Below, piece by piece: positions 1 to 64,000 of a stretch of 64,000 bases of DNA. Numbering within the stretch: the stretch's first letter is position 1; each line of letters begins with the position of its first letter. Both the position numbers and the translations under genes were made by a program. The notes under the pieces are model-generated. The model saw only the letters and a program-made list of their open reading frames with translations. It did not search any database and was not told the origin of the DNA. Source of the stretch: Thermodesulfovibrionales bacterium (GTDB taxonomy: Bacteria; Nitrospirota; Thermodesulfovibrionia; Thermodesulfovibrionales; SM23-35); contig CAVSHJ010000005.1 in the NCBI GenBank assembly GCA_963727725.1, positions 92,246-156,245 on the forward strand. Reading direction: 5' to 3'.

Positions 1-1662
1 GAAGTCACCATAAAGGGGAGCGTCATAACCGGAGAGTTGAAGGACGGCAAGAAATTTAAAACATATGCAGCGGAATACCCTGACCTCGTAAAAACCTTAA
101 GGGCCGAGAATGTAAAGATCACCGTCAAGCCTGAAGATCAGAATCCATGGTACTGGAACCTCTTTTTCTCATACGGCCCCATAATCTTACTTATCGTTCT
201 TTGGATATTCTTCATGCGCCAGATGCAAACGGGCGGCAACAAGGCGTTGTCTTTTGGTAAGGCAAGGGCAAAACTGGTCTCTGAAAAGACAGTCAAGGTA
301 ACCTTTGCCGATGTCGCGGGGATAGAGGAGGCAAAAGCAGAAGTCCAGGAGATTATAGATTTTTTGAAGGACCCCCAGAAATTCCAGAAGCTTGGCGGGA
401 AGATCCCCAAGGGCGTGCTTCTGGTAGGCGCGCCCGGTACGGGTAAAACCCTTCTCGCAAGGGCCATTGCCGGTGAGGCGGGAGTGCCGTTCTTCTCTAT
501 CTCAGGCTCTGACTTTGTCGAGATGTTTGTGGGAGTCGGCGCATCGAGGGTAAGGGACCTTTTTGATCAGGCAAAGAAGAGCGCTCCCTGCATAATATTT
601 ATCGATGAGATAGACGCGGTCGGGCGGCACAGGGGCGCAGGTCTGGGCGGCGGCCATGATGAACGCGAGCAGACCCTGAACCAGCTCCTCGTTGAAATGG
701 ACGGGTTCGAAGCCAATCAGGGGGTCATCATCATCGCAGCTACTAACAGGCCGGACGTCCTCGACCCGGCACTTTTAAGGCCGGGAAGGTTCGACAGACA
801 GGTGGTCGTACCCCAGCCCGATGTGAAGGGAAGGCTGGAGATACTCAAGGTTCACACAAAGAATATCCCTCTTGATGAAAATGTCAGCCTTGACGAGATC
901 GCGCGGGGCACACCCGGTTTCTCCGGCGCAGACCTTGAGAACCTTGTGAATGAGGCGGCCCTGCTCGCGGCAAGAACCGGAAAAAGCAAGGTCGAAAGGT
1001 CCGATTTCGAGTCGGCAAAGGACAAAGTGCTTATGGGCGTGGAGAGAAAGAGCATGATAATCAGCGATACCGAGAAAAAGAACACTGCTTATCATGAGGC
1101 GGGCCATACTCTTGTCGCAAAGCTGACGCCGGCGACTGACCCGGTCCACAAAGTCAGCATCATCCCGAGAGGGAGGGCACTCGGGGTTACGCAGCAATTG
1201 CCGATAGACGACAGGTATACCTATTCCAGAGACTATCTGATGAATGCCCTCACAGTTCTGCTCGGAGGCAGGGCTGCGGAGGAGATCGCATTGAACCACA
1301 TGACTACGGGTGCCGGCAATGATATCGAGAGGGCGACAGAGCTTGCAAGGAAAATGGTCACGGAGTGGGGCATGTCGGAAAAACTGGGGCCGCTTGCCTT
1401 TGGTAAGAAGGAGGAACAGATATTTCTCGGAAGGGAAATAGCCCAGCACAAAGACTATAGTGAAAAAACCGCGGTCGAGATAGATGAAGAAGTCAAGAAG
1501 ATAGTAATCGAGGCTTATGACACAGCCAGGAATCTCCTTACGGAAAACCGTGACCTGCTTGAGACATTGGCAAAGACACTCCTTGAGAAGGAGACCATGG
1601 ATGGGGCAGAGATAGATGCACTCATCCGGGAAGTGGAGTCAAAAAGGGCAGTCCGGGCTTGA
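1..1662 (+). CDS. ftsH: ATP-dependent zinc metalloprotease FtsH (5' end cut by window edge)
   Basis: Frame is open from nt 1, so the track start at 37 is not the real start. TM segment [22 protein letters not shown], Walker [14 protein letters not shown] zinc site. Confidence 0.97.
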
Positions 1663-2543
1663 AACTTTCCTGGTCAAACTTCTCGTTAGATTTTTCCGAA
1701 AAAACTTATGTCATGGGAATCCTTAATGTTACACCGGATTCCTTTTCTGACGGCGGCCTCCACCTTGAGAAATCCGCAGCGATCAGGCGTGCTTTGCAGA
1801 TGCTTGAGGAGGGCGCCGATATTATCGATATCGGAGGCGAATCAACAAGACCTGGTTCGGAGCCTGTTGCCGTCGAAGAAGAGCTAAGGCGGACGATACC
1901 TGTTATTGAGGCGCTCGCAAAGGAGATTTCTGTTCCGCTTTCGATCGACACCTGCAAGTCGGAAGTGGCTAAGATAGCACTTGACGCGGGGGCTTCGATA
2001 GTTAACGACATAAGCGGATTGAGATGCGACCCGCAAATGGCGAAGGTTGTTTCAGAGCAAAAGGTTCCTGTCGTGATTATGCATATTAAGGGTGCACCGA
2101 GGGATATGCAGAAAAACCCTGTTTATGAAGCGTTAATGCCGGAGATAATGGATTATCTGAGAGGTGGTATAAGATTGGCGCTGGAGTCCGGGGTCCCGGA
2201 AGACAGGATAATAATTGATCCGGGTATAGGTTTTGGCAAGACATCGGAGCACAACCTGGAAATAATCCATGACCTTTATGAATTCACCTTATTGGAAAAG
2301 CCGCTTCTCATAGGCCCGTCGAGAAAGGCCTTCACAGGCAGGGTCCTCGGAGGTGTGCCGCCTGAAGAGCGTCTTGAAGGCACGGCGGCAGCGGTCGCCA
2401 TTTCGATAATGAATGGTGCAAATATTGTCCGTGTCCATGACGTGAAGGAGATGGTTAAGGTAGCAAGAGTTGCGGATGCGATAAAGAGAATGAAAATACG
2501 TAATGAAGAAATGAAAGAAAGGCATAGAGGTCTTTCCATATGA
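1659..2543 (+). CDS. folP: Dihydropteroate synthase
   Basis: [15 protein letters not shown] motif with an N-terminus laid out like E. coli FolP. The TTG start overlaps the ftsH stop. Classic ftsH-folP synteny. Confidence 0.95.
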
Positions 2544-2950
2544 AACTTCTCCTCTTTTATGCGCATAAATGGTGGTTCAAGACCGCTTCAAAAAGCCTTC
2601 CGCAGGCGCCTGATATCGACATGGAAGACTCCGTGGAAAATACCGTCGTGGTCTTCTTCCATGCGGAAAAGGATGATGAGGAAAAAGGCAAAGGTCTTCT
2701 CGACAAACTGGTCAAGAACATCAAGTGGCTTGCGGGCAAGTTCAGTACAAGAAATGTAGTTATCCATTCGTTTAATCATCTTTCATCGAGCAAGGCGTCT
2801 CCTGAATTTTCAGAACAGACTCTAAAACGGGCTGCGGAACGGCTGCAGAATACGGGCTATACGGTGATGTGCACGCCTTTCGGGTACTTCAATGAATTTA
2901 TGATCCACGTGGGAGGAGAAAGCCTCGCAAAGGTTTTCAAAGAGTTGTAA
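2540..2950 (+). CDS. Stand-alone protein resembling the archaeal threonyl-tRNA synthetase N-terminal editing domain (DTD-like fold)
   Basis: 136 aa. Blocks [38 protein letters not shown] and PFGYFNEFMIHVGGESLAKVF line up with my memory of the Pyrococcus ThrRS N-terminal domain ([60 protein letters not shown]). ATGA overlap with the folP stop. Confidence 0.6.
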   Translation: MKLLLFYAHKWWFKTASKSLPQAPDIDMEDSVENTVVVFFHAEKDDEEKGKGLLDKLVKNIKWLAGKFSTRNVVIHSFNHLSSSKASPEFSEQTLKRAAERLQNTGYTVMCTPFGYFNEFMIHVGGESLAKVFKEL

Positions 2951-3406
2951 TCAGGTGAGACTTTTCATGAACTTCAAGGCAGCAGAATTTATACAGTGAC
3001 GCAGGCCGGTCGGAGGCGGCCCGTCATCAAAAACATGGCCGAGGTGGGCATCACACCTTGCACATATGACCTCGGTCCTCTTCATAAAAAAAGACCGGTC
3101 GGTATGAGTTCTTATATTGTTTTCCGATACGGGTTCCAGGAAGCTTGGCCAGCCCGTCCCCGAATCATATTTTGCGGCTGAACTGAAGAGATCCGTACCG
3201 CAGCATACGCATTGATAAATGCCTTTTTCCTTACGGTCATGGTATTTGCCGGTGAAAGCCCTTTCGGTGCCTTTTCTCCGCGTAACCTGATATTGCTCGG
3301 GCGTAAGGAGATTCTTCCATTCTTCGTCAGTTTTAATTACCCTGTCCACTTCCTCCATAATCCCCTTGACAGCAACAAATATTTTAATCTTCTCGCGACT
3401 CTCCAT
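2951..3406 (-). CDS. msrB: Peptide-methionine (R)-S-oxide reductase MsrB
   Basis: CVCCG...CARC zinc cysteines, GWPSF, catalytic RHCINS. The true start may be the ATG at 3358 ([14 protein letters not shown]). Confidence 0.93.
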
Positions 3407-3507
3407 TTGAGCCTTCTCTTATATTCCTCCCAAGGGGTAAGATTTATCCCAAAAAATCCGGGTACGAACTAATATGACGGCATATGTTGTTGGATTGAGC
3501 AAAAAGA

Positions 3508-4050
3508 CTATCCGGAAGACTTCAGTTTTTCTATCAGCTGGCCCGTCTGCACGGCATCAGGAGCCTGCGGAGACAACCTGAGGTATTCTTCAAGCTCCCT
3601 GATCGCGCCTTTTTTGTCATTCAGGTCTAACGCGAGGACAATGCCGAGGTTCCTGTGAGCGTTGATATGGTTTGGATTTATGGCTATGGCCTTCCTGTAT
3701 TCTTCCGCTGCCTTATCCGGCTTTCCGACGGACCTGTAACACGTTCCCAGGTCTACCCGGACGTTGACGTTCTTCCCGTCGAGCGCAAGGGCTTTCCTAT
3801 ATGCATCTATCGCCTCATAAAATCGGGAAGAGTCCATCGAGATATCGCCCAGTTGAATCCACGCATTCAGATTCCCGGGGTTCTGTCTGACCATTTCCTG
3901 AAGTTGCAGTATCTGGTTCTGAACACGTTCAGCCTCGGCCGGGGAGGGTGTCCGCATCCCTGGTTCTTCTTTTTTCTGGCAGTTAGTCAGCAGGAAAAGA
4001 AAGCCTAAGCACACTATGAGCAACCGTTTCATTCGAACTGTGCGACTCAT
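3508..4050 (-). CDS. TPR-repeat lipoprotein
   Basis: Signal peptide with lipobox LLTNC, followed by three or four TPR-like repeats (AIDAYRKALALDGKN, AAEEYRKAIAINPNH). Confidence 0.75.
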   Translation of the reverse strand: MSRTVRMKRLLIVCLGFLFLLTNCQKKEEPGMRTPSPAEAERVQNQILQLQEMVRQNPGNLNAWIQLGDISMDSSRFYEAIDAYRKALALDGKNVNVRVDLGTCYRSVGKPDKAAEEYRKAIAINPNHINAHRNLGIVLALDLNDKKGAIRELEEYLRLSPQAPDAVQTGQLIEKLKSSG

Positions 4051-4122
4051 TTACTCCTTATTCTAGCAGATATGAATCCGGATTTCATTCGCCCGAATTC
4101 ACTTTGTCGCCCGGGATCGGAA

Positions 4123-4154
4123 GGCAAAATGCCCTGCCCGAAAGGCATATTGCC
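4123..4154 (+). promoter_or_regulatory. Two 11-bp palindromes GGCA-N3-TGCC (GGCAAAATGCC and GGCATATTGCC): candidate enhancer-binding-protein sites
   Basis: The sites sit 21 bp apart centre to centre, 70-100 bp upstream of the sigma54 -24 element. Confidence 0.4.
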
Positions 4155-4222
4155 AGAAATATTGTGCCTGTCATTTGAATTAATAACTTTAAAAACAACT
4201 TAAAATCAATCAGTTACAGGAT

Positions 4223-4238
4223 TGGCATCTGTTTTGCA
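4223..4238 (+). promoter_or_regulatory. Sigma54 (-24/-12) promoter TGGCAT-N5-TTGCA
   Basis: GG at 4224-4225 and GC at 4236-4237 have the canonical 12-nt register. The match is near-consensus to TGGCAC-N5-TTGCA. It lies in a 355-bp intergenic gap. Confidence 0.6.
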
Positions 4239-4248
4239 ATTTCTTAAG

Positions 4249-4326
4249 TGGGTCAAACGCCGCATATCCTCTGGGTGATGACAGCGGCATCTTTCTGAAA
4301 GGGCAGTTTTCGCTGCCCTTTTTTTT
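4249..4326 (+). ncRNA. Candidate sigma54-dependent small RNA (about 78 nt)
   Basis: Bounded by the predicted TSS about 12 nt after the -12 GC and by an intrinsic terminator. It contains no SD-preceded ORF. An internal GCCGC...GCGGC hairpin is present. Confidence 0.4.
4301..4326 (+). terminator. Rho-independent terminator
   Basis: GGGCAG-ttttcg-CTGCCC stem-loop followed by T8 (4319-4326). Confidence 0.75.
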
Positions 4327-4405
4327 GATCTACTTATATCCTGATCCGAAAATATTAGCCCTTGACGCCGCAGTCTCCGGTTCCTCCGGATTTCTTTAAA
4401 AAAAA

Positions 4406-4765
4406 TTACTGGTGATGCAAAAATCTCAAGAGGTAATAGACGCCCGTGATTACGGCAAGGATAACGAGAACCAGAACAGCAATAAAAAACCTTCTGCTCC
4501 TGTCTTCCCGGCGCAGTGACACTCGCGCCGCAGCGGTTCCGGTATTCCGGTAGTCTTCTTCTTTCCTGTCGGCACCTTCTGTGAGTCCGTTTTCGGAGTC
4601 CTTTTGAGGGGAATTCTGCCTTTTCTTACGGATTTCCATGAATTCGGATACTTTGAACTCCTTGTATTCAACCTCTATCGCCTGTTCCGGCACTTCTATT
4701 TTCCCCCCGCATCTGCTGCACACATCTTTCTTTTGGGATTCATTACCGCAGTGAGGACATTTCAT
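4406..4765 (-). CDS. Zinc-ribbon protein with C-terminal transmembrane anchor
   Basis: N-terminal CPHC...CSRC motif, a charged linker, and C-terminal TM FFIAVLVLVILAVITGVYYLL. Confidence 0.65.
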   Translation of the reverse strand: MKCPHCGNESQKKDVCSRCGGKIEVPEQAIEVEYKEFKVSEFMEIRKKRQNSPQKDSENGLTEGADRKEEDYRNTGTAAARVSLRREDRSRRFFIAVLVLVILAVITGVYYLLRFLHHQ

Positions 4766-4927
4766 TAAGCTCTCCTTAAAACATAAGATGCTGCCTTATC
4801 CGGATCCACCGCAGATATAATAGTCCACTCATGATTCGGGTTACAAGAATTTATTCGCCGGATTCGCACATTATAGTTTCCCCGGACATTCTGACGCAAA
4901 ATTTCCAAATATTATACGCTCAAGAAT

Positions 4928-5728
4928 ATGATAAAATTAAAAAAATCAGGATATTTCGGAATATTGATGAAAAAGAAGGACAGTATAAAAATCAGGTCCA
5001 GCCTGCACAGGGAGATAGAGTCCGAGATCGTGACAGGCGGAAAGAAGTATTTGATCCTGACAGAGGATATTGATGCCCTGAACCCGGTTACTACCACCAG
5101 GGTCTACCTCGGAGGAAAGATAATATTAGCGAGAACCCTCGACTGTAAAGACATACCGAGGACTTCTGCACGGGAGAAGACGGTCATTGAAATGGTGCGC
5201 GGGCAGCATGAAGCGATCGCCGAGATGCTCAGAAAAGGAAATGTGAAGAAACCGAAGTCTCCTTCACATTTCCTTGAAGAAGTGAGGGTATTACTGCAAA
5301 GAAAAGACAACAGGAGTGCCCTCGAACTCCTGACGCAGGCCCTGAAAAAGTATCCCGATGACCCGTTTCTTCTTTCCTATTTCGGTTGCCTTGAAGCGCT
5401 CATCAACAAGAACTATGCCGACGGGATCGATCTCTGTAAAAGAGCGATCGAGTTACTGAATGAAAAAATACCTTTTGGGCAGGAGATCTTTTATCCTACA
5501 TTCTATCTCAACCTGGGAAGATCGTATCTCGCTGCAAACAAGAGAAACGGCGCTACAGAAGCCTTGCAGAAGGGTCTCACGTTTGATGGAGAAAATAAAG
5601 ATCTCCTCTGGGAAATGAAGAAACTCGGCATCAGGAGAAAGCCCGTTGTCCCGTATCTGAAGAGATCGAACCCGCTCAACAAATACATCGGAATGATACT
5701 TCACAAATTAAGCGCAACGTCCGGCTGA
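4928..5728 (+). CDS. Hypothetical protein with C-terminal TPR-like helical repeats
   Basis: Long ORF with TPR-like segments (ALELLTQALKKYPDDPF, YLNLGRSYLAANKRNGATEALQKGLTFD). Start is uncertain, with 4966 as an alternative. Confidence 0.6.
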   Translation: MIKLKKSGYFGILMKKKDSIKIRSSLHREIESEIVTGGKKYLILTEDIDALNPVTTTRVYLGGKIILARTLDCKDIPRTSAREKTVIEMVRGQHEAIAEMLRKGNVKKPKSPSHFLEEVRVLLQRKDNRSALELLTQALKKYPDDPFLLSYFGCLEALINKNYADGIDLCKRAIELLNEKIPFGQEIFYPTFYLNLGRSYLAANKRNGATEALQKGLTFDGENKDLLWEMKKLGIRRKPVVPYLKRSNPLNKYIGMILHKLSATSG

Positions 5729-5839
5729 AGACAGAGACATTGTAATTGCTGCGATCAACAACCAGACCCTGGACCATTGAAAATAATCTTGAGGATATTG
5801 TAAGATAATAATTTTTGCCATGGAGAAGATTATAATAAA

Positions 5840-6790
5840 TTGAGATCAGGAGTTGAAGAGATTGTACAGAGGAAAACGTTGACCTATAACAAGAAGAACA
5901 TAATCAATATCGTCTTTCCTATTATCGGAATTATAATAGCTATTTTACATAGTACCTGCGAGGATTCATGTGCATACTTAAGGGGTTCGATTTTCGGTAT
6001 GGCACTCGATTATATCGGCCTCTTCTACATGGGAGCCTTAATCATTTCCCATCTGCTCAGGAAAGAACTGATTTTTCTGTCTTTGCTCTCAGCCGGTATC
6101 GGAGCCGAGTTGTACCTTGTGGGATTCCAGTTGATTAAAGGTGTGTACTGTTACTATTGTCTTGCCTTCGGAGCAATATTGATCCTTCTCTTTTTATTCA
6201 ATTTTGAACGTTCGAAAAAAATCATCATAACCGTCTCTCTCGTGATAGGTTTTATTTTCTTCTCTCTGCTCTTTGAGGGGTCGGTAACCCCTGTTTACGC
6301 GGAGGATAGGCCCATGACTTCCTTTGGTAACGGCCGGATAAAAGTTCGGATCTACACAGATTACTTCTGCAATCCCTGCAGGGCCGTCGAGCCGGGATTG
6401 GAGCCCGTAATAAGGTCACTGGTGAAAAAACGGAAAATAACTGTTGTGTTCATTGACACGCCCGTACATCCGCATACCCCTCTATATGCGAAGTATTTTC
6501 TTTACGCCCTGAATGAAAATAAGGATTTCAATAACGCCCTTCATGTGCGGTCTGTGTTATTTGAAGCGGCGAAACAGAACATAACAGAGAACGAAAAATT
6601 GGACGATTTCCTCCGGCAGAAGGGGATAAAAGTGAAGTTTTTTGATACGAAAACTGCTTTTTCTGTCCTCAACGGTTATATAATGGAAGATGCAATCAAC
6701 GCCACGCCGACCGGTGTTATCTATGATACCGGGGGAAAAGAGAAATTCACGGGACATGATATTATAAAGGCGCTTGAACGGCTCGAATAA
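5840..6790 (+). CDS. VKOR/DsbB-like membrane domain fused to DsbA-like thioredoxin-fold domain
   Basis: Four or five TM helices with a loop Cys pair (CEDSC) and an in-membrane CYYC. The C-terminal soluble domain has CNPC. The likely real start is the TTG at 5879, which follows an AGAGGA SD. Confidence 0.6.
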   Translation: MRSGVEEIVQRKTLTYNKKNIINIVFPIIGIIIAILHSTCEDSCAYLRGSIFGMALDYIGLFYMGALIISHLLRKELIFLSLLSAGIGAELYLVGFQLIKGVYCYYCLAFGAILILLFLFNFERSKKIIITVSLVIGFIFFSLLFEGSVTPVYAEDRPMTSFGNGRIKVRIYTDYFCNPCRAVEPGLEPVIRSLVKKRKITVVFIDTPVHPHTPLYAKYFLYALNENKDFNNALHVRSVLFEAAKQNITENEKLDDFLRQKGIKVKFFDTKTAFSVLNGYIMEDAINATPTGVIYDTGGKEKFTGHDIIKALERLE

Positions 6791-6829
6791 CTCCCGTTCC
6801 TCCGGTCTCAGAGAAAACATTTGTTGCTC

Positions 6830-9364
6830 TTATTCGAAGCTTACGAATCTTCTGGGGTCTATCTTCCTTGCGACTTTCGATGGAAGTATGCCGGCGAGTA
6901 ATGTCGTCAAAAAAAGAACCATAGTTACTGCGGACAGATATAAAAAAGGAATTCTAAAATCTATTTCCCACCCGAAGGATATTTTATTGACCACGTAGAC
7001 CAGAATTATGCTCATGAGCGGCCCCAGTAACGAACCAAAAAAAATACCTGCGAGTCCCACAATCCCGGCCGATAGAATAAGGGTCTGCTGTATCTGCCTC
7101 CAGCTTCCTCCCAGATATCGTATGACACTTATCTCCCTTTTTCTTTCAAACACCAGGGCTAAAAGCGCGTTTATCACTCCTATCAGTGAGACCATAATCG
7201 AAATGAACTCGATGGCATAAGTAATGGCAAAACTCTTGTTGAAGATATCCATCACCTTATCTCTAAGCGTCTGATTGTTCATGATCTCGAGAAAATACCC
7301 GGGCGGGATTTTCTCTCTCAGTCTGTGGATAAATTCATCGACATTCGCATCCTTCCTGAGATAAACACTCATCTGCGTCATGTCATCCAGGCCCCAGTAT
7401 TTGTTCAGCCATTTCCGGTCAATATAGATAAAACCTGACGTTGTAGCGTAACTCGAAAAAATGTCATTCACCCTGAATGCCACGTTGCCGGCCGGGGATT
7501 TCAATTCTACGGTATCACCCTTTTTCAGTCCGTACTTTGCACTTAAGTACTCAGAGATACCGGCTACAGGCTGGTCGCCCTCCATCTCTTTGAGTATTCG
7601 CTCATATTCTCTGTCGGTGTATCTCCTGTGCAGATATTTCCTCTTGACCCCAACATCCGCGAAACCTGCTACCACTTTCCTGCCGAACAGTTCGGTCTGC
7701 AAGCCCCTGAATCTGTCTACCCCCTCTACCTCGGGAAGACCTTTCACTGTCCCAAAAATTTCGTTTGACATGGGATAGAAACAGTAATTTGCCTTACAGG
7801 ATTCGGGCTTTATATAGACATCCGATGTGATATTCTTATGGATCCACCCCTGAAGTGAGCCGCGCAAAGAAAATATAAGCGTCAGTATCGCGATAATCAG
7901 GGCGCTGCTGATAGCAACACTCATTAAGGCAACGGAGAACCTGTAGATATTCCCTCTCATGTCCCCCAGGGTAATCTTCCCTATTGCCCCGAATATCCGC
8001 TCAACCGGCCTCTTGATGATCCTGAGGATGACACCGAGATAGAAAGGCGAGATAAATGTAAAGCCCGCGATGACAAAAAGTATTCCTCCGTACGCGAAAA
8101 ATGGGAATTCAAAAGGCATATGACGGTAATCGAGATACGATACCAACGCCCCCGAAAGAATAAAGAGGATACCCGCAAAGGCAGCTATTTTCTGATATCT
8201 CCTGTATCTGCCTTCGAACGAACCTTCCCGTGAACTCTCATTTGGCCTGATTTTCGAAGCCTCAAATGAGGGGACGGCAGACGCAAGAAGCGATATGAAA
8301 AGACCCAGGAGCAGGGCCATCAGCGCATCGTGTCTTGTGATCAGGTAACCGGAAATGGATACGGCGCTATACATAGTCGAGATCGTCTTTTCAACGGCGA
8401 TGACGGAAAAATATGCAATAATCTGTCCGAAGAATATACCGAGCAGGGAACCGATCAGTCCCAGAACCAGTCCCTGGACTGCAAATAACATGACAACGGT
8501 TTTTTTATCTGCACCAAGACTCCTGAGAATTCCCATCTCGGTCCTTCTTTTTACGACCGAAATAAATACCGTGTTATACAGAAGGAAAATACCGACCAGA
8601 ACAGCGATCAGACTGACAAACTGGAGGTTATAGCGGAAAGACGCGACGAGCGACTTCTGGTTTTCAAAAATCTTTTCCTTCTTTTCAATACTGAGGTCAA
8701 ACGGCAGTATCTTTCTTATCTCTTCTGCTCTCTTTTCGCCTGTTGCAAGATCGATCCCCGAAAGATAACCGGTCTTGCCGAAAATCTCCTGGAAATTTCC
8801 GATATCCATGACCACCATATTTGCGAGCAGAGAATCTGAACTAAGGACATCTATGACCTTCAGGGTATACGCTCTGTCATAGACCAGGGCCTTGAATGTG
8901 TCCCCTTTTTTCAAAGAATACTGATCGGAGAATTTCCTGGTTATAAGGATGCCGTTGGGGTCTCTGTAGAAATGTTCGATATCGATTTTTTGGGAACGGG
9001 ACAGTCTGAGAAAACGCATGGCTTTGACCGTATAAATACCATTTATGTCGATGGCCTCCTTAAATGCCGGGACGTAGCCGAACGTCTTTAAGAAAGGGAA
9101 ACTGTTCTCCTCCAGAGCGCGGACTTTCCCATATACCTCTTCACTGAAATCTATTCCCGATGTGTCAAAGATTTCATAGTCGGCATAAGGGCTTATTCCT
9201 TTGATGTCGGCTTCGAAAGAAGTTATTGCACGGTCGGAGGCCACCTTTACGCCTGTAAAAAGCCCTATACCGAGTGCAATCCCTATGACCGACAGAAAAG
9301 TCAGAAATTTTTCTTCCCTTATATTCCGGATGACCAGGATTCTGATCAGCTTGAGGAATCTCAT
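6830..9364 (-). CDS. ABC transporter permease, double FtsX-domain (MacB/LolE-like)
   Basis: 844 aa with two FtsX-type four-TM modules, each preceded by a large periplasmic domain. Overlaps the ATPase gene. Confidence 0.88.
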   Translation of the reverse strand: MRFLKLIRILVIRNIREEKFLTFLSVIGIALGIGLFTGVKVASDRAITSFEADIKGISPYADYEIFDTSGIDFSEEVYGKVRALEENSFPFLKTFGYVPAFKEAIDINGIYTVKAMRFLRLSRSQKIDIEHFYRDPNGILITRKFSDQYSLKKGDTFKALVYDRAYTLKVIDVLSSDSLLANMVVMDIGNFQEIFGKTGYLSGIDLATGEKRAEEIRKILPFDLSIEKKEKIFENQKSLVASFRYNLQFVSLIAVLVGIFLLYNTVFISVVKRRTEMGILRSLGADKKTVVMLFAVQGLVLGLIGSLLGIFFGQIIAYFSVIAVEKTISTMYSAVSISGYLITRHDALMALLLGLFISLLASAVPSFEASKIRPNESSREGSFEGRYRRYQKIAAFAGILFILSGALVSYLDYRHMPFEFPFFAYGGILFVIAGFTFISPFYLGVILRIIKRPVERIFGAIGKITLGDMRGNIYRFSVALMSVAISSALIIAILTLIFSLRGSLQGWIHKNITSDVYIKPESCKANYCFYPMSNEIFGTVKGLPEVEGVDRFRGLQTELFGRKVVAGFADVGVKRKYLHRRYTDREYERILKEMEGDQPVAGISEYLSAKYGLKKGDTVELKSPAGNVAFRVNDIFSSYATTSGFIYIDRKWLNKYWGLDDMTQMSVYLRKDANVDEFIHRLREKIPPGYFLEIMNNQTLRDKVMDIFNKSFAITYAIEFISIMVSLIGVINALLALVFERKREISVIRYLGGSWRQIQQTLILSAGIVGLAGIFFGSLLGPLMSIILVYVVNKISFGWEIDFRIPFLYLSAVTMVLFLTTLLAGILPSKVARKIDPRRFVSFE

Positions 9365-10005
9365 TCAGAGAGTACCCCGTCCCTTATCCTCGCCGTCCTC
9401 TTTGCATAGTCAGCGATATAGGATTCATGGGTAACAAGTATTACCGTCTTTTTTGTCTCTTCTGTCAATTGCCGGATGAGGTCCATTATTATCTTCCCTG
9501 TCTCGCTGTCCAGGCTGCCCGTCGGTTCGTCTGCAAGGATGATTTCAGGGTCATGGACAAGTGCCCTTGCAATGGCAACGCGCTGCTGTTCGCCGCCTGA
9601 CAGTTGATATGGATAATTATTTTCTTTACCGCGAAGACCCACTCGATTTATAAATATATTGGCCTTTTCATCATTTTCAGCTCCGTTCAGAAGTAAAGGC
9701 ATAGATATGTTTTCCAGTACAGTGATGTTCGGAAGAAGGTTGAAAAACTGGAATATAAACCCTATCTTTTTCCTTCTGTACAGCGTAAGCTCTTCATCTG
9801 CATATGCCGATATGTCTTCCCCGTTCACCACAATTCTGCCTTTTTCCGGCCTGTCCATCCCACCGACAAGGTTCAACAGCGTTGATTTCCCTGAACCGGA
9901 ACTCCCCATGATCGAGACAAATTCTCCCGTTTGCAACTCCAGGTTTATCCCCTTAAGGACCCGATGATCTCCATAATATTTTTCCACATCCTCGAGTGTT
10001 ATCAT
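9361..10005 (-). CDS. ABC transporter ATP-binding protein (LolD/MacB type)
   Basis: Walker [10 protein letters not shown], signature [15 protein letters not shown], Walker B ILADEPTG. Confidence 0.95.
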
Positions 10006-11052
10006 TCAGTACCCTGTCATCTCGATATACGCCCTTCCCTTTACTGAACCCTCCACTTTGCAGGCGCCCTCCCAATAATAGTTTCCGGTCGAATCATATG
10101 CGAGGACTTCCTGGTCTTCCAGAAGAGGGATAATCCTCACGACCAGCTTTTCAGACGGTATCCTTATTTCCCATTCCGACGGATATCTTGCGCCCGTGCT
10201 CCTGGATGTGTACCGCGCTAAAACGTTCACCGAAAAATCATCATTTGAAATACGCCTGTACTTCCCATCCGGATAGATAAATGTCCCGGATGAATAAGGA
10301 TCAATCGAACCATCCTTGTTCCTCAATATGTACAACATTATTTCACTCCTGCTGTCAAGCTGTATCGCAAACCAGTCCCATCCCGCCTGTCGTCTCCCCA
10401 ACCCTCTTGAAGATATTTCTCTGTCGAACCAACTCTTGCCCTTCACTTTGAAGACTCTATTGCCCATTTTCAGTTTCCCCTGTGTTTCCAGATTTGTATA
10501 AGAGAAATAGAGAGATGCTATGAGAGGCGACTCCTCTGATTTTCTTGAATATCCATTTTCTCCGTTCAGAACGACGGGCTTAACCGGTATCAGCTGCAGG
10601 TCTATCGCTTTGTCTTCGTCCGAAGCCCTGATATGCATTTTACCGGTCGTGCCATCCAGCACATTCTGTCCAGTCCATACATCCAGCCGGTCATCCTTTG
10701 CACCGGCAAAATCATATACTCCCGTCTCCGCTTTATCGGAGAAAAGAAACCTGTTCCCTGCTATGTCAGAGACTGCAAAGTGTGAGATATAGATACGGTT
10801 CACACCGAATCGTGACCTGTAATTCCTCTTCTGGATATTCACGGTAAAAAAAGTCAGCTCATATCCGAATTCCCGTCCATCCGGATCAAAAAGATGCCCT
10901 GTAAAATACCACCACTGGACCCTGTAATCCTTTTTAAAGAAAAAATCTTCCGGAAATTGCGGTCTGGAACCCTTCGTAACGTCAAGGTACTCCTGCGCCT
11001 GAGAAACAGAGCAAAAGCATATAAGAAAAAATATCGCGACAAGCCTTTTCAT
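10006..11052 (-). CDS. Secreted AttH-like protein (CrtC/lipocalin-type domain, COG5621-like)
   Basis: Signal peptide, then FPEDFFFKKDYRVQWWYFTGHL, which resembles the FPxDHGxHxxxxxEWWY motif of AttH. It sits next to an FtsX-type ABC pair, as in attEFGH. Confidence 0.7.
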   Translation of the reverse strand: MKRLVAIFFLICFCSVSQAQEYLDVTKGSRPQFPEDFFFKKDYRVQWWYFTGHLFDPDGREFGYELTFFTVNIQKRNYRSRFGVNRIYISHFAVSDIAGNRFLFSDKAETGVYDFAGAKDDRLDVWTGQNVLDGTTGKMHIRASDEDKAIDLQLIPVKPVVLNGENGYSRKSEESPLIASLYFSYTNLETQGKLKMGNRVFKVKGKSWFDREISSRGLGRRQAGWDWFAIQLDSRSEIMLYILRNKDGSIDPYSSGTFIYPDGKYRRISNDDFSVNVLARYTSRSTGARYPSEWEIRIPSEKLVVRIIPLLEDQEVLAYDSTGNYYWEGACKVEGSVKGRAYIEMTGY

Positions 11053-11198
11053 GAGTTATTCATTCTATTATAGATAACCCTTTATCCGTTTGACAGGCGC
11101 GATATGTTGCCTGACAGGAATCCGCCTTTGTTGTCAGCACCTCATGCTTTCCGTAAAAATAAGTTCTATAATAATCGCAAGAGTTAGGTTATCTTGAG

Positions 11199-11990
11199 AT
11201 GAACATTGATACACTCAGATCTATCGGGAAGAAACTGCTGAAAGAAATTCCTCCGGTCAACAGATTTTCTAAAACCGCTATCGGCATAGGCGCTTCCGGC
11301 GACAAGACCTATCCGATAGATAAAATTGCAGAGGATATCGTCCTCTCGGGACTTGAAGAATCAGGAGAAGCGCTTTCAATCATCTCCGAAGAGATCGGCA
11401 TTAAGGATATAAACGGCGGAGGCAGGAAGATTCTAATAGACCCCGTTGACGGAAGCAGAAATGCGGTGTCGGGTATCCCTTTTTACTGCACCTCAATAGC
11501 AGTTGTGAATGGCAATTCAGTGGGTGATATTGAGCTTTCCTATGTCCTGAACCTTATAAACGGCGATGAATTCTACGCTGAGAAAGACGGAGGCGCATTC
11601 CTGAACGGTGAAAGGATTATGACTCAGAGGGATGATGAATTCTATCTCGTCGCATATGAGGCACAGTCTCCGCAGAAAGACGTTCCCACGATAATGCCGC
11701 TACTGTCAAAAGCAAGAAAGACGCGATGCCTTGGTTCCACCGCCCTTGATCTCGCGTACCTCGCGTATGGTGCGATCAGTGTCTTTGCCAACCCTTCACC
11801 TTCAAGAAGTTTTGATTTCGCAGGCGGATGGCTGCTCGTGAAAGAGGCGGGCGGGATTTTTACGGATATGAAAGGCAATGCTATCGAGACAGTTGAAGTC
11901 AGCCTCAGAAAATCCACTCCGCTTCTCGTATCGGGTAATAAGAGCCTTCACGAGAAGGCATTGACACTGCTCGGCAAAACGGCAAGGTGA
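11199..11990 (+). CDS. Inositol monophosphatase / fructose-1,6-bisphosphatase family protein
   Basis: Motifs IDPVDGSRNA and FDFAGGWLLVKEAGG of the IMPase superfamily. Confidence 0.85.
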   Translation: MNIDTLRSIGKKLLKEIPPVNRFSKTAIGIGASGDKTYPIDKIAEDIVLSGLEESGEALSIISEEIGIKDINGGGRKILIDPVDGSRNAVSGIPFYCTSIAVVNGNSVGDIELSYVLNLINGDEFYAEKDGGAFLNGERIMTQRDDEFYLVAYEAQSPQKDVPTIMPLLSKARKTRCLGSTALDLAYLAYGAISVFANPSPSRSFDFAGGWLLVKEAGGIFTDMKGNAIETVEVSLRKSTPLLVSGNKSLHEKALTLLGKTAR

Positions 11991-12141
11991 GCAGGTTTTC
12001 GATGCCTCTTGTCCGTTTCGTTTAGGGGCCTCAGCGACCCGTAGCGTGGTTATGACGGTCGGTGCTTGTGTGCCGATCCGGGCCCTCGTTGAAAAAGGCG
12101 TAATGTCGAAAATGTTTGCAACGCGTACATTACTCGTTACC

Positions 12142-12171
12142 TTGACGAATTGTCCGGGAACATGATATCCT
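12142..12171 (+). promoter_or_regulatory. Relic csp-type promoter TTGACG-N18-TATCCT
   Basis: Aligns base for base with the promoter of the intact csp (TTGACT-N17-TATGCT), including the shared CATGATAT block. Confidence 0.45.
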
Positions 12172-12263
12172 TTTAGCAATCCTGGAAGTTTTTGCATTTA
12201 CACGAAGCCACATAGATTCCTAGCTTTGTAGCTTTTTTGTTGAGTCCTCCTGAGGTGAGCAAG

Positions 12264-12416
12264 ATGACACAAGGCACTGCAGCGGTAACATCTTTGTTTA
12301 TCATGCATCCATCCATCCTTGGCACTGGATTCGGGACCCTTGCTGAGGTGACAACATCAGCTTTGAACCGAAAAGAGCCCGAAAGACCCGGAGCAATTAA
12401 TGTAGTTAAAAATTAA
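12264..12416 (+). pseudogene. Decayed cold-shock-protein paralog (RNP1 region deleted, ORF still open, 50 codons)
   Basis: SD GAGGTG. The start ATGACACAAGGCACTG is almost identical to the csp start. Protein LFIMHPSILGTGFGTLAE...AINVVKN aligns with csp [18 protein letters not shown]...AINVVKL. It lacks the KGFGFI segment. Confidence 0.7.
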
Positions 12417-12470
12417 TGTACGATAGGGATCCCCCCTGATGAACAGGGTGCTCCTCTACAAAGAGGTAAA

Positions 12471-12860
12471 ATGTCATTCAGACAAAATTATCTGGAAAAA
12501 ATAGAACTGAGAAGACAACACAGGATGGCAGCTGGTTTAGTCTCTGAATGCTTTCCTGAAGTCTCGGACATCGTAGTTCGTATGACATACTACCAGAGGG
12601 CGATAAATCCGGTCCTGATGATTCGAACTGTAAATTTCTGGCCATCTCGATATGCCTATTTTAATATGGATTGCATGATAAAAGGCTGTACTGACGGCGG
12701 CTTTGATCTGACTTCAGTGATTTCTAAAATGGTCAAGAACCATAAGAAGTCCACAAAAGGGCAGCTTTTTTGCAATGGCAATATCAACGCCCTTGCCCAT
12801 GGCCATGCAACTGTTGCTTATCAAATTACTGTAAGGTACAACAAGAGCAATAAGAATTGA
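12471..12860 (+). CDS. Hypothetical Cys/His-rich protein (129 aa), no recognisable family
   Basis: ORF with an AGAGG SD. Motifs DCMIKGC...FCNGN...HGH. GC is lower than the flanks by eye. Confidence 0.55.
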   Translation: MSFRQNYLEKIELRRQHRMAAGLVSECFPEVSDIVVRMTYYQRAINPVLMIRTVNFWPSRYAYFNMDCMIKGCTDGGFDLTSVISKMVKNHKKSTKGQLFCNGNINALAHGHATVAYQITVRYNKSNKN

Positions 12861-12882
12861 AGACATTTAAAGGAAGCTTTAT

Positions 12883-13107
12883 ATGGGCAAACTGAAAAGA
12901 GTTAACTATCCTTGTAAACTTTTAGGGAAAAAGGTTCAACTGACTTTGGAATACGTCCAGCACACCATTGGTATTAAACCTTCCTTAGTAGGTTTTCAGT
13001 GTGATGATTGCAGCACCTGCGGCGTGGGCAACGAGGAACGTCCGGGAATTTGGACTTTTGATTGGTCTAAGTGCGTGCAGCCGGATATTGCGAACAGAAA
13101 TACTTAA
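12883..13107 (+). CDS. Hypothetical Cys-rich protein (74 aa), no recognisable family
   Basis: AAGGAAG SD 6 nt before the ATG, 22 nt after the previous stop. Motif FQCDDCSTCG...SKC. Confidence 0.5.
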   Translation: MGKLKRVNYPCKLLGKKVQLTLEYVQHTIGIKPSLVGFQCDDCSTCGVGNEERPGIWTFDWSKCVQPDIANRNT

Positions 13108-13320
13108 AAGTTGATTAGCTTCTGTCTGAAATTTAAAAGATTTGGTCTGCAAGATTTCTTATCTATAAGAAAAAACACTTATCATATATGCCCTATCTTG
13201 TCTGGAGCGCGTTCCTGAAACGACAGCTTTGAGATGAATACGTTCAAGACGCGATGGGAGCTGACAGGGAGAATAGAAAGAGAAGGCTCCCTCCACCGGA
13301 GGAAGCCTTCCTCAGCTATA

Positions 13321-13521
13321 TTAGAGTTTGACGACGTTGATTGCTTTGGGACCTTTAGGGCCCTGTTCGGTATCAAAGCTGACCTTGTCACCCTCGGCAA
13401 GGCTCTTAAATCCAGAGCCCTGGATGGACGTATGGTGGACAAAGACATCACTGTTGTCTTCAGCAGTAATGAAGCCAAAACCTTTGCTGTCATTGAACCA
13501 TTTCACAGTTCCTTGTGTCAT
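13321..13521 (-). CDS. cspA: Cold-shock protein (CspA family)
   Basis: [18 protein letters not shown] (RNP1) and VFVHH (RNP2). AAGGAGG SD. The track start at 13542 lies inside the SD region, so the real start is 13521. Confidence 0.96.
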
Positions 13522-13571
13522 TTTGTTTACCTCCTTATGCATAAACTAAAATCTCAGAAGGAACTCAATAA

Positions 13572-13607
13572 AAGAGGCCACAAAGCTAAAAGTCTTTGTG
13601 GCCTCTT
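13572..13607 (-). promoter_or_regulatory. 14-bp leader hairpin followed by a U-rich tract in the csp 5' UTR (attenuator or terminator-like)
   Basis: AAGAGGCCACAAAG-acttttag-CTTTGTGGCCTCTT, then TTATTGAGTT on the minus strand. It lies between the promoter and the SD. Confidence 0.55.
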
Positions 13608-13639
13608 GTGAACGCAAAAACTTCTAAAATCTTGTTCTT

Positions 13640-13668
13640 AGCATATCATGCCTTTATCGGATAGTCAA
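13640..13668 (-). promoter_or_regulatory. csp sigma70-type promoter TTGACT-N17-TATGCT
   Basis: Read on the minus strand. It gives a leader of roughly 110 nt. Confidence 0.6.
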
Positions 13669-13931
13669 GGCAATTCGATAATGGGTAGTATCCTAATTTA
13701 GGACACTACACGATAATGACAGCATATCCGGCGGAGAATCGGCTATGCTTTCTTTAAAGACTTCCAACTGAAAACATAAAAGCAGGATAATCTGTTATAC
13801 TCAAATGTACTCAAAACATATATAGAAGAGGAATGGTCGGATCGGGAAACTGATAAGCTGATTTCATTGCTATGGGGTCTGAGATAACAATTTGAAAGAA
13901 ATTATTTACGGAAGAAATCAAAGGAATTGCT

Positions 13932-14411
13932 ATGAATAATGAAGAACTGTTTGAAGCTGCAGAGAAGGGTAATCGCTCAAAGGTGAAGGTCCTCTTGAAA
14001 ACGGGTATTGATGTGAACTCAAGGGATATGATCGGGCAAAGCGCTTTAAGCAGAGCTCTGTTTGCCGGACATAACAGCATCGTAAGAATATTATTGGAAA
14101 GAGGCGCCAATATAAACGCAAAAGACGATTTCGGAGAGGCCGCTTTGCATAAGGCCTGCTATTTAGGTCGAAACGATGTTGTCAAGTTGCTGCTGGATAA
14201 TAAAGCGGATGTCAACGTAACGGATGCCCAGGGCAATACCTCCCTCATTATAGCTTCCGAAATGGAAGATAGTTCAATCGCAAAATTATTATTAAAGGGC
14301 AAAGCTGACATCCACTTAAAAAACGACAACGGTAATACAGCCTTGAGTATGGCCAGAAGATTAGAGCACACAGCGATGGTGTCATTGTTCAATCAACATC
14401 TCCTCCTCTGA
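13932..14411 (+). CDS. Ankyrin-repeat protein (four repeats)
   Basis: Repeats of the type G.TALH.A...GH..VV.LLL..GA..N. No signal peptide. Confidence 0.88.
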   Translation: MNNEELFEAAEKGNRSKVKVLLKTGIDVNSRDMIGQSALSRALFAGHNSIVRILLERGANINAKDDFGEAALHKACYLGRNDVVKLLLDNKADVNVTDAQGNTSLIIASEMEDSSIAKLLLKGKADIHLKNDNGNTALSMARRLEHTAMVSLFNQHLLL

Positions 14412-14440
14412 TTGATCCTGCTAAAATTACTTTTTATCCC

Positions 14441-15457
14441 TCAACCCTGCACCGTACCGCCTGTATCAGTCCCCTCTATCTTTTCCCCTTCCTCAGAAGG
14501 TTCGGACACGGGACTCCCGGCAGACGGTTCAGCCTGCCCGGCGGGCTCCGCAGGAAATTCCGTCGAGTAGTAATAAGCGAATATCGCGGCGATGATTATT
14601 AGGCCCAGATATGTTTGGAAGATATAAGAGATAAGCTGATACGGGAAGGACAGAATTGTACCTACGATAGGTATTAACGTGAATGGATAGCTGAGGAGGA
14701 TGAGAAGAAAGAAGGCGACTAGATATCCAAGGAAAAGGACGGCGTAGAGCCAGAATGCGTTAGGGTTTCTGATCAGATAACGGGTTGCCTCCCTGACTGA
14801 TTTCGCAGGTCCTGTATCTTTAAAAAACAGGGCAGCCATTCCATAAAGTGCGACTGAAAGGATCCCGAGTATAAGGAAAAGAGCGATAACGAACAATATC
14901 AAGGAAAAGAAAGTGCCGAAGAAGAGGGCGAGCGTCGAATCCTGAGTCTGCGCGAATGATACCAGAGCCGCGATACCTCCTCCCAGAATGCCAAGGAAAA
15001 AAAAGGCGACGATGGAAATAACACCTATTACGGATGTGAAGCCGAGTAAGCGGAGAAAAAGCCTCTTCGCTTCATCAAAGAATATACCCATATGGAATTT
15101 CAGTGACCTGTCACTCAGCGACCTTCCGATGATGCCTATCGAGCCGCCGAAAATATAGATACCGAGTAACGCGACCAGGAGAACATATAACAGGATGCTC
15201 GTCAGAATGATGAGGACGAGTCCAAGATATCTCGATAGAATATCGGAAGGCCCCCTGAGCATGCCCAGGATATCCCTCACGTCCGTTAACCCTGTGAGGT
15301 CAATTCCGAATATGATGAATGCTATGGCAAGAGGCAAGCCCACTATTATGAAGGCTCCGATGGCGCTTATAAACACCATGCTGATCTGAATAAGCACAAG
15401 CTGCCAGTTCCTGTTCACTAACCTGAAACCGTCTCTTATCGCCTCAATGAAAGTCAT
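14441..15457 (-). CDS. Polytopic membrane protein with acidic, Pro-rich C-terminal tail
   Basis: About eight hydrophobic helices, then the tail EFPAEPAGQAEPSAGSPVSEPSEEGEK. Confidence 0.7.
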   Translation of the reverse strand: MTFIEAIRDGFRLVNRNWQLVLIQISMVFISAIGAFIIVGLPLAIAFIIFGIDLTGLTDVRDILGMLRGPSDILSRYLGLVLIILTSILLYVLLVALLGIYIFGGSIGIIGRSLSDRSLKFHMGIFFDEAKRLFLRLLGFTSVIGVISIVAFFFLGILGGGIAALVSFAQTQDSTLALFFGTFFSLILFVIALFLILGILSVALYGMAALFFKDTGPAKSVREATRYLIRNPNAFWLYAVLFLGYLVAFFLLILLSYPFTLIPIVGTILSFPYQLISYIFQTYLGLIIIAAIFAYYYSTEFPAEPAGQAEPSAGSPVSEPSEEGEKIEGTDTGGTVQG

Positions 15458-15567
15458 TCATATCCTCTTCGGAGTTCTTACGCAATAACGCTTTCCGGTA
15501 ACTATGCCGTATCCCCCTCAAGCCTGTTGTATTGAACAAAGTATACCACATTCTCTGCTCTCACCCT

Positions 15568-16911
15568 TTATTTCAACCTGAGAGCAATCCCCCTTGCGAA
15601 GTCCGCCAAAGATTCATCACGCGCCCCGAAGACTATGTAGTTATCCCATTCATTAATGCGCTGAAAGAGCAGCGTTCTTTCGCGCAGGACCTCCGCTGAT
15701 TTACCGGCTCTCCTGATTTCGTCCGATAAGTCTTCGCTTGAGATGTCCTTTATCGATGTGCCGCCGGTATAATATATCGGAAGTAACATCAGGTGATCCT
15801 CCCTGCGGAGATTTTGTGTAAACGCCCCGATATACCCCTGTTTCATCAGGCGGGTAGGCCCGAAACCATGAGGCTGAAAGACGTAACAGACCCTGTTACG
15901 GATTCCCATCACGGTTTCCATAAGAGATGATATCTTATGGGGGTTATGGGCATAATCATCCACAACGAGATGCCTGCCGTCATTAAGATAGATATCAAAA
16001 CGCCGCTCAATGCCCGAAAAATCGGGAAGTACACGTGCAATATCCCGGAGTGAAATTCCCATCTCCGAAAGCAGAGCAATACATGAAAGGGCGTTATAGA
16101 GATTGTATTTCCCCGGCAGGGAAAGCCTGAAGGATACATCATGCAGCATGAAACTTGTGCAGAAAGGCTGATGTTCAATAACCTTTGCCTGATATTCCGA
16201 ACCGGCATCTATGGAGAATCCCGTCGCTTTCCTGAAACGGCACCGACTCAGATTCCTGTCATCCCGGTTGATGACCACAATCTCTTTTGTGTTTCCGCCG
16301 AGAGTCTCGAACATCCGGGCAGTCTGCTCAATCGAGTTATGGTCGAGATCGAGGTTGGCAATAATCGAATGTAAAGGGTGATAGCGAACGATGGAACCGT
16401 CTGACTCGCAGGCTTCCACTACCAGGAGGTCCGATTTCCCGGCCAGAGCATTGCCAAGGTCGCTCCCGTCCCTGAACTGTTTCACCCTGCCACCGCCTAT
16501 AAAGTTGGGTTCCAGACCAAGTCTCTTAAGAAGGAACGCGAGCATGCCTGCGCTCGTAGATTTCCCGCTTGTGCCGGCAACAGCGACTGTATTAAACTCC
16601 GTCACCAGCTCACTCAGATACTCCGGACGGCTTTTCATAATGATGCCCATTTGCCTCGCTCTTCTTACCTCGGGTTGATCGTCCTCAACGGCCGTGCTGA
16701 AAACCGCGAAATCAAGCGACGCGTCAATGCCCGTGCCGTCCTGGGGCACAATGGTTATACCCTTGCCTTTTAAAATATTGCAGATCGGATGATCAGGATT
16801 TCTGTCGAATAAACGGTCTGAACCGGCAACGGTATGTCCGCGGTCTGCCACAAAACTTGCGATGGCTGAAACTCCGCTGCCGCCGATGCCTGAAAAAAAA
16901 ATTCTTGACAT
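15568..16911 (-). CDS. Mur ligase family protein (MurC/Mpl-like)
   Basis: N-terminal GIGGSGVSAIA...GSD Rossmann motif and P-loop GTSGKSTS. It is not in a dcw-type context. Confidence 0.8.
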   Translation of the reverse strand: MSRIFFSGIGGSGVSAIASFVADRGHTVAGSDRLFDRNPDHPICNILKGKGITIVPQDGTGIDASLDFAVFSTAVEDDQPEVRRARQMGIIMKSRPEYLSELVTEFNTVAVAGTSGKSTSAGMLAFLLKRLGLEPNFIGGGRVKQFRDGSDLGNALAGKSDLLVVEACESDGSIVRYHPLHSIIANLDLDHNSIEQTARMFETLGGNTKEIVVINRDDRNLSRCRFRKATGFSIDAGSEYQAKVIEHQPFCTSFMLHDVSFRLSLPGKYNLYNALSCIALLSEMGISLRDIARVLPDFSGIERRFDIYLNDGRHLVVDDYAHNPHKISSLMETVMGIRNRVCYVFQPHGFGPTRLMKQGYIGAFTQNLRREDHLMLLPIYYTGGTSIKDISSEDLSDEIRRAGKSAEVLRERTLLFQRINEWDNYIVFGARDESLADFARGIALRLK

Positions 16912-17012
16912 GAATTTTTATTCTAAGACAAATGCATGCAAAGAGCAAAGATGGGTTGATAAATGACCTTCGGAGGGGGTATATTATTAGTTAAAATTTT
17001 GGGAGGTGTATT

Positions 17013-17357
17013 GTGTTTATGGATCTTATAGATACGGCGTATGCAATGGGGCCGACACCGGGGGGAGCCGGGCAAAGTGGCCCGGGGGGACTTTTGGGTA
17101 GCCTTATACCCCTTGTCCTCATATTTGTTATCTTTTATTTCCTGCTCATAAGGCCGCAGCAGAAAAGGACAAAAGAACACAAGACCATGATTGACAGCCT
17201 CAAAAAGGGGGACAAGATTGTCACGTCAGGCGGTATCTACGGGGTAATCGAGGCCGTTGGTACAAATACTGTCACCATCAAGATCGCCGAAAATGTGAAG
17301 GTTAAAATCGGCAAGGCTTATGTTGCAACGCTGAGAGCAGGTGCGGATGAAGATTGA
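17013..17357 (+). CDS. yajC: Preprotein translocase subunit YajC
   Basis: LIPLVLIFVIFYFLLIRPQQKR...KGDKIVTSGGIYG. GGGAGG SD before the GTG start. Confidence 0.93.
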   Translation: MFMDLIDTAYAMGPTPGGAGQSGPGGLLGSLIPLVLIFVIFYFLLIRPQQKRTKEHKTMIDSLKKGDKIVTSGGIYGVIEAVGTNTVTIKIAENVKVKIGKAYVATLRAGADED

Positions 17358-17390
17358 ATAGAATCTGTCCATAAACGAAGTGTATTTGCC

Positions 17391-17427
17391 GTTCCCGCAC
17401 TCCGCCTGAGGCGGACGGAATGACAGC
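17391..17427. repeat. Hairpin repeat unit (variant) containing the CACTCCGCCTGAGGCGGA module and ending GGAATGACAGC
   Basis: The 18-nt module is identical at 20153-20170. The tail resembles the GGAATGACGG end of the main repeat family. Confidence 0.6.
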
Positions 17428-17512
17428 AACTCATCGAGTTTATAAACAGATTCTGCCGACACGTTGAGTTTTGGGATAGCGTTCATTTTACTAATGATCT
17501 TAGGGAGGTTGC

Positions 17513-19135
17513 ATGAAAAAAAAGGTTCTCTGGAAATTGATCCTGATAGGCGTGACAGTCGTTCTTGCGGTCATCTTTTTCCTTCCCAACACGCCGGCCT
17601 TTAAATATATGCCTGAATGGTGGAAAACAACTATGCCTGACAAAGGCATAGTACTCGGCCTTGACCTTCAGGGCGGGTTACATCTTGTCTTCCAGGTCGA
17701 AGGAGATAAGGCTGTAGAGATAACTACAAGCAGATACGCAGCGAGATTGCGGGATCTCCTCGCAAAGAAAAAATTGACAGCCGACGTTAATGTAAGCGGT
17801 GCCGATATCACGATGAGTCCATCGAGTGCCGAGATAAGACAGGTGGTGGAAGATAACTTTCCCACCCTTGTACCGGCTGAGACAGGCAGCAAACTCGTAT
17901 ACAGAATTTCGGATAAAGAGGCTCGCAGGATAAAGGACAGCGCGGCTGAGCAGGCCCTCGAAACGATCCGTAACAGGATCGACCAGTTCGGCGTGGCAGA
18001 GCCGACAATTCTCAGGCAGGCCGAAAATGAGATTGTTGTCCAGCTTCCCGGCGTAAAAGACCCCAAACGCGCCATCGACCTCATCGGCAAGACCGCCCAG
18101 CTCGAATTCAAGCTCGTGGATGATGAATCCAAGGTCGCTGCTGAACTTCCTCAATCCATCGCGCCGGGCGAAGAAGAAGACCTTTTAACAAAGTTTGCCG
18201 GAAAGATTCCGCCCGATGACGAAATACTCTTCGAGAAAAGGATAAACAAGGAGACCGGTGTTGTCAGAAAGATACCGATTCTCCTGAAGAAACAGGCGGT
18301 CCTCACCGGAGACCTTCTGAGCGATGCAAAAGTGAATATTGATACAAGGTTCAGCGAGCCCTATGTCTCAATATCATTCAATGACGCGGGTGCAAAAGTC
18401 TTTGAAGAGATAACAGCCGAAAATGTCAAGAAGAGACTTGCGATAATCCTTGACAATACCGTCTATTCCGCCCCTGTTATACAGGAGAAGATATCGGGAG
18501 GCAACGCCCAGATAACAGGCCACTTCACAATGGAAGAAGCAAAAGACCTCAGCATCGTACTGAGGGCCGGCGCACTTCCTGCACCTCTTAAGATGCTTCA
18601 GAACGTGACCGTAGGTCCTTCACTCGGCATGGACTCTATAGAAGCAGGCAAAAGGGCGGGTCTTATCGGCACCATAGCAGTTATCATATTCATGATATTC
18701 TATTACCGGCTTTCAGGCGTAATCGCTGATTTTGCCTTGCTTTTGAATATAGTCCTGCTCCTCGGCGCAATGGCGTCACTTAACGCCACCCTGACCCTCC
18801 CGGGTATCGCAGGTATAATACTTGCTATCGGCATGGCAGTGGACTCGAATGTGCTTATGTTCGAGAGAATGCGTGATGAACTGAGGGCAGGCAAGACGCC
18901 GCGGTCTGCGGTCGATTCAGGATACGACAAGGCGTTCTGGACGATCTTCGACTCCCATGTTACCACACTGATAACAGCGGCGGTGCTGTTTCAGTTCGGC
19001 ACAGGCCCGATAAAAGGTTTTGCGGTGACACTGAGCCTCGGTGTTACGATAAACCTCTTTACTGCCCTTATCGGCACGAAGTCGGTCTTCGACATAATAA
19101 ACAGCAAACGCGACTTGAAGAAACTGAGCATATAG
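17513..19135 (+). CDS. secD: Protein translocase subunit SecD
   Basis: 540 aa with an N-terminal TM, a large periplasmic domain and a C-terminal six-TM block. yajC-secD-secF order. Confidence 0.95.
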
Positions 19136-19160
19136 ATAGATTTACCTCTAAGGAGAATGC

Positions 19161-20072
19161 ATGATAGAACTGATAAAAAACCCTAACATAAATTTCCTCG
19201 GCAAGAGGAATATCGCCTTTATATTTTCAGGAATACTTGTTGCGATCGGCATCATTGCGGTAGTACAGATAGCGACCGGACGAGCAAATCTCGGGATCGA
19301 TTTTGCCGGCGGGACCGCCATACAGTTCAAGTTCGAAAAGCCCGTTGCCCTGCATGCGGTCAGGCTTGCGCTCGAAAAAGGAGGACTGAAGGACTTTGAC
19401 CTCCAGGATTTTCCCGCAGTAAACAAGATGCTTATACGGGTTAAAAAAACGGAGACGGAACTCGGCAAGGTCTCAGATACTGTCACAAACATTCTCAGTC
19501 AGGCATTCCCCGATAACAAATATGTGATTGACTCATCGACTTCGATAGGGCCCACGGTCGGGAACAGACTTAAGGCGGACGCGGCAAAGGCCATCGCATT
19601 CGCTGTGGTCGGGATACTCCTCTACGTCGCTTTCAGATTTCAGTTCAAGTTCGGGGTTGGCGCAACCATCGCCACTTTCCACGATGTCCTCGCTGTGCTC
19701 GGTTTATTTTATCTCATGGGAAAGGAAATCAACCTCATCCTGGTCACGGCGCTTTTGACAATCGCCGGCTATTCTCTCACAGATACTGTAGTCGTGTTTG
19801 ACAGGATCAGAGAAAACCTGAAAATAAAGCAGAGAGAAAGTGTCGAGACGGTCATGAACAGCAGTATCAACGAGGTCTTGTCAAGGACGATCATAACCTC
19901 GGCAACGGTTCTCCTCACATCTCTGTCGCTCTTTTTATTTGGCGGTGAAGTGATTCACGACTTTGCACTCGCCATGATACTGGGGGTGATCGTCGGCACT
20001 TATTCTTCCATATTCGTTGCAAGCCCGGTTGTACTCGTATGGGGAGGGAAGAGGCCTTTCGCAAAAAAATAA
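19161..20072 (+). CDS. secF: Protein translocase subunit SecF
   Basis: GIDFAGGT motif and six TM helices. It follows secD. Confidence 0.95.
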   Translation: MIELIKNPNINFLGKRNIAFIFSGILVAIGIIAVVQIATGRANLGIDFAGGTAIQFKFEKPVALHAVRLALEKGGLKDFDLQDFPAVNKMLIRVKKTETELGKVSDTVTNILSQAFPDNKYVIDSSTSIGPTVGNRLKADAAKAIAFAVVGILLYVAFRFQFKFGVGATIATFHDVLAVLGLFYLMGKEINLILVTALLTIAGYSLTDTVVVFDRIRENLKIKQRESVETVMNSSINEVLSRTIITSATVLLTSLSLFLFGGEVIHDFALAMILGVIVGTYSSIFVASPVVLVWGGKRPFAKK

Positions 20073-20191
20073 CGTAAACCCCGTAAGGTGAAAAGAGTAA
20101 AGTGTAAGGTGTCGTTCATAAGTCATAAGAACATGTTCAAGCTTTTACGCTTCACTCCGCCTGAGGCGGATTGCGCTTCACGGAATTACGG
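20073..20191. repeat. Inverted arrays of a degenerate heptamer (CGTAAAG-like) around a short spacer
   Basis: Left arm: CGTAAAC..CGTAAGG TGAAAAG AGTAAAG TGTAAGG. The right arm is the complementary units (CTTTTACG CTTCAC ... CTTCACG GAATTACG), interrupted by the TCCGCCTGAGGCGGA hairpin. Confidence 0.65.
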
Positions 20192-20198
20192 CTATTAG

Positions 20199-21932
20199 AT
20201 GCACAGGCGCTGGCTCGTTAACAGGACCAATCCGGAATATGTAACATATTTATCGAAAGCTGCATCTATTTCTCCCGTTCTTGCACAGATATTCATAAAC
20301 AGAGGTATAAAGACTTCAGGAGAAATCAGTTCCTTCCTCAATCCTCACGTCTCTCAGTTATCCAACCCCTTCGACATGGAGGGCATGAAAAAAGCTGTCG
20401 ACAGAATAGTGACAGCGATAAGAAACGGCGAGAAGATACTGGTTCATGGCGATTACGATGCTGACGGTCTGTCGGCAACAGCAATAATGCTCCTGGCCCT
20501 GAAAATGCTCGGGGCTGATTGTCGCTCCTTTATCCCTAACAGGATGGAACACGGATATGGTTTTACCACGCCATCCGTGAGAGAGGCAAAGCAGAAGGGC
20601 GTTTCCCTCATAATAACCGTTGATTGCGGCATAACCTCATTTGAGGCAGCAAGTCTTTGCAGGAAAGAAGGCATCGACGTCATCATAACCGACCATCATG
20701 AACCGGTGAGAAACCTGTCGCCAAGCGCAAGGAGCAAAGAGTCAGGAGAAGACAATTTTTTGCTTCCTGATGCCCTTGCTCTTATCAACCCTAAAATCTC
20801 CAATCTCAATTCTCCGGCCTCAAATCTGTCCGGGGCCGGCATCGCGTTTAAGGTTGCCCATGCTCTGGCTATGGCCCATGAGTCACAGTTCCCTGTACAC
20901 GACCTTTTTGACCTGGCTGCCCTTGGCACAATGGCGGATGTCGTACCGCTGACAGGCGAAAACAGGCTCATTGTAAGAGAGGGGTTACGCCTGATCGAGA
21001 GAGGGGTTAGGCCTGGCTTACAGGCACTGAAAAAGGCTTCGGGAATCGATGGAAGAGGGATGAAGACAGGCATCCTGCTATTCACGCTCATCCCCAGGAT
21101 CAATGCCGCCGGCAGGCTCTCCGATTCCGGCAGGGTTCTCGACCTCCTCCTCGCTGATTCCGAAGAGGAGGCGACCGACATAGCAGTATGGCTTGACGAT
21201 ATTAATTCGGAGAGACAGCAGATAGAGGAAAAAGTATACCGGGAGGCTGTCTCTATGCTCTGCCGGCGGGAAATAGACCCCGTAATAGTCCTTTCATCGG
21301 AGGGATGGCACAAGGGCGTAATTGGCATCGTAGCATCAAGGATCGCAGAGGAATTTTACCGGCCCACGGTTATCCTTTCTACGGAAGGCTCCATCTCCAG
21401 GGGTTCAGCAAGAAGCATCCCGCCTTTTGACCTTTATCAGGCCCTCTCGGACTGTAAGAAATTCCTGAAAGGATTCGGCGGTCATAAACAGGCCGCAGGG
21501 TTGGAATTGGAGTCCCGGAACATTCCCTCTTTTTCAGAATCTATGAATAAGCTTGCGAATGAGATGCTCACCGAGGGAGATTTTGTCCCTTTACTGGAAA
21601 TAGATGCTGATGTCGACCTGACCGATATTACTTTCGATCTCACAAGGGAGTTTGAGATGCTTGAACCTTTCGGGTTTGGGAATCCTGCACCTCTTTTGGG
21701 CTGTAAAGGACTGGAAGTCCTCCACGCCCGCATTGTCAAAGACCATCACCTGAAGATGAAACTCGGGCAAAAGAACCAGTCTATCGATGCCATAGGGTTT
21801 TCCATGGCATCCCATTTTGACAAACTTGGGACCGCAAATATCGTGGATGCGGTATTTATTCCAACAGTGAATGAGTGGGAAGGCCTCAAATGCCTCCAGT
21901 TGAACCTCAAGGCGCTCAGACCAAGCCGATAA
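20199..21932 (+). CDS. recJ: Single-stranded-DNA-specific exonuclease RecJ
   Basis: DHH family motifs HGDYDADG and ITDHHEP. 577 aa. Confidence 0.95.
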   Translation: MHRRWLVNRTNPEYVTYLSKAASISPVLAQIFINRGIKTSGEISSFLNPHVSQLSNPFDMEGMKKAVDRIVTAIRNGEKILVHGDYDADGLSATAIMLLALKMLGADCRSFIPNRMEHGYGFTTPSVREAKQKGVSLIITVDCGITSFEAASLCRKEGIDVIITDHHEPVRNLSPSARSKESGEDNFLLPDALALINPKISNLNSPASNLSGAGIAFKVAHALAMAHESQFPVHDLFDLAALGTMADVVPLTGENRLIVREGLRLIERGVRPGLQALKKASGIDGRGMKTGILLFTLIPRINAAGRLSDSGRVLDLLLADSEEEATDIAVWLDDINSERQQIEEKVYREAVSMLCRREIDPVIVLSSEGWHKGVIGIVASRIAEEFYRPTVILSTEGSISRGSARSIPPFDLYQALSDCKKFLKGFGGHKQAAGLELESRNIPSFSESMNKLANEMLTEGDFVPLLEIDADVDLTDITFDLTREFEMLEPFGFGNPAPLLGCKGLEVLHARIVKDHHLKMKLGQKNQSIDAIGFSMASHFDKLGTANIVDAVFIPTVNEWEGLKCLQLNLKALRPSR

Positions 21933-22067
21933 CCGTAAATCGTAAATCCGTAACGCGTGAAGCGTAAGGTGTGAGGAGTTAAGAAGCAATAAAGGAACCA
22001 TGGGAATATCCCGGTTTCCTCTCTTCATTCTTTACACTTTACGATTTACGCTTCACGCTTTACGATC
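21933..22067. repeat. Inverted arrays of the same heptamer family, forming a long imperfect hairpin
   Basis: Left arm: CGTAAAT CGTAAAT CGTAACG CGTGAAG CGTAAGG TGTGAGG AGTTAAG. Right arm: CTTCATT CTTTACA CTTTACG ATTTACG CTTCACG CTTTACG. Confidence 0.7.
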
Positions 22068-22092
22068 TTAACTCGTCGTTTCTTGTAAATTG

Positions 22093-22098
22093 TATAAT
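22093..22098 (+). promoter_or_regulatory. Perfect -10 box TATAAT, 6 nt upstream of the rel ATG
   Basis: TATAAT-acagtt-ATG(22105). I saw no convincing -35. Confidence 0.35.
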
Positions 22099-22104
22099 AC
22101 AGTT

Positions 22105-24237
22105 ATGAATAAGGCCCTTATGACCATTGACGCCCTGCTCGAAAAGGTCTTTGCCTATCAGCCTGACGCAGATGTCGACGTACTGAAACGCGCATATATT
22201 TTTTCGAGCGAAGCCCATTGCAGCCAGAAAAGGATAGAAGGCTCACCTTATATAGAACATCCCCTTGCGGTCGCTTCTATTCTCGCGGACATGAAAATGG
22301 ACATCGGGACCATTGCGGCAGGTCTCCTGCATGATACTGTAGAAGACACGGAAACAACAGTCAAAGACATAAGAGATCTTTTCGGGAAAGAAGTCGCCTT
22401 TCTCGTAGAGGGATTGACAAAGCTCTCCAAGATGGAATTCATGACCAGAGAAGAGGCCCAGGCGGAGAATTTCAGGAAGATGCTTTTGGCGATGTCCGAG
22501 GACCTCCGCATAATACTTATTAAATTTGCCGACAGGTTACATAATATGCGCACGCTGCAGCATCTGCCCGCAAATAAACAACACAGGATAGCTTTGGAAA
22601 CCCTCGAAATCTATGCTCCGATAGCAAACAGACTTGGTATCGGCTGGATGAGGACCGAACTTGAAGACCTTGGTTTCAGGATCATCATGCCGGACCTCTA
22701 CAACGAACTCGTCAGAAAAGTCGCGACTAGAAAAGAAGAGCAGGAGGAGTATCTGAAAGAGGTCACTGCGATTGTGATGAACAAGCTGAAAGAGGAAGGC
22801 ATTCCCGGAAAAGTATCCTGGAGGATAAAACATTACTACGGCATTTATCAGAAGATGCAGGCGCAGGAGATCACCTTCGAACAGGTACACGACGTTCTCG
22901 GCCTGAGGATAATAACCGACACGAAGGCCGACTGTTACGCTGTGCTCGGCCTCATCCATTCCCTCTGGTCACCCGTGCCCGGCAGATTTAAAGATTATAT
23001 CGGCGTCCCGAAATCAAACATGTATCAATCCCTGCATACCACCGTCATAGGGCCCGGGGGGGAGAGGGTCGAGTTTCAGATCAGGACATCGGAGATGCAT
23101 ATGATCGCAGAGCATGGCATAGCATCTCACTGGAGATACAAGGAAAAGGGAAGGATCGATGAAAAGGGTGACAGGTACATTTCCTGGCTCAGGAAACTGA
23201 TACAGAGCCAGAGAGAACTCAGTGATGCAAAAGACTTTCTTGAGGCGGTGAAAGGCGAAGTTGTTCCCGAGGTCATCTATGTATTCACCCCGAAGGGAGA
23301 GATAAAGGAGATGCCTGTGGGTTCGACTCCCGTTGACTTTGCCTATAGCATCCATACGCAGGTGGGCAATAAGTGTGTCGGTGCAAAGGTGAACGGAAGG
23401 ATCGTGCCTCTTAAATTCACTTTGAGAAACGGCGATACGGTCGAGATAATAACTTCTCCGGCACAAGGTCCGAGCAGGGACTGGCTCAAATTCGTTGTGA
23501 CCCAGCGGGCAAAAGGCAGGATAAAGCAGTGGATAAAGGCAGAAGAACGGAAGCAGAGCATCGAGCTCGGCCTTAAGCTCCTTGAAGGAGAACTGAGAAG
23601 ACATGATCTCAGCGTGTCTGTCCTCAAATCAGATGAAATGCAGAAGGTACTGAAATTCTTCAGTATACAGTCTATCGAGGACCTCCATGCGTTCGTTGGC
23701 TATGGAAAACTGTCGGCACATCAGATCGTGAACAAGTTGTTGCCGGAAAAACCGGTAGAGGAAGTTCCTGTCACAAAGGTCCAAAAGCCCATGAAAGAGC
23801 AGAGAGGCATCACGATCAAGGGAGTAGACAATGTCTTATACCATAGGGCAAACTGTTGCTTTCCTATTCCGGGTGACAACCTCATAGGATTTGTGACCAG
23901 GGGAAGGGGTGTCACAATCCACCGAAAGGACTGTCCGAACCTGGACAGACTCGCAGTCGATAATGCGAGACTCGTTGATGTCGAATGGAAACCGGAGGGT
24001 GAAGCGACCTCACCGGTAAGGCTGTTGATAGAAACCATTGACAAACCGGGGATACTCGCAAGCCTCAGTGCCCTTATATCGTCGGTAAATGTAAATATAA
24101 GCAATATCACTGCGAGTTCGACAGAAGACGAGAAGGCACATATCACCTTCATCCTTGCTGTCAGGGATAAGAGTCAGCTCGCCGCATTAACCCGGAAGAT
24201 AGCGCAGCTTGAAGGCGTCTTGAAGGTCAGCAGATGA
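22105..24237 (+). CDS. rel: Bifunctional (p)ppGpp synthetase/hydrolase (RelA/SpoT homolog)
   Basis: HD hydrolase (HPLAVA...LLHDTVEDT), synthetase domain, TGS (VFTPKGEIKEMPVGSTPVDFAY) and a C-terminal ACT domain. The track ORF opens at 22090 (TTG). The ATGs at 22105 or 22120 are more plausible starts. Confidence 0.95.
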   Translation: MNKALMTIDALLEKVFAYQPDADVDVLKRAYIFSSEAHCSQKRIEGSPYIEHPLAVASILADMKMDIGTIAAGLLHDTVEDTETTVKDIRDLFGKEVAFLVEGLTKLSKMEFMTREEAQAENFRKMLLAMSEDLRIILIKFADRLHNMRTLQHLPANKQHRIALETLEIYAPIANRLGIGWMRTELEDLGFRIIMPDLYNELVRKVATRKEEQEEYLKEVTAIVMNKLKEEGIPGKVSWRIKHYYGIYQKMQAQEITFEQVHDVLGLRIITDTKADCYAVLGLIHSLWSPVPGRFKDYIGVPKSNMYQSLHTTVIGPGGERVEFQIRTSEMHMIAEHGIASHWRYKEKGRIDEKGDRYISWLRKLIQSQRELSDAKDFLEAVKGEVVPEVIYVFTPKGEIKEMPVGSTPVDFAYSIHTQVGNKCVGAKVNGRIVPLKFTLRNGDTVEIITSPAQGPSRDWLKFVVTQRAKGRIKQWIKAEERKQSIELGLKLLEGELRRHDLSVSVLKSDEMQKVLKFFSIQSIEDLHAFVGYGKLSAHQIVNKLLPEKPVEEVPVTKVQKPMKEQRGITIKGVDNVLYHRANCCFPIPGDNLIGFVTRGRGVTIHRKDCPNLDRLAVDNARLVDVEWKPEGEATSPVRLLIETIDKPGILASLSALISSVNVNISNITASSTEDEKAHITFILAVRDKSQLAALTRKIAQLEGVLKVSR

Positions 24238-24321
24238 AGCCGCCTGCCGCCCGCTGAGTCATCCCGGACAACCGTCTTTTTTCTTTTCACGGCCATTCAA
24301 AACACGGATAAGTCCTTATTG

Positions 24322-24330
24322 TGTTATAAT
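24322..24330 (+). promoter_or_regulatory. Extended -10 promoter TGtTATAAT
   Basis: Ends 10 nt before the ATG at 24341, with no SD in between. Confidence 0.4.
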
Positions 24331-24340
24331 AATCCATAAA

Positions 24341-25078
24341 ATGGCTGATCTGAGGATAGGATGTAGTGGTTTTCTCTATGATCATTGGAAAGGCAATTTC
24401 TATCCCGATGACCTTCCAAGAAACCGCTGGCTTCAATATTACAGCAAGCATTTCTCCACAGTCGAACTCAACGTAACGTTCTACCGTCTACCCGATCGGG
24501 AGACTTTCGCAAAATGGTATCTGTCAACACCTGAGGATTTTATTTTTTCACTCAAGGGAAGCAGATTTATCACACATGTGAAGAAGCTGAAAGATTGCGA
24601 AGAGCCGATCGAAGCCTTCTTCTCCAGGGCATCGGTACTCAAGGAAAAACTGGGTGTCGTTCTGTGGCAGTTCCCTCCCACTTTCAATCTGGACCTGGAA
24701 CGTTTCAGGGAGTTCCTCGAGGCATTGAGACCTTACAACCTGAGGAATACATTTGAATTCAGGAACAAGACATGGATAAACAAAAAGATTTTTGCTCTAC
24801 TTGAAAAGCAGAAGGCGGCTTTATGCATGGCTGACCATCCCGATTTCCTCGCGGACCTTCCGGTAACGTCTGATTTTATATATATAAGAAGACACGGTAA
24901 AGAAGGAAGCTATGCCACGTCGTACAGCACCGAATTATTGAAGAAAGATGCGAAATTCATCAAGGCGCATCTGAGACAGAAAAAAGATATCTTCGTCTAT
25001 TTCAACAATGACGCATCCGGCTATGCGCCGAAGAATGCGGCAGAACTCGTCACGCTTGTCGGGAGAAAAAAGAGGTAG
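24341..25078 (+). CDS. DUF72 (YecE-like) protein
   Basis: YPDDLPRNRWLQYYSKHFSTVELNVTFYRLP is the typical DUF72 N-terminus. Confidence 0.85.
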   Translation: MADLRIGCSGFLYDHWKGNFYPDDLPRNRWLQYYSKHFSTVELNVTFYRLPDRETFAKWYLSTPEDFIFSLKGSRFITHVKKLKDCEEPIEAFFSRASVLKEKLGVVLWQFPPTFNLDLERFREFLEALRPYNLRNTFEFRNKTWINKKIFALLEKQKAALCMADHPDFLADLPVTSDFIYIRRHGKEGSYATSYSTELLKKDAKFIKAHLRQKKDIFVYFNNDASGYAPKNAAELVTLVGRKKR

Positions 25079-26029
25079 TTATTTCCCCCAATCCATTCTG
25101 TATTTTTTCCTCTTGTAAAGATATTTTTCGGCTGAAAGGGCTGCAATACATCCATGAGACGCTGCAACTACAACCTGCCTCACCTCCGTGCAGGTCACGT
25201 CTCCCGCTGCAAAAACGCCGGGCACTGATGTCTCCATGGCAGGACTGACAGGAATGCAACCGTCTTCTCCGGTCTCAATCGCCCCGTAGAGAAAGTCAAC
25301 AATAGGTTTACTTCCGTGAAGATATACAAATACCCCTTCTATTTGCAGTTCAACTTCTTTTTTATCCGGATCAAGCATCTTTATCTTTTCGACCAGATCA
25401 CTCCCCTCTATTGAGGTAACGGTATGACCTAACATTACCTTCAAGTTTGGTTCGCTTAAGGCAGGATGATCTGCAACATGAAGTTTTTGCGTTGGAGATA
25501 TAAGATATACCGTCCCGGCAAATCGTGTTAGAACCCCGGCCTCTTTTACCGCCTCTTCGGAATTTCCGATCACACAGACCTTCATCCCTCTGTAAAAAGC
25601 CGCATCACATATTGCGCAGTAGCTGACCCCCCTTCCGAGAAATTCGCTCTCCCCGTTTATACCGGCTTTCCTGCCCATAGAGCCCGTAGCTATAATCAGA
25701 GTCTTTCCGCCGTACGCCCTCTCCATTGTAATTGCTTCCTTTATTTCATCCGTGACATTGACGCCCACAATCTGCGCCTCCACATATTCTGCACCGAATT
25801 CTATCGCCTGTTTTCTCATAAGGTCGAGTAGTTCCTTGCCTGATAAAGGGCCTGAAAGCCCGGGATAATTCTCGATCCTGTGCGAGTAAGCAAGGGCGCC
25901 TGCGGTCGAAGATTTGTCGAGTATCACGGTCTTCAGTTTTCCCCTCGCAGCATATTGAGCTGCAGTGAGACCCGCCGGCCCGCCGCCGATTATCACGACA
26001 TCATAAATGTCCGCTGTTTCCTCCATCAA
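25079..26029 (-). CDS. trxB: Thioredoxin-disulfide reductase
   Basis: FAD motif VVIIGGGPAG and redox-active CAICDA. 316 aa. Confidence 0.92.
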   Translation of the reverse strand: MMEETADIYDVVIIGGGPAGLTAAQYAARGKLKTVILDKSSTAGALAYSHRIENYPGLSGPLSGKELLDLMRKQAIEFGAEYVEAQIVGVNVTDEIKEAITMERAYGGKTLIIATGSMGRKAGINGESEFLGRGVSYCAICDAAFYRGMKVCVIGNSEEAVKEAGVLTRFAGTVYLISPTQKLHVADHPALSEPNLKVMLGHTVTSIEGSDLVEKIKMLDPDKKEVELQIEGVFVYLHGSKPIVDFLYGAIETGEDGCIPVSPAMETSVPGVFAAGDVTCTEVRQVVVAASHGCIAALSAEKYLYKRKKYRMDWGK

Positions 26030-26117
26030 ATCCTCCTTATCCTATATCATTCATGGAATTAATCGAGATGATGCGGTCCATATAAAATTCATCGTGGGTC
26101 AGTCCATATGTAACTGA

Positions 26118-26268
26118 GATAGTTCAGATGTTTGGAAAAAATTTATTTTTTGATACCTTAGTGTACCTTTGACAGATGGTTTCGGGAATATTCTTAGTAT
26201 ATATAGCACAAAGATAATTTCAGTAGTCTATCAAGTTAAATAAATTTTTGAGAAATGTCTGAACTATC
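26118..26268. mobile_element. MITE-like 151-bp element with 31-bp imperfect terminal inverted repeats
   Basis: GATAGTTCAGATGTTTGGAAAAAATTTATTT (26118-26148) against the reverse complement of 26238-26268, GATAGTTCAGACATTTCTCAAAAATTTATTT. 26 of 31 positions match by manual count. Confidence 0.45.
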
Positions 26269-27086
26269 TACCCCAGCAAAATATCCAGAAGCCTCTCAAG
26301 CTCCTCAAAGGAATAATATTCTATCTCTATTTTACCCTTCTTGCCCTTATTAAATATCCTGACCTTCGTGCCGAGACTCCTGATCAGCTTTTCTTCCAAT
26401 GACGAAATCTGAGGGTCTCTGGCAGCTTGTCCCTTCGCCGGTACGGAGACCTTTTTCGACAGAAATTCGGCTTCTCTTACGCTCAGCCCCTTTTTGATTA
26501 TTTTTCTGGCTGCGTCTATCTGGTTGGCCTTTCCCTCCATTGCCAGTATCGCCTTTGCATGTCCCATACTCAGGGAGCCGTTATAGAGAAAAGATTTCAC
26601 CTCTTCCGGCAACCTCAAAAGCCTCACGTAATTCGCAATCGTTGCCCTGTCCTTGCCGACCCGGTCAGAGAGGTCATCCTGGGTCAGACTGAATTCCGTC
26701 ATCAATCGGCTGAAGGCTTCTGCGGCCTCAATGGGATTCAGGTCTTCTCTCTGGATGTTTTCTATGAGCGCGATTTCGAGAGAATCTCTTGAAGCCACAT
26801 TCTTTATGAGTGCAGGTATTTTTTTCAGCCCTGCGAGTCCCGCCGCCCTCCATCTCCGTTCACCTGTAACAAGTCTGAAGGTACCGTCTCCGACACGCGA
26901 AACGATAACTGGTTGCAGTACTCCTCTCTCTCTTATGGACGCTGCGAGTTCCTTCAGGGAATCGTCCTTGAACATCTTCCTCGGCTGCTGCTCGCCGGGG
27001 AAGATGCGGTCAACGTCGAGGTTGATGACCTCTTCTCCCCTTTCGGGGATGAGAGATTCAAGCCCTTTACCCAACGCCGTTTTCAT
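26268..27086 (-). CDS. parB: Chromosome partitioning protein ParB
   Basis: Start MKTALGKGLESLIP after an AAGGAG SD, and the GERRWRAA box. The track ORF runs upstream to 27143. Confidence 0.93.
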   Translation of the reverse strand: MKTALGKGLESLIPERGEEVINLDVDRIFPGEQQPRKMFKDDSLKELAASIRERGVLQPVIVSRVGDGTFRLVTGERRWRAAGLAGLKKIPALIKNVASRDSLEIALIENIQREDLNPIEAAEAFSRLMTEFSLTQDDLSDRVGKDRATIANYVRLLRLPEEVKSFLYNGSLSMGHAKAILAMEGKANQIDAARKIIKKGLSVREAEFLSKKVSVPAKGQAARDPQISSLEEKLIRSLGTKVRIFNKGKKGKIEIEYYSFEELERLLDILLG

Positions 27087-27843
27087 GGAGTATCTCCTTT
27101 GCAAGGGATAAATAGCTCTGCGCCCCTCTTGAGCGAATATCATATAAAATTACCGGTTTCCCGTAACTCGGCGCCTCTCCGAGGGTGACGTTTCTCGGGA
27201 TTACCGTATCGTAGACTTTATCCCCGAAGTGCTTCCTGACCTCTCTGGCGACCTCCTGGGATAAATTGTTTCTCGGATCAAACATAGTCAGGATTATTCC
27301 TTCAATCTCAAGGTCCGGGTTAAACGAGCCTCTGACGCGGCGCAAGGTCTTTGTTAAAAGCCCGAGTCCCTCGATGGCATAATATTCGCACTGCACAGGG
27401 ATTATAACAGAATCGGCCGCAACAAGTGCATTTAATGTCAGCAATCCCAGGGAGGGGGGGCAGTCGATAAATACGTATCGATATCTCTCTTTGATGGAAT
27501 TTACCGCATCGTCCAGGATATTTTCCCTGCCTTCTCTGCCCACAAGCTCAACCTCAACTCCAAGGAGGTCTATGGTAGATGGCAAGATACTCAGATGTTC
27601 CATCGAGGTTATTTTTAAGGCTTCGGCAATCCCGCATCTTCCGGTATAAACGTCGTAGAGGCTGAAATCGAGGTTGTCCCTGGATACACCGAGGCCGGAC
27701 GTTAAATTCCCCTGGGGGTCCGTATCAATGACAAGGATTTCTTTCTCGGCGAGTGCAAGAGATGCAGCAAGGTTGACGGCGGTTGTTGTCTTTCCGACCC
27801 CGCCTTTCTGGTTGACTATTGTTATTATCTTTCCCATGCTCAC
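27067..27843 (-). CDS. parA: Chromosome partitioning ATPase ParA/Soj
   Basis: Deviant Walker A NQKGGVGKTTT. Overlaps the parB start. Confidence 0.95.
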   Translation of the reverse strand: MSMGKIITIVNQKGGVGKTTTAVNLAASLALAEKEILVIDTDPQGNLTSGLGVSRDNLDFSLYDVYTGRCGIAEALKITSMEHLSILPSTIDLLGVEVELVGREGRENILDDAVNSIKERYRYVFIDCPPSLGLLTLNALVAADSVIIPVQCEYYAIEGLGLLTKTLRRVRGSFNPDLEIEGIILTMFDPRNNLSQEVAREVRKHFGDKVYDTVIPRNVTLGEAPSYGKPVILYDIRSRGAQSYLSLAKEILHENGVG

Positions 27844-28037
27844 ATTAAGGTCTGAATGAAATTATTATACCAGTTTATGAGCACGGCGGGCGCGAGGACG
27901 TCCCGAATTCCATGGTAACCTGTTTGTGATATAATTTCTTGAAAGCAGAGGGAGAAAGGTCCTTTTCAATAAGAGTATTTCTAAATTTCCGCGATGTTTC
28001 TGCCGGTTCCGCGACGGCAGGGAAAAGGGGGTTAGAG

Positions 28038-28652
28038 ATGATAAAGGATATTCACTGGCTCGGGCATGACACATTCAAGATTACCGGGGAAAAAGTCATA
28101 TATACAGACCCGTTCAAGATAAAAAGGAAAGACACCGCAGACATAATTCTCATAACTCATGAGCACTTCGACCACTGCTCCCCTGACGATGTTAAAGCAA
28201 TTCAGGGTCCGGATACCGTTATTGTGATGCCTGCCGACTGCGCGAAAAAGGTATCGGGGGCTATCAGGACCGTGAAGCCCGGCGACAGGATCACCGTTGA
28301 GGGTGTTGAGATCGAGGTTGTACCGTCATATAACACGAACAAGCAGTTCCATCCAAAAACGAATGGCTGGGTCGGATATATCTTCACTGTGAAGGGTCAA
28401 CGGATTTACCTGGCCGGTGATACCGATTATATTCCTGAAATGAAGAATTTGAAGGCAGATATCGCGCTTCTTCCGGTTTCAGGCACTTATGTAATGACCG
28501 CGAAAGAAGCGATCAAGGCGGCTCTCGACATTCAGCCGAAAATCGCGATACCGATGCACTACGGTTCGATTGTCGGCTCGGAAGATGATGCGGAGACCTT
28601 TGCTGAAGGATTGAAGGGAAAGATCGAAGTCGTAATTCTCAAAGAAGAATAG
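28038..28652 (+). CDS. MBL-fold metallo-hydrolase
   Basis: THEHFDHC motif. The ATG at 28038 follows a GGGGG SD. The track start at 27939 is unlikely. Confidence 0.85.
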   Translation: MIKDIHWLGHDTFKITGEKVIYTDPFKIKRKDTADIILITHEHFDHCSPDDVKAIQGPDTVIVMPADCAKKVSGAIRTVKPGDRITVEGVEIEVVPSYNTNKQFHPKTNGWVGYIFTVKGQRIYLAGDTDYIPEMKNLKADIALLPVSGTYVMTAKEAIKAALDIQPKIAIPMHYGSIVGSEDDAETFAEGLKGKIEVVILKEE

Positions 28653-29428
28653 TGAGAATAGAAGACATCAGGGCAAGGGTAAAGGGACGGATCGGAAAAG
28701 AGATATTCTTTTATGAGACGGTAGGTTCGACAAATACCGTAGCTGCCGAGCTCGCTGAGAAGACCCGGGAAGGCGCGGTTATTCTCGCCGACTACCAGCA
28801 AAAAGGCAGGGGAAGACTCGGCAGGCTCTGGCTGTCACCCCGGGGTATAAACATATATATGAGTATCATCCTCAGGCCCTATATGGAGCCGAAGGATACG
28901 ACCCTCATAACGTTAATGGCCGCTGTGGCCTGCGCGCTCGCACTCAGAAGTGTAACCGGTATCTCAACTACGATAAAATGGCCAAACGACCTGATGGTCT
29001 CCGACAGAAAGATAGGCGGGATTCTTACAGAAATGAAAACGGCCCGGGAAAAAATAATTTCGGTGGTCATAGGAATAGGAATAAACGTAAACGGAGATCC
29101 GGATTCATTTCCGGAGGAGATAAGGGGAATAGCGACATCAGTGAAAAATGAAACGGGTAAGCCCTTTTCACGGGAGAGAATTATTGCAGAAATCCTCAAT
29201 GAAATGAACAGGTGGTACCCCCTGATTAAAGGGACCTCCAGAGAGGCGCTCCTCTCGGAATGGAAACATCTCACGTCCACTATTGGCAAAGAAGTCATGG
29301 TCATCGTCGGGCAGGAAACGTTCTCAGGTTACGCCGAATCCATAGACAATGAGGGGCTGCTCCTTTTAAGGCTCCCGTCCGGGGAACTGAAGAGTATAAG
29401 TTCAGGGGACCTGACAATACTGAGATAG
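28652..29428 (+). CDS. birA: Biotin-[acetyl-CoA-carboxylase] ligase (class I, no HTH)
   Basis: GRGRLGRLWLSP motif. 258 aa with no N-terminal DNA-binding domain. Confidence 0.92.
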   Translation: MRIEDIRARVKGRIGKEIFFYETVGSTNTVAAELAEKTREGAVILADYQQKGRGRLGRLWLSPRGINIYMSIILRPYMEPKDTTLITLMAAVACALALRSVTGISTTIKWPNDLMVSDRKIGGILTEMKTAREKIISVVIGIGINVNGDPDSFPEEIRGIATSVKNETGKPFSRERIIAEILNEMNRWYPLIKGTSREALLSEWKHLTSTIGKEVMVIVGQETFSGYAESIDNEGLLLLRLPSGELKSISSGDLTILR

Positions 29429-30193
29429 ATGCTGATCGCGATAGATATTGGTAACTCATCGGTAAATATAGGTTTTTTTACCTCGGCCGGCCTTTTTGTG
29501 CAAAGAATTGACGCCTATCCCCTTTTGTCTCAACGGGAATATCTGGCTCTTATTAATAGATTTATAAAAGAAAAAAATATAGACAAAACGCCGGAAGGAA
29601 TTATAATATCTTCTGTCGTGCCGGGCCATACCCGGGTCCTTCGAAAAGCCGCGGAAGGACTGATATCCAGGGGTGCGATGATTCTAAGCCACAAGACGAA
29701 GACAGGCCTTACCTTTGATGTCCGGCACCCTGAGAAAGTGGGCCCGGACAGAATTGCAAATGCGGTTGCCGCATATGAATTGTATAAATGTCCGGTGGCA
29801 GTTGCGGATCTCGGAACTGCGACGACAGTGAGCATAGTAGGGAAAGACGCAGTCTTTCTCGGAGGCACGATAATGCCGGGAATAAAACTGATGAACGAAT
29901 CACTCGCGAGAGGCACTGCAATGCTCTTTCAAGTCCCGCTCAGAACGCCGGGACCGGCTTTGGGAAAGGATACGACAGCAAATATTCAGTCGGGCTTATT
30001 CTACGGTACGGCAGGCGCTGTGGAGAAGATCATTGGGGAAATAGAGAAAGAGCGTGGGTTTAAGCTGAAAGTTGTCGTCACCGGCGGGTACGGTGCACTG
30101 GTTTCAAATCTCCTGAAGAAAAGGCACAAATTGAAGCCTCATCTGACACTCGAGGGATTAGAGATCATATATAAGAGGAACCTGGATGCATGA
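29429..30193 (+). CDS. coaX: Type III pantothenate kinase
   Basis: MLIAIDIGNS N-terminus and an ASKHA fold. birA-coaX adjacency. Confidence 0.93.
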   Translation: MLIAIDIGNSSVNIGFFTSAGLFVQRIDAYPLLSQREYLALINRFIKEKNIDKTPEGIIISSVVPGHTRVLRKAAEGLISRGAMILSHKTKTGLTFDVRHPEKVGPDRIANAVAAYELYKCPVAVADLGTATTVSIVGKDAVFLGGTIMPGIKLMNESLARGTAMLFQVPLRTPGPALGKDTTANIQSGLFYGTAGAVEKIIGEIEKERGFKLKVVVTGGYGALVSNLLKKRHKLKPHLTLEGLEIIYKRNLDA

Positions 30194-31190
30194 ACTGAGG
30201 AAAGACATCCTGCTCGGCAGATGGGTCGAGGTCCTTTCGGAATCTCAGGCGCCTTCAGATTATCAAATACCTTCTCAAGACGGAGAAGGGGGAAGCGGCT
30301 GCGTTCTCTGTCCCGGCAGAGAACATGATACCCCGCCGGAAATAACTTCGATAAGAACGCCGGGTACGACAAAATGGTGGGCAAGGGTCCTGCCGAGTTT
30401 CAGACCCATGTTCCAGATAGAAGGGGATTTGGGAAGAAGGGGAGTAGGAATCTACGACAGGATGAACAGCATCGGCGCCAACGAAATTATTGTCGAATCC
30501 CCGGAACATAATCTGAGGCCTGAGGACATAGGGCTCGAACAGATGATCCGGGTGATAACCCTTTACAGAAACCGCGTTGCCGACCTTCAGAAGGACTCAC
30601 GGCTGAGATATATTCTTATTTACAAGGACTCTGGAAAAGATGCCGGTGAGATCTTTTCACATCCGGTATCATTTCTGATGGCGACACCCGTAATCCCGAT
30701 GGTGGTCAAGGACGAGCTGGACAACGCAAAACAGTATTTTGCCTATAAAGAGCGGTGCATATTCTGTGATATAATTAGGGAAGAACTGGGAGTTGGCGAA
30801 AGGATAATCCTTGAGACAAGAAACTTTGTCGCCTTTTGCCCGTATGCGGCTCAGTTGCCGTTTGAATCGTGGATAATCCCGAAAAGGCATTCTTGTGCTT
30901 TCCATGAGATAACATATGATGAGATTGAGGATATGGGGCTCATACTCATGTCAGTGCTGAAAAAGCTGAGAAAGATATTCAATGAACCACCTTTCAACTA
31001 CTTTATTCACACGGCCCCGAATATGGTACCGAGGAGAAATCACTGGCATACTCTCGGAGAAGACTTCCACTGGCATCTTGAGATCATACCGCGGATCATA
31101 AGGACAAGCGGTTTCGAATGGGGTTCGGGATTCTATATCCTGCCCACATCACCTGAAAATGCCGCAAAATATCTAAGGGAGGTTGGATAA
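30186..31190 (+). CDS. Galactose-1-phosphate uridylyltransferase-family (HIT-like nucleotidyltransferase/phosphorylase)
   Basis: CVLCPGRE zinc site, a two-half HIT-like layout, and HWHLEIIPR. Confidence 0.75.
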   Translation: MHELRKDILLGRWVEVLSESQAPSDYQIPSQDGEGGSGCVLCPGREHDTPPEITSIRTPGTTKWWARVLPSFRPMFQIEGDLGRRGVGIYDRMNSIGANEIIVESPEHNLRPEDIGLEQMIRVITLYRNRVADLQKDSRLRYILIYKDSGKDAGEIFSHPVSFLMATPVIPMVVKDELDNAKQYFAYKERCIFCDIIREELGVGERIILETRNFVAFCPYAAQLPFESWIIPKRHSCAFHEITYDEIEDMGLILMSVLKKLRKIFNEPPFNYFIHTAPNMVPRRNHWHTLGEDFHWHLEIIPRIIRTSGFEWGSGFYILPTSPENAAKYLREVG

Positions 31191-31636
31191 TGGAGATCAA
31201 GAGTATTCTTTTCCCGACAGATTTTTCTGAGGGGTCGGCTCAGGCGCTGCAGTACGCTGTGGATATGTCGAAACGATACGGGGCGAAGCTTTATGTTATT
31301 CACGTGATCTATGATATCGCTAAGGCCACAGGATGGTATGTCCCGCATGTCTCGATGGACGAGATGTATAAGGACATACAGGAAGGGGCGAAAAAGGAGC
31401 TCGAAAGGTTCGGGGTCGAGGAACTCGCCGGAGTAAAGAATGTGGAACGCAAAGTCATGACCGGCGTCCCCCATGAGGAAATTATAAATTTTGTGAGTGC
31501 CAACAAGATAGACCTCATAATCATGGGCACTCACGGAAGAAAAGGAATCGACAAGATACTTTTCGGAAGTACCGCTGCACAGGTGGTAAGACATGCCCCG
31601 TGTCCGGTGCTTACGGTAAGACTTCCGGTATATTAG
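31190..31636 (+). CDS. uspA: Universal stress protein
   Basis: ILFPTDFSE...GSTAAQVVRHAPCPVLTV. Confidence 0.92.
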   Translation: MEIKSILFPTDFSEGSAQALQYAVDMSKRYGAKLYVIHVIYDIAKATGWYVPHVSMDEMYKDIQEGAKKELERFGVEELAGVKNVERKVMTGVPHEEIINFVSANKIDLIIMGTHGRKGIDKILFGSTAAQVVRHAPCPVLTVRLPVY

Positions 31637-31645
31637 GATGGACTT

Positions 31646-32152
31646 ATGCGCGTATACCTCTCCGAGAACGCATTCATAGATCTTCTCCTCAGCTCTGCGG
31701 AGGTATATAAGAAGGAATGCTTCGGCTTCCTCCTCGGATATAAACTTGAAGACAGGTTTATAGTTGAGCATGCCTTCAGCGTCCAGACGGCAACCAGGCG
31801 GCATAAGGGAGTCGAATACAACCGTAAGAACCACAGGAAGATAGAGCCGATACTCGCGCGGTTCAGCAAGTTACAGAAGATAGGCGATTTCCATTCCCAC
31901 ACGCAGTTCGGACCTACAAAAGGACTTCCCATACCGAGTGACGAGGATGTACACAGTATGGCGCCGGAACATATTTACCTGATCGTCGCGATAAACAATA
32001 ACGAAAAGACACTGTCCTGGGGCGAAAACAGGGACGGTACAATATCGGGATCGGTCAGTGATTTCTTTTTCAAGATATCAGCCCATTTTCTTAACGGAGA
32101 TGTTTCTGTAAAAAAAGCAAAAATACACTGTCCCTTTCCGCCGGGGTTCTGA
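31646..32152 (+). CDS. JAB/MPN (JAMM) domain metalloprotease-like protein
   Basis: ECFGFLLG glutamate plus HSHT...PSDEDV (H-x-H...S-x-x-D). Confidence 0.7.
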   Translation: MRVYLSENAFIDLLLSSAEVYKKECFGFLLGYKLEDRFIVEHAFSVQTATRRHKGVEYNRKNHRKIEPILARFSKLQKIGDFHSHTQFGPTKGLPIPSDEDVHSMAPEHIYLIVAINNNEKTLSWGENRDGTISGSVSDFFFKISAHFLNGDVSVKKAKIHCPFPPGF

Positions 32153-32267
32153 ATCCAAGAAAAATCGGGGAATGGGAGAAACGGTGAAGAATATGTCTTA
32201 TATCACCGGGACTCCGATTCCCCTTTTGTTTTACCCGGCCCGGCAAATACCGCTATTGTGGTAGAAG

Positions 32268-33361
32268 ATGAGACTAAGCACTAAAGTTCTTGTGATAGGC
32301 GGCGGCCCCGCGGGTGCCACGGCTGCGGCGTGTCTCGCCGAACGTGGTCTGGACGTGATACTCCTTGAAAAAAACCCCTCCTTCGTGAAACCCTGTGGCG
32401 GAGGGCTCTCCCTCAGTGCCTTTGATAAACTCCATATCCCCGAGACGGTCATAAGAAAAAAAGTTAACGGCATAAGGATCGTTTCGCCGAAAGGAAAAAC
32501 GCTTGATATAGACTTGAAAGGTGGGGGCTTGGCAATCGTTCAGCGGGGAGATTTTGACAGGGTCCTCAGAAAGAAGGCGGAAGACCGCGGGGCGAGAGTA
32601 ATCAAAGGGGAATTTCTCACAATTCTGGATGATAGAAAATGCAGGGTTGAGGCAAATCTCGACGGGGAAAAATGTGAGGTAGTCCTCGGAATATATTATC
32701 GCCTCTGACGGGGTCAACTCGAAGGTCAGGGCAGCCCTGGGAATAAGATCCTCTCCTTCCCTTTTCACGATCTCCGAACAGATAAAGGATTTGAACGTCG
32801 ATTCCTGCGAATTCTGGTTTGGTTCATCCCATGCTCCTTTTTCATATTCATGGGTATTTCCCTCAACAGAGGGAATTTCGGCAGGCACCGGCTGTTTCAT
32901 GGCAGGAACAATCAATGCCTTATTTGAGAAGTTCAAGGCAGAGAAGGGGAATTACTGGGACAGGACAGCAGTGGGTATACAGAGTACCACTGTGGAAGGG
33001 TGATTTGTATAATAAGAATATGGTCATTTTTGCGGGCGATTCGGCCGGCCAGGTGCTGCCCCTTACTTACGAAGGCATATATTATGCGATGAGAGCCGGA
33101 GAGTTTGCTGCAATGGCTATACTGGAAGAGAGTGTGGATAATTACAGGAAAAAGTGGCAGGCAAGGTTTCAGAAAAGGTTCAGCCTTATGGCCAAACTCG
33201 GAAATTATTTTCTGAAGGACGACGCATCTGCCGAAAAACTTGTGTCTCTGCATAGAAGGCCCGAGATTCAAAAAGCATCTCTAAGGTTGTGGCTCGGAAA
33301 AGACAGCAGCAGGAAAGGCCTGGCAAGTTACATAGACCTGTTCGGGAAATTCTTGAGTTGA
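32268..33361 (+). pseudogene. Geranylgeranyl reductase-family FAD oxidoreductase, interrupted by two +1 frameshifts
   Basis: Homology runs through three frames. Frame a: VLVIGGGPAG...KPCGGG. Frame b: EYIIASDGVNSKVRAALG...FPSTEGISAGTG. Frame c: VYRVPLWKG...FAGDSAGQVLPLTYEGIYYAM. The shifts fall near 32672-32706 and near 32965. Confidence 0.8.
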
Positions 33362-34212
33362 ACCTGAAGAGATTCTTTCTTTATTCTTCCGTAGTACACG
33401 TGTTAGTTATTGCCGCGCTAATATTCCTCGTTCATCCGGCAAAAGAGAAGAAGACCGGAGGTGAATTCTATACCAGCCTGGTTTCTCCCGAGGAACTCCT
33501 GCCGCCCAGGCCAGTAACTCCGCCTCCCCCCGGAATAAGGTCAATGCCGGGGAGAAGATCTGTCCCATCCCGCCCATCCGCAAGAATCAGGCCTGCGCCG
33601 TCAAGACCCCAAGCACCTGCCCCGCCGGAAGTCACCGGGACTGAACCTCTCGCAGGAGGCAATGAGAATGTCCTGCCGGAAAGGGGGACGCCTTCGCCCC
33701 GGCCTCCGTCAGCTCCTTCAAGCCCGGAATCGGAGGGTGGCCCCAAAAACAACACAGGTGAGGGACAGAAACAAGCCGGGCCGGCGCCTTCATTAAGAGA
33801 AAGACTGTTTGATAGAAATATCATCGGCGATCTTGCAAAAAGAGACGTCGCAAAGGAAGAAGAAAAGGAAAAAAAGGACAAAAACTTCACCTTTGATGCC
33901 AGCGAATACAGATTCCTCTTATACAACACCCGGTTAAAAGAGCGGATAGAGAGTATCTGGGTTTATCCTCCATATGAGGCAGAGCACGGGATTTACGGCG
34001 ACCTCCAGATACGGTTCACTATAAAGAAAAACGGGCAGCTCGGTTCTGTCGAACTTTTGAGGACATCCGGCTTCAAGAGTCTCGATGATGCTGCGATAAA
34101 GGCATTAAGAGACGCCGCTCCTTACTGGCCTCTGCCTGATAAATGGGGGATGGAAGCATATACAATAGAAGGCCATTTTATTTATACTATTTATGGGTAT
34201 TTCATACGATAG
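33289..34212 (+). CDS. TonB-like energy transducer
   Basis: N-terminal TM, a Pro-rich spacer, and a TonB_C-like YPPYEAEHGIYGDLQIRFTIKKNGQLGSVELLRTSGFKSLDDAA. Start is uncertain (GTG at 33289 or TTG at 33358). Confidence 0.8.
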   Translation: MARKRQQQERPGKLHRPVREILELNLKRFFLYSSVVHVLVIAALIFLVHPAKEKKTGGEFYTSLVSPEELLPPRPVTPPPPGIRSMPGRRSVPSRPSARIRPAPSRPQAPAPPEVTGTEPLAGGNENVLPERGTPSPRPPSAPSSPESEGGPKNNTGEGQKQAGPAPSLRERLFDRNIIGDLAKRDVAKEEEKEKKDKNFTFDASEYRFLLYNTRLKERIESIWVYPPYEAEHGIYGDLQIRFTIKKNGQLGSVELLRTSGFKSLDDAAIKALRDAAPYWPLPDKWGMEAYTIEGHFIYTIYGYFIR

Positions 34213-34244
34213 GCGTGGTTCTGCAGCCCGAATTGGAGCAAAAA

Positions 34245-34463
34245 GTGAAGCCAAGACTTTACCTGAGAGTAGGAGACGTGGTGAGACACCGGCATCATCA
34301 CGCATGGGGCTCAGGAGAGGTGGTCGAAGAGAGACACTCCGTCCTGCCGGGCGGGATATGTCTCGTCAGAATAGTTTTCGAGGACGGGATAGAAAGGTCC
34401 TTTATCAATGATCTCAATCACGAGTGCTGCTGCTATTATGCAGGCCTCAGAACCGAATTTTAA
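34245..34463 (+). CDS. Small conserved-looking protein (DUF3553-like?)
   Basis: GGAG SD 6 nt before the GTG at 34245. The GDVVRHRHHHAWGSGEVV pattern resembles small SH3-like DUF3553 proteins. The assignment is weak. Confidence 0.4.
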   Translation: MKPRLYLRVGDVVRHRHHHAWGSGEVVEERHSVLPGGICLVRIVFEDGIERSFINDLNHECCCYYAGLRTEF

Positions 34464-34575
34464 GAACAAGGTTAAGTTTTTAATGTAACACTCTATTATA
34501 AAAGAATTTTCTTGACAAAATACCCATTCAATGCTTTAATCTCTCTAGATGGGTCCTTTTACATGTCTTATTGAA

Positions 34576-35553
34576 ATGGAGACGCCCTCCATTCTGGTTG
34601 TCGATGACGTATCATCGAACCTTGAACTGATGGAGGCGGTTTTCATGAAAGAGGGGTTCAGGGTCTATACAGCTCTGGGAGCAGACGCTGCAATCGACCT
34701 CTTCATGAGTCACTCAATCGATCTTGCCGTACTGGATGTCATGATGCCCGGGGTGGACGGCTTTGACTTATGCACCAGGCTCAAGGACATATCGGGGAGA
34801 AGGTTTTTCCCTGTTATACTCCTGACAGCCCTGACCGACAGACAAAGCAAAATAAAAGGCATAGCGTCAGGGGCGGACGATTTCATCAGTAAACCCTTCG
34901 ATAATTCGGAACTCATGATGAAAATAAGGTCCTTGCTGAAACTCAAGAGGCTGAACGAAGAACTTGACCATTCAGAAAATATTATCCTCACACTTGCAGT
35001 CGCAATGGAAGCGAGAGACCCTTATACAAAAGGGCATTCGACGCGTGTAAGTAAGCTCTCGGTGGATTTTGTGTCCTTCCTCGGCCTTCCTGAAACAGAC
35101 CGCAAGGAAATGAAAAAAGCTGGCATACTTCATGACATAGGAAAGATCTGCCTCAGTGAGTCTTTGCTCAGAAAACCGGGCACCTTGACAAGGGAAGAAG
35201 TTGAAATGATCAAGACACACGCCGTGCTCGGTGAAGAGTTATGCCGGCCCCTCGTGTCGATGAGGAAGATCCTTCCTTCCATACGTCATCACCATGAAAG
35301 ATGGGACGGCCTGGGATTTCCGGACGGACTTGGAAAAGACGAGATTCCACTTATGGCAAGAATACTGGCTATCGTAGATTCCTTTGATGCCATGGTCTCG
35401 GTACGTCCATACCGTGATCGCAGGTCTGTGGGCGTCACCCTTGAAACGATGAAATCAGAACAATATGATGGCCAGTGGGATTCAGAATTGCTGAGATATT
35501 TCCTCGATATGATGTGGGCTGTGGCTGAAAAAGGTTATATGGCAGATGCTTAG
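34576..35553 (+). CDS. Response regulator with HD-GYP phosphodiesterase domain
   Basis: REC domain (LVVDD...[10 protein letters not shown]), HDIGK, and [14 protein letters not shown], where GFP replaces GYP. Confidence 0.9.
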
Positions 35554-38500
35554 GATCGCCATCGCAGGCGGAAACATAGGCGCCAGCGCTCTCATCTCCC
35601 TTCTCCGGGGAGACACGAACACAGAGCTCGTAGGAATTTTCGAAAAGAAACAGGATTCTCCCGGTGTAATTCTCGCAAGGAAATGGAATATACCCGTATT
35701 TGATGAGGTAAAGTCACTCTGCGCTTCCAACCCGGAAATGGTCATCAATGTAACGGGAGACTATGCTTTCAGCAACGAGATACGTGAAGTCTCCGGGAAC
35801 CGGATAGAGGTAATAGAAGGGACGGGGGCACGGCTCCTCTGGGAGATCATCGAAAAACAAAAGAGGGCGAGGCTGGAGACTTTCAAGACAATAGAAAACC
35901 AGAAAACTATTTTCAGCCTGATGTCGAGGCTCGTCGGGGTTCAGGATAATCTGAACGACTTTCTGGAACTCGTACTCGAAAAGGCCCTTGAGATCACAGA
36001 ATCTCCCGCGGGCAGCATCGCAACTTATGAGAACGGTGTGATGGGCTTTGCCGTGTCAAAAGGGTTGAGCAAAACGTTTACGGAGAACAGGTCCTGGAAT
36101 GTTATGCCCGGCGGGCTTACGGATTTAGTCCTCCGTAACAGGGAGATTGTTTCGATCGGCGATACGGTAAGAGCGGATTATACAAGAAACAACCCGGCCT
36201 TATTAAGTGAGAAGATCAGGGCGCTCATCGCCTGCCCCATACTGTCAGGGGACGAGGTTGCCGGAATTCTTTACATAGACGACTTTAAGCCAAGACAATT
36301 CTCCGACAGGCAAAAGGCATCTCTGAACCTGCTGTCAGGCCTCACAGGTATTTCTTTCGAGAGATTTGCGTTAGTAAAGAGGATGGAAGACCTGAGACTC
36401 GAGTCTTTTCACCTTATGGAAGCCTCGCGTGAAATGGTCCTGATAACGGACCTCGCCGGCCTGATAACTGTTTTCAACGAGCAGGCGGCGACTATACTCG
36501 GTTATTCCGGTCAGTATCTCGCGGGCCGCAATATCAGTGTACTCATAAGGAACACCGACTGGCGAACAGTGAAGAACGAGCTTGACACAAGATCTGTTCT
36601 CAGTAATCATGCTGTCAGCCTCTATGGGTCAGGCGGCAGGGAGATCGATGCCATTTTGAATGCCCTTGTGCTTAAGGACTCGGAAGGAAAACCGGCGGGC
36701 CTCATCTTTATTCTTAAGAGCTTGAAAGAAGAGAGAGACCTGAAGAAGGCGATTGAAGAAAAAACAAAGGAGATCGAGGACCTCAAAAGGAATCTCGAGA
36801 AAAAGGTACTGCAAAGGACGGAGGAACTCGGCAAGATAAACAGGGAACTCGAGTACGCCAACCAGTTGAAAAGCAGGTTCATCGCAAATATGAGCCATGA
36901 ACTGCGGACTCCGTTGAATTCGATCATCGGCTTTTCCGATGTGCTCCTCGACAGCACTTTCGGCGCCCTTTCCGAAAATCAGGAGCGTTATATCAGGAAT
37001 ATATATTCCTCGGGGAGACATCTGCTTGAACTCATAAACAATGTCCTCGATATCGCCAAGATAGAGGCCGGCAAGTATGAAATGGTATACGAGACATTTC
37101 TGGTTGACGACATAATAGGCGAGGTGATAAATATCATGAAGACCCTCGCCGAGAATAAATTCATAGAAATTATGGCTTCGATCGGTGAAGGCATTACCAC
37201 GATAACCGCGGACAGGGTGAAACTGAAACAGATACTGTATAACCTTCTTTCGAATGCAATAAAGTTCACCCCCGAGGGCGGCATGGTGAAGGTAGATATT
37301 GCGAGGGGGCGGAATTTCGACAAACCTCATGCACGGCCGGCAACCGATCTCGAATTTATCAGGTTCTCGGTCTCGGACACCGGTATAGGCATCAGCCCTG
37401 AAGACAAGGAAAGGATATTCGACGAGTTCGAGCAGGCAAACGCCTCACTTTCGAACAGGTACGGAGGCGTGGGTCTCGGTCTTGCGCTCACAAAAAAGCT
37501 GGTCGAATTGCACGGGGGAGACATAACAGTCGAAAGTAATCTCGGCGAAGGAAGTACGTTCATATTCGGGATACCGGTCACGTCGCCGGTTGCAGAGGCG
37601 GCGGGCACAGAGAACATTGAAGCGGTAAGTCTCAATTTTCCGTGGATGAAAGAAGAAGCGCCCCTCATTCTTGTTGTCGAAGATGACTTTGCCACCGCGG
37701 AGCTTCTTACCCTCCATCTGACACAGGCGGGATATAAGGTCGCCCATGCATTTAACGGCGAAGAAGCCCTGGAAAAAGCGAGAGACCTCCAGCCTTTTGC
37801 GATAACGCTGGATGTTCTGCTCCCCAAAAAAGACGGGTGGGAGGTATTGCAGGAGCTGAAGAGCGACTCAAAAACGGCAGAGATACCCGTAATCATACAT
37901 TCCATAGTCGACAATAAGGACCTTGCCTTTGCACTCGGTGCGACAGACTATCTCATGAAGCCCCTTGATAAGGAAGCACTTCTTTCAAAGCTTGAAGAGA
38001 TAACCATCGCCAGAGGGAAAAGGGTAATGCCGATCTCCGTATTGATTATAGAATCAGAAGATGATGTGACGAACTATCTGAAGGAGATTTTTGAGCCGCA
38101 GGGTTTTCTCATTTATACGGCGCCGAGTGGAAAGAGGGGGATAGAACTCGCGTCAGCGCTGAGACCCGCAGTAATACTTCTTAATTTCACTCTGCCGGAC
38201 ATGATAGGGTTCGATGTGATAAAAGGCGTAAAGGAGAACCCTTCAACAAAAGATATCCCCATATTCATCCTCACGGAAAGAGATATCTCTGTTGAGGACA
38301 GGATAGCCCTCGTGGGAAAGATTGAGAGAATCGTCCAGAAGTATAATTTTGACACAAAGGAACTGATCGGGCATATCAAGGAACTCGAACTGCTGTACCC
38401 GAAGAGGGCCGGGTTGATAGATGATCTCACAGGGGTATTCAGCCATAGGTATTTTCAGATAAGGCTCGCCCAGGAGGTTGAAAGGGCGACAAGGTATAAG

Positions 38501-38938
38501 CTTCCCCTCAACCTGCTTCTTCTGGACCTGGATTTCTTCAGCCGGTACCTGAAGACGCATGGAGAATATTATGGCAACATCACTCTGAAGAAGGTCGCCG
38601 AACTGCTCAGAAAAAACATAAGGGGCTCCGACGTGGTCGTGCGTTACGGAGGGGATTCCTTTGCTATCATACTCCCCAATACCGTTGTCACCGCGGCCCT
38701 TTCCATGAGTAACAGGTTCAATGCGATCATAAAGAACTACCCCTTCATTTTTGAGGATTCCCAGCCCACAGGTCATATAACTGCAAGCATCGGCCTCACC
38801 TTCCTTGACGGTCAGGCGACGGAAGAATTCGTCTTGTGTGCGGAAAAAGCTTTGGCGCACGCCTTCCAGAAGGGAGGAGACAGGGTTGAAGTCTACTCCA
38901 GAGAACAGTATGAGAGAGAAGAAGTCGAGCAGCACTGA
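35546..38938 (+). CDS. Hybrid sensor histidine kinase: Rossmann-like N-domain, GAF, PAS, HisKA/HATPase, REC, pseudo-REC, degenerate GGDEF
   Basis: H-box [11 protein letters not shown] and G-box [22 protein letters not shown]1 has LDVLLP. REC2 has LLNFTLP, with Asn at the acceptor position. C-terminal [14 protein letters not shown]. Confidence 0.92.
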
Positions 38939-39410
38939 AGCTTTTTATGATACGTTCGAAAGTCCGGTGGGCAGACTTTACCTTGAGTTTACCGGGAAAG
39001 ACCTGGCCGGAATCCATTTCCGAAGGCCCGTGGGGATACCCAGAAAGGGACATGCGCCTTCCCTTCTCATGAAGGAACTCAGAGAGTATTTTGAAAAAGG
39101 CAGGGAAGAATTCACGCAGAGGATATCTTTTGCAACAGGCACTGAATTTGATAGAAAGGTATGGCTCGCCCTTAAGGAAATTCCCTATGGAGAGACCAGG
39201 ACATATAAATGGCTTGCTGAAAAAATCGGGAAACCGAATGCCTTCAGAGCTGTAGGCCAATCGCTCAGCAGGAACCCGATACCTGTCCTGCTGCCGTGCC
39301 ACCGTATTATCGAATCTGATGGATCACTCGGAGGATATTCGGGCGGGATAGATATAAAGAGAAGACTGCTTGAGATCGAATACTACAAAAAATTGGCCGG
39401 GAATGGATAG
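38910..39410 (+). CDS. ogt: Methylated-DNA-protein-cysteine methyltransferase
   Basis: YGETRTY...[22 protein letters not shown]. The ATG at 38910 overlaps the kinase 3' end by 29 nt. Confidence 0.92.
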
Positions 39411-39723
39411 TCCCGGGATAGTCATTTTTGTTACCGCACCGAAAGAGGATGAGGCTGCAAAGATCGCACAGGCACTTGTCGAGGCCAGGCTTGCCGGGTG
39501 CGTCAATATAATCAGGAATGTCCGCTCGGTTTATCGCTGGCAGGATAAGATTGAAGACGATACCGAAGTCCTTATGATAGCGAAGACGCAAAGAGATCTT
39601 TTCGAATCCTTTATGAAGAAAGTGAAAGAACTCCACAGCTACGCAGTGCCTGAGATAATCGCTATGCCGATTGTCGAAGGATCAGAAGACTACCTCAAGT
39701 GGCTGAAGGAAGTCACGGACTGA
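39403..39723 (+). CDS. cutA: Divalent-cation tolerance protein CutA
   Basis: IVIFVTAP...LAGCVNI...SVYRWQDKIE. The start overlaps the ogt stop. Confidence 0.9.
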   Translation: MDSPGIVIFVTAPKEDEAAKIAQALVEARLAGCVNIIRNVRSVYRWQDKIEDDTEVLMIAKTQRDLFESFMKKVKELHSYAVPEIIAMPIVEGSEDYLKWLKEVTD

Positions 39724-39735
39724 TCAACGTCCAGT

Positions 39736-40566
39736 ATGAAAGCAGCGTTCTATCAATATAACCCTCTCTTTGGCAAAAAGGATGAAAATCTGGAAAAAGT
39801 CTTTTCTGCTGTGCAGGATGCCGATACGGACCTTCTCGTCCTTCCGGAATTCTTTGCGACAGGATACCAGTTTATCTCAAAAGAAGAAGTGGAGGAGCTT
39901 TCAGAGCAGATCCCGGGCGGACATACAACTCAATTCCTCGCAGAATTATCCCGCCGGAAAGGCTTCCATATTGTAGCAGGAATTGCGGAGAGAGACGGAG
40001 ACAGATTTTTCAACAGCGCGGTTCTGACAGGCCCCGATGGGTTCCTCGGAGTATACCGCAAGACTCACCTCTTTTTTGAAGAGAAACTCTATTTCACGCC
40101 GGGGGATACAGGCTTCAGGGTATGGAATACAAAAATAGGACGGATTGGCGTCATGATATGTTTTGACTGGCTCTTTCCGGAGTCTATGAGGACTCTTGCG
40201 CTGCTGGGAGCAGATATTGTCGCACACCCTTCAAATCTCGTGCTGCCTTATTGCCCCGAGGCAATGCCTTTCAGGTGTCTTGAGAATAAGGTATTCGCGG
40301 TCACCGCAAACAGGACCGGAGAGGAAAGGAGAAAAGAAGGACAGATCCTGAAGTTTATCGGTCAGAGCGAGATTGTTTCGCCGGAAGCCAGGGTTCTTGT
40401 CAGGGCGCCTAAGAATGAAGAGGCTTTACTGGTTGCCGAAATTGATCCCCGGGTCGCCAGAGACAAGTCTCTCAACCCCATGAATAATATCTTTGATGAC
40501 CGCAGACCCGAAATGTACATTTTGAACAATAACCCTCCTATTCCCCCCTTTAAAAAAGGGGGGTAA
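39736..40566 (+). CDS. Carbon-nitrogen hydrolase (nitrilase superfamily)
   Basis: Glu-Lys-Cys triad context: LLVLPEFF, YRKTHLF, MICFDWLFPE. Confidence 0.9.
   Translation: MKAAFYQYNPLFGKKDENLEKVFSAVQDADTDLLVLPEFFATGYQFISKEEVEELSEQIPGGHTTQFLAELSRRKGFHIVAGIAERDGDRFFNSAVLTGPDGFLGVYRKTHLFFEEKLYFTPGDTGFRVWNTKIGRIGVMICFDWLFPESMRTLALLGADIVAHPSNLVLPYCPEAMPFRCLENKVFAVTANRTGEERRKEGQILKFIGQSEIVSPEARVLVRAPKNEEALLVAEIDPRVARDKSLNPMNNIFDDRRPEMYILNNNPPIPPFKKGG
40543..40563. repeat. Perfect palindrome CCCCCCTTTAAAAAAGGGGGG
   Basis: Forms a 9-bp stem and encodes the last residues (PPFKKGG) of the hydrolase. Confidence 0.8.
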
Positions 40567-40591
40567 GGGGGGATTTGACTCTCTTCTGGCA

Positions 40592-41299
40592 ATGAAATTG
40601 AAATCTTCTGCATGGCCGGATAGTATGGATGAAGCAAAGGTCGTTCAGGCGGCCTTGAAGGATAAAGTAAGAATTGTCCCCCTGAAAGAAAACCCCAAAT
40701 TCATCGCGGGCGTTGACGCAGCATTTTTCGGAGACAAGGTTATCGCAGTTGCCAGTCTTTACAATTATCCTGATCTGATAAATCTGGAAGACGCGTTTAC
40801 AATTCTGAAGTGTCCTTTCCCTTACATACCCGGCTTTTTGTCCTTCAGGGAGGGACCTGCAATCATTGAAGCATTGTATGGCCTGAAGAGCACGCCCGAT
40901 GTGGTCCTTGTCGACGGCCAGGGGATAGCTCACCCGAAGAAGCTCGGCATCGCATCACATATAGGTGCTCTTCTCGATATACCGACAATAGGGTGCGCAA
41001 AATCAAGATTGGTAGGGGAATATAAAGAGCCGAAACCCCGGAGAGGAGCTCGCTCCGCCCTCAAATATAACGGCGAAATCGTGGGTTCGGTTCTGAGGAC
41101 AAGAGACAACGTCAAGCCCCTCTTTGTTTCACCCGGTCACAGGGTTGATTTAGACGATTCTATCGAGATCGTGCTCGGTTGTGCCCGCAAGTTCAGAATA
41201 CCCGAGCCTCTGAGGAGAGCAGACTTTTTATCAAAGAAATTGAAGAAGGAAATTGAGCGCCAAAAGTGTTTCAGCAGGTCAGGTGCAAGGCTGCAATGA
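40592..41299 (+). CDS. nfi: Endonuclease V
   Basis: GVDAAF, YIPGFLSFREGP and DGQGIAHPKKLGIASHIG. The 3' end overlaps the convergent Mth938-like gene by 29 nt. Confidence 0.93.
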   Translation: MKLKSSAWPDSMDEAKVVQAALKDKVRIVPLKENPKFIAGVDAAFFGDKVIAVASLYNYPDLINLEDAFTILKCPFPYIPGFLSFREGPAIIEALYGLKSTPDVVLVDGQGIAHPKKLGIASHIGALLDIPTIGCAKSRLVGEYKEPKPRRGARSALKYNGEIVGSVLRTRDNVKPLFVSPGHRVDLDDSIEIVLGCARKFRIPEPLRRADFLSKKLKKEIERQKCFSRSGARLQ

Positions 41300-41633
41300 C
41301 CGACTCGGTCTTTCCGCCTCCACCGGTCTTCGACTGGAGACTGTTGAACAGATCAACCGCCTCACCTGTCCTTGCCGCATAGACCTTAATCCCTTTTGAT
41401 TCAAGATGAGCAACCGTCTCTTTCGGGACCCTCATCACTCCTGATGCACCTGTACCCACTACAAGAATATCGGGCCGGGCTTTGACAACATCTCCGAGGT
41501 CCTCAATCTGCAGATTGTGACCTTCCTTCCTCCACCAGGAAGAATCCACTCTGTTCGGATAGATGATCACGTCAGAAGTATATCCCTTGCCGTCAATGGT
41601 AATATTGCCGAAGGAATAATGCTCAATCTTCAT
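41271..41633 (-). CDS. Mth938-like (DUF498) domain protein
   Basis: FGNITIDGKGYTSDVII...W......L...DL.....PDILVVGTGASG pattern. Confidence 0.8.
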   Translation of the reverse strand: MKIEHYSFGNITIDGKGYTSDVIIYPNRVDSSWWRKEGHNLQIEDLGDVVKARPDILVVGTGASGVMRVPKETVAHLESKGIKVYAARTGEAVDLFNSLQSKTGGGGKTESVIAALHLTC

Positions 41634-41772
41634 TTCACACCTCTCCGGACCGCATATAGAAATCTCATGCGGTTTTGATCCTTGTCCCGTTCAGACCGCA
41701 CAATCCAATTTTGGATAATAATATCTGCAATGTCAATGCATGCGGAGCAGATCCGATCTGCGGGATGATCTT

Positions 41773-41922
41773 TTAAGTATCCTTTTCTTTATCTTTCAGT
41801 GTCTCATATTTTGTGCTGCCACAGTAAGGACAGACAAAGCATTTGAAAATCAGAAGTGCATACCAAGTGCTTATCCCGCCGCATTCCTTGCACTTGACGG
41901 TGACCATGCCTTCCTCTTTCAT
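41773..41922 (-). CDS. Small zinc-ribbon protein (49 aa), below the ORF-track cutoff
   Basis: My own translation: MKEEGMVTVKCKECGGISTWYALLIFKCFVCPYCGSTKYETLKDKEKDT. GGAGGT SD 6 nt upstream. Two CxxC pairs. Confidence 0.5.
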   Translation of the reverse strand: MKEEGMVTVKCKECGGISTWYALLIFKCFVCPYCGSTKYETLKDKEKDT

Positions 41923-42127
41923 TTTTCTACCTCCTGTCCCCCCAGGCGTCATTAGAATTTTTTCAATCTATTTCTCTTATATTGTTTGCTATAGCTACCT
42001 GCTAAAATATTGCCTTCGCTCAAGAAGATCCTTGCTCTAAATTAGTCCAGCACTATAACCGGACTCTGGGAAACCGAACAGTTGCCACAACATATAATTG
42101 TTAGCATTAGCTTACAATAGGCGCCCT

Positions 42128-42156
42128 TTGTTGTCAAACAAAAAGTACGCTATAAT
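42128..42156 (+). promoter_or_regulatory. Promoter TTGTTG-N17-TATAAT with palindrome TTGTT-gtca-AACAA over the -35; the transcript would be leaderless
   Basis: The -10 ends 6 nt before the ATG at 42163, and there is no SD. Confidence 0.5.
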
Positions 42157-42162
42157 GAACAG

Positions 42163-42789
42163 ATGAAGCCGCTGGGAGAATTCTTGAGAGGAAAGAGAGA
42201 GGCCAAGGGAATGTCACTTCGTGGGGCGGCAAAAACCTCGGGCATCTCCCATGTGCATATCAGGGACATCGAGGAAGGCAGGAAATCCCCGTCGTTTGAC
42301 AAGGTGATGAAACTCTTGCGTGCTTATATGGTCGATACAAATGAGTTTCTGAGAGAAACGGGATATCTTCCGCAAAACGTCGAACCGCTTGAGACTGAAA
42401 GTCTCTATAGGATTCCCGTCATCTCGTGGACTATCGCTGAGAAACTCGATAACGTGCGCTATTCGTTACGGCAGGAGGATGCCGAAGAGTGGATCGCCTG
42501 CGATGTCCAGGGCCAGAATGTGTTCGCCTTAAAGGTGATGGATGACTCCATGCAGCCGGAGTTCCTTGAAGGAGATATCATAATCGTCAGTCCGCATGAA
42601 ATACCGGGTCATGACGACTTTGTGATCATTAAGAACAGCCACGGGGCAACAGCTTTCAGGCAGCTCAAGAGATATGGCAAGACGCAGATTCTCCACCCCC
42701 TTAATCCGAAATACCCTGATACGGAGTTTTCGGGAAGACATCAGTTTAAGGTCGTCGGTAAGGTTGTGGAGAAAAAGAAGAGGTATTAA
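42163..42789 (+). CDS. XRE-family HTH fused to S24 (LexA/CI-type) autopeptidase domain
   Basis: N-terminal HTH (LRGAAKTSGISHVHIRDIEEGRK). C-terminal VMDDSMQPEFLEGDIIIV (Ser nucleophile) and a downstream Lys (FRQLKRY). Confidence 0.88.
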   Translation: MKPLGEFLRGKREAKGMSLRGAAKTSGISHVHIRDIEEGRKSPSFDKVMKLLRAYMVDTNEFLRETGYLPQNVEPLETESLYRIPVISWTIAEKLDNVRYSLRQEDAEEWIACDVQGQNVFALKVMDDSMQPEFLEGDIIIVSPHEIPGHDDFVIIKNSHGATAFRQLKRYGKTQILHPLNPKYPDTEFSGRHQFKVVGKVVEKKKRY

Positions 42790-42869
42790 ACGGGCTGTGC
42801 TACAGTTCTGCTACAGTCGAGTCCCCAGAGGGTTGCCTTAATGCCGAAAAATCGAGTAAAATCAATTAC

Positions 42870-42967
42870 GGGAGTGCATAGGGCTCTGGTGTCCCTCCTG
42901 GACTTCAAATCCAGTGTTGCCTGTTACAAACGGGCAGGGTGGGTTCGATTCCCACACACTCCCGCCA
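42870..42967 (+). tRNA. selC: tRNA-Sec (anticodon TCA)
   Basis: 98 nt. Anticodon arm CTGGA-CTTCAAA-TCCAG, a long variable arm (TGCCTG...CGGGCA), T-arm GTGGG-TTCGATT-CCCAC, an extended acceptor stem and an encoded CCA. selA and selB are nearby. Confidence 0.88.
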
Positions 42968-43002
42968 AGTTTTTCCAATAAAACCACTCACCTTCAGGTC
43001 AT

Positions 43003-43039
43003 AAAAAATCACCGAGCTTTGTTAATGATCAGCCTCGGT
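43003..43039 (-). terminator. Possible intrinsic terminator of the MBL-fold gene
   Basis: On the minus strand: ACCGAG-17 nt-CTCGGT, then gaTTTTTT. The large loop lowers confidence. Confidence 0.35.
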
Positions 43040-43047
43040 CCTAGCGA

Positions 43048-43809
43048 TCAGATAGTCAGTATCCCCGATGACGCATAACGGCTGGCGGTATAAAAAGTGA
43101 GTCTGCGCCCCACGATCTCCCGATGGGTTTTTAGCGCAATAGCCGGTTTATTGTTGTTTTCAGAAAGATGTGACAGACATGCCCATTTCAGCCGGGTGCC
43201 GGCCTGGAGCAGCTCAGCGGCCTCTCTATTGGAAAGATGTCCTTTCGGACCTTGAATGCGCTTTTTAAGAAAAGCCGGATACGGGCCCCTGGAAAGCATT
43301 AAGGGATCATAATTACTCTCGATGAAAACTGCATCAAGAGAGGAGATCACCGCAGGCAGTTCCCCGAATGCGTGTCCGAGGTCAGTCAGTATCCCAAGCC
43401 TTTTGCATCCGGATGATATGACAAATGCGACGCCGTCTACGCCATCGTGCGGCGTAGGTATTGTCTGAACGGCCACATCTCCGAATTGCAGCTTCCCTCC
43501 CGCCAGAAAATAGTTTATGTTGCTCAACTTTCCCAGCCTCTTTTCCGTTTCGGCCTTATACAGAGTCTTCGGAGTGATATATATGGGCAACCCGTATTTC
43601 CTCTGGTAGACGCCCGCATAATTGATGTGGTCAGCGTGATCATGTGAGATTATTAACGCGTCCACGTTCCGGATATCGCGTTTGTATGCTCCAAGCCTGG
43701 TCGCAGCCCTGACACCGCAAATACCCGCGTCAAACAACAATCTGACGCCATCTGCCTCCACATATATGCAGTTGCCATTGCTTCCCGACTGAAGGGAAAT
43801 TGCAATCAC
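43048..43809 (-). CDS. MBL-fold metallo-hydrolase
   Basis: ISHDHADHINY motif. 253 aa. Confidence 0.88.
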   Translation of the reverse strand: MIAISLQSGSNGNCIYVEADGVRLLFDAGICGVRAATRLGAYKRDIRNVDALIISHDHADHINYAGVYQRKYGLPIYITPKTLYKAETEKRLGKLSNINYFLAGGKLQFGDVAVQTIPTPHDGVDGVAFVISSGCKRLGILTDLGHAFGELPAVISSLDAVFIESNYDPLMLSRGPYPAFLKKRIQGPKGHLSNREAAELLQAGTRLKWACLSHLSENNNKPAIALKTHREIVGRRLTFYTASRYASSGILTI

Positions 43810-43878
43810 GGTCTATACTCGCACAAGTGAGAAACAGATTACAAGGGACAACAATAACTGAAGTTATCCCATTTTTTT

Positions 43879-44248
43879 CGTCATTCCCGCGAAGGCGGGA
43901 ATCCACTCTTTTCAAATCAGCAAACTTTTGTACAAGTCCAGCCATTCGGGATTTTGTTCTTCAATAAGCTTGAGCTTCCATACTCGATTCCATTTTTTCA
44001 TTTGCTTTTCCCTCGATAGCGCTGTCTCGGCGTCTCGCATAACCTCGTAGTAAACGAGCCGATGCACCCCGTATTTCTTTGTGAAACCATCAACCAAACC
44101 GTTCTTATGTTCGTAAACTCTCTTCGTCAGATCCGTGTCACTCCTATATACAGGGTGCCTCTTCGTTGGCTGGCCAAAATGTAAACATAAAAGGTTTCTT
44201 TCATACCTAATGGGAAACATGGATTCCCGCCTTCGCGGGAATGACGGC
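43879..44248. mobile_element. Candidate 370-bp GIY-YIG cassette bounded by inverted 26-nt hairpin repeats
   Basis: Left end CGTCATTCCCGCGAAGGCGGGAATCC (43879-43904). Right end GGATTCCCGCCTTCGCGGGAATGACGGC (44221-44248), its inverted complement. The only content is the GIY-YIG ORF. Confidence 0.5.
43912..44204 (-). pseudogene. GIY-YIG nuclease (COG2827-type), disrupted by a 1-nt frameshift near 44135
   Basis: The frame from the ATG at 44204 reads MKETFYVYILASQRRGTLYIGVT and then stops. It continues in the next frame as DLTKRVYEHKNGLVDGFTKKYGVHRLVYYE...REKQMKKW...NPEW. Confidence 0.8.
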
Positions 44249-44426
44249 TTTTATCTTACTATTTACCTGTAAAAAGTTCCCCCAATTTTTAAAAAGCAAA
44301 CCAGACCACTTCGCAAATCCATCTTTCCCTTTTACTTCATAATGTTACGTCCCGAAGCTATCAAATCTTGGGGGAACTCCTTACAACAATAATTCATGAA
44401 TAATCCGGGCTGTGATAGAATCAATT

Positions 44427-44765
44427 ATGTCCGAAGAAAAATCAAGGCTCGTTTATTCCACCGATAAGGTTATTCCCCGCAAAGAGAATTCCGCCGTGAA
44501 GGAGCCGCAGCCGACGGCACATCCTTCGAAGCAGGTCTGTGTCCGTCTTGAGCGGAAAGGACGCAGAGGGAAATCCGTGACCCTGATTGAAGGTCTCCGG
44601 ATACCGGCAGCAAACAAAGAGGCGCTTCTCAGGCAATTGAAGACAAGGCTCGGTACGGGCGGTACCGACAGGGACGGAATCCTCGAAATCCAGGGAGACC
44701 ACCGGGATCAGATCGTTCCGCTGCTTCAGGACATGGGTTATAAGCCCAAACGCGTCGGAGGGTAG
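44427..44765 (+). CDS. yciH: Translation initiation factor SUI1/YciH family
   Basis: RKGRRGKSVTLIEGL...LKTRLGTGGT...LEIQGDHRDQI. Confidence 0.9.
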   Translation: MSEEKSRLVYSTDKVIPRKENSAVKEPQPTAHPSKQVCVRLERKGRRGKSVTLIEGLRIPAANKEALLRQLKTRLGTGGTDRDGILEIQGDHRDQIVPLLQDMGYKPKRVGG

Positions 44766-44766
44766 G

Positions 44767-46063
44767 TCACTTTTTTATCGTCACGCTCACATTATCAAAT
44801 AACATGGCAGGGAAATTGCCGCCGAAAGACGGGTGAACGGTATTTTCAATTGCAACGACGTTTTTCAATACATCGTATATATTCCCCGCAACCATCACAT
44901 CCTTCACATGCCCGGCTATGTCACCATTTTCGACATAGAGTGCAGGTGAAACGCCTATAGAAAAATCTCCGTTCGGAATGTTGCCGCTGTGTGCCCCAAG
45001 GGCGCCGGCAATGATTATACCGCGGTCAATGGACCGTATGAGGTCATAAAAAGAAGCATTGCCGGGAGATATGCAAAGATGATTGAGAGCCGGGACCGGC
45101 TTTGAGGATATCGAACCCCTGAATCCATGCCCGGTCGGAGAGGCCTTCAGTTTACGGGCAAAGTACAGGTCATAATAAAAATTTTTCAGCACTCCCTTTT
45201 CTACGATAGGAAAAAGGCTGCACGGAGTCCCTTCGTCGTCGAACGCCCTCGCACCCGGAATCGAATCGTCCAGCGGGTTATTCGATAAAGACACTTTGTC
45301 ATCAAATATTTTTTCACCTATTTTTCCGGCAACAGGAGAAATATTCTGATAAATACTCACCCCGCTCGTTGCACTTTGAAGTCTCCACGTCAAAACATAC
45401 ATGGTTTCGGGCAAGAAACAGAACCTTCATCTCTTTCCCGTCGGGGATTATTTCCTTCGCCGACTTATTGTATGCCGACGCGAGGTAATCAAGATAATCG
45501 TCAGGGGCCTTTCTGAATGTTTTTGATACCAGGGGACGATTCAGGGACGCAGATGAGTAAGGATAAAGAATCTGTGCGTTCAGTAAGTACGCAGAGGACT
45601 TGAGGGAAAGGTCCGTACCGGAACTGTTCATAACCCTGATATTTCTCATCGAACGATGCGCCGATATATTTATCTGCCCCTTCGTCCTTTGAGACAGGAG
45701 ATCGCATACCCTCTCGCATTCTTCGACCATTGCTGAATTTGCGAGGGCTTCGATTGATGGGTCATAGGTGTCAAGGAGAGGTAAATCTCTTGTAAGCGGG
45801 AGTTCAAAGAGTCCCTCCACTCCTCCTTTGAGGGAATCAAGGGCATTCCGGATGAGTTCTTCCCTGTTCGTCAGGTTTGTGGCATAGGCAAAACCCAGTG
45901 TATCGCTCTTGATAATCCTCAGGCTGATTCCCGACTGGATACTGCTCTCTATGTCCTTCAGGTGAGCATCCTCAAAGGAGACGCCGTCTCCCCTTCTCTC
46001 GATAGAGTATACCTCCGCCTTATCGCTCACCTTCCGGGCCATTTCCAGTAACTGTTCCATCAT
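44767..46063 (-). pseudogene. pmbA: PmbA (TldE) metalloprotease partner, split by a single-nt indel near 45412
   Basis: The N-terminal part (46063 down) reads MMEQLLEMARKV...MKVLFL. The C-terminal part continues in another frame as PETMYVLTW...GKIGEKIFDDKVSLSNNPL. The start overlaps the tldD stop. Confidence 0.8.
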
Positions 46064-47421
46064 ATCCCTCCTATGACCAGGCTGTTGCACAGTATGTGCG
46101 GACCTCCGTGACAGGAGCGGATATTCAGCTGTCCCTTTCCACATCCGCCCGTCTGGGAAAATACAAGATCGTTGCCTGCCGCAGTGATATTCTTCAGGGT
46201 GTGGTAAAGGTTGCCGCTGATATTTATGTCCCGGACCATTTCTCTTTTCTTCCCGCCTTTCACGACATAGCCGTACTGCGCGCCGAAGGTGAAATTCTCA
46301 CCGCTCGTCTGGCCGCCTTTGTGATCAAGGATATATAACCCGTCATCGAGCATCGACAGGAGGTCTTCAAGCGTCCGGCCGCCGGGTTCAATAAAGATAT
46401 TACCCATTCTCACTATCGGGGAATACCTGTAATCCTCTGCAACGCAGTGGCCGGTCAGCCCTTCTCCGAAAGACGCAGCGGTCCTTCTCGAATGCAGACG
46501 GCCGACGAGAACACCATCTTTCATCAGCGGTACGCGCCTCGCTCTTACTCCTTCGTCGTCATAGCAGTAGAACCCGAGCTGCCGGGGCACTGTAGGATCA
46601 TCTGTGATATTGAGCACTTCATTGCCGAGCCGTGCCCCTATCTGCATTTTCTCCCTCATTGTAGAATCCTCTATAAGGTCGGCCTCCGAGAAATGACCGA
46701 ATGCCTCATGGGTAAAAACCCCTGCCATATCAGGATTGAGCACGACGTTGTAAGTCCCGCCGGCAACGGGTTTTGCATTTAACAGATCCAGGGCTATCGC
46801 GGTTTTCTTCTCAAACTCTTCCTCCTTGTTCCTCAACAATGCAAACCCGTGACTCCCCCCGACGCCGACCCTCACATTCTGGATGAGTGTGCCGTCCCTG
46901 CTGGTAATCAGTCCGCCAAGGGAAGTAGTAACCAGGTCTTCTCTGACGCCGGTCCCCTCTGTGCTCACAAAGTATTTTTCGCGAGTGACCTCACTGTATG
47001 AGATATTTGTAGTGGCGATTTTGTCAGACTTCAGGGGTATGGAATTATAGCTCCGTGTCAATTCAAGTTTCTCGTCGATCGGGATATGCCGTGGGTCTTC
47101 GTCGACTTCAGGCAGAAATGTATCCTTTATTACATCCGCTTCTGCAAATCTTACAGGCTGTTTTGCATGCCGTGCCATCAGTGCGGCACTTGCCTGAGCG
47201 GTGCTCAGGGCTGTTTCCGCATCATCTGCCCGCGTAAATGCTACAGACGATAGGCCGCCACCTCTCAAAATCCTCACTACGAACCCATCGGTTGAATTTG
47301 AACCTATATGGAAAAGCTCCCTGCCGTTAAAAGCAATCCTCGTCTCTTTCTTTATTTCATATCTTATATCCGCATAATCCGCAGTCGCCCTTGAAATTAT
47401 TGACCGTAATGTGTCAAGCAT
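46060..47421 (-). CDS. tldD: Metalloprotease TldD
   Basis: HEAFGH motif. 453 aa. Paired with pmbA. Confidence 0.92.
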   Translation of the reverse strand: MLDTLRSIISRATADYADIRYEIKKETRIAFNGRELFHIGSNSTDGFVVRILRGGGLSSVAFTRADDAETALSTAQASAALMARHAKQPVRFAEADVIKDTFLPEVDEDPRHIPIDEKLELTRSYNSIPLKSDKIATTNISYSEVTREKYFVSTEGTGVREDLVTTSLGGLITSRDGTLIQNVRVGVGGSHGFALLRNKEEEFEKKTAIALDLLNAKPVAGGTYNVVLNPDMAGVFTHEAFGHFSEADLIEDSTMREKMQIGARLGNEVLNITDDPTVPRQLGFYCYDDEGVRARRVPLMKDGVLVGRLHSRRTAASFGEGLTGHCVAEDYRYSPIVRMGNIFIEPGGRTLEDLLSMLDDGLYILDHKGGQTSGENFTFGAQYGYVVKGGKKREMVRDINISGNLYHTLKNITAAGNDLVFSQTGGCGKGQLNIRSCHGGPHILCNSLVIGGI

Positions 47422-47603
47422 AGTCCTCCTCTTTACCCGTCCGTTGTCTCCAGAATTTCACGGATATTATATGTATTCCGCAGATATTTTACTATTTATG
47501 AGCCCTCCGGACAGGGTTGCGTCACGCTTCGGTCACGCGTCAGATGAAGGAATTAGCATGAGCCTTTCCTAACAAACAAAGGATAATGAAGATGTCCTCC
47601 TTT

Positions 47604-47683
47604 CGTCATGCCCGAGATTTTTAGTCGGGCATCCATTCGTGGCTGAAAATGGATTCCCGCCTACAGACTGCGGGAATGACGGC
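47604..47683. repeat. Gene-less head-to-head pair of hairpin repeat units (16-nt spacer)
   Basis: CGTCATGCCCGAgatttttagTCGGGCATCC, then attcgtggctgaaaat, then GGATTCCCGCctacagactGCGGGAATGACGGC. Confidence 0.75.
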
Positions 47684-47710
47684 CTTGACAACTGAATGCC
47701 TTCATCATTT

Positions 47711-47792
47711 GTCATGCCGGACTTGATCCGGCATCCAGCGACTTAAAGCAACGTCACTGGATTCCGGCTCAACACACTGCCGGAATGACGGC
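47711..47792. repeat. Second gene-less head-to-head pair (22-nt spacer)
   Basis: GTCATGCCGGActtgaTCCGGCATCC, then agcgacttaaagcaacgtcact, then GGATTCCGGCtcaacacactGCCGGAATGACGGC. Confidence 0.75.
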
Positions 47793-48023
47793 CTAAAGAA
47801 TGCCTATTCTATATAAAAAGTCAGTTCACTTTCAAAAAATTGCTGACATGAGAGAAAATACCGGGGATGGATTATTCGAGCGGATTCTTTTGCCGATAGT
47901 CAGAGAGATTCCGGAAATAGAGAGGCAAAAGCCCTCGCAGGTCTTCCGATAGCGTATCGGGAGACCGAGAATGAGCGAGAATACTTCATCCCAGGAGTAA
48001 TATGAGATCATGAATATTCCGGG

Positions 48024-48719
48024 CTACCAGTCTTTATAATAAAACTTCACCAGCCTCTCGGGATTCACCCCCAGATGATAAAGACTGATCAGCACGCGGT
48101 TCCTTAATGTGCAGTAAAGAACACCCTCCCGTTCCCACCTGCGCGGAGACGTCTTCACCTTCTGCGGGATAATGCAAATCCCGGATCCTGATTTTTTTAT
48201 CCGTTCCATCAAATCGACATCTTCCATGAGCGGGATTTCCCGGAAACCCTTCATGCTCCTGAAAACATCCCTTTTTATGAATATCGCCTGGTCGCCGTAG
48301 GGAATTCCTGTAATGCGCGTGCGGACATAAACAATCTGTTCGATCAGTCTGAATATCAGCCTTTCTGATTTTATGCCGAGATCAAAAGATCCCGCGACGC
48401 ATTGCAGTTCATCCATTGTCGAGGAGATTGCACTGAAGGCATCTTCCGGAAGTTCGGTATCGGTATGCAGGAATAACAGAACATCGCCATGCGCGAGGGA
48501 TGCTCCCTTATTCATCTGCTTCCCGCGACCTTTTGGAGACACGCTTTTTACCACGTCCCCGTTCTTTATTCCCTTTATCGTCTTTCCTTCCGTATCTCCG
48601 TCAACAACAATCACTTCCAACTCAAAGCCCGAACCCAGGCGATATACATGTTCAATCGTTTGATTGACTATTAACGGTTCGTTCAATACCGGGATGATTA
48701 CAGAAAATATATAACTCAC
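48024..48719 (-). CDS. Family 2 glycosyltransferase (partner of a DUF2064 protein)
   Basis: FSVIIPVLNE N-terminus. The GTG at 48719 forms a GTGA overlap with the upstream stop. The track ORF extension to 48920 is out of context. Confidence 0.8.
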   Translation of the reverse strand: MSYIFSVIIPVLNEPLIVNQTIEHVYRLGSGFELEVIVVDGDTEGKTIKGIKNGDVVKSVSPKGRGKQMNKGASLAHGDVLLFLHTDTELPEDAFSAISSTMDELQCVAGSFDLGIKSERLIFRLIEQIVYVRTRITGIPYGDQAIFIKRDVFRSMKGFREIPLMEDVDLMERIKKSGSGICIIPQKVKTSPRRWEREGVLYCTLRNRVLISLYHLGVNPERLVKFYYKDW

Positions 48720-49399
48720 TTTTCGAAGAGACTCTTGAAATTTGCGGTCAGGAAGATCATTGTCCTCGATCCTGAAAATTCCGTATCCCTGTTTCTGTCG
48801 AATAATGCTCTGAGATCGTCGAGCCTGTCCACATCCCGCCATTTTGCCAGGACATGGACCTTGCATTTGTTTCTTCTGAATATCTCCATCGTCTCCGCAA
48901 ATACCGTTTCCGTTCCCCAATGTATTCCCTGAAATATCTCCGGCAGGAAAGTGTCTTTTTTAAAGCCTGTCAGATAATACCCTCCGTCAAAGGCCGGCCC
49001 GAAAACAGCTTCATTGCTCTTTAACCCGTCAAAGGCCTCATCTATTATCGGACCCGGCAGATCGGGGATGTCGCTTCCGATCAATAAGACTTCCGAATAT
49101 CCTTGTGAGAAGATATCGACGAAGGCATTTTTCATTCTGTCGCCCAGATCCTTTCCGGCCTGCGGCATGTAAAAAAGGTCCTTGCCGAGCCAGTCTGTCA
49201 TCTTCTCTTTTGCGTCAGGAGGATAAAAACATATCCTGAAAGTGTAGCTTCCTTTTTTCAGTGTATCCAGAAGGTCAGGGACAAAAACCTTGTAGAGGCT
49301 GCAAACGGTGTCTTCATCCAGATCTTTTGAAAGACGGGCCTTTACCTTTCCTGTCTCGGGAAGCTTTACAAAGACAAGTATGCATTTACTGGATGACAC
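48716..49399 (-). CDS. DUF2064 family protein (nucleotidyltransferase-like)
   Basis: ILVFVKLPETGKVKARL...LIGSDIPDL pattern, coupled to the GT2 gene. Confidence 0.8.
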   Translation of the reverse strand: MSSSKCILVFVKLPETGKVKARLSKDLDEDTVCSLYKVFVPDLLDTLKKGSYTFRICFYPPDAKEKMTDWLGKDLFYMPQAGKDLGDRMKNAFVDIFSQGYSEVLLIGSDIPDLPGPIIDEAFDGLKSNEAVFGPAFDGGYYLTGFKKDTFLPEIFQGIHWGTETVFAETMEIFRRNKCKVHVLAKWRDVDRLDDLRALFDRNRDTEFSGSRTMIFLTANFKSLFEK

Positions 49400-49532
49400 C
49401 GGGGTTACTCAGATTTTTCCGGTTGTTTAACCCGAAAAAAGCGGTTCATTGAAAAGACAGAAGGAGATATGGGCAGCAAAAGCCTGATGGCGGCACCTTT
49501 GTGGGCGGCGAGATTCGAATTGACTTCGCGGG

Positions 49533-50948
49533 CTATCCCCCGACCTCCAGGGCTGACTTTATGCCCTTTACCAGGACCTCATGATCTTTATCCATAATCG
49601 TCCGCGCATCTATTATTAAGGAGTCACCCTTTATTCTGGTGATGATCGGCGGGTCGTCTTTTCTCAGCCTCTCCTCAAGTTCGTTGACAGATATTTGATC
49701 GGATTTTATCGCAACTACGTAGGTCGGAAGATCCATCTCGGGAAGCGCCCCGCCGCCGGCCCTGGACGAATCCTGCATTATACGAATATCCGCATCTTTT
49801 ATTTCCGACTTCAGTCTCCTCGCTATCTTATTTGCCCGCGTCTTTATCTCTTCAGGTTTCTGCAGCAGCATCCTGAGGGTGGGAATATTTTCGACCACTT
49901 TTTCTTCATCAACGTACTCCATAAGCGTTGCCTCGAATCCGGCGAGTGTCAGCTTGTCAATCCTCAGCGCCCTTGTCATCGGGTTTTTCTGAATCCTCTC
50001 GATATATTCTTTCGCCCCCACAATCACACCGCCCTGCGGACCGCCGAGGAGCTTGTCGCCGCTGAAGGTCGTCAGATCGACCCCTGTTTTCACAATCTCT
50101 TTGACAGACGGTTCATCATATATCCCGAACTGCCTGAAGTCGATAAGACATCCGCTTCCCAGGTCGAACATGACCGTGACCTGATGCTTCCTGCCAAGCT
50201 TGGCGAGGTCTTCTATTGATACTTCATCCGTAAAACCGACGATCCTGAAATTGGATTTATGGATCTTTAAGATCATAGAGGTATTCTCGTTGATCGCCCT
50301 TTCGTAGTCATAGAGATGGGTCTTGTTCGTCGTGCCGACCTCACGCAATATCGCGCCGCTTGACGCCATGACATCAGGCATTCTGAAAGAACCTCCTATC
50401 TCGACGAGTTCCCCCCTTGAAACAATCACCTCTTTCCCTTTCGAGAGCGCATTGAGACAAAGCAGGACCGCTGCGGCATTGTTGTTCACAATCAGTGCGT
50501 CCTCCGCGCCGGTGACCTCTCTGAGAATCCGTTTTATGTGGGTATACCTCTTCCCTCTTTTACCCTTTCCGATATCGTATTCAAGGTTAGAGTAGCTTTC
50601 CGAAACCCGTCTGATATTTTCGAGCGCCCGTTCGGACAGGACCGAACGACCCAGGTTGGTATGTATGACAACTCCCGTCGCATTGATAAGCGGGATCAGG
50701 CTATAGGCAGAAAGTCTCCGGATGGTATCCTCGATATCATCCATCATAACTTCATCGGAGAGATCGGCAGAAAGACCTTCGAGGATCTCTTTTCTCCTCC
50801 TGTCGATTCCCTCCCTTATGCCCTGCAGTACATATCTTCTCGGATAGCTATCTAGCCACGCCAGACCTTGCTCACTCTTCAATATTTCATCTACGGAGGG
50901 AAGATCGGAGAGCAGTTTCTGCTTTTCGTTCATGTATTTTTCTAACAT
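49533..50948 (-). CDS. selA: L-seryl-tRNA(Sec) selenium transferase
   Basis: LLSDLPSVDEIL N-terminus and the PLP-lysine context FSGDKLLGGPQGGVIVG. Confidence 0.93.
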   Translation of the reverse strand: MLEKYMNEKQKLLSDLPSVDEILKSEQGLAWLDSYPRRYVLQGIREGIDRRRKEILEGLSADLSDEVMMDDIEDTIRRLSAYSLIPLINATGVVIHTNLGRSVLSERALENIRRVSESYSNLEYDIGKGKRGKRYTHIKRILREVTGAEDALIVNNNAAAVLLCLNALSKGKEVIVSRGELVEIGGSFRMPDVMASSGAILREVGTTNKTHLYDYERAINENTSMILKIHKSNFRIVGFTDEVSIEDLAKLGRKHQVTVMFDLGSGCLIDFRQFGIYDEPSVKEIVKTGVDLTTFSGDKLLGGPQGGVIVGAKEYIERIQKNPMTRALRIDKLTLAGFEATLMEYVDEEKVVENIPTLRMLLQKPEEIKTRANKIARRLKSEIKDADIRIMQDSSRAGGGALPEMDLPTYVVAIKSDQISVNELEERLRKDDPPIITRIKGDSLIIDARTIMDKDHEVLVKGIKSALEVGG

Positions 50949-51018
50949 AGTAATGAAAATAAGGTCAATGGATTTCTGGTGTCGCTGAAAATCCTATATA
51001 TGTTAAACTAATTATGCC

Positions 51019-52419
51019 ATGTTTCACGACATCCACGAAGAATGTGGTATCTTTGGCATCTTCGGACACCCTGAGGCAGCGAATCTCACCTATCTCGGGC
51101 TTTATGCACTTCAGCACAGGGGACAGGAAGGCGCGGGCATATGCTCATCCGACGGGAGACAGCTCTTTATCGAAAAATCCATGGGTCTTGTTGCCGACAT
51201 CTTCAGTGAAAAAAGACTGAGAAGACTTCCGGGCTATATGGCGATTGGCCACAACAGATATTCCACAGCGGGTAGCAGCGTCCTCAAGAATGTTCAGCCT
51301 ATCGTTGCAAACTTTGCCCTCGGGACACTCGCCATCGCACACAACGGAAATCTTGTCAGTGCAGGAGATCTCAGGGCCGTACTCGAAGAAGAAGGTGCGA
51401 TATTTCAGTCTTCCTCGGACAGCGAGGTCATAGTCCATCTCATCGCTCATTCAAAGGGAAACGAGTTTTATGAAAGAGTGGCTCATGCCGTTTCACAGAT
51501 AAGCGGTTCCTTCAGTCTGCTTATACTGAGAGAAAAGGAACTCATCGCGATCCGGGATCCTTATGGCGTAAGACCGCTCAGTCTCGGCATGAAAGACGGA
51601 GCATATGTGATCGCATCGGAGACGTGCGCCTTTGACCTCATAGGGGCGACGTATATCCGTGATATAGAGCCGGGGGAGGTACTCATAATCAATGAACAGG
51701 GCCTCGAATCTCTGAAAATATTTAACAGTCACCGGAAGGCCTTCTGCGTATTCGAATTCATCTATTTTTCGAGACCTGACAGCAACATCTTTGGCGGGCT
51801 GAATGTGAATGAAATGAGAAAGGAATTCGGAAGGCAGCTTGCAAGAGAGTCGTCCACGGATGCTGACCTCGTGATACCCGTCCCTGATTCGGGGGTTCCC
51901 GCGGCAATCGGTTTTTCAGAAGAGAGTAAAATACCCTTCGATTTCGGCCTCATAAGAAACCATTATGTGGGAAGGACGTTCATCGAACCGAAGAACAGCA
52001 TAAGACATTTCGGCGTGAAGATAAAACTCAATCCCGTGAGAAAACTACTTGAAGGCAAGCGTCTTATTGTGATCGATGACTCGATAGTCAGGGGTACGAC
52101 GAGCAAGAAGATAGTCAAGATGCTGCGGGAAGGAGGAGGTGCAAAAGAGGTACATCTGAAGATAAGTTCTCCGCCGACCATCGGCCCCTGCTTCTACGGC
52201 ATCGATACACCCACCCGAAGTGAGCTCATAGCCTCCACCCATCTCCTCGATGAGATCAGGAAGTACGTAACCGCAGATTCTCTCTCCTATCTGAGCCTTG
52301 AAGGACTCAGGAAGATAGTTCCCCAGTCTCATAACTATTGTACCGCCTGTTTTGACTGTGATTATCCCATCAGCTTTCCCGGCGAACATCTCAAACAGAT
52401 GGAATTTTTGTTCAGGTAA
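51019..52419 (+). CDS. purF: Amidophosphoribosyltransferase
   Basis: CGIFGIFG Ntn-cysteine, YALQHRGQE, and a PRTase domain [11 protein letters not shown]. Confidence 0.95.
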
Positions 52420-52432
52420 AGTCAAAAGCTTG

Positions 52433-53560
52433 ATGACCTCCGTATTAAGGGACATTTTCAGGGTTAACCTCGGAGTCAGGAAACATGAAAAGGTCCTGAT
52501 CTTTAACGACACAATTTCCAAAAAAGAAGATGTCAGGGAATCGGATGAGGAAAGAAGGGCAAAGCTGCGGTGCCTCGCTCTGCTTGCCGCGGAGATAGGC
52601 AAGGGTTTTTGCAAATCGATTACCTGCTTTGAATATCCGGCTACGGGGAGTCACGGCGCTGAACCGCCTGCATCTCTCTGGGGACTCGCATTCGGAGAAA
52701 AAGCGGTAGGAATGCTCGAGAAAGAGCGGCTCCTCCGTCCCATCCTCAGAAAAACAGCAAAAGATCCAGCCATCAAAAAAGCGGAAGATATCATTAAAAA
52801 ATACAAGCATCAAGCGGTTGACTGTGTTATTGCGCTTTCAAATTATTCCACGAGCCATACCAGGTTCAGAGATTTCCTCACGCGGATTTGCGGCTGCAGA
52901 TATGCAAGTATGCCCCTCTTCGATATCTCAATGCTTGAGGGCTCTATGAACGTGGACTGGAAGGCACTTGCGAAAATGACAACGGACCTGGCAAAGCTGG
53001 TAAACACAGCGGAACGTATGGATATCAAAGCCCCGAACGGCACTTCTCTTTCCTTCTCAAAAAAGACGAGAAAGGCGCTGGCTGATACAGGAATCCTTAC
53101 CGGCAAAGGCTCTTTCGGCAATCTCCCGGCCGGCGAGGTATACCTCGCTCCCCTTGAAGGGACAGCCGGGGGAAAACTCGTGCTGGAGTGGGGTCCTACG
53201 AAGCAGCTTGAATCTCCGGTTACACTCACTGTCAAAGATGGTTATGTGGTTGATATCTCGGGCAGGGATGAGTATGCGGGATACATCCGTAAGAAACTTG
53301 CCGAGAGGAGAGAGAACGGGAATATTGCAGAACTCGGGATAGGCACAAACAGAGCGGCAAAAAGACCGGATAATATCCTCGAATCGGAAAAGATTCTCGG
53401 GACTATCCATATAGCTCTCGGCGATAACAGTTCATTTGGCGGAAATGTCAAGACACCCTTCCACCAGGACTTTGTATTCTTCAGGCCGACCGTTACGTTG
53501 ATAAGCAAAAACGGCGGCAAGAAGGATATTCTAAAGGCCGGTAAATTAATTATAAAATAG
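52433..53560 (+). CDS. Aminopeptidase (M29/AmpS-like)
   Basis: PAGEVYLAPLEG...ELGIGTN...HIALG pattern. The ATG at 52433 follows the purF stop. Confidence 0.65.
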   Translation: MTSVLRDIFRVNLGVRKHEKVLIFNDTISKKEDVRESDEERRAKLRCLALLAAEIGKGFCKSITCFEYPATGSHGAEPPASLWGLAFGEKAVGMLEKERLLRPILRKTAKDPAIKKAEDIIKKYKHQAVDCVIALSNYSTSHTRFRDFLTRICGCRYASMPLFDISMLEGSMNVDWKALAKMTTDLAKLVNTAERMDIKAPNGTSLSFSKKTRKALADTGILTGKGSFGNLPAGEVYLAPLEGTAGGKLVLEWGPTKQLESPVTLTVKDGYVVDISGRDEYAGYIRKKLAERRENGNIAELGIGTNRAAKRPDNILESEKILGTIHIALGDNSSFGGNVKTPFHQDFVFFRPTVTLISKNGGKKDILKAGKLIIK

Positions 53561-53640
53561 GCAGCCGCATATTTTAGTTTGCAATTATATGATCTTATTA
53601 ACGGTCTTATAATAGTCTGTTCATTTTCGTCGTCATTCCC

Positions 53641-53713
53641 GCGAAGGCGGGAATCCAATTTAACCGAAAATGGATGCCCGACTGAGAACTTCGGGCATGA
53701 CGGATAAAGGGAG
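53641..53713. repeat. Third gene-less head-to-head repeat pair (15-nt spacer)
   Basis: CGTCATTCCCGCGAAGGCGGGAATCC, then aatttaaccgaaaat, then GGATGCCCGActgagaactTCGGGCATGACGG. Confidence 0.75.
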
Positions 53714-53804
53714 AGGATCCGCAAATACTATTATGAATCTGTTAATATGTTCCACACAGGCTAACGCCTGCGGCTAAAAAATATTTGAACATGTTTATAT
53801 TGAT

Positions 53805-55682
53805 ATGCGCTACATAATACTCGGGACCGCAGGACATATCGACCACGGCAAGAGCGCTCTTGTGAAGGCGCTGACAGGCGTAGACCCTGACAGGCTCAAG
53901 GAAGAGAAAGAGCGCGGCATCACCATTGACCTCGGTTTTGCAGACCTTGCCTACCCTGACGGACTCACCGTAGGGATAGTAGACGTCCCCGGCCACGAAA
54001 GACTCGTGAAGAACATGCTCGCGGGCGCAGGCGGCATAGACCTCGTGCTTCTCGTCATCGCGGCTGATGAGGGGATCATGCCGCAGAGCCGTGAACACCT
54101 TCATATCTGTAACCTCCTCAAGATTAAGGCCGGTCTGATTGCTATCACAAAGGTGGACCTCGTGGAGCAGGACTGGATGGAGCTTGTTGAAGACGAGGTG
54201 AAAGGCTTTGTGAAAGGCACCTTCCTTGAAGGGGCGCCGATTGTGCCTGTCTCATCAAAGACCATGTTCAACATCGATTCCCTGAAAGACAAGATCAGGG
54301 AAGAGGCATTGAAGGTGGAACCGAAACCGACAAAGGGTCTTTTCAGGCTTCCCATAGACAGGGTTTTCACACTGAAGGGTTTCGGAACTGTTGTCACGGG
54401 AACGGCCATTTCCGGAAGCATGTCGGTCGATCAGGACGTGGAGATATTGCCGAGCAACATAAGAAGCAAAGTGAGGGGACTGCAAAGCCACGGCAAACCC
54501 ATCCGGACAGCGTACGCAGGCCAGAGGGTGGCGATAAACCTTCAGGGAGTCGATAAGGAAGAATTAAACAGGGGAGACTCGGTTATGGTGCCCGGCAGAC
54601 TTTTCCCGACAAGAAAGATCGATGCAAAGGTTGAACTCCTTCCCGACGCGCCGCTCATGAAAACCAAGAATCTCATCCACTTCCATCTCGGCACATCCGA
54701 GTCCGTAGCAAGGATCATATTATACGGCAGAAATGAATTGAAAGCCGGTGAAAGCTGTTACTGCCAGTTCAGACTTCATGAGCCGGTTATTGCAATGTCG
54801 GGAGACCGGTATATCATCAGGAGGTTTTCTCCTCTGGAGACCATCGGCGGAGGAGAAGTCCTTGACCCGTTGTCGTTCAGAAGGAGTCGCAAGGAAGGCA
54901 CGGAAGACCTCGTCGTATTCGAAACGGGGACCCTCTCTGAAAAGATCTCCGCAAAGGTGAAGAGGTCAGGTATACACGGCCTCGGGGTGTCTGCGATCGA
55001 GGGCTGGATTAAGGCGGAGATACCGACCATCAGGAATTCTATAAAAGATTCCATAGGAAAGGGCGTCCTCATGCAGTTCGAAGACACCCTTGTTCACACC
55101 GATGCCTTCAATTCCTTCAGAGATACCGTGAAAAAGACATTAAATGATTTTCATAAGAAGAATCCCCTGAAACCGGGTATGCTCAAAGAAGAACTGAGGG
55201 CCGCCTTCGATATCGAACCGCGTCTTTTCGGTAATCTGATAACCTCACTGAAGGACATTGCCATCGAGAAAGAGCTTGTCCGCCTATCCACATTTAGAGC
55301 GGCTCTCTCACAGGTGGACGAGACTGTAAAGACAAGGGTTCTCGGACTGCTTGAAAAAGGAGGTTTCCAGCCACCCTCCGCTGAAGAGCTTTCCCAGTCT
55401 CTGAAAATGGACCAGAAACATCTGTCGGATATTCTGAAACTTATGACTAAAGAAGGCGCTCTTGTAAGGATCAGCGAATCAATGCATATCACATCCTCCA
55501 CGTACGAGGATATGATCGGGAATTTGAAGACTTTTTTCGCAAAGAAACCGGAGATGACCGTTGCGGAGTTCAGGGACATCCTGAACACAACAAGAAAATA
55601 TGCCCTTCCTTTCCTTGAATACCTTGACACACACAAGGTCACACTAAGGGTCGGTGATATAAGAAAGTTACTGCTTAAATAG
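53805..55682 (+). CDS. selB: Selenocysteine-specific elongation factor
   Basis: [16 protein letters not shown]...[10 protein letters not shown]-domain and long winged-helix C-terminal domains. 625 aa. Confidence 0.94.
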
Positions 55683-55683
55683 A

Positions 55684-56157
55684 TTAGCCGATACGCTTAA
55701 GTGTGCAGACTGCGTATGCTGCTATGCCCTCGCCCCTTCCGATAAACCCCATGCCTTCATTTGTTTTCGCTTTGATGTTGATTACTTCGGAAGGTATACC
55801 GGCCTCCGATAGCGCATTTTTCATGGCTTCAATGTAAGGGAAAAGTTTGGGGTTCTCCGCTATTATGCTTGAATCTATCCACGAGACCTCATATCCGTTC
55901 TTGCGGGCAAGCCCGAGCACAAGTTTGAGGAGCCTGATGCCCGAGGCGTCTTTCCACTCCGGATCCGTATCGGGGAAATGCCGCCCGATATCTCCCAGGC
56001 CGAGAGCACCGATGATAGAATCTATAATCGCGTGACATAAGACATCGGCATCGGAGTGACCGTAAAGACCCTTCCCGAAAGGGATGGTAATACCCCCGAT
56101 GATGAGCTTCCTGCCCTTAACAAGCCTGTGAGAGTCATAGCCAAAACCTGTCCGCAT
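55684..56157 (-). CDS. ispF: 2-C-methyl-D-erythritol 2,4-cyclodiphosphate synthase
   Basis: GFGYDSHRL and GHSDADVLCHA. Confidence 0.95.
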   Translation of the reverse strand: MRTGFGYDSHRLVKGRKLIIGGITIPFGKGLYGHSDADVLCHAIIDSIIGALGLGDIGRHFPDTDPEWKDASGIRLLKLVLGLARKNGYEVSWIDSSIIAENPKLFPYIEAMKNALSEAGIPSEVINIKAKTNEGMGFIGRGEGIAAYAVCTLKRIG

Positions 56158-56161
56158 AGGT

Positions 56162-56923
56162 CTAATTCTTATCCTTCACTCTTCCGGCAATTGCTCTATT
56201 GAGAAGAAACTCTGCGATTTCCAGATCTTCAGGTGTCGTAATCTTGATGTTTCTGTACGAGCCTGCAACGACCTTTACCTTCCCGCCGTATCGCTCAAGG
56301 AGGGCCGAATCGTCCGTCGAATAGAAATTTTCTTTCGCCGCTTTCTCATATGCATCTAAAATCTTCCCGAGGGGGAAAATCTGGGGTGTCTGAATGGCCC
56401 ACAGGGATTCTCTTTTCAGTGTCTTTTTTATAAAACCAGCCTCCAGCTCCTTGATAGTGTCCTTCACGGGCACACCCAGGACAACACCGTCAAAACTCTC
56501 ACCCTCCTTCACTGAAGTTCCATGAGACGCGTGCAGCTCCATTATGGCCTTTTCGATCAACACCTTATCAATGAGTGGTCTCACCCCATCGTGTATAAGC
56601 ACGATGCTTTTCTTATCGTCTACCAACCTGAGGCCGTTATATACAGAATCCTGCCTCTCCTTCCCGCCCGGTGCTATCATCTTCACCTTCCTGAGTCCGT
56701 ACTCCTCAAAAACTCTCTGTCCGTATTCCATGTCTTCCTTCATGAGTACAGGTATTGTCTCTTCTATTTCATGGACGGACTCCAGTGCTTCAAGGGACCA
56801 GACGATAAGCGGTTTTCCGGAGAGGTTTTGAAAGGGCTTTTTGGTTCCCGGACCGAACCTCTTTCCCATCCCGGCAGCCGGGACGATTGCAATAACCTTC
56901 GTGTGTCTATGAATTTCCTTCAC
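56162..56923 (-). CDS. ispD: 2-C-methyl-D-erythritol 4-phosphate cytidylyltransferase
   Basis: AIVPAAGMGKRFG. Confidence 0.93.
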   Translation of the reverse strand: MKEIHRHTKVIAIVPAAGMGKRFGPGTKKPFQNLSGKPLIVWSLEALESVHEIEETIPVLMKEDMEYGQRVFEEYGLRKVKMIAPGGKERQDSVYNGLRLVDDKKSIVLIHDGVRPLIDKVLIEKAIMELHASHGTSVKEGESFDGVVLGVPVKDTIKELEAGFIKKTLKRESLWAIQTPQIFPLGKILDAYEKAAKENFYSTDDSALLERYGGKVKVVAGSYRNIKITTPEDLEIAEFLLNRAIAGRVKDKN

Positions 56924-57030
56924 TGTGTACTTTTCTTTTCATCAGGAGATAAATAAGCAGGCAGGATATAGCATTCAACCTGGAATAAGCAAGGATGCCA
57001 TGTCCTGCCTGCAAAACATAAGTTTATAAA

Positions 57031-58044
57031 TTACTTTGCTACCTTGAACTCCTCTCTTTCGTAATCCTCTTTCAGCTTCGAGAAAATCATCCTTCCCGCG
57101 GTCGTCTGCAAAACACTTGTTACGGTAACATCGGTGTTCTTGCCTATAAGCCTTCTCGCGTTCTCCACAACGACCATCGTCCCGTCGTCGAGGTAAGCAA
57201 CTCCCTGATTATATTCCTTTCCTTCCTTAAGGATAAAGACCTTCATTGTCTCTCCGGGAAGCACAACCGGTTTCAGAGAATTGGCCAGCTCATTTATATT
57301 AAGGACCGATACCCCCTGAAGCTCTGCCACCTTATTCAGATTGAAGTCATTCGTTATGACTTTCGCACTCATGAGCTTCGCCAGAGCAACAAGCTTTGCG
57401 TCAACCTCTTTAATCTTTGGGAAATCCTCATCCACTATCCTGACTGTTATGCGGGACATCTTCTGGATCTTATGGAGGATATCAAGACCCCGTCTCCCCC
57501 TCGCCCGTTTCATTGAGTCAGGAGCGTCCGCGATATGCTGCAGCTCCTGGAGAATAAACTGTGGAAGTAAAAAGACTCCTTCGAGAAATCCTGTTTCGCA
57601 GACATCGGCGATACGCCCGTCTATGATTACGCTTGTATCGAGAATTTTGAGGTTCTCTTCTACACCCTCTCCCCTGAAAAGCCTGAATATGCTGGCAACG
57701 GATATTGCCTTGCCTCTGTCCAGGCCGATGAGGAGACCTCCGTATCCGAATACCGCCATTAACCCGAAAGATACCGTTTTTATCCCCTCACCGATAAAGA
57801 GTCTTAAAGGCAGTATAAGAAAATACGCAAATAAAAGCCCGCAAGAAATGCCCAGCAGGCCCCCGATGATCACCCCGAGTTCAACCTTCTTGAATTTTAT
57901 TTCTGAACCTATGATAACCAGACCCGAAACCCCTCCTACCAGGAGACCATAAATTACGTTGTTATATTGGGTCCCGATAAGATACCCTGCGAATACGAAG
58001 AGCAAAAAAACCAAGAACCTGAGAACGAGAAACATTCCTATCAC
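57031..58044 (-). CDS. yacL: Membrane-anchored PIN + TRAM domain protein (YacL-like)
   Basis: N-terminal TM helices, a PIN domain (ILDTSVIIDGRI) and a C-terminal TRAM domain. yacL-ispD-ispF order, as in Firmicutes. Confidence 0.85.
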   Translation of the reverse strand: MIGMFLVLRFLVFLLFVFAGYLIGTQYNNVIYGLLVGGVSGLVIIGSEIKFKKVELGVIIGGLLGISCGLLFAYFLILPLRLFIGEGIKTVSFGLMAVFGYGGLLIGLDRGKAISVASIFRLFRGEGVEENLKILDTSVIIDGRIADVCETGFLEGVFLLPQFILQELQHIADAPDSMKRARGRRGLDILHKIQKMSRITVRIVDEDFPKIKEVDAKLVALAKLMSAKVITNDFNLNKVAELQGVSVLNINELANSLKPVVLPGETMKVFILKEGKEYNQGVAYLDDGTMVVVENARRLIGKNTDVTVTSVLQTTAGRMIFSKLKEDYEREEFKVAK

Positions 58045-58136
58045 CTCCCTTCTCTAGAAAATTATCGGCACCGAGGCGAAGCAAAATGAAAGCTTAAGAT
58101 ACGGAAGCGTCTCTGAATTCTTCACGCCGGACGCTT

Positions 58137-59606
58137 TCAGGATGCGTTGAGAATGACATAAAACTTCTTGCCGCCTCTGTTTACAAAAAGAAGAACCGAC
58201 TCGTTCCTCCTGATATTTGTCGCGATCCTGTTGAAACCTTCCAGGTTGTATATCTCTTTTTTATTTATCTCCTTTATGATATCGCCCTTCTTGATCTCGG
58301 CATCATCCGCCGGACTTCCGGGCTCAACTCTCACAACCACGACCCCTTTCTCATCTTTGTCGAAACCGAGCTGCCTGACAATCTCTCTTGAGAGATCCAT
58401 AACGGTAAGGCCGGTGAGCACCCTCGCTTCCGTGTCATGCGGGAGCCGGTCCGGTTGAACCCCCGCGACTTCTCTCGGCAGTTCCGCAATCGTCACCTTA
58501 ACGGTAAATTCCTTTCCCGACCGCAGTAACCTCAGCATTATTTCACTGCCCGCCCTGCTCTGAGCAACCATATTCCGCAGACTGCTCACATCTCTTATTT
58601 CCTTGCCGTTCAATCCGAGGATTATATCACCCCTCACGATTCCTGCCCTTCCCGCAGGACTATCTTTGACGACATCGCTCACAAGGGCACCCTTCGATCT
58701 TGTAAGCCCGAACTCCTGGGCCAGTTCAGGAGTCAGTTCCTGGATAGAGACCCCGATCCACCCCCTGGTCACTTTTCCATTCCGGATAAGTTGGTCCATG
58801 ACAAGGCGCACCATATTGCTCGGCACGGCAAAACCTATCCCCTGATATCCGCCGGTCCTGGAGAAAATTGCAGTATTTATCCCGATGAGTTCTCCTTTAA
58901 TATTGACAAGGGGACCGCCGGAATTCCCGGGATTTATCGCGGCATCGGTCTGAATAAAGTCTTCGTAGTCGGCAATGCCGACGTTGGCCCTTCCGACCGC
59001 GCTTATAATCCCCATGGTGACGGTATGGCTCAAACCGTAAGGGCTTCCTATGGCAAGCACAAATTCACCCACCTGCAGCCTGTCGGAGTCGCCCCACGCC
59101 AGTGTCGGGAGGTCATTCGCTGCTATCTTTATTATCGCGACGTCCGTCTTAGGGTCGGCACCCACCAAACTCCCTTTTAACGTCCTGTTATCGAGCAAGG
59201 TCACTTTTATTTCATCTGCCTTTTCAACGACATGGTTATTCGTAACTATGTACCCGTCCGGAGAGACGATAACCCCCGAGCCGAGGCTGCGCTCTTTCCA
59301 TTTTTTTGGCATGCCGAATTCATGGAAAGGGCTGAACAGATCAAAAAAAGGCTCTTCAGAGTTAGGTCCCGTATCACTCCTTACGACCTTTGTTGTCGAT
59401 ATATTCACAACAGCCGGTGAAACAGCCCTGACAATCTCGGAGAATGCCTTACCCGATTCCATCAACTGGTGGGGGACATTCGGTGAGGCAAGATACGGCA
59501 TATATCTGTTTTGACCCGTGATCCTGCCGAGGCCGTAGAACGTGAGTCCGCCCAACAGAAAGCCTACAAGTAGAATCCCTATGCCGAGAAATACTTTCTT
59601 CCTCAT
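58137..59606 (-). CDS. htrA: Periplasmic serine endoprotease DegP/HtrA (two PDZ domains)
   Basis: Catalytic triad contexts TNNHVV, DVAIIK and GNSGGPL. Confidence 0.94.
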   Translation of the reverse strand: MRKKVFLGIGILLVGFLLGGLTFYGLGRITGQNRYMPYLASPNVPHQLMESGKAFSEIVRAVSPAVVNISTTKVVRSDTGPNSEEPFFDLFSPFHEFGMPKKWKERSLGSGVIVSPDGYIVTNNHVVEKADEIKVTLLDNRTLKGSLVGADPKTDVAIIKIAANDLPTLAWGDSDRLQVGEFVLAIGSPYGLSHTVTMGIISAVGRANVGIADYEDFIQTDAAINPGNSGGPLVNIKGELIGINTAIFSRTGGYQGIGFAVPSNMVRLVMDQLIRNGKVTRGWIGVSIQELTPELAQEFGLTRSKGALVSDVVKDSPAGRAGIVRGDIILGLNGKEIRDVSSLRNMVAQSRAGSEIMLRLLRSGKEFTVKVTIAELPREVAGVQPDRLPHDTEARVLTGLTVMDLSREIVRQLGFDKDEKGVVVVRVEPGSPADDAEIKKGDIIKEINKKEIYNLEGFNRIATNIRRNESVLLFVNRGGKKFYVILNAS

Positions 59607-59741
59607 ACTAATTCATTATAATAATGAAAATAAGACGTTGTAAAGTGGCTGCCCTTGACCAAAGTCCCTTCATTGTGCTAATTTCCAAAGTCCGGCGAAT
59701 CTTTAGAACAAAAAGAGAGAAAAAGTGTTTCAGGAGGATTT

Positions 59742-60884
59742 TTGATGCTAAAACGTTATCTATTGGCTCCGGGCCCTACTCCCGTACCTTCAGAGGTGAT
59801 GCTCGCAATGGCGGCGCCGATCATACATCATCGCTCGCCTGATTTCCTCCCGGTGCTGGATTCAGCAAAGAAAGGCCTTCAGTGGCTCTATCAGACAAAA
59901 AACGATGTCCTTATCCTCACCTCAACCGGTACAGGCGGAATGGTAGGAGCGGTAAATAATTTTTTTAATAAAGGCGACAGGGTCCTTGTCATAAACGGAG
60001 GCAAGTTCGGCGAAAGATGGACAAAGATATGCCAGGCCTACGGCCTCACGGTAGACGAGATCATAGTCGAATGGGGTTATGCGGTGAAACCTGAAGTCGT
60101 TGAAGAGAGGCTTAAGAAAGACAGGGACATAAAAGGTGTATTTGTCCAGGCCTCCGAAACCTCGACCGGCGTCTATCACGATATAGAAGCCCTTGCGTCG
60201 ATTGTGAGAAGACATGAAGATACATTGTTTATCGTTGACGCCATCAGTGCGCTGGTCGCCCACGACCTGAGGACTGACGAATGGGGCATAGACGTCATGG
60301 TCGGAGGTTCGCAAAAAGGGGTGATGCTTCCGCCGGGTATCGCCTTTGTGAGTGTGAGTGAAAAAGCGTGGGCAAAGGCAGAGGCTTCGAAACTGCCCAG
60401 GTTCTACTTCAATTTCAGGAAAGAACGCGAGAACCTCGCCAGGAACCAGACGAACTTTACTTCTCCTGTTACGCTTATTATAGGGCTCAACGAGAGCCTG
60501 AAGATGCTTCAATCGGAGGGGCTTGAGAATGTCTTCAAAAGACATGCCCTTCTCGCAAATGCGACGAGAAAGGCTGTTCAGGCGATCGGGTTGGAACTTT
60601 ATCCGAAAGAATCGCCCTCAAACGGGGTGACGGCCATTATGACCCCTCCCGGGATAGACGGTCAGGCGGTATATAAGAACCTGCGTGAACAATATGGCAT
60701 CACGGCAGCGGGAGGACAGGACAGGGCGAAAGGCAGGATTTTCAGGATAGCCCATCTGGGTTTTTCAGAAAGATTCGACATCATCACGGCAATTGCAGGG
60801 ATCGAGATGGTCTTAAAAGGAATGGGATATCCGGTAAAGCTGGGCACGGGTGTGGCTGCCGCTCAGGAACTCTTAATGGCCTAA
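59742..60884 (+). CDS. Class V aminotransferase (serine-glyoxylate / phosphoserine aminotransferase type)
   Basis: PGP...GGSQKGVMLPPG PLP-lysine context. Lies upstream of serA. Confidence 0.88.
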   Translation: MMLKRYLLAPGPTPVPSEVMLAMAAPIIHHRSPDFLPVLDSAKKGLQWLYQTKNDVLILTSTGTGGMVGAVNNFFNKGDRVLVINGGKFGERWTKICQAYGLTVDEIIVEWGYAVKPEVVEERLKKDRDIKGVFVQASETSTGVYHDIEALASIVRRHEDTLFIVDAISALVAHDLRTDEWGIDVMVGGSQKGVMLPPGIAFVSVSEKAWAKAEASKLPRFYFNFRKERENLARNQTNFTSPVTLIIGLNESLKMLQSEGLENVFKRHALLANATRKAVQAIGLELYPKESPSNGVTAIMTPPGIDGQAVYKNLREQYGITAAGGQDRAKGRIFRIAHLGFSERFDIITAIAGIEMVLKGMGYPVKLGTGVAAAQELLMA

Positions 60885-60893
60885 GGGGGATAA

Positions 60894-63771
<2,878 letters not shown>

Positions 63772-63772
<1 letters not shown>

Positions 63773-64000
63773 TGAGACAGGCAAGAGGGTATCAACGTCA
63801 CCCGAGGTTTACAAAAAGGCTTGAAGCCACCTTCAGTTCGGGGAGTCTGAGCTACAGGGGGATATTGAGCAACCTTTCCCATAACGGCCTTTTCATAAGG
63901 ACTAACCACGGTTTTGCGCCCGGCAGCACTGTTGATATCGAACTGGTAATGTCTGACAATAGGCTCTGCCGGCTCAAAGGCATAGTAAAAAGAACCATCA
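63772..64000 (+). CDS. PilZ-domain protein (3' end beyond window)
   Basis: My own translation: MRQARGYQRHPRF...ILSNLSHNGLFIRT. It carries RxxxR (RGYQR) and N-x-S-x-x-G (NLSHNG). The frame stays open to the window end, and the ATG overlaps the purA TGA. Confidence 0.55.

Follow-up and report, generated by a model that had tools for sequence, protein, structure and literature searches.

The gene studied here lies within a window of 64,000 nucleotides, which is the whole stretch of DNA analysed, from a MAG of the Thermodesulfovibrionales (Nitrospirota) that is 85% complete. An open reading frame of 136 aa runs from 2540 to 2950 on the forward strand, as originally predicted, and the four sequence blocks quoted in its support are all present in the translation. 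The features of the locus are as follows.

1..1662, forward strand: 3' part of ftsH, truncated by the start of the window; it heads a co-directional string of ftsH, folP and the editing-domain gene
1659..2543, forward strand: folP, dihydropteroate synthase (Pfam Pterin_bind, E 1.6e-87)
2527..2530, forward strand: GAGG in the sequence, 9 nt 5' of the ATG and within the 3' end of folP; putative Shine-Dalgarno-like element
2540..2950, forward strand: free-standing tRNA-Thr_ED gene (136 aa, Lys/Arg-131 standalone clade; open reading frame with ATG start, Pfam PF08915)
2951..3406, reverse strand: msrB (SelR domain; Pfam SelR, E 1.3e-54), convergent

The ATG of the editing-domain gene (2540-2542) shares bases with the TGA stop of folP (2541-2543) in ccatATGAaac, and the TTG start of folP overlaps the ftsH stop in cTTGAaac; both overlaps had been noted before and can be read directly in the sequence. 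The translation of the first gene contains AAA and HEAGH-type protease motifs, and we take this gene to be ftsH. At the other end, the stop codons of msrB and the editing-domain gene abut directly, leaving no base between them. A look-up of RNA data sets listed none that holds the locus. Given the ATGA overlap, co-expression with folP through translational coupling is plausible. However, the core housekeeping operon in which the gene was thought to reside is not a conserved setting, since folP lies directly upstream in only 4 of 12 loci of the same order, so that the context says little about function; the coupling to folP looks like a chance feature of this lineage. A gene for an ADP-ribosylglycohydrolase (Pfam E 5e-65) is found upstream in 3 of these 12 loci. 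Across 92 free-standing loci, the most recurrent neighbour family reaches at most 8 and the adjacency to msrB is not among the recurrent ones. With so low a maximum, reading the function from a conserved neighbourhood was uninformative and was rejected.

The relationship of this free-standing protein to the N-terminal editing domain of archaeal ThrRS is genuine, and its fold is DTD-like. Its residues 1-135 align with positions 1-136 of the 137 positions of the Pfam profile PF08915 (tRNA-Thr_ED) with an E value of 2e-42 and 145 bits against a cut-off of 30.2, and a genome-wide profile search reproduces this match. Two profile families had been proposed for comparison; the tRNA-Thr_ED match was confirmed, and the DTD family gave no Tyr_Deacylase match at E up to 1. 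Phmmer comparisons with the solved ThrRS editing domains gave E values of 2.7e-14 for M. jannaschii, 2e-13 for P. abyssi and 5e-7 for A. pernix, and the Pyrococcus strings originally quoted agree with the PabNTD chain in this alignment. Judged from the sequences, the similarity to the ThrRS editing domains is far beyond chance, in line with the homology first suggested.

The AF2 model (pLDDT 96.8, pTM 0.90) is also that of a ThrRS editing domain. In a Foldseek search, the top matches of this predicted model were PabNTD, MjNTD and ApNTD (TM 0.90-0.95), with the PabNTD chains at TM 0.93-0.95, an rmsd of 1.4-1.6 Å and an E value of about 3e-15; DTDs ranked next, at TM of about 0.7 and 9-13% identity. 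Both the fold and the free-standing architecture are thus as the original prediction had them. The open reading frame ends at most 5 residues past the domain, so no ThrRS catalytic or anticodon-binding domain is fused to it, and the open frames that hold the 22 above-cut-off PF08915 matches of the relatives are all 136-213 aa long. With E <= 0.001, a search for longer proteins gave no fused forms, though this counts for little as evidence; an exhaustive search of representatives did retrieve fused proteins of 329-637 aa, all of them in the ThrRS-type class. The nearest clusters in the ESM Atlas all belong to PF08915 and are mostly bacterial.

Like the archaeal domain, the protein is predicted to form a homodimer. 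The ipSAE was 0.89 against 0.00 for the best control. Of 30 proteins whose solved structures are pairs, 20 attained this mark, as did 1 of 23 whose structures are single chains; even so, the score may reflect memory of, or likeness to, the solved NTD dimers. The homodimer runs agreed in at least 97% of contacts, with a partner pLDDT of at least 93. Residue 131' contacts both residue 80 and residue 78 across the predicted interface, so that Lys131 reaches His80 of the other subunit.

The gene is present in 22 of 61 related genomes of the order. A motif scan, whose pattern was built from a 19-sequence alignment, identified at least 597 species genomes with relatives, drawn from many bacterial and archaeal phyla; this number is a lower bound because the pattern requires Ala at position 79 and misses the Asn79 type of the present gene. 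Among the best 80 loci, 53 are bacterial. The domain had been regarded as chiefly archaeal, which does not hold for its free-standing form. In a quick IQ-TREE analysis of 112 rows (92 free-standing and 20 ThrRS-type sequences), the branch between the two classes has an SH-aLRT support of 99; all 12 sequences of this order group together in a single clade, with a support of 95. Four methanogen genomes hold a ThrRS-fused domain together with one or two free-standing copies.

Conservation was compared between 47 free-standing and 20 ThrRS-type representatives. Common to both classes are E43, D46, H80, L81, P113 and G115, of which H80, L81, P113 and G115 are kept in at least 80% of either class. 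The segments on the A76 or ester side of the pocket are likewise present, as SFNHLSS and TPFGY (His83-Leu-Ser and Pro-Phe-Gly in Pyrococcus). In contrast to the archaeal domain, the present protein is unfused, and its pocket differs from that of Pyrococcus at five positions: Pro80 is replaced by Ser77, Ala82 by Asn79, Tyr120 by Phe117, Lys121 by Asn118 and Glu134' by Lys131'. Tyr120, Lys121 and Glu134' are invariant in 20 of 20 ThrRS-type sequences, and the Y-P-Y that precedes the His in these domains reads H-S-F here. Within the 47 free-standing representatives, position 117 is most often F (18), S (12) or L (4) and position 118 L (17), C (10) or N (8), while position 131 is K in 26 and R in 19, which reverses the charge of the Glu in 45 of 47. 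H76, S77, W63 and K67 are invariant or nearly so in the free-standing class only. The N79/F117/N118/K131 combination is found in 11 of the 12 loci of the order, the twelfth having H118, and the commonest combination overall is A/F/L/R (36 of 92 loci).

Published mutants show how far these changes can be interpreted. The K121M mutant of PabNTD is reported to be inactive, the Lys positioning the catalytic water, and K121M abolished activity in both the P. abyssi and A. pernix domains (Ahmad et al. 2015, PMC4491819). Since Asn occupies this site here and the residue is variable in the clade, it is not certain that catalysis would follow the NTD mechanism. According to the same source, discrimination between Ser and Thr survives the Y120A and E134A mutations, so the side-chain changes alone are no proof of a changed specificity. 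Catalysis in the DTD-like fold is described as resting on the 2'-OH of the tRNA and not on side chains (PMC4491819, PMC5802732).

The thrS of the host genome (592 aa) retains the tRNA_SAD or N2 domain, that is, the usual bacterial editing domain whose presence had been raised as a check, and the tRNA_SAD match contains HxxxH and a DLCRGPH segment, which we take to be the catalytic motifs of N2. The N2 segment occurs in 59 of 61 relatives, with or without the free-standing gene. Compensation for an editing-less ThrRS was rejected on these two grounds, and the protein, unlike the archaeal domain, would not be the only site for editing Ser-tRNA(Thr) in the cell. DTD is found in 49 of the 61 genomes of the order, namely in 17 of 22 carriers of the gene and 32 of 39 non-carriers; its absences (5 of 22 against 7 of 39) therefore reveal no complementarity between DTD and the free-standing gene. 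Because the gene coexists with an N2-bearing ThrRS, with DTD and, in methanogens, with cis-editing domains, simple editing of Ser-tRNA(Thr) or of D-aminoacyl-tRNA is unlikely. The Ser-tRNA(Thr) activity implied by the original prediction is doubtful for the first of these reasons and for the replacement of Tyr120, Lys121 and Glu134' by Phe, Asn and Lys.

A trans-acting acyl-tRNA hydrolase is the most likely reading of the gene product, its activity, tRNA substrate and acyl specificity being what we infer from the data above. Taken as a whole, we lean towards a homodimeric, single-domain protein of the Lys/Arg clade that would hydrolyse acyl-tRNA in trans. Since its pocket has been rebuilt on the acyl-binding side, L-Ser-tRNA(Thr) is probably not what it acts on. 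Such an enzyme would be a homodimer of the DTD-like fold from the clade that carries Lys/Arg in place of the cross-subunit Glu. The CCA-3' end of the charged tRNA would be held in the pocket formed by the H-L-S and P-F-G segments, and the ester would be hydrolysed via the RNA-assisted chemistry known for this fold. A likelier substrate is an acyl group for which a cationic, polar pocket is tolerable or favourable; alpha-hydroxyacyl, N-blocked or anionic moieties are candidates, reasoned from charge alone.

An unlikely, though not negligible, alternative is that the protein serves as a back-up that edits L-Ser-tRNA(Thr) in trans, for example when the cysteine-dependent N2 site of ThrRS is inactivated by oxidants. 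Its nearest solved relatives are indeed Ser-tRNA(Thr) editing domains, all three tRNA(Thr) genes of the host genome carry U73, the discriminator that the archaeal domain is described as depending on (Mukai 2022, section 3.2.2), and neither Tyr120 nor Glu134 is needed for telling Ser from Thr in the work cited above (PMC4491819). An oxidisable Cys is reported to be needed for editing by E. coli ThrRS (PMC4041444), and msrB, an oxidative-repair gene, abuts the editing-domain gene. However, msrB does not recur as a neighbour, thrS keeps N2 with both its motifs, the N2 segment is present in the relatives irrespective of the free-standing gene, and methanogens that edit in cis also keep free-standing copies. 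The pocket argues in the same direction, with Asn in place of the Lys121 whose K121M mutant is inactive (PMC4491819) and the charge of Glu134' reversed in nearly all free-standing representatives.

The possibility that hydrolase activity has been lost, and that the protein instead has another role, for instance in regulation or in the binding of a nucleotide ligand or of tRNA 3' ends, seems about equally improbable. It would fit the variability at Lys121, the one residue whose mutation abolished activity (PMC4491819), and the clade-specific invariants H76, S77, W63 and K67, which hint at a new constraint. Yet the H-L-S and P-F-G segments of the A76 pocket are kept in both classes, the model preserves both the interface of the dimer and its geometry across the subunits, and catalysis in this fold is reported to depend on the tRNA 2'-OH and not on side chains (PMC4491819, PMC5802732).

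We consider it very unlikely that the protein acts in place of DTD as a chiral or glycine proofreader, deacylating D-aminoacyl-tRNA or Gly-tRNA(Ala). The two share the DTD-like fold as well as the free-standing, dimeric, trans-acting architecture of DTD and its animal paralogue ATD (PMC5802732), and neither DTD (PF02580) nor DTD2 (PF04414) was found in the host genome, which is, however, just 85% complete. The resemblance to DTD is structural only and comes without a Pfam match. The SQFTL and NXGPVT (Gly-Pro) motifs given for DTD in PMC5802732 are absent, and as the 136 aa contain no Gly-Pro dipeptide, the cross-subunit Gly-cisPro motif by which DTD is defined there is missing too. DTD replacement was rejected on the distribution given above, in which DTD coexists with the gene in most carriers. 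A role in the phosphoserine route to Cys-tRNA(Cys), as an editor of Ser-tRNA(Cys), is the least probable of all and largely refuted for this lineage: although the host tRNA(Cys) has U73 and tRNA-Thr-ED is reported beside clade VII SepCysS or fused to some bacterial SepRS, one of these fusions coming from a Nitrospirae MAG (Mukai 2017, Mukai 2022), none of the 61 genomes of the order has a SepRS (TIGR00470) or SepCysS (TIGR02539) match over the cut-off, nothing resembling SepCysS is a recurrent neighbour across the 92 loci, and the associated or fused forms are described as closest to the ThrRS domains with the Ser motif kept (Mukai 2017, Text S1; Mukai 2022), whereas the present protein belongs to the Lys/Arg clade.

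The gene is no bacterial oddity, since its family is widespread and already in print. Mukai et al. 2017 (mBio, Text S1, Fig. S4) describe a free-standing Lys/Arg group that includes Nitrospira MAGs. The labels in Fig. S4 (PMC5424206) read 'archaea Lys', 'bacteria Arg' and 'archaea/bacteria Arg', and members of the tree include Nitrospira bacterium SG8_35, sulfate reducers, Marinilabiliales, CPR bacteria, Methanosarcinales and Thorarchaeota. Among the carriers it names, Desulfovibrio africanus, Syntrophobacter fumaroxidans and Methanococcoides can be cultivated. Like this Lys/Arg-135 group, which is named 'threonyl-tRNA synthetase editing domain-containing protein' at NCBI, the present protein is a single domain of about 136 aa, has K131 at the position of M. 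jannaschii Glu135 and clusters in a free-standing clade of bacteria and archaea. Nothing fundamental sets it apart; the Thermodesulfovibrionales subclade has its own N79/F117/N118/K131 pocket, and the gene has joined the ftsH-folP string in part of one family. Text S1 proposes hydrolysis of aminoacyl- or hydroxyacyl-tRNA for the group in view of the altered residue 135, and our own inference on acyl-tRNA hydrolysis is the same. In the literature searched, we found no experimental work on the Lys/Arg clade, and the mentions of tRNA-Thr-ED there are bioinformatic.

This gene is hence a further member of a described family, with a pocket variant of its own and an incidental linkage to folP, and it adds little else. 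For the clade as a whole, the altered pocket suggests that what it removes from tRNA may not be serine. Accounts of the DTD-like fold usually distinguish three functional families, DTD, the archaeal ThrRS editing domain and animal ATD (PMC5802732, PMC4491819). Tentatively, and with less confidence than we place in the trans-acting hydrolase of the present lineage, the free-standing Lys/Arg-131 clade could form a fourth functional class, a trans-hydrolase for mis-acylated tRNA that the known editing factors do not handle, such as alpha-hydroxyacyl-, N-modified or anionic acyl-tRNA, and kept in hundreds of species beside the canonical systems. The clade is widespread and conserved, and it occurs beside every canonical Thr/Ser and chiral proofreading system; knowing what it acts on would reveal either a new step of quality control in translation or a new kind of aberrant acyl-tRNA.

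The 136-aa product encoded at 2540..2950 (the query) is a further member of a family that is recognised by Pfam and NCBI and was described bioinformatically in 2017. The Pfam model PF08915 (tRNA-Thr_ED) matches it along its entire length (E 2e-42, score 145 bits, cut-off 30.2), and the homology to the archaeal ThrRS editing domain claimed in the original prediction is thus correct. The four sequence blocks quoted there were all found in the query, and the Pyrococcus strings set beside them match, in a sequence alignment, the chain of PabNTD, the N-terminal editing domain of P. abyssi ThrRS. In NCBIfam, archaeal ThrRS and Ser-tRNA(Thr) hydrolase models were matched only in part and far under their whole-protein cut-offs, as expected for a single domain. 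Among solved proteins, the ThrRS editing domains of M. jannaschii, P. abyssi and A. pernix are nearest in sequence. The gene is flanked as follows.

1659..2543, plus strand: folP (Pterin_bind, E 1.6e-87), TTG start
9 nt upstream of the editing-domain ATG, plus strand: GAGG, read in the sequence
2540..2950, plus strand: editing-domain gene, 136-aa open frame, ATG start
downstream of the editing-domain gene, convergent, minus strand: msrB (SelR, E 1.3e-54)

Both overlaps that had been proposed can be read in the sequence, the editing-domain ATG on the folP stop as ATGA and the folP TTG start on the ftsH stop as TTGA. At the other end the stops abut with no base between them (editing-domain TAA at 2948-2950, msrB stop at 2951-2953 on the minus strand), so that any terminators must sit within coding sequence. 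Translational coupling to folP is plausible at this locus and is uninformative on function. The window belongs to the order Thermodesulfovibrionales (Nitrospirota), judged by the names that near-identical proteins carry. Among the 12 loci of this order, folP lies directly upstream in four (4-nt overlap in L001, L009 and L013, 2-nt gap in L011), an ADP-ribosylglycohydrolase gene (PF03747, E 5e-65) in three (L007, L008 and L010, from the relatives G027, G034 and G025), likewise with a 4-nt start/stop overlap, and differing genes in the others. The editing-domain gene appears to have joined the 3' ends of unrelated genes time and again. Blastp clustering of the genes up to four positions away, over all 92 loci, gave no cluster that occurred in more than eight of them, which makes the ftsH-folP position a local arrangement. 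A same-strand gene of about 244 aa was seen downstream in five loci of Bacteroidota, Cloacimonadota and Fermentibacteria (L050, L075, L079, L085 and L088), directly adjacent in four and as the third gene in one; from its GAGISxxSGIPxFRG motif we take it to resemble a Sir2-type NAD-dependent deacylase.

The AlphaFold2 model, built with 38 relatives as input, has a pLDDT of 96.8 and a pTM of 0.90, and its predicted fold is that of PabNTD (Foldseek TM 0.93-0.95, rmsd 1.4-1.6 Å); DTDs come next after the ThrRS editing domains, at a TM of about 0.7. Prediction with two copies scored 0.89 against 0.00 for the best control, with contact agreement of at least 97% between runs and a partner pLDDT of at least 93. 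Of proteins solved as pairs, 20 of 30 reach this score; of those solved as single chains, 1 of 23 does. Because solved NTD dimers exist, this score expresses likeness rather than independent proof. In the predicted dimer, residue 131 of one copy contacts its partner at residues 78 and 80.

The best 150 representatives were sorted by motif, and 47 full-length free-standing sequences (including the query) and 20 of the ThrRS type were then aligned. In query numbering, which from residue 30 onward is three lower than that of Pyrococcus in a pairwise alignment, the two classes share M1, L4, E43, D46, H80, L81, L102, P113 and G115. Invariant in the ThrRS type alone (n=20) are H7, A79, S82, L85, Y117, K118, H127, P128, L129 and E131. 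Of these, Y117 is Tyr120 of Pyrococcus, K118 is Lys121 and E131 is Glu134, the cross-subunit residue. In the free-standing class (n=47), position 117 is F in 18, S in 12 and L in 4, position 118 is L in 17, C in 10 and N in 8, and position 131 is K in 26 and R in 19; the Y-P-Y ahead of the His becomes H-S-F, and W63 (46/47) and K67 (44/47) are specific to the class. A quick IQ-TREE analysis, with few columns (136) for its 112 rows, gave the class split an SH-aLRT of 99 and placed the 12 sequences of the window's order in one clade (support 95). Pocket positions 79/117/118/131 read A/F/L/R in 36 of 92 free-standing loci, A/F/L/K in 14, N/F/N/K in 11 and A/F/N/K in 10. Eleven of the order's 12 loci have N/F/N/K and one N/F/H/K, so that the pocket is conserved within a lineage and variable between lineages.

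In PabNTD, the residues reported within 6 Å of the scissile bond are Pro80, Phe81, Ala82, His83, Tyr120, Lys121 and Glu134 of the other monomer; Y120A/E134A mutants retain activity and Ser specificity, K121M is inactive because the Lys positions the catalytic water, and catalysis is ascribed to the 2'-OH of the tRNA (Ahmad et al. 2015, PMC4491819). At these positions the query has S77, F78, N79, H80, F117, N118 and K131': it retains the adenosine side, whereas its acyl side is remodelled and the residue from the other subunit carries the opposite charge. This pattern suggests that the query would still bind an acylated CCA end, but would not hold a seryl ester as the archaeal domain does. We lean, by somewhat better than an even chance, towards a trans-acting acyl-tRNA hydrolase with a specificity other than Ser-tRNA(Thr). 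A non-catalytic role, which N118 in place of Lys121 would favour, appears unlikely.

The window's own genome (assembly 85% complete) has a single PF08915 gene and the following thrS.

L002, 1141-2919 (contig C34 of G000, the window's own genome): thrS, 592 aa, with tRNA_SAD (N2), class II core and anticodon-binding domains

The bacterial N2 editing domain is thus retained, and the product contains HxxxH and DLCRGPH segments, presumably the N2 editing-site motifs. Of the 61 genomes of the order that were compared, the window's own and 60 relatives, 59 show the N2 part of ThrRS, the two misses being assemblies 73% and 81% complete. With this domain present, redundant editing of Ser-tRNA(Thr) by the query is improbable in our judgement. 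The thrS product has no N-terminal TGS domain, and the sole TGS match in this genome falls in a separate 721-aa open frame. Relatives of the same family mostly have thrS frames of 583-632 aa; in other families of the order about two thirds of the frames measure 631-669 aa and the remainder 578-594 aa, by which loss of N1/TGS looks widespread within the family of the window. Forty-two tRNA genes were called, with U73 in all three tRNA(Thr), in tRNA(Cys) and in all three tRNA(Gly). They also include a tRNA-Sec (anticodon TCA, G73), so the organism probably uses selenocysteine.

PF08915 exceeds its cut-off in 22 of the 61 genomes, always in open frames of 136-213 aa. A 22-bit N-terminal fragment in the relative G012 (contig C20, 11552-11680, profile positions 1-44, with a TAG stop) looks like a decaying copy, which fits this patchy spread. 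Neither DTD nor DTD2 was found in the 85%-complete own genome; of the 61 genomes, 49 carry DTD, among them 17 of the 22 with the editing-domain gene and 32 of the 39 without. The two are therefore not complementary, and DTD-like chiral proofreading is a decidedly poor candidate. Editing linked to Sep/Cys can be set aside almost entirely, since SepRS and SepCysS exceed their cut-offs in none of the 61 genomes.

Beyond the order, a word-indexed protein search retrieved 1609 relatives of 74-238 aa, and an exhaustive search of 50%-identity representatives 549 at E <= 0.001. The peptide pattern [IV][VLI]LHSFAHL[SGA], which demands Ala79 and misses the Asn79 type of the window, gave at least 600 stretches in species-representative genomes, at least 597 of them confirmed by tblastn. 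By record title, the best 80 of these loci, a sample biased by ranking on likeness to one archaeal-type query, are 27 archaeal (Methanosarcinales, Methanomicrobiales, Bathyarchaeia, Asgard groups, Hadarchaeota and Altiarchaeota) and 53 bacterial (Bacteroidota, Ignavibacteriota, KSB1, Cloacimonadota, Thermotogota, Binatota, Bipolaricaulota, Desulfobacterales, Planctomycetota, Patescibacteria, Atribacterota and others). Four of five archaeal genomes examined, all methanogens, have the ThrRS-fused domain (610-654-aa frames) together with one or two free-standing copies; in the fifth, a 1.2-Mb Bathyarchaeota chromosome, only a free-standing copy was seen. Methanosphaerula (G063, contig C1) has, besides the fused domain, two free-standing copies separated by about 10 kb (883980-884387 and 894749-895153; L100 and L104), one of which may be of the SepCysS-associated, Cys-rich-tail type of Mukai et al. 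2017.

Mukai et al. (2017, mBio, PMC5424206) defined free-standing tRNA-Thr-ED proteins and reported them to be widely distributed among prokaryotes, with the aminoacyl-adenosine-binding residues conserved save at M. jannaschii Glu135, and suggested that they hydrolyse aminoacyl- or hydroxyacyl-tRNA. Groups in their Fig. S4 tree are labelled by Lys or Arg at that position, and the tree includes proteins of Nitrospira bacterium SG8_35, sulfate reducers, Marinilabiliales, CPR bacteria, Methanosarcinales and Thorarchaeota; SepRS fusions of the domain are described as keeping the conserved Ser motif (Mukai et al. 2022, section 3.2.2). The accounts of the DTD-like fold in Kuncha et al. 2018 (PMC5802732) and a 2024 review give it as DTD, archaeal NTD and ATD, and in those accounts a bacterial NTD-like protein is not mentioned. 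In literature outside subscription journals, no experimental work on the Lys/Arg clade was found. New here, in quantitative form, are the table of class-specific residues, the loss of both Lys121 and Glu134, the lineage-specific pocket combinations, the coexistence with N2, DTD and cis NTDs, and the absence of a conserved neighbourhood. The interest is in the whole family rather than in this copy in the window.

Follow-up and report, generated by a model that had tools for sequence, protein, structure and literature searches.

A decayed cold-shock gene heading a probable csp–p129 operon in a Thermodesulfovibrionales bacterium

Background

In a contig of a Thermodesulfovibrionales bacterium (CAVSHJ010000005.1, assembly GCA_963727725.1), two cold-shock (csp) units, one intact and one damaged, face each other with two small genes between them. 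Is the damaged unit a copy of its intact neighbour, or did it belong to the genes that follow it? The window analysed here is a stretch of 64,000 nucleotides of that contig. The original prediction held that its region 12142-12416 is a decayed inverted duplicate of the complete csp locus, and that both copies bracket, and the decayed one probably drives, an orphan two-gene cassette.

In Escherichia coli, cspA has a promoter and a long 5'UTR with a cold box, and the leader is a thermosensor (Rfam RF01766, cspA thermoregulator). E. coli CspA, CspC and CspE are transcription antiterminators and RNA chaperones, in agreement with NCBIfam family names. We know of no described csp family in which a conserved partner gene is dedicated to the paralogues and follows them downstream, and a literature search returned nothing on operons or leaders of csp genes in the phylum.

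Results

Region 12100-12470 (+) was aligned with the reverse complement of 13280-13720, using 500 dinucleotide shuffles as controls. The homologous stretches were 12100-12416 (+) and the reverse complement of 13318-13720. The coding part reached a local score of 86 against 19.3 ± 2.2 for shuffled sequences (z about 30), and promoter and leader by themselves (12100-12264) scored 75 against 17.3 ± 2.3 (z about 25), a value attained by 0 of 1000 shuffles. A tblastn comparison of the relic with the intact csp gave E = 2e-6. The homology between region 12142-12416 and the csp locus, on which the original prediction was built, was thereby confirmed. Both proposed promoters were recovered at their positions by a scan (Table 1), and a leader block said to match at 48 of 61 positions matched at 49 on recount.

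The relic gene measures 153 nt and the intact csp 201 nt. As had been proposed, about 45 nt are absent from its 5' half, corresponding to beta1-beta3 and RNP1. A single, locally compensated frameshift had also been described; three separate 1-nt deletions were found instead, and the frame stays open to the ancestral stop because they sum to 3. From the first deletion to the third, the shifted frame covers about 15 codons, and the correct one is regained for the last 8 codons only (AINVVKN*). The 50-codon ORF matched no Pfam profile at E ≤ 1, likewise gave no match in NCBIfam, PADLOC or PHROGs, and does not qualify for the CSD family PF00313 (profile match with RNP1 KGFGFI and RNP2 VFVHF). The earlier view that it cannot be a working cold-shock domain was thus upheld by the missing Pfam match, the loss of RNP1 and the out-of-frame middle. 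Altogether, the alignments support a dead cold-shock gene whose csp-type promoter and leader have been retained; by itself, the relic is an ordinary pseudogene.

Table 1. Features annotated around the relic and the facing csp gene (window positions; promoters and RNA structures are predicted)
Feature	Position	Strand	Basis or remark
Sigma-70-type promoter of decayed csp, TTGACG-N18-TATCCT, TG upstream	12142-12171	+	Promoter scan; register with related csp promoters
Degenerate csp-type leader of relic	12172-12263	+	Alignment to csp leaders, predicted fold
Conserved leader box GGAAGTTTTTGC in relic leader	12184-12195	+	
P2 hairpin remnant, 5/22 core positions changed, then T-run	12206-12233	+	
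New SD-like GAGGTGAG in relic leader	12252-12259	+	5 nt upstream of relic ATG
csp pseudogene, 50-codon open frame	12264-12416	+	Homology to intact csp; without beta1-beta3 and RNP1; orthologous VVKN* stop
csp-p129 intercistronic stem-loop remnant, degraded, T-rich tail lost	12426-12454	+	Comparison with related loci
p129, gene of a conserved, Nitrospirota-specific 129-aa protein, partner gene of csp bicistron	12471-12860	+	463 homologues, alignment A1
p74 segment: gene plus SD and 3' flank	12866-13186	+	Joined at p129 stop codon without own promoter
p74 gene, 74 aa, Cys-rich, near-orphan	12883-13107	+	
Strong stem-loop terminator of intact csp, -30.5 kcal/mol	13280-13313	-	At position of intercistronic hairpin in csp-p129 pairs
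Intact csp paralogue, 66 aa	13321-13521	-	Pfam CSD
SD of intact csp	within 13519-13536	-	
Leader of intact csp	13522-13639	-	Conservation, predicted fold, covariation
P1 long-range helix of intact leader	13621-13633 pairing with 13548-13560	-	
P2 hairpin of intact leader, then U-run	13574-13605	-	
Promoter of intact csp, TTGACT-N17-TATGCT, TG upstream	13640-13668	-	Promoter scan

The same architecture was present in an independent assembly from another run (Logan contig L001, 1262 nt, 99.4% identical) that extends from the relic across both downstream genes into the intact csp, which ruled out an assembly artefact. Seven SNPs separated the two sequences. None fell in p129 and none changed an amino acid of p74, while the relic had one in its leader hairpin and one, amino-acid-changing, in its ORF.

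Leaders of csp genes were conserved across the order and consisted of a box TTTCAGAAGTTTTTG, a long-range helix P1, and, enclosed by P1, a terminator-like hairpin P2 (core CACAAAGACTTTTAGCTTTGTG) with a U-run. Covariation was in agreement with this structure: 89.8% of the cells were paired versus 34-60% with slid partners, and 12 pairs displayed compensatory changes. Judged from this conserved pattern of a G+C-rich stem with a U-run directly behind it, P2 and its U-run are terminator-like and represent a candidate intrinsic terminator or attenuator. In the relic, the leader was recognisable and degraded. About 26 nt are missing, and with them the csp Shine-Dalgarno sequence and some of the P1 3' arm; the P2 core carries 5 mismatches over 22 positions (edit distance 0-2 in 51/60 functional leaders), and the predicted minimum free energy is -12.7 versus -37.7 kcal/mol for the intact leader. 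The degraded hairpin copy noticed originally was hence real. Owing to this clear decay, csp-type regulation of the downstream cassette may no longer operate. Both predicted promoters have a TG before the second hexamer, and the relic promoter, whose -35, TG and -10 are still in register with the conserved promoter that precedes csp leaders at related loci, is the likely origin of a relic-p129-p74 transcript.

The first gene of the presumed orphan cassette, p129, proved to be no orphan. It has 463 homologues, forming 400 clusters at 50% identity, and all named ones belong to Nitrospirota/Thermodesulfovibrionales. Residues C68, C73, C101 and H112 as well as a GGFDLT motif were invariant in alignment A1. 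The protein shares 82% identity with P0002, which is encoded behind an intact csp. The p129 gene is intact and, with a dN/dS of 0.18 (versus L087), under purifying selection. Searches of Pfam, NCBIfam, PADLOC and PHROGs gave no match to p129, a PDB profile search gave nothing credible, and Foldseek comparison of an AlphaFold2 model (pLDDT 73) with the PDB gave nothing below E = 0.4. Longer family members carried no informative domain fusion, only low-complexity K/A/P-rich tails.

Related genomes were compared through the best 80 of 189 confirmed p129 loci. An intact csp of 66-67 aa was located upstream on the same strand in 60 of these 80, most often 57-72 nt before p129, which speaks for a conserved operon and not for a local duplication. 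An uninterrupted intercistronic stem of at least 10 bp was present in 46/60 loci, with stems of 10-18 bp and typically -20 to -32 kcal/mol. These comparisons showed that many csp genes of Thermodesulfovibrionales-type Nitrospirota head a predicted bicistron composed of a sigma-70 promoter, a leader of about 115 nt, csp, a strong stem-loop and p129. In the window, a same-strand p129 homologue starts 54 nt past the relic stop, the first cistron is not intact, and the spacer adopts a weak, different fold (-14 kcal/mol) in place of the strong stem-loop. Several csp copies can occur per genome: a stretch of 4 kb at locus L082 includes two csp-p129 pairs, L069 has a convergent pair, and two loci each come from three of the genomes. 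The L082 cluster also contains RRM, DEAD-box helicase, IF3 and S21 genes. A mobile element or defence island was also considered and rejected, as PADLOC and PHROGs gave no match and the ORF list contained no transposase-like neighbour.

Loss of csp from the bicistron was itself recurrent. Its occurrences are dispersed over the p129 tree and account for at least 10 lineages. In seven of 16 csp-less loci the leader hairpin core is retained (0-3 mismatches over 22 positions) at a distance of 68-105 nt before p129, and promoter-like hexamers and the leader box can be recognised upstream of it; in most of the others the core is degenerate. Further relics were found in L021 (no start codon), L029 (stop codons) and L039 (nonsense codon), and L012 retains a scar from the csp tail. 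The stages observed are nonsense codon, multi-indel decay, large deletion and clean excision, with promoter, leader and p129 retained. We infer that such loss is a recurrent outcome in the p129 operon family, of which the window would be an intermediate stage.

The second gene, p74, is by contrast a near-orphan, a single homologue cluster being found, and searches of Pfam, NCBIfam, PADLOC, PHROGs and PDB sequences gave no match. Its segment is 93.5% identical to L082, and its 3' flank matches L089. Elsewhere, p74 stands alone with its own TATAAT promoter, which is absent from the window. Sequence comparison showed p74 to be a lineage-specific addition: a small gene that elsewhere stands alone has been fused, as a copy lacking its promoter, precisely to the stop codon of p129. 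With a dN/dS of 0.13, p74 is under purifying selection.

The facing csp is a member of Pfam PF00313 (101.2 bits, cut-off 27, E = 2.9e-29). Window region 13187-13320 matched neither the p129 3' flank of L086/L087 nor the csp_B and p74 flanks of L082, and no trace of a second p129 was found in it. Transcription from the + strand also converges on the csp terminator at 13280-13313. For the history of p74 and the convergent csp placement, one conceivable scenario is reciprocal loss from a convergent pair like that of L069.

Discussion

Unit 12142-12860 is best described, and in our opinion probably is, a csp-p129 operon with a decayed csp and an intact p129, to which p74 was appended and which a separate csp paralogue happens to face. 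In that case p129 and p74 would be transcribed from the relic promoter, starting near 12178, and the transcript would run through the open 50-codon frame and the two degraded elements on either side of it, leader and intercistronic hairpin. Since both hairpins are decayed, ancestral csp-type control and csp-to-p129 attenuation would probably be weakened, and Csp function would be supplied in trans by intact paralogues, for example the neighbour. The idea that the cassette is read from a csp-type promoter and leader is the most plausible one and was supported by comparison with the 60/80 bicistrons and the 7/16 csp-less loci keeping the core; the leader itself is not intact.

The initial explanation, a local inverted duplication of the neighbouring csp in which one copy decayed and both came to bracket a captured orphan cassette, accounts for two units facing each other 905 nt apart with homologous promoter, leader and coding sequence. 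It also fits the start codon context ATGACACAAGG, which the relic has in common with the neighbour and with the csp genes of L082; in L087 the context is ATGGCACAAGG. The two arms should however be mutual closest relatives, and they are not: the intact csp closest to the relic is that of L087, the neighbour ranking only 4th of 65 by coding similarity and 7th of 61 by leader identity, and the relic leader is equally distant (76-82% identity) from every csp leader compared. Moreover, collinearity of the relic with the intact csp-p129 pair of L087/L088 does not end with the gene: it continues past the VVKN* stop, across the intercistronic hairpin and over p129. The neighbour shares 95% identity with csp_B of L082, the first gene of a different operon, csp_B-p129B-PhoU_div-p74-rSAM, in a close relative. 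As p129 has many homologues and is preceded by an intact csp in three quarters of the loci, a csp at the relic position is ancestral, and the relic is most likely the resident csp of the bicistron. The facing csp is, on the same comparisons, a separate paralogue and not the parent of the relic; it does not form one arm of a bracket, and resembles the relic only because the csp genes of this clade all share coding sequence, promoter layout and leader. Duplication of the neighbour is accordingly very improbable.

Two other explanations concern what is left of the decayed csp. The relic promoter could be dead, with p129 and p74 expressed by read-through from an IMPase gene or from an internal promoter. 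The IMPase gene (11199-11990) lies on the same strand, no terminator-like site was predicted between it and 12142, and read-through could contribute; promoter-like sites (9/12) occur at 12264-12291 and 12703-12730, and TATCCT makes a weak -10 hexamer in the relic. On the other side, the promoter elements have kept the family register, seven of the csp-less loci inspected retain a csp-type leader core directly upstream of p129, and gene neighbours differ among loci, with no IMPase near p129 elsewhere except a weak match in L076. We regard a dead promoter as unlikely. Slightly less likely still is selection on the 50-codon frame as a translated small protein or leader peptide, acting for instance against Rho-dependent polarity on p129. 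Fifty open codons are not improbable by chance, and the loss of any CSD signal and of RNP1, the out-of-frame codons, the relics L021, L029 and L039 which keep no frame, and an amino-acid change at the sole ORF SNP relative to L001 all weigh more than the retained ATG, the SD-like GAGGTGAG placed 5 nt before it and deletions whose total lets the frame reach the ancestral stop.

The intact csp unit can be compared with E. coli cspA: both are a major csp with a strong sigma-70 promoter and a long, structured, conserved leader (about 110 nt here). Leader and CDS together scored 63.9 bits against RF01766 (E = 5e-15), below the gathering threshold of 78 and so short of membership. The RF01766 signal came from the coding part, for the intact leader alone gave neither RF01766 nor any other credible Rfam match, only chance-level ones, and the same was true of the relic region. 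Unlike the E. coli leader, the one described here consists of P1 enclosing a terminator-like P2 with a U-run, and p129, which is not a csp gene, is preceded by it as well. As in the E. coli cspA-I family, a genome carries several csp copies whose coding and regulatory sequences are nearly identical. The intact csp best matched the CspE antiterminator model (102.6 bits, under the equivalog cut-off of 120). With hairpins in both the leader and the csp-p129 spacer, control by Csp-dependent read-through is plausible; unlike in an antiterminator Csp system, a T-rich tail follows only 25/60 intercistronic hairpins.

The case resembles unitary pseudogenes that occupy the first position of an operon: the first cistron has decayed, its promoter is kept and the downstream genes are under selection. 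It differs from the usual case in that one operon family has undergone csp loss repeatedly, in graded stages and in at least 10 lineages. This loss, by which a leading cistron is shed and its regulatory region inherited by the next gene, is apparently undescribed. The same appears to apply to the widespread csp-p129 operon of Thermodesulfovibrionales-type Nitrospirota, in which the p129 family has no Pfam, NCBIfam or PDB entry, and to the strongly conserved, covariation-supported csp leader, which is absent from Rfam and is predicted to drive p129 also where csp is missing. With p129, a poorly studied, mostly uncultured phylum offers a candidate, amenable to testing, for a new factor of cold shock or RNA metabolism.

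A more far-reaching possibility, which we put forward tentatively and consider doubtful, is that the leader is an order-wide cis-regulatory RNA placing csp and p129 under one cold-shock or Csp-responsive control, p129 being a zinc-binding, nucleic-acid-associated partner of Csp. If so, repeated loss of csp without loss of p129 would mean that p129 is non-redundant and works with any Csp paralogue in trans. The invariant C-C-C-H set of p129 is cited in this reading, as are histone-H1-like basic tails, seen in some distant members of the family.

Homology and anatomy of the two csp units

The original prediction that a decayed csp unit with its own promoter lies opposite the intact csp gene was borne out by formal alignment against shuffled controls. 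Positions 12100-12470 (+) could be aligned with 13280-13720 read as its reverse complement; the local score for the coding part was 86 versus 19.3 ± 2.2 for 500 dinucleotide-preserving shuffles (z about 30). Promoter and leader alone (12100-12264, compared with the region upstream of the intact ATG) scored 75, shuffles averaging 17.3 ± 2.3, and this value was equalled by 0 of 1000 shuffles. Both promoters were recovered by a promoter scan. The leader block was homologous as proposed, the hand count of 48 identical positions out of 61 being corrected to 49.

The 50-codon ORF of the relic gave no family match. A codon-level audit showed that the relic measures 153 nt versus 201 nt and confirmed the loss of about 45 nt from the portion encoding beta1-beta3 and RNP1. 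Instead of the single compensated frameshift previously assumed, three separate 1-nt deletions were found in the 3' half. Since these sum to 3, the frame is regained for the last eight codons only. In the relic leader about 26 nt are missing, among them the csp Shine-Dalgarno sequence. Recovery of the same architecture in a contig assembled independently (L001, Logan SRR18214521; 99.4% identity across 12134-13395) ruled out an assembly artefact. The two sequences displayed seven differences: none in p129, one in p74 (protein 100% identical), one in the leader hairpin, one, amino-acid-changing, in the relic ORF, two in short spacers and two in the 3' spacer.

Features of the relic-p129-p74 region and csp remnants in related loci (L numbers; coordinates of each locus)
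Feature	Coordinates	Strand	Description
IMPase	11199-11990	+	inositol-monophosphatase-family gene
Relic promoter	12142-12171	+	TTGACG-N18-TATCCT, TG ahead; promoter scan
Relic ORF	12264-12416	+	decayed csp
p129	12471-12860	+	129 aa; 463 homologues
p74	12883-13107	+	74 aa, Cys-rich (CxxCxxC)
csp terminator	13280-13313		convergent
Intact csp	13321-13521	-	Pfam CSD 2.9e-29, clear cold-shock domain protein
Intact csp leader	13522-13639	-	structured RNA: P1, P2, U-run; alignment A3
Intact csp promoter	13668-13640	-	TTGACT-N17-TATGCT, TG ahead; promoter scan
Ankyrin-repeat protein	13932-14411	+	159 aa
L012	267-370		almost clean csp deletion; last codons (GTAAAAATTAA) left as scar
L021	3700-3913		csp relic: N-terminal two-thirds gone, without start codon
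L029	3740-4000		csp relic: heavy decay, stop codons
L039	3748-3950		csp relic: single nonsense codon at position 52

Origin of the relic

The best 80 of 189 confirmed loci encoding p129 relatives were inspected. In 60 of the 80, an intact csp of 66-67 aa was located immediately upstream of p129 on the same strand, most often with 57-72 nt separating the end of the csp match from the beginning of p129. The genes 3' of p129 differed from locus to locus. A p129 homologue with 82% identity (P0002) was present on three contigs; its csp was intact in two (L087 and L088), and the third (L086) ends within csp. The relic was collinear with this csp through the 3' half, the VVKN* stop and the intercistronic hairpin into p129; the neighbouring csp, unlike the relic, ends in VVKL*. 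On these comparisons, the relic is the resident csp of a conserved csp-p129 bicistron, and an ordinary pseudogene.

The original prediction had interpreted it as an inverted duplicate of the neighbouring csp locus; the observation stood, and the interpretation was partly upheld. Promoter and leader do look duplicated, because the csp genes of this clade all share one regulatory design. Among 65 intact csp genes, the closest to the coding remnant was that of L087 (score 70), followed by L082b (61), L059 (58) and, fourth, the neighbour (57), and the identity of the neighbour's promoter and leader to the relic ranked 7th of 61. Functional leaders are mutually 86-94% identical, distant genomes included; to the relic leader, every one of them shows 76-82% identity. 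Collinearity with the P0002-linked csp, the ranking of the neighbour behind other csp genes and these leader identities show that the relic is no copy of it. The neighbouring gene, a paralogue, shares 95% identity, its leader included, with a csp that leads another operon in the close relative L082, csp-p129B-PhoU_div-p74-radical SAM. Local inverted duplication is thus disfavoured by the conserved bicistron, the shared clade leader and the recurrent csp loss.

Some genomes carry two csp-p129 pairs (L069; L004/L015, L003/L017 and L038/L051). Those of L069 (3741-6649) are convergent within 3 kb, a geometry reminiscent of the relic-p129 ... csp arrangement.

Leader RNA and intercistronic stem-loop

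The clade csp promoter reads TTGACT-N17-TGnCATTAT and is followed by the box TTTCAGAAGTTTTTG, a hairpin (GGCCACAAAG-ACTTTTAG-CTTTGTGGCC), a T-run, TTCTGAGAYTTTAGTTTAT and AAGGAGG. In 51 of 60 loci, the hairpin core differed from a 22-nt consensus by 0-2 edits. A two-helix leader (long-range P1, hairpin P2) was supported on 58 sequences: 89.8% of P1/P2 cells were paired, versus 34-60% with slid partners, 12 of the 23 pairs showed compensatory changes, and the covariation score was attained by no shuffle. Nothing credible was obtained for the leader alone in Rfam; a match to RF01766 (63.9 bits, under the threshold of 78) hinged on the coding region. With its covariation-supported structure, the leader looks like an undescribed, order-wide cis-regulatory element, in which P2 and the U-run could act as attenuator, stabiliser or Csp target.

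In most loci, the csp-p129 spacer contains a strong, G+C-rich stem-loop; its stem runs unbroken for 10 bp or more in 46 of 60, with energies typically between -20 and -32 kcal/mol. Its arm sequences differ with pairing preserved (covariation across loci L002-L081; example L087:319-378), and 25 of the 60 have a T-rich tail. The stem-loop may act as a partial terminator setting the csp:p129 ratio. What remains in the window is a weak alternative fold (-14) lacking the tail. Likewise, the leader hairpin core has 5 mismatches in 22 positions, the P1 3' arm is truncated, and the leader is predicted to fold at -12.7 instead of -37.7 kcal/mol. The register of -35 hexamer, TG and -10 hexamer is preserved. 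In the window, the regulatory RNA elements of the unit are decaying.

Recurrent loss of csp

No csp was found upstream of p129 in 16 of the 80 loci; in L013, the contig is cut with the csp tail still visible. Seven csp-less loci (L012, L018, L052, L064, L066, L072, L081) retained a leader hairpin core (0-3 mismatches in 22) 68-105 nt upstream of p129, preceded by promoter-like hexamers and the leader box, and most of the others a recognisable but degenerate version. L018 displayed an apparent clean excision from leader to p129 Shine-Dalgarno sequence, and other remnants ranged from a single nonsense codon to heavy decay. In a neighbour-joining tree of p129, csp-loss states were scattered among csp-bearing relatives, implying at least ten independent losses. 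The window p129 clustered with L002, L003, L004 and L007, all with intact csp; the window appears as one intermediate in a repeated csp-loss trajectory. The conserved csp-p129 operon, the order-wide structured leader and this graded series are apparently undescribed.

The downstream genes

The predicted "orphan" status of the two-gene cassette failed for p129. Its homologues at E <= 0.01 were drawn from a 5.8-billion-protein collection, those with an organism named by source belonging to Nitrospirota or Thermodesulfovibrionales, and a profile retrieved 400 clusters at E <= 0.001 from 1.84 billion cluster representatives, almost all stand-alone proteins about 125 residues long. C68, C73, C101 and H112 were invariant, and a GGFDLT motif was present. 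Sequence searches of Pfam, NCBIfam, PADLOC, PHROGs and PDB gave no match, nor did the AlphaFold2 model (pLDDT 73) give a credible fold match in PDB. Five distant members (P0122, P0127, P0163, P0168, P0185) retain the C-C-C-H positions and carry K/A/P-rich, histone-H1-like C-terminal tails of 90-250 residues, that of P0122 weakly matching Pfam HC2; these tails faintly hint at nucleic-acid association. It is conceivable that p129 is a zinc-binding, nucleic-acid-associated factor. It is under purifying selection (dN/dS 0.18 versus L087).

For p74, near-orphan status was retained: its homologues form one cluster (90% identity) of 17 members with 93% identity. Relatives have it either as a solitary gene, in differing surroundings and with a TATAAT promoter of its own some 35 nt upstream, or, in L082, downstream of PhoU_div. 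Homology of the p74 segment begins 17 nt 5' of the ATG, right after the p129 stop codon, and extends about 80 nt beyond the p74 stop. This boundary indicates that p74 came without a promoter and relies on upstream transcription. It too is under purifying selection (dN/dS 0.13). The cassette thus joins a conserved gene to a near-orphan in a lineage-specific fusion. The remaining stretch of about 95 nt up to the csp terminator (13187-13279) had no match in the fetched loci. Loci with p74 include L089, L095 and L097. In several contexts p74 adjoins a B12-binding radical SAM gene; in L082-L083 this gene is downstream, and in L089-L094 it is divergent at a distance of about 0.7 kb.

Expression of the decayed unit

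Transcription would start at the relic promoter near 12178 and pass through relic, p129 and p74 toward the csp terminator. The ancestral leader and hairpin would have provided csp-type control and attenuation; their decay probably led to less regulated expression, Csp presumably being provided by paralogues. Expression of p129 and p74 by read-through from the IMPase gene or from an internal promoter is possible. That the relic frame is a selected small ORF is also possible but unsupported, because no frame is kept in the other relics.

Genomic context

Apart from one weak IMPase match in L076, the genes flanking the window unit were not syntenic with csp-p129 elsewhere, indicating that the module occurs in varied genomic contexts. 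Genes of RNA metabolism and of cold-shock type are densely clustered in L082 (1-7934; ENA ERZ27248265 k141_3889253), in the order RRM protein, csp with a 123-aa p129 paralogue, a 95-aa unknown, RRM, ribosomal protein S21, KH (KhpA), DEAD-box helicase, IF3 and csp-p129B-PhoU_div-p74-B12 radical SAM. The location of its p129-family genes fits a role in RNA metabolism or cold shock. One gene called there as 104 aa is a full-length p129 paralogue starting at MSYRQNYLER.
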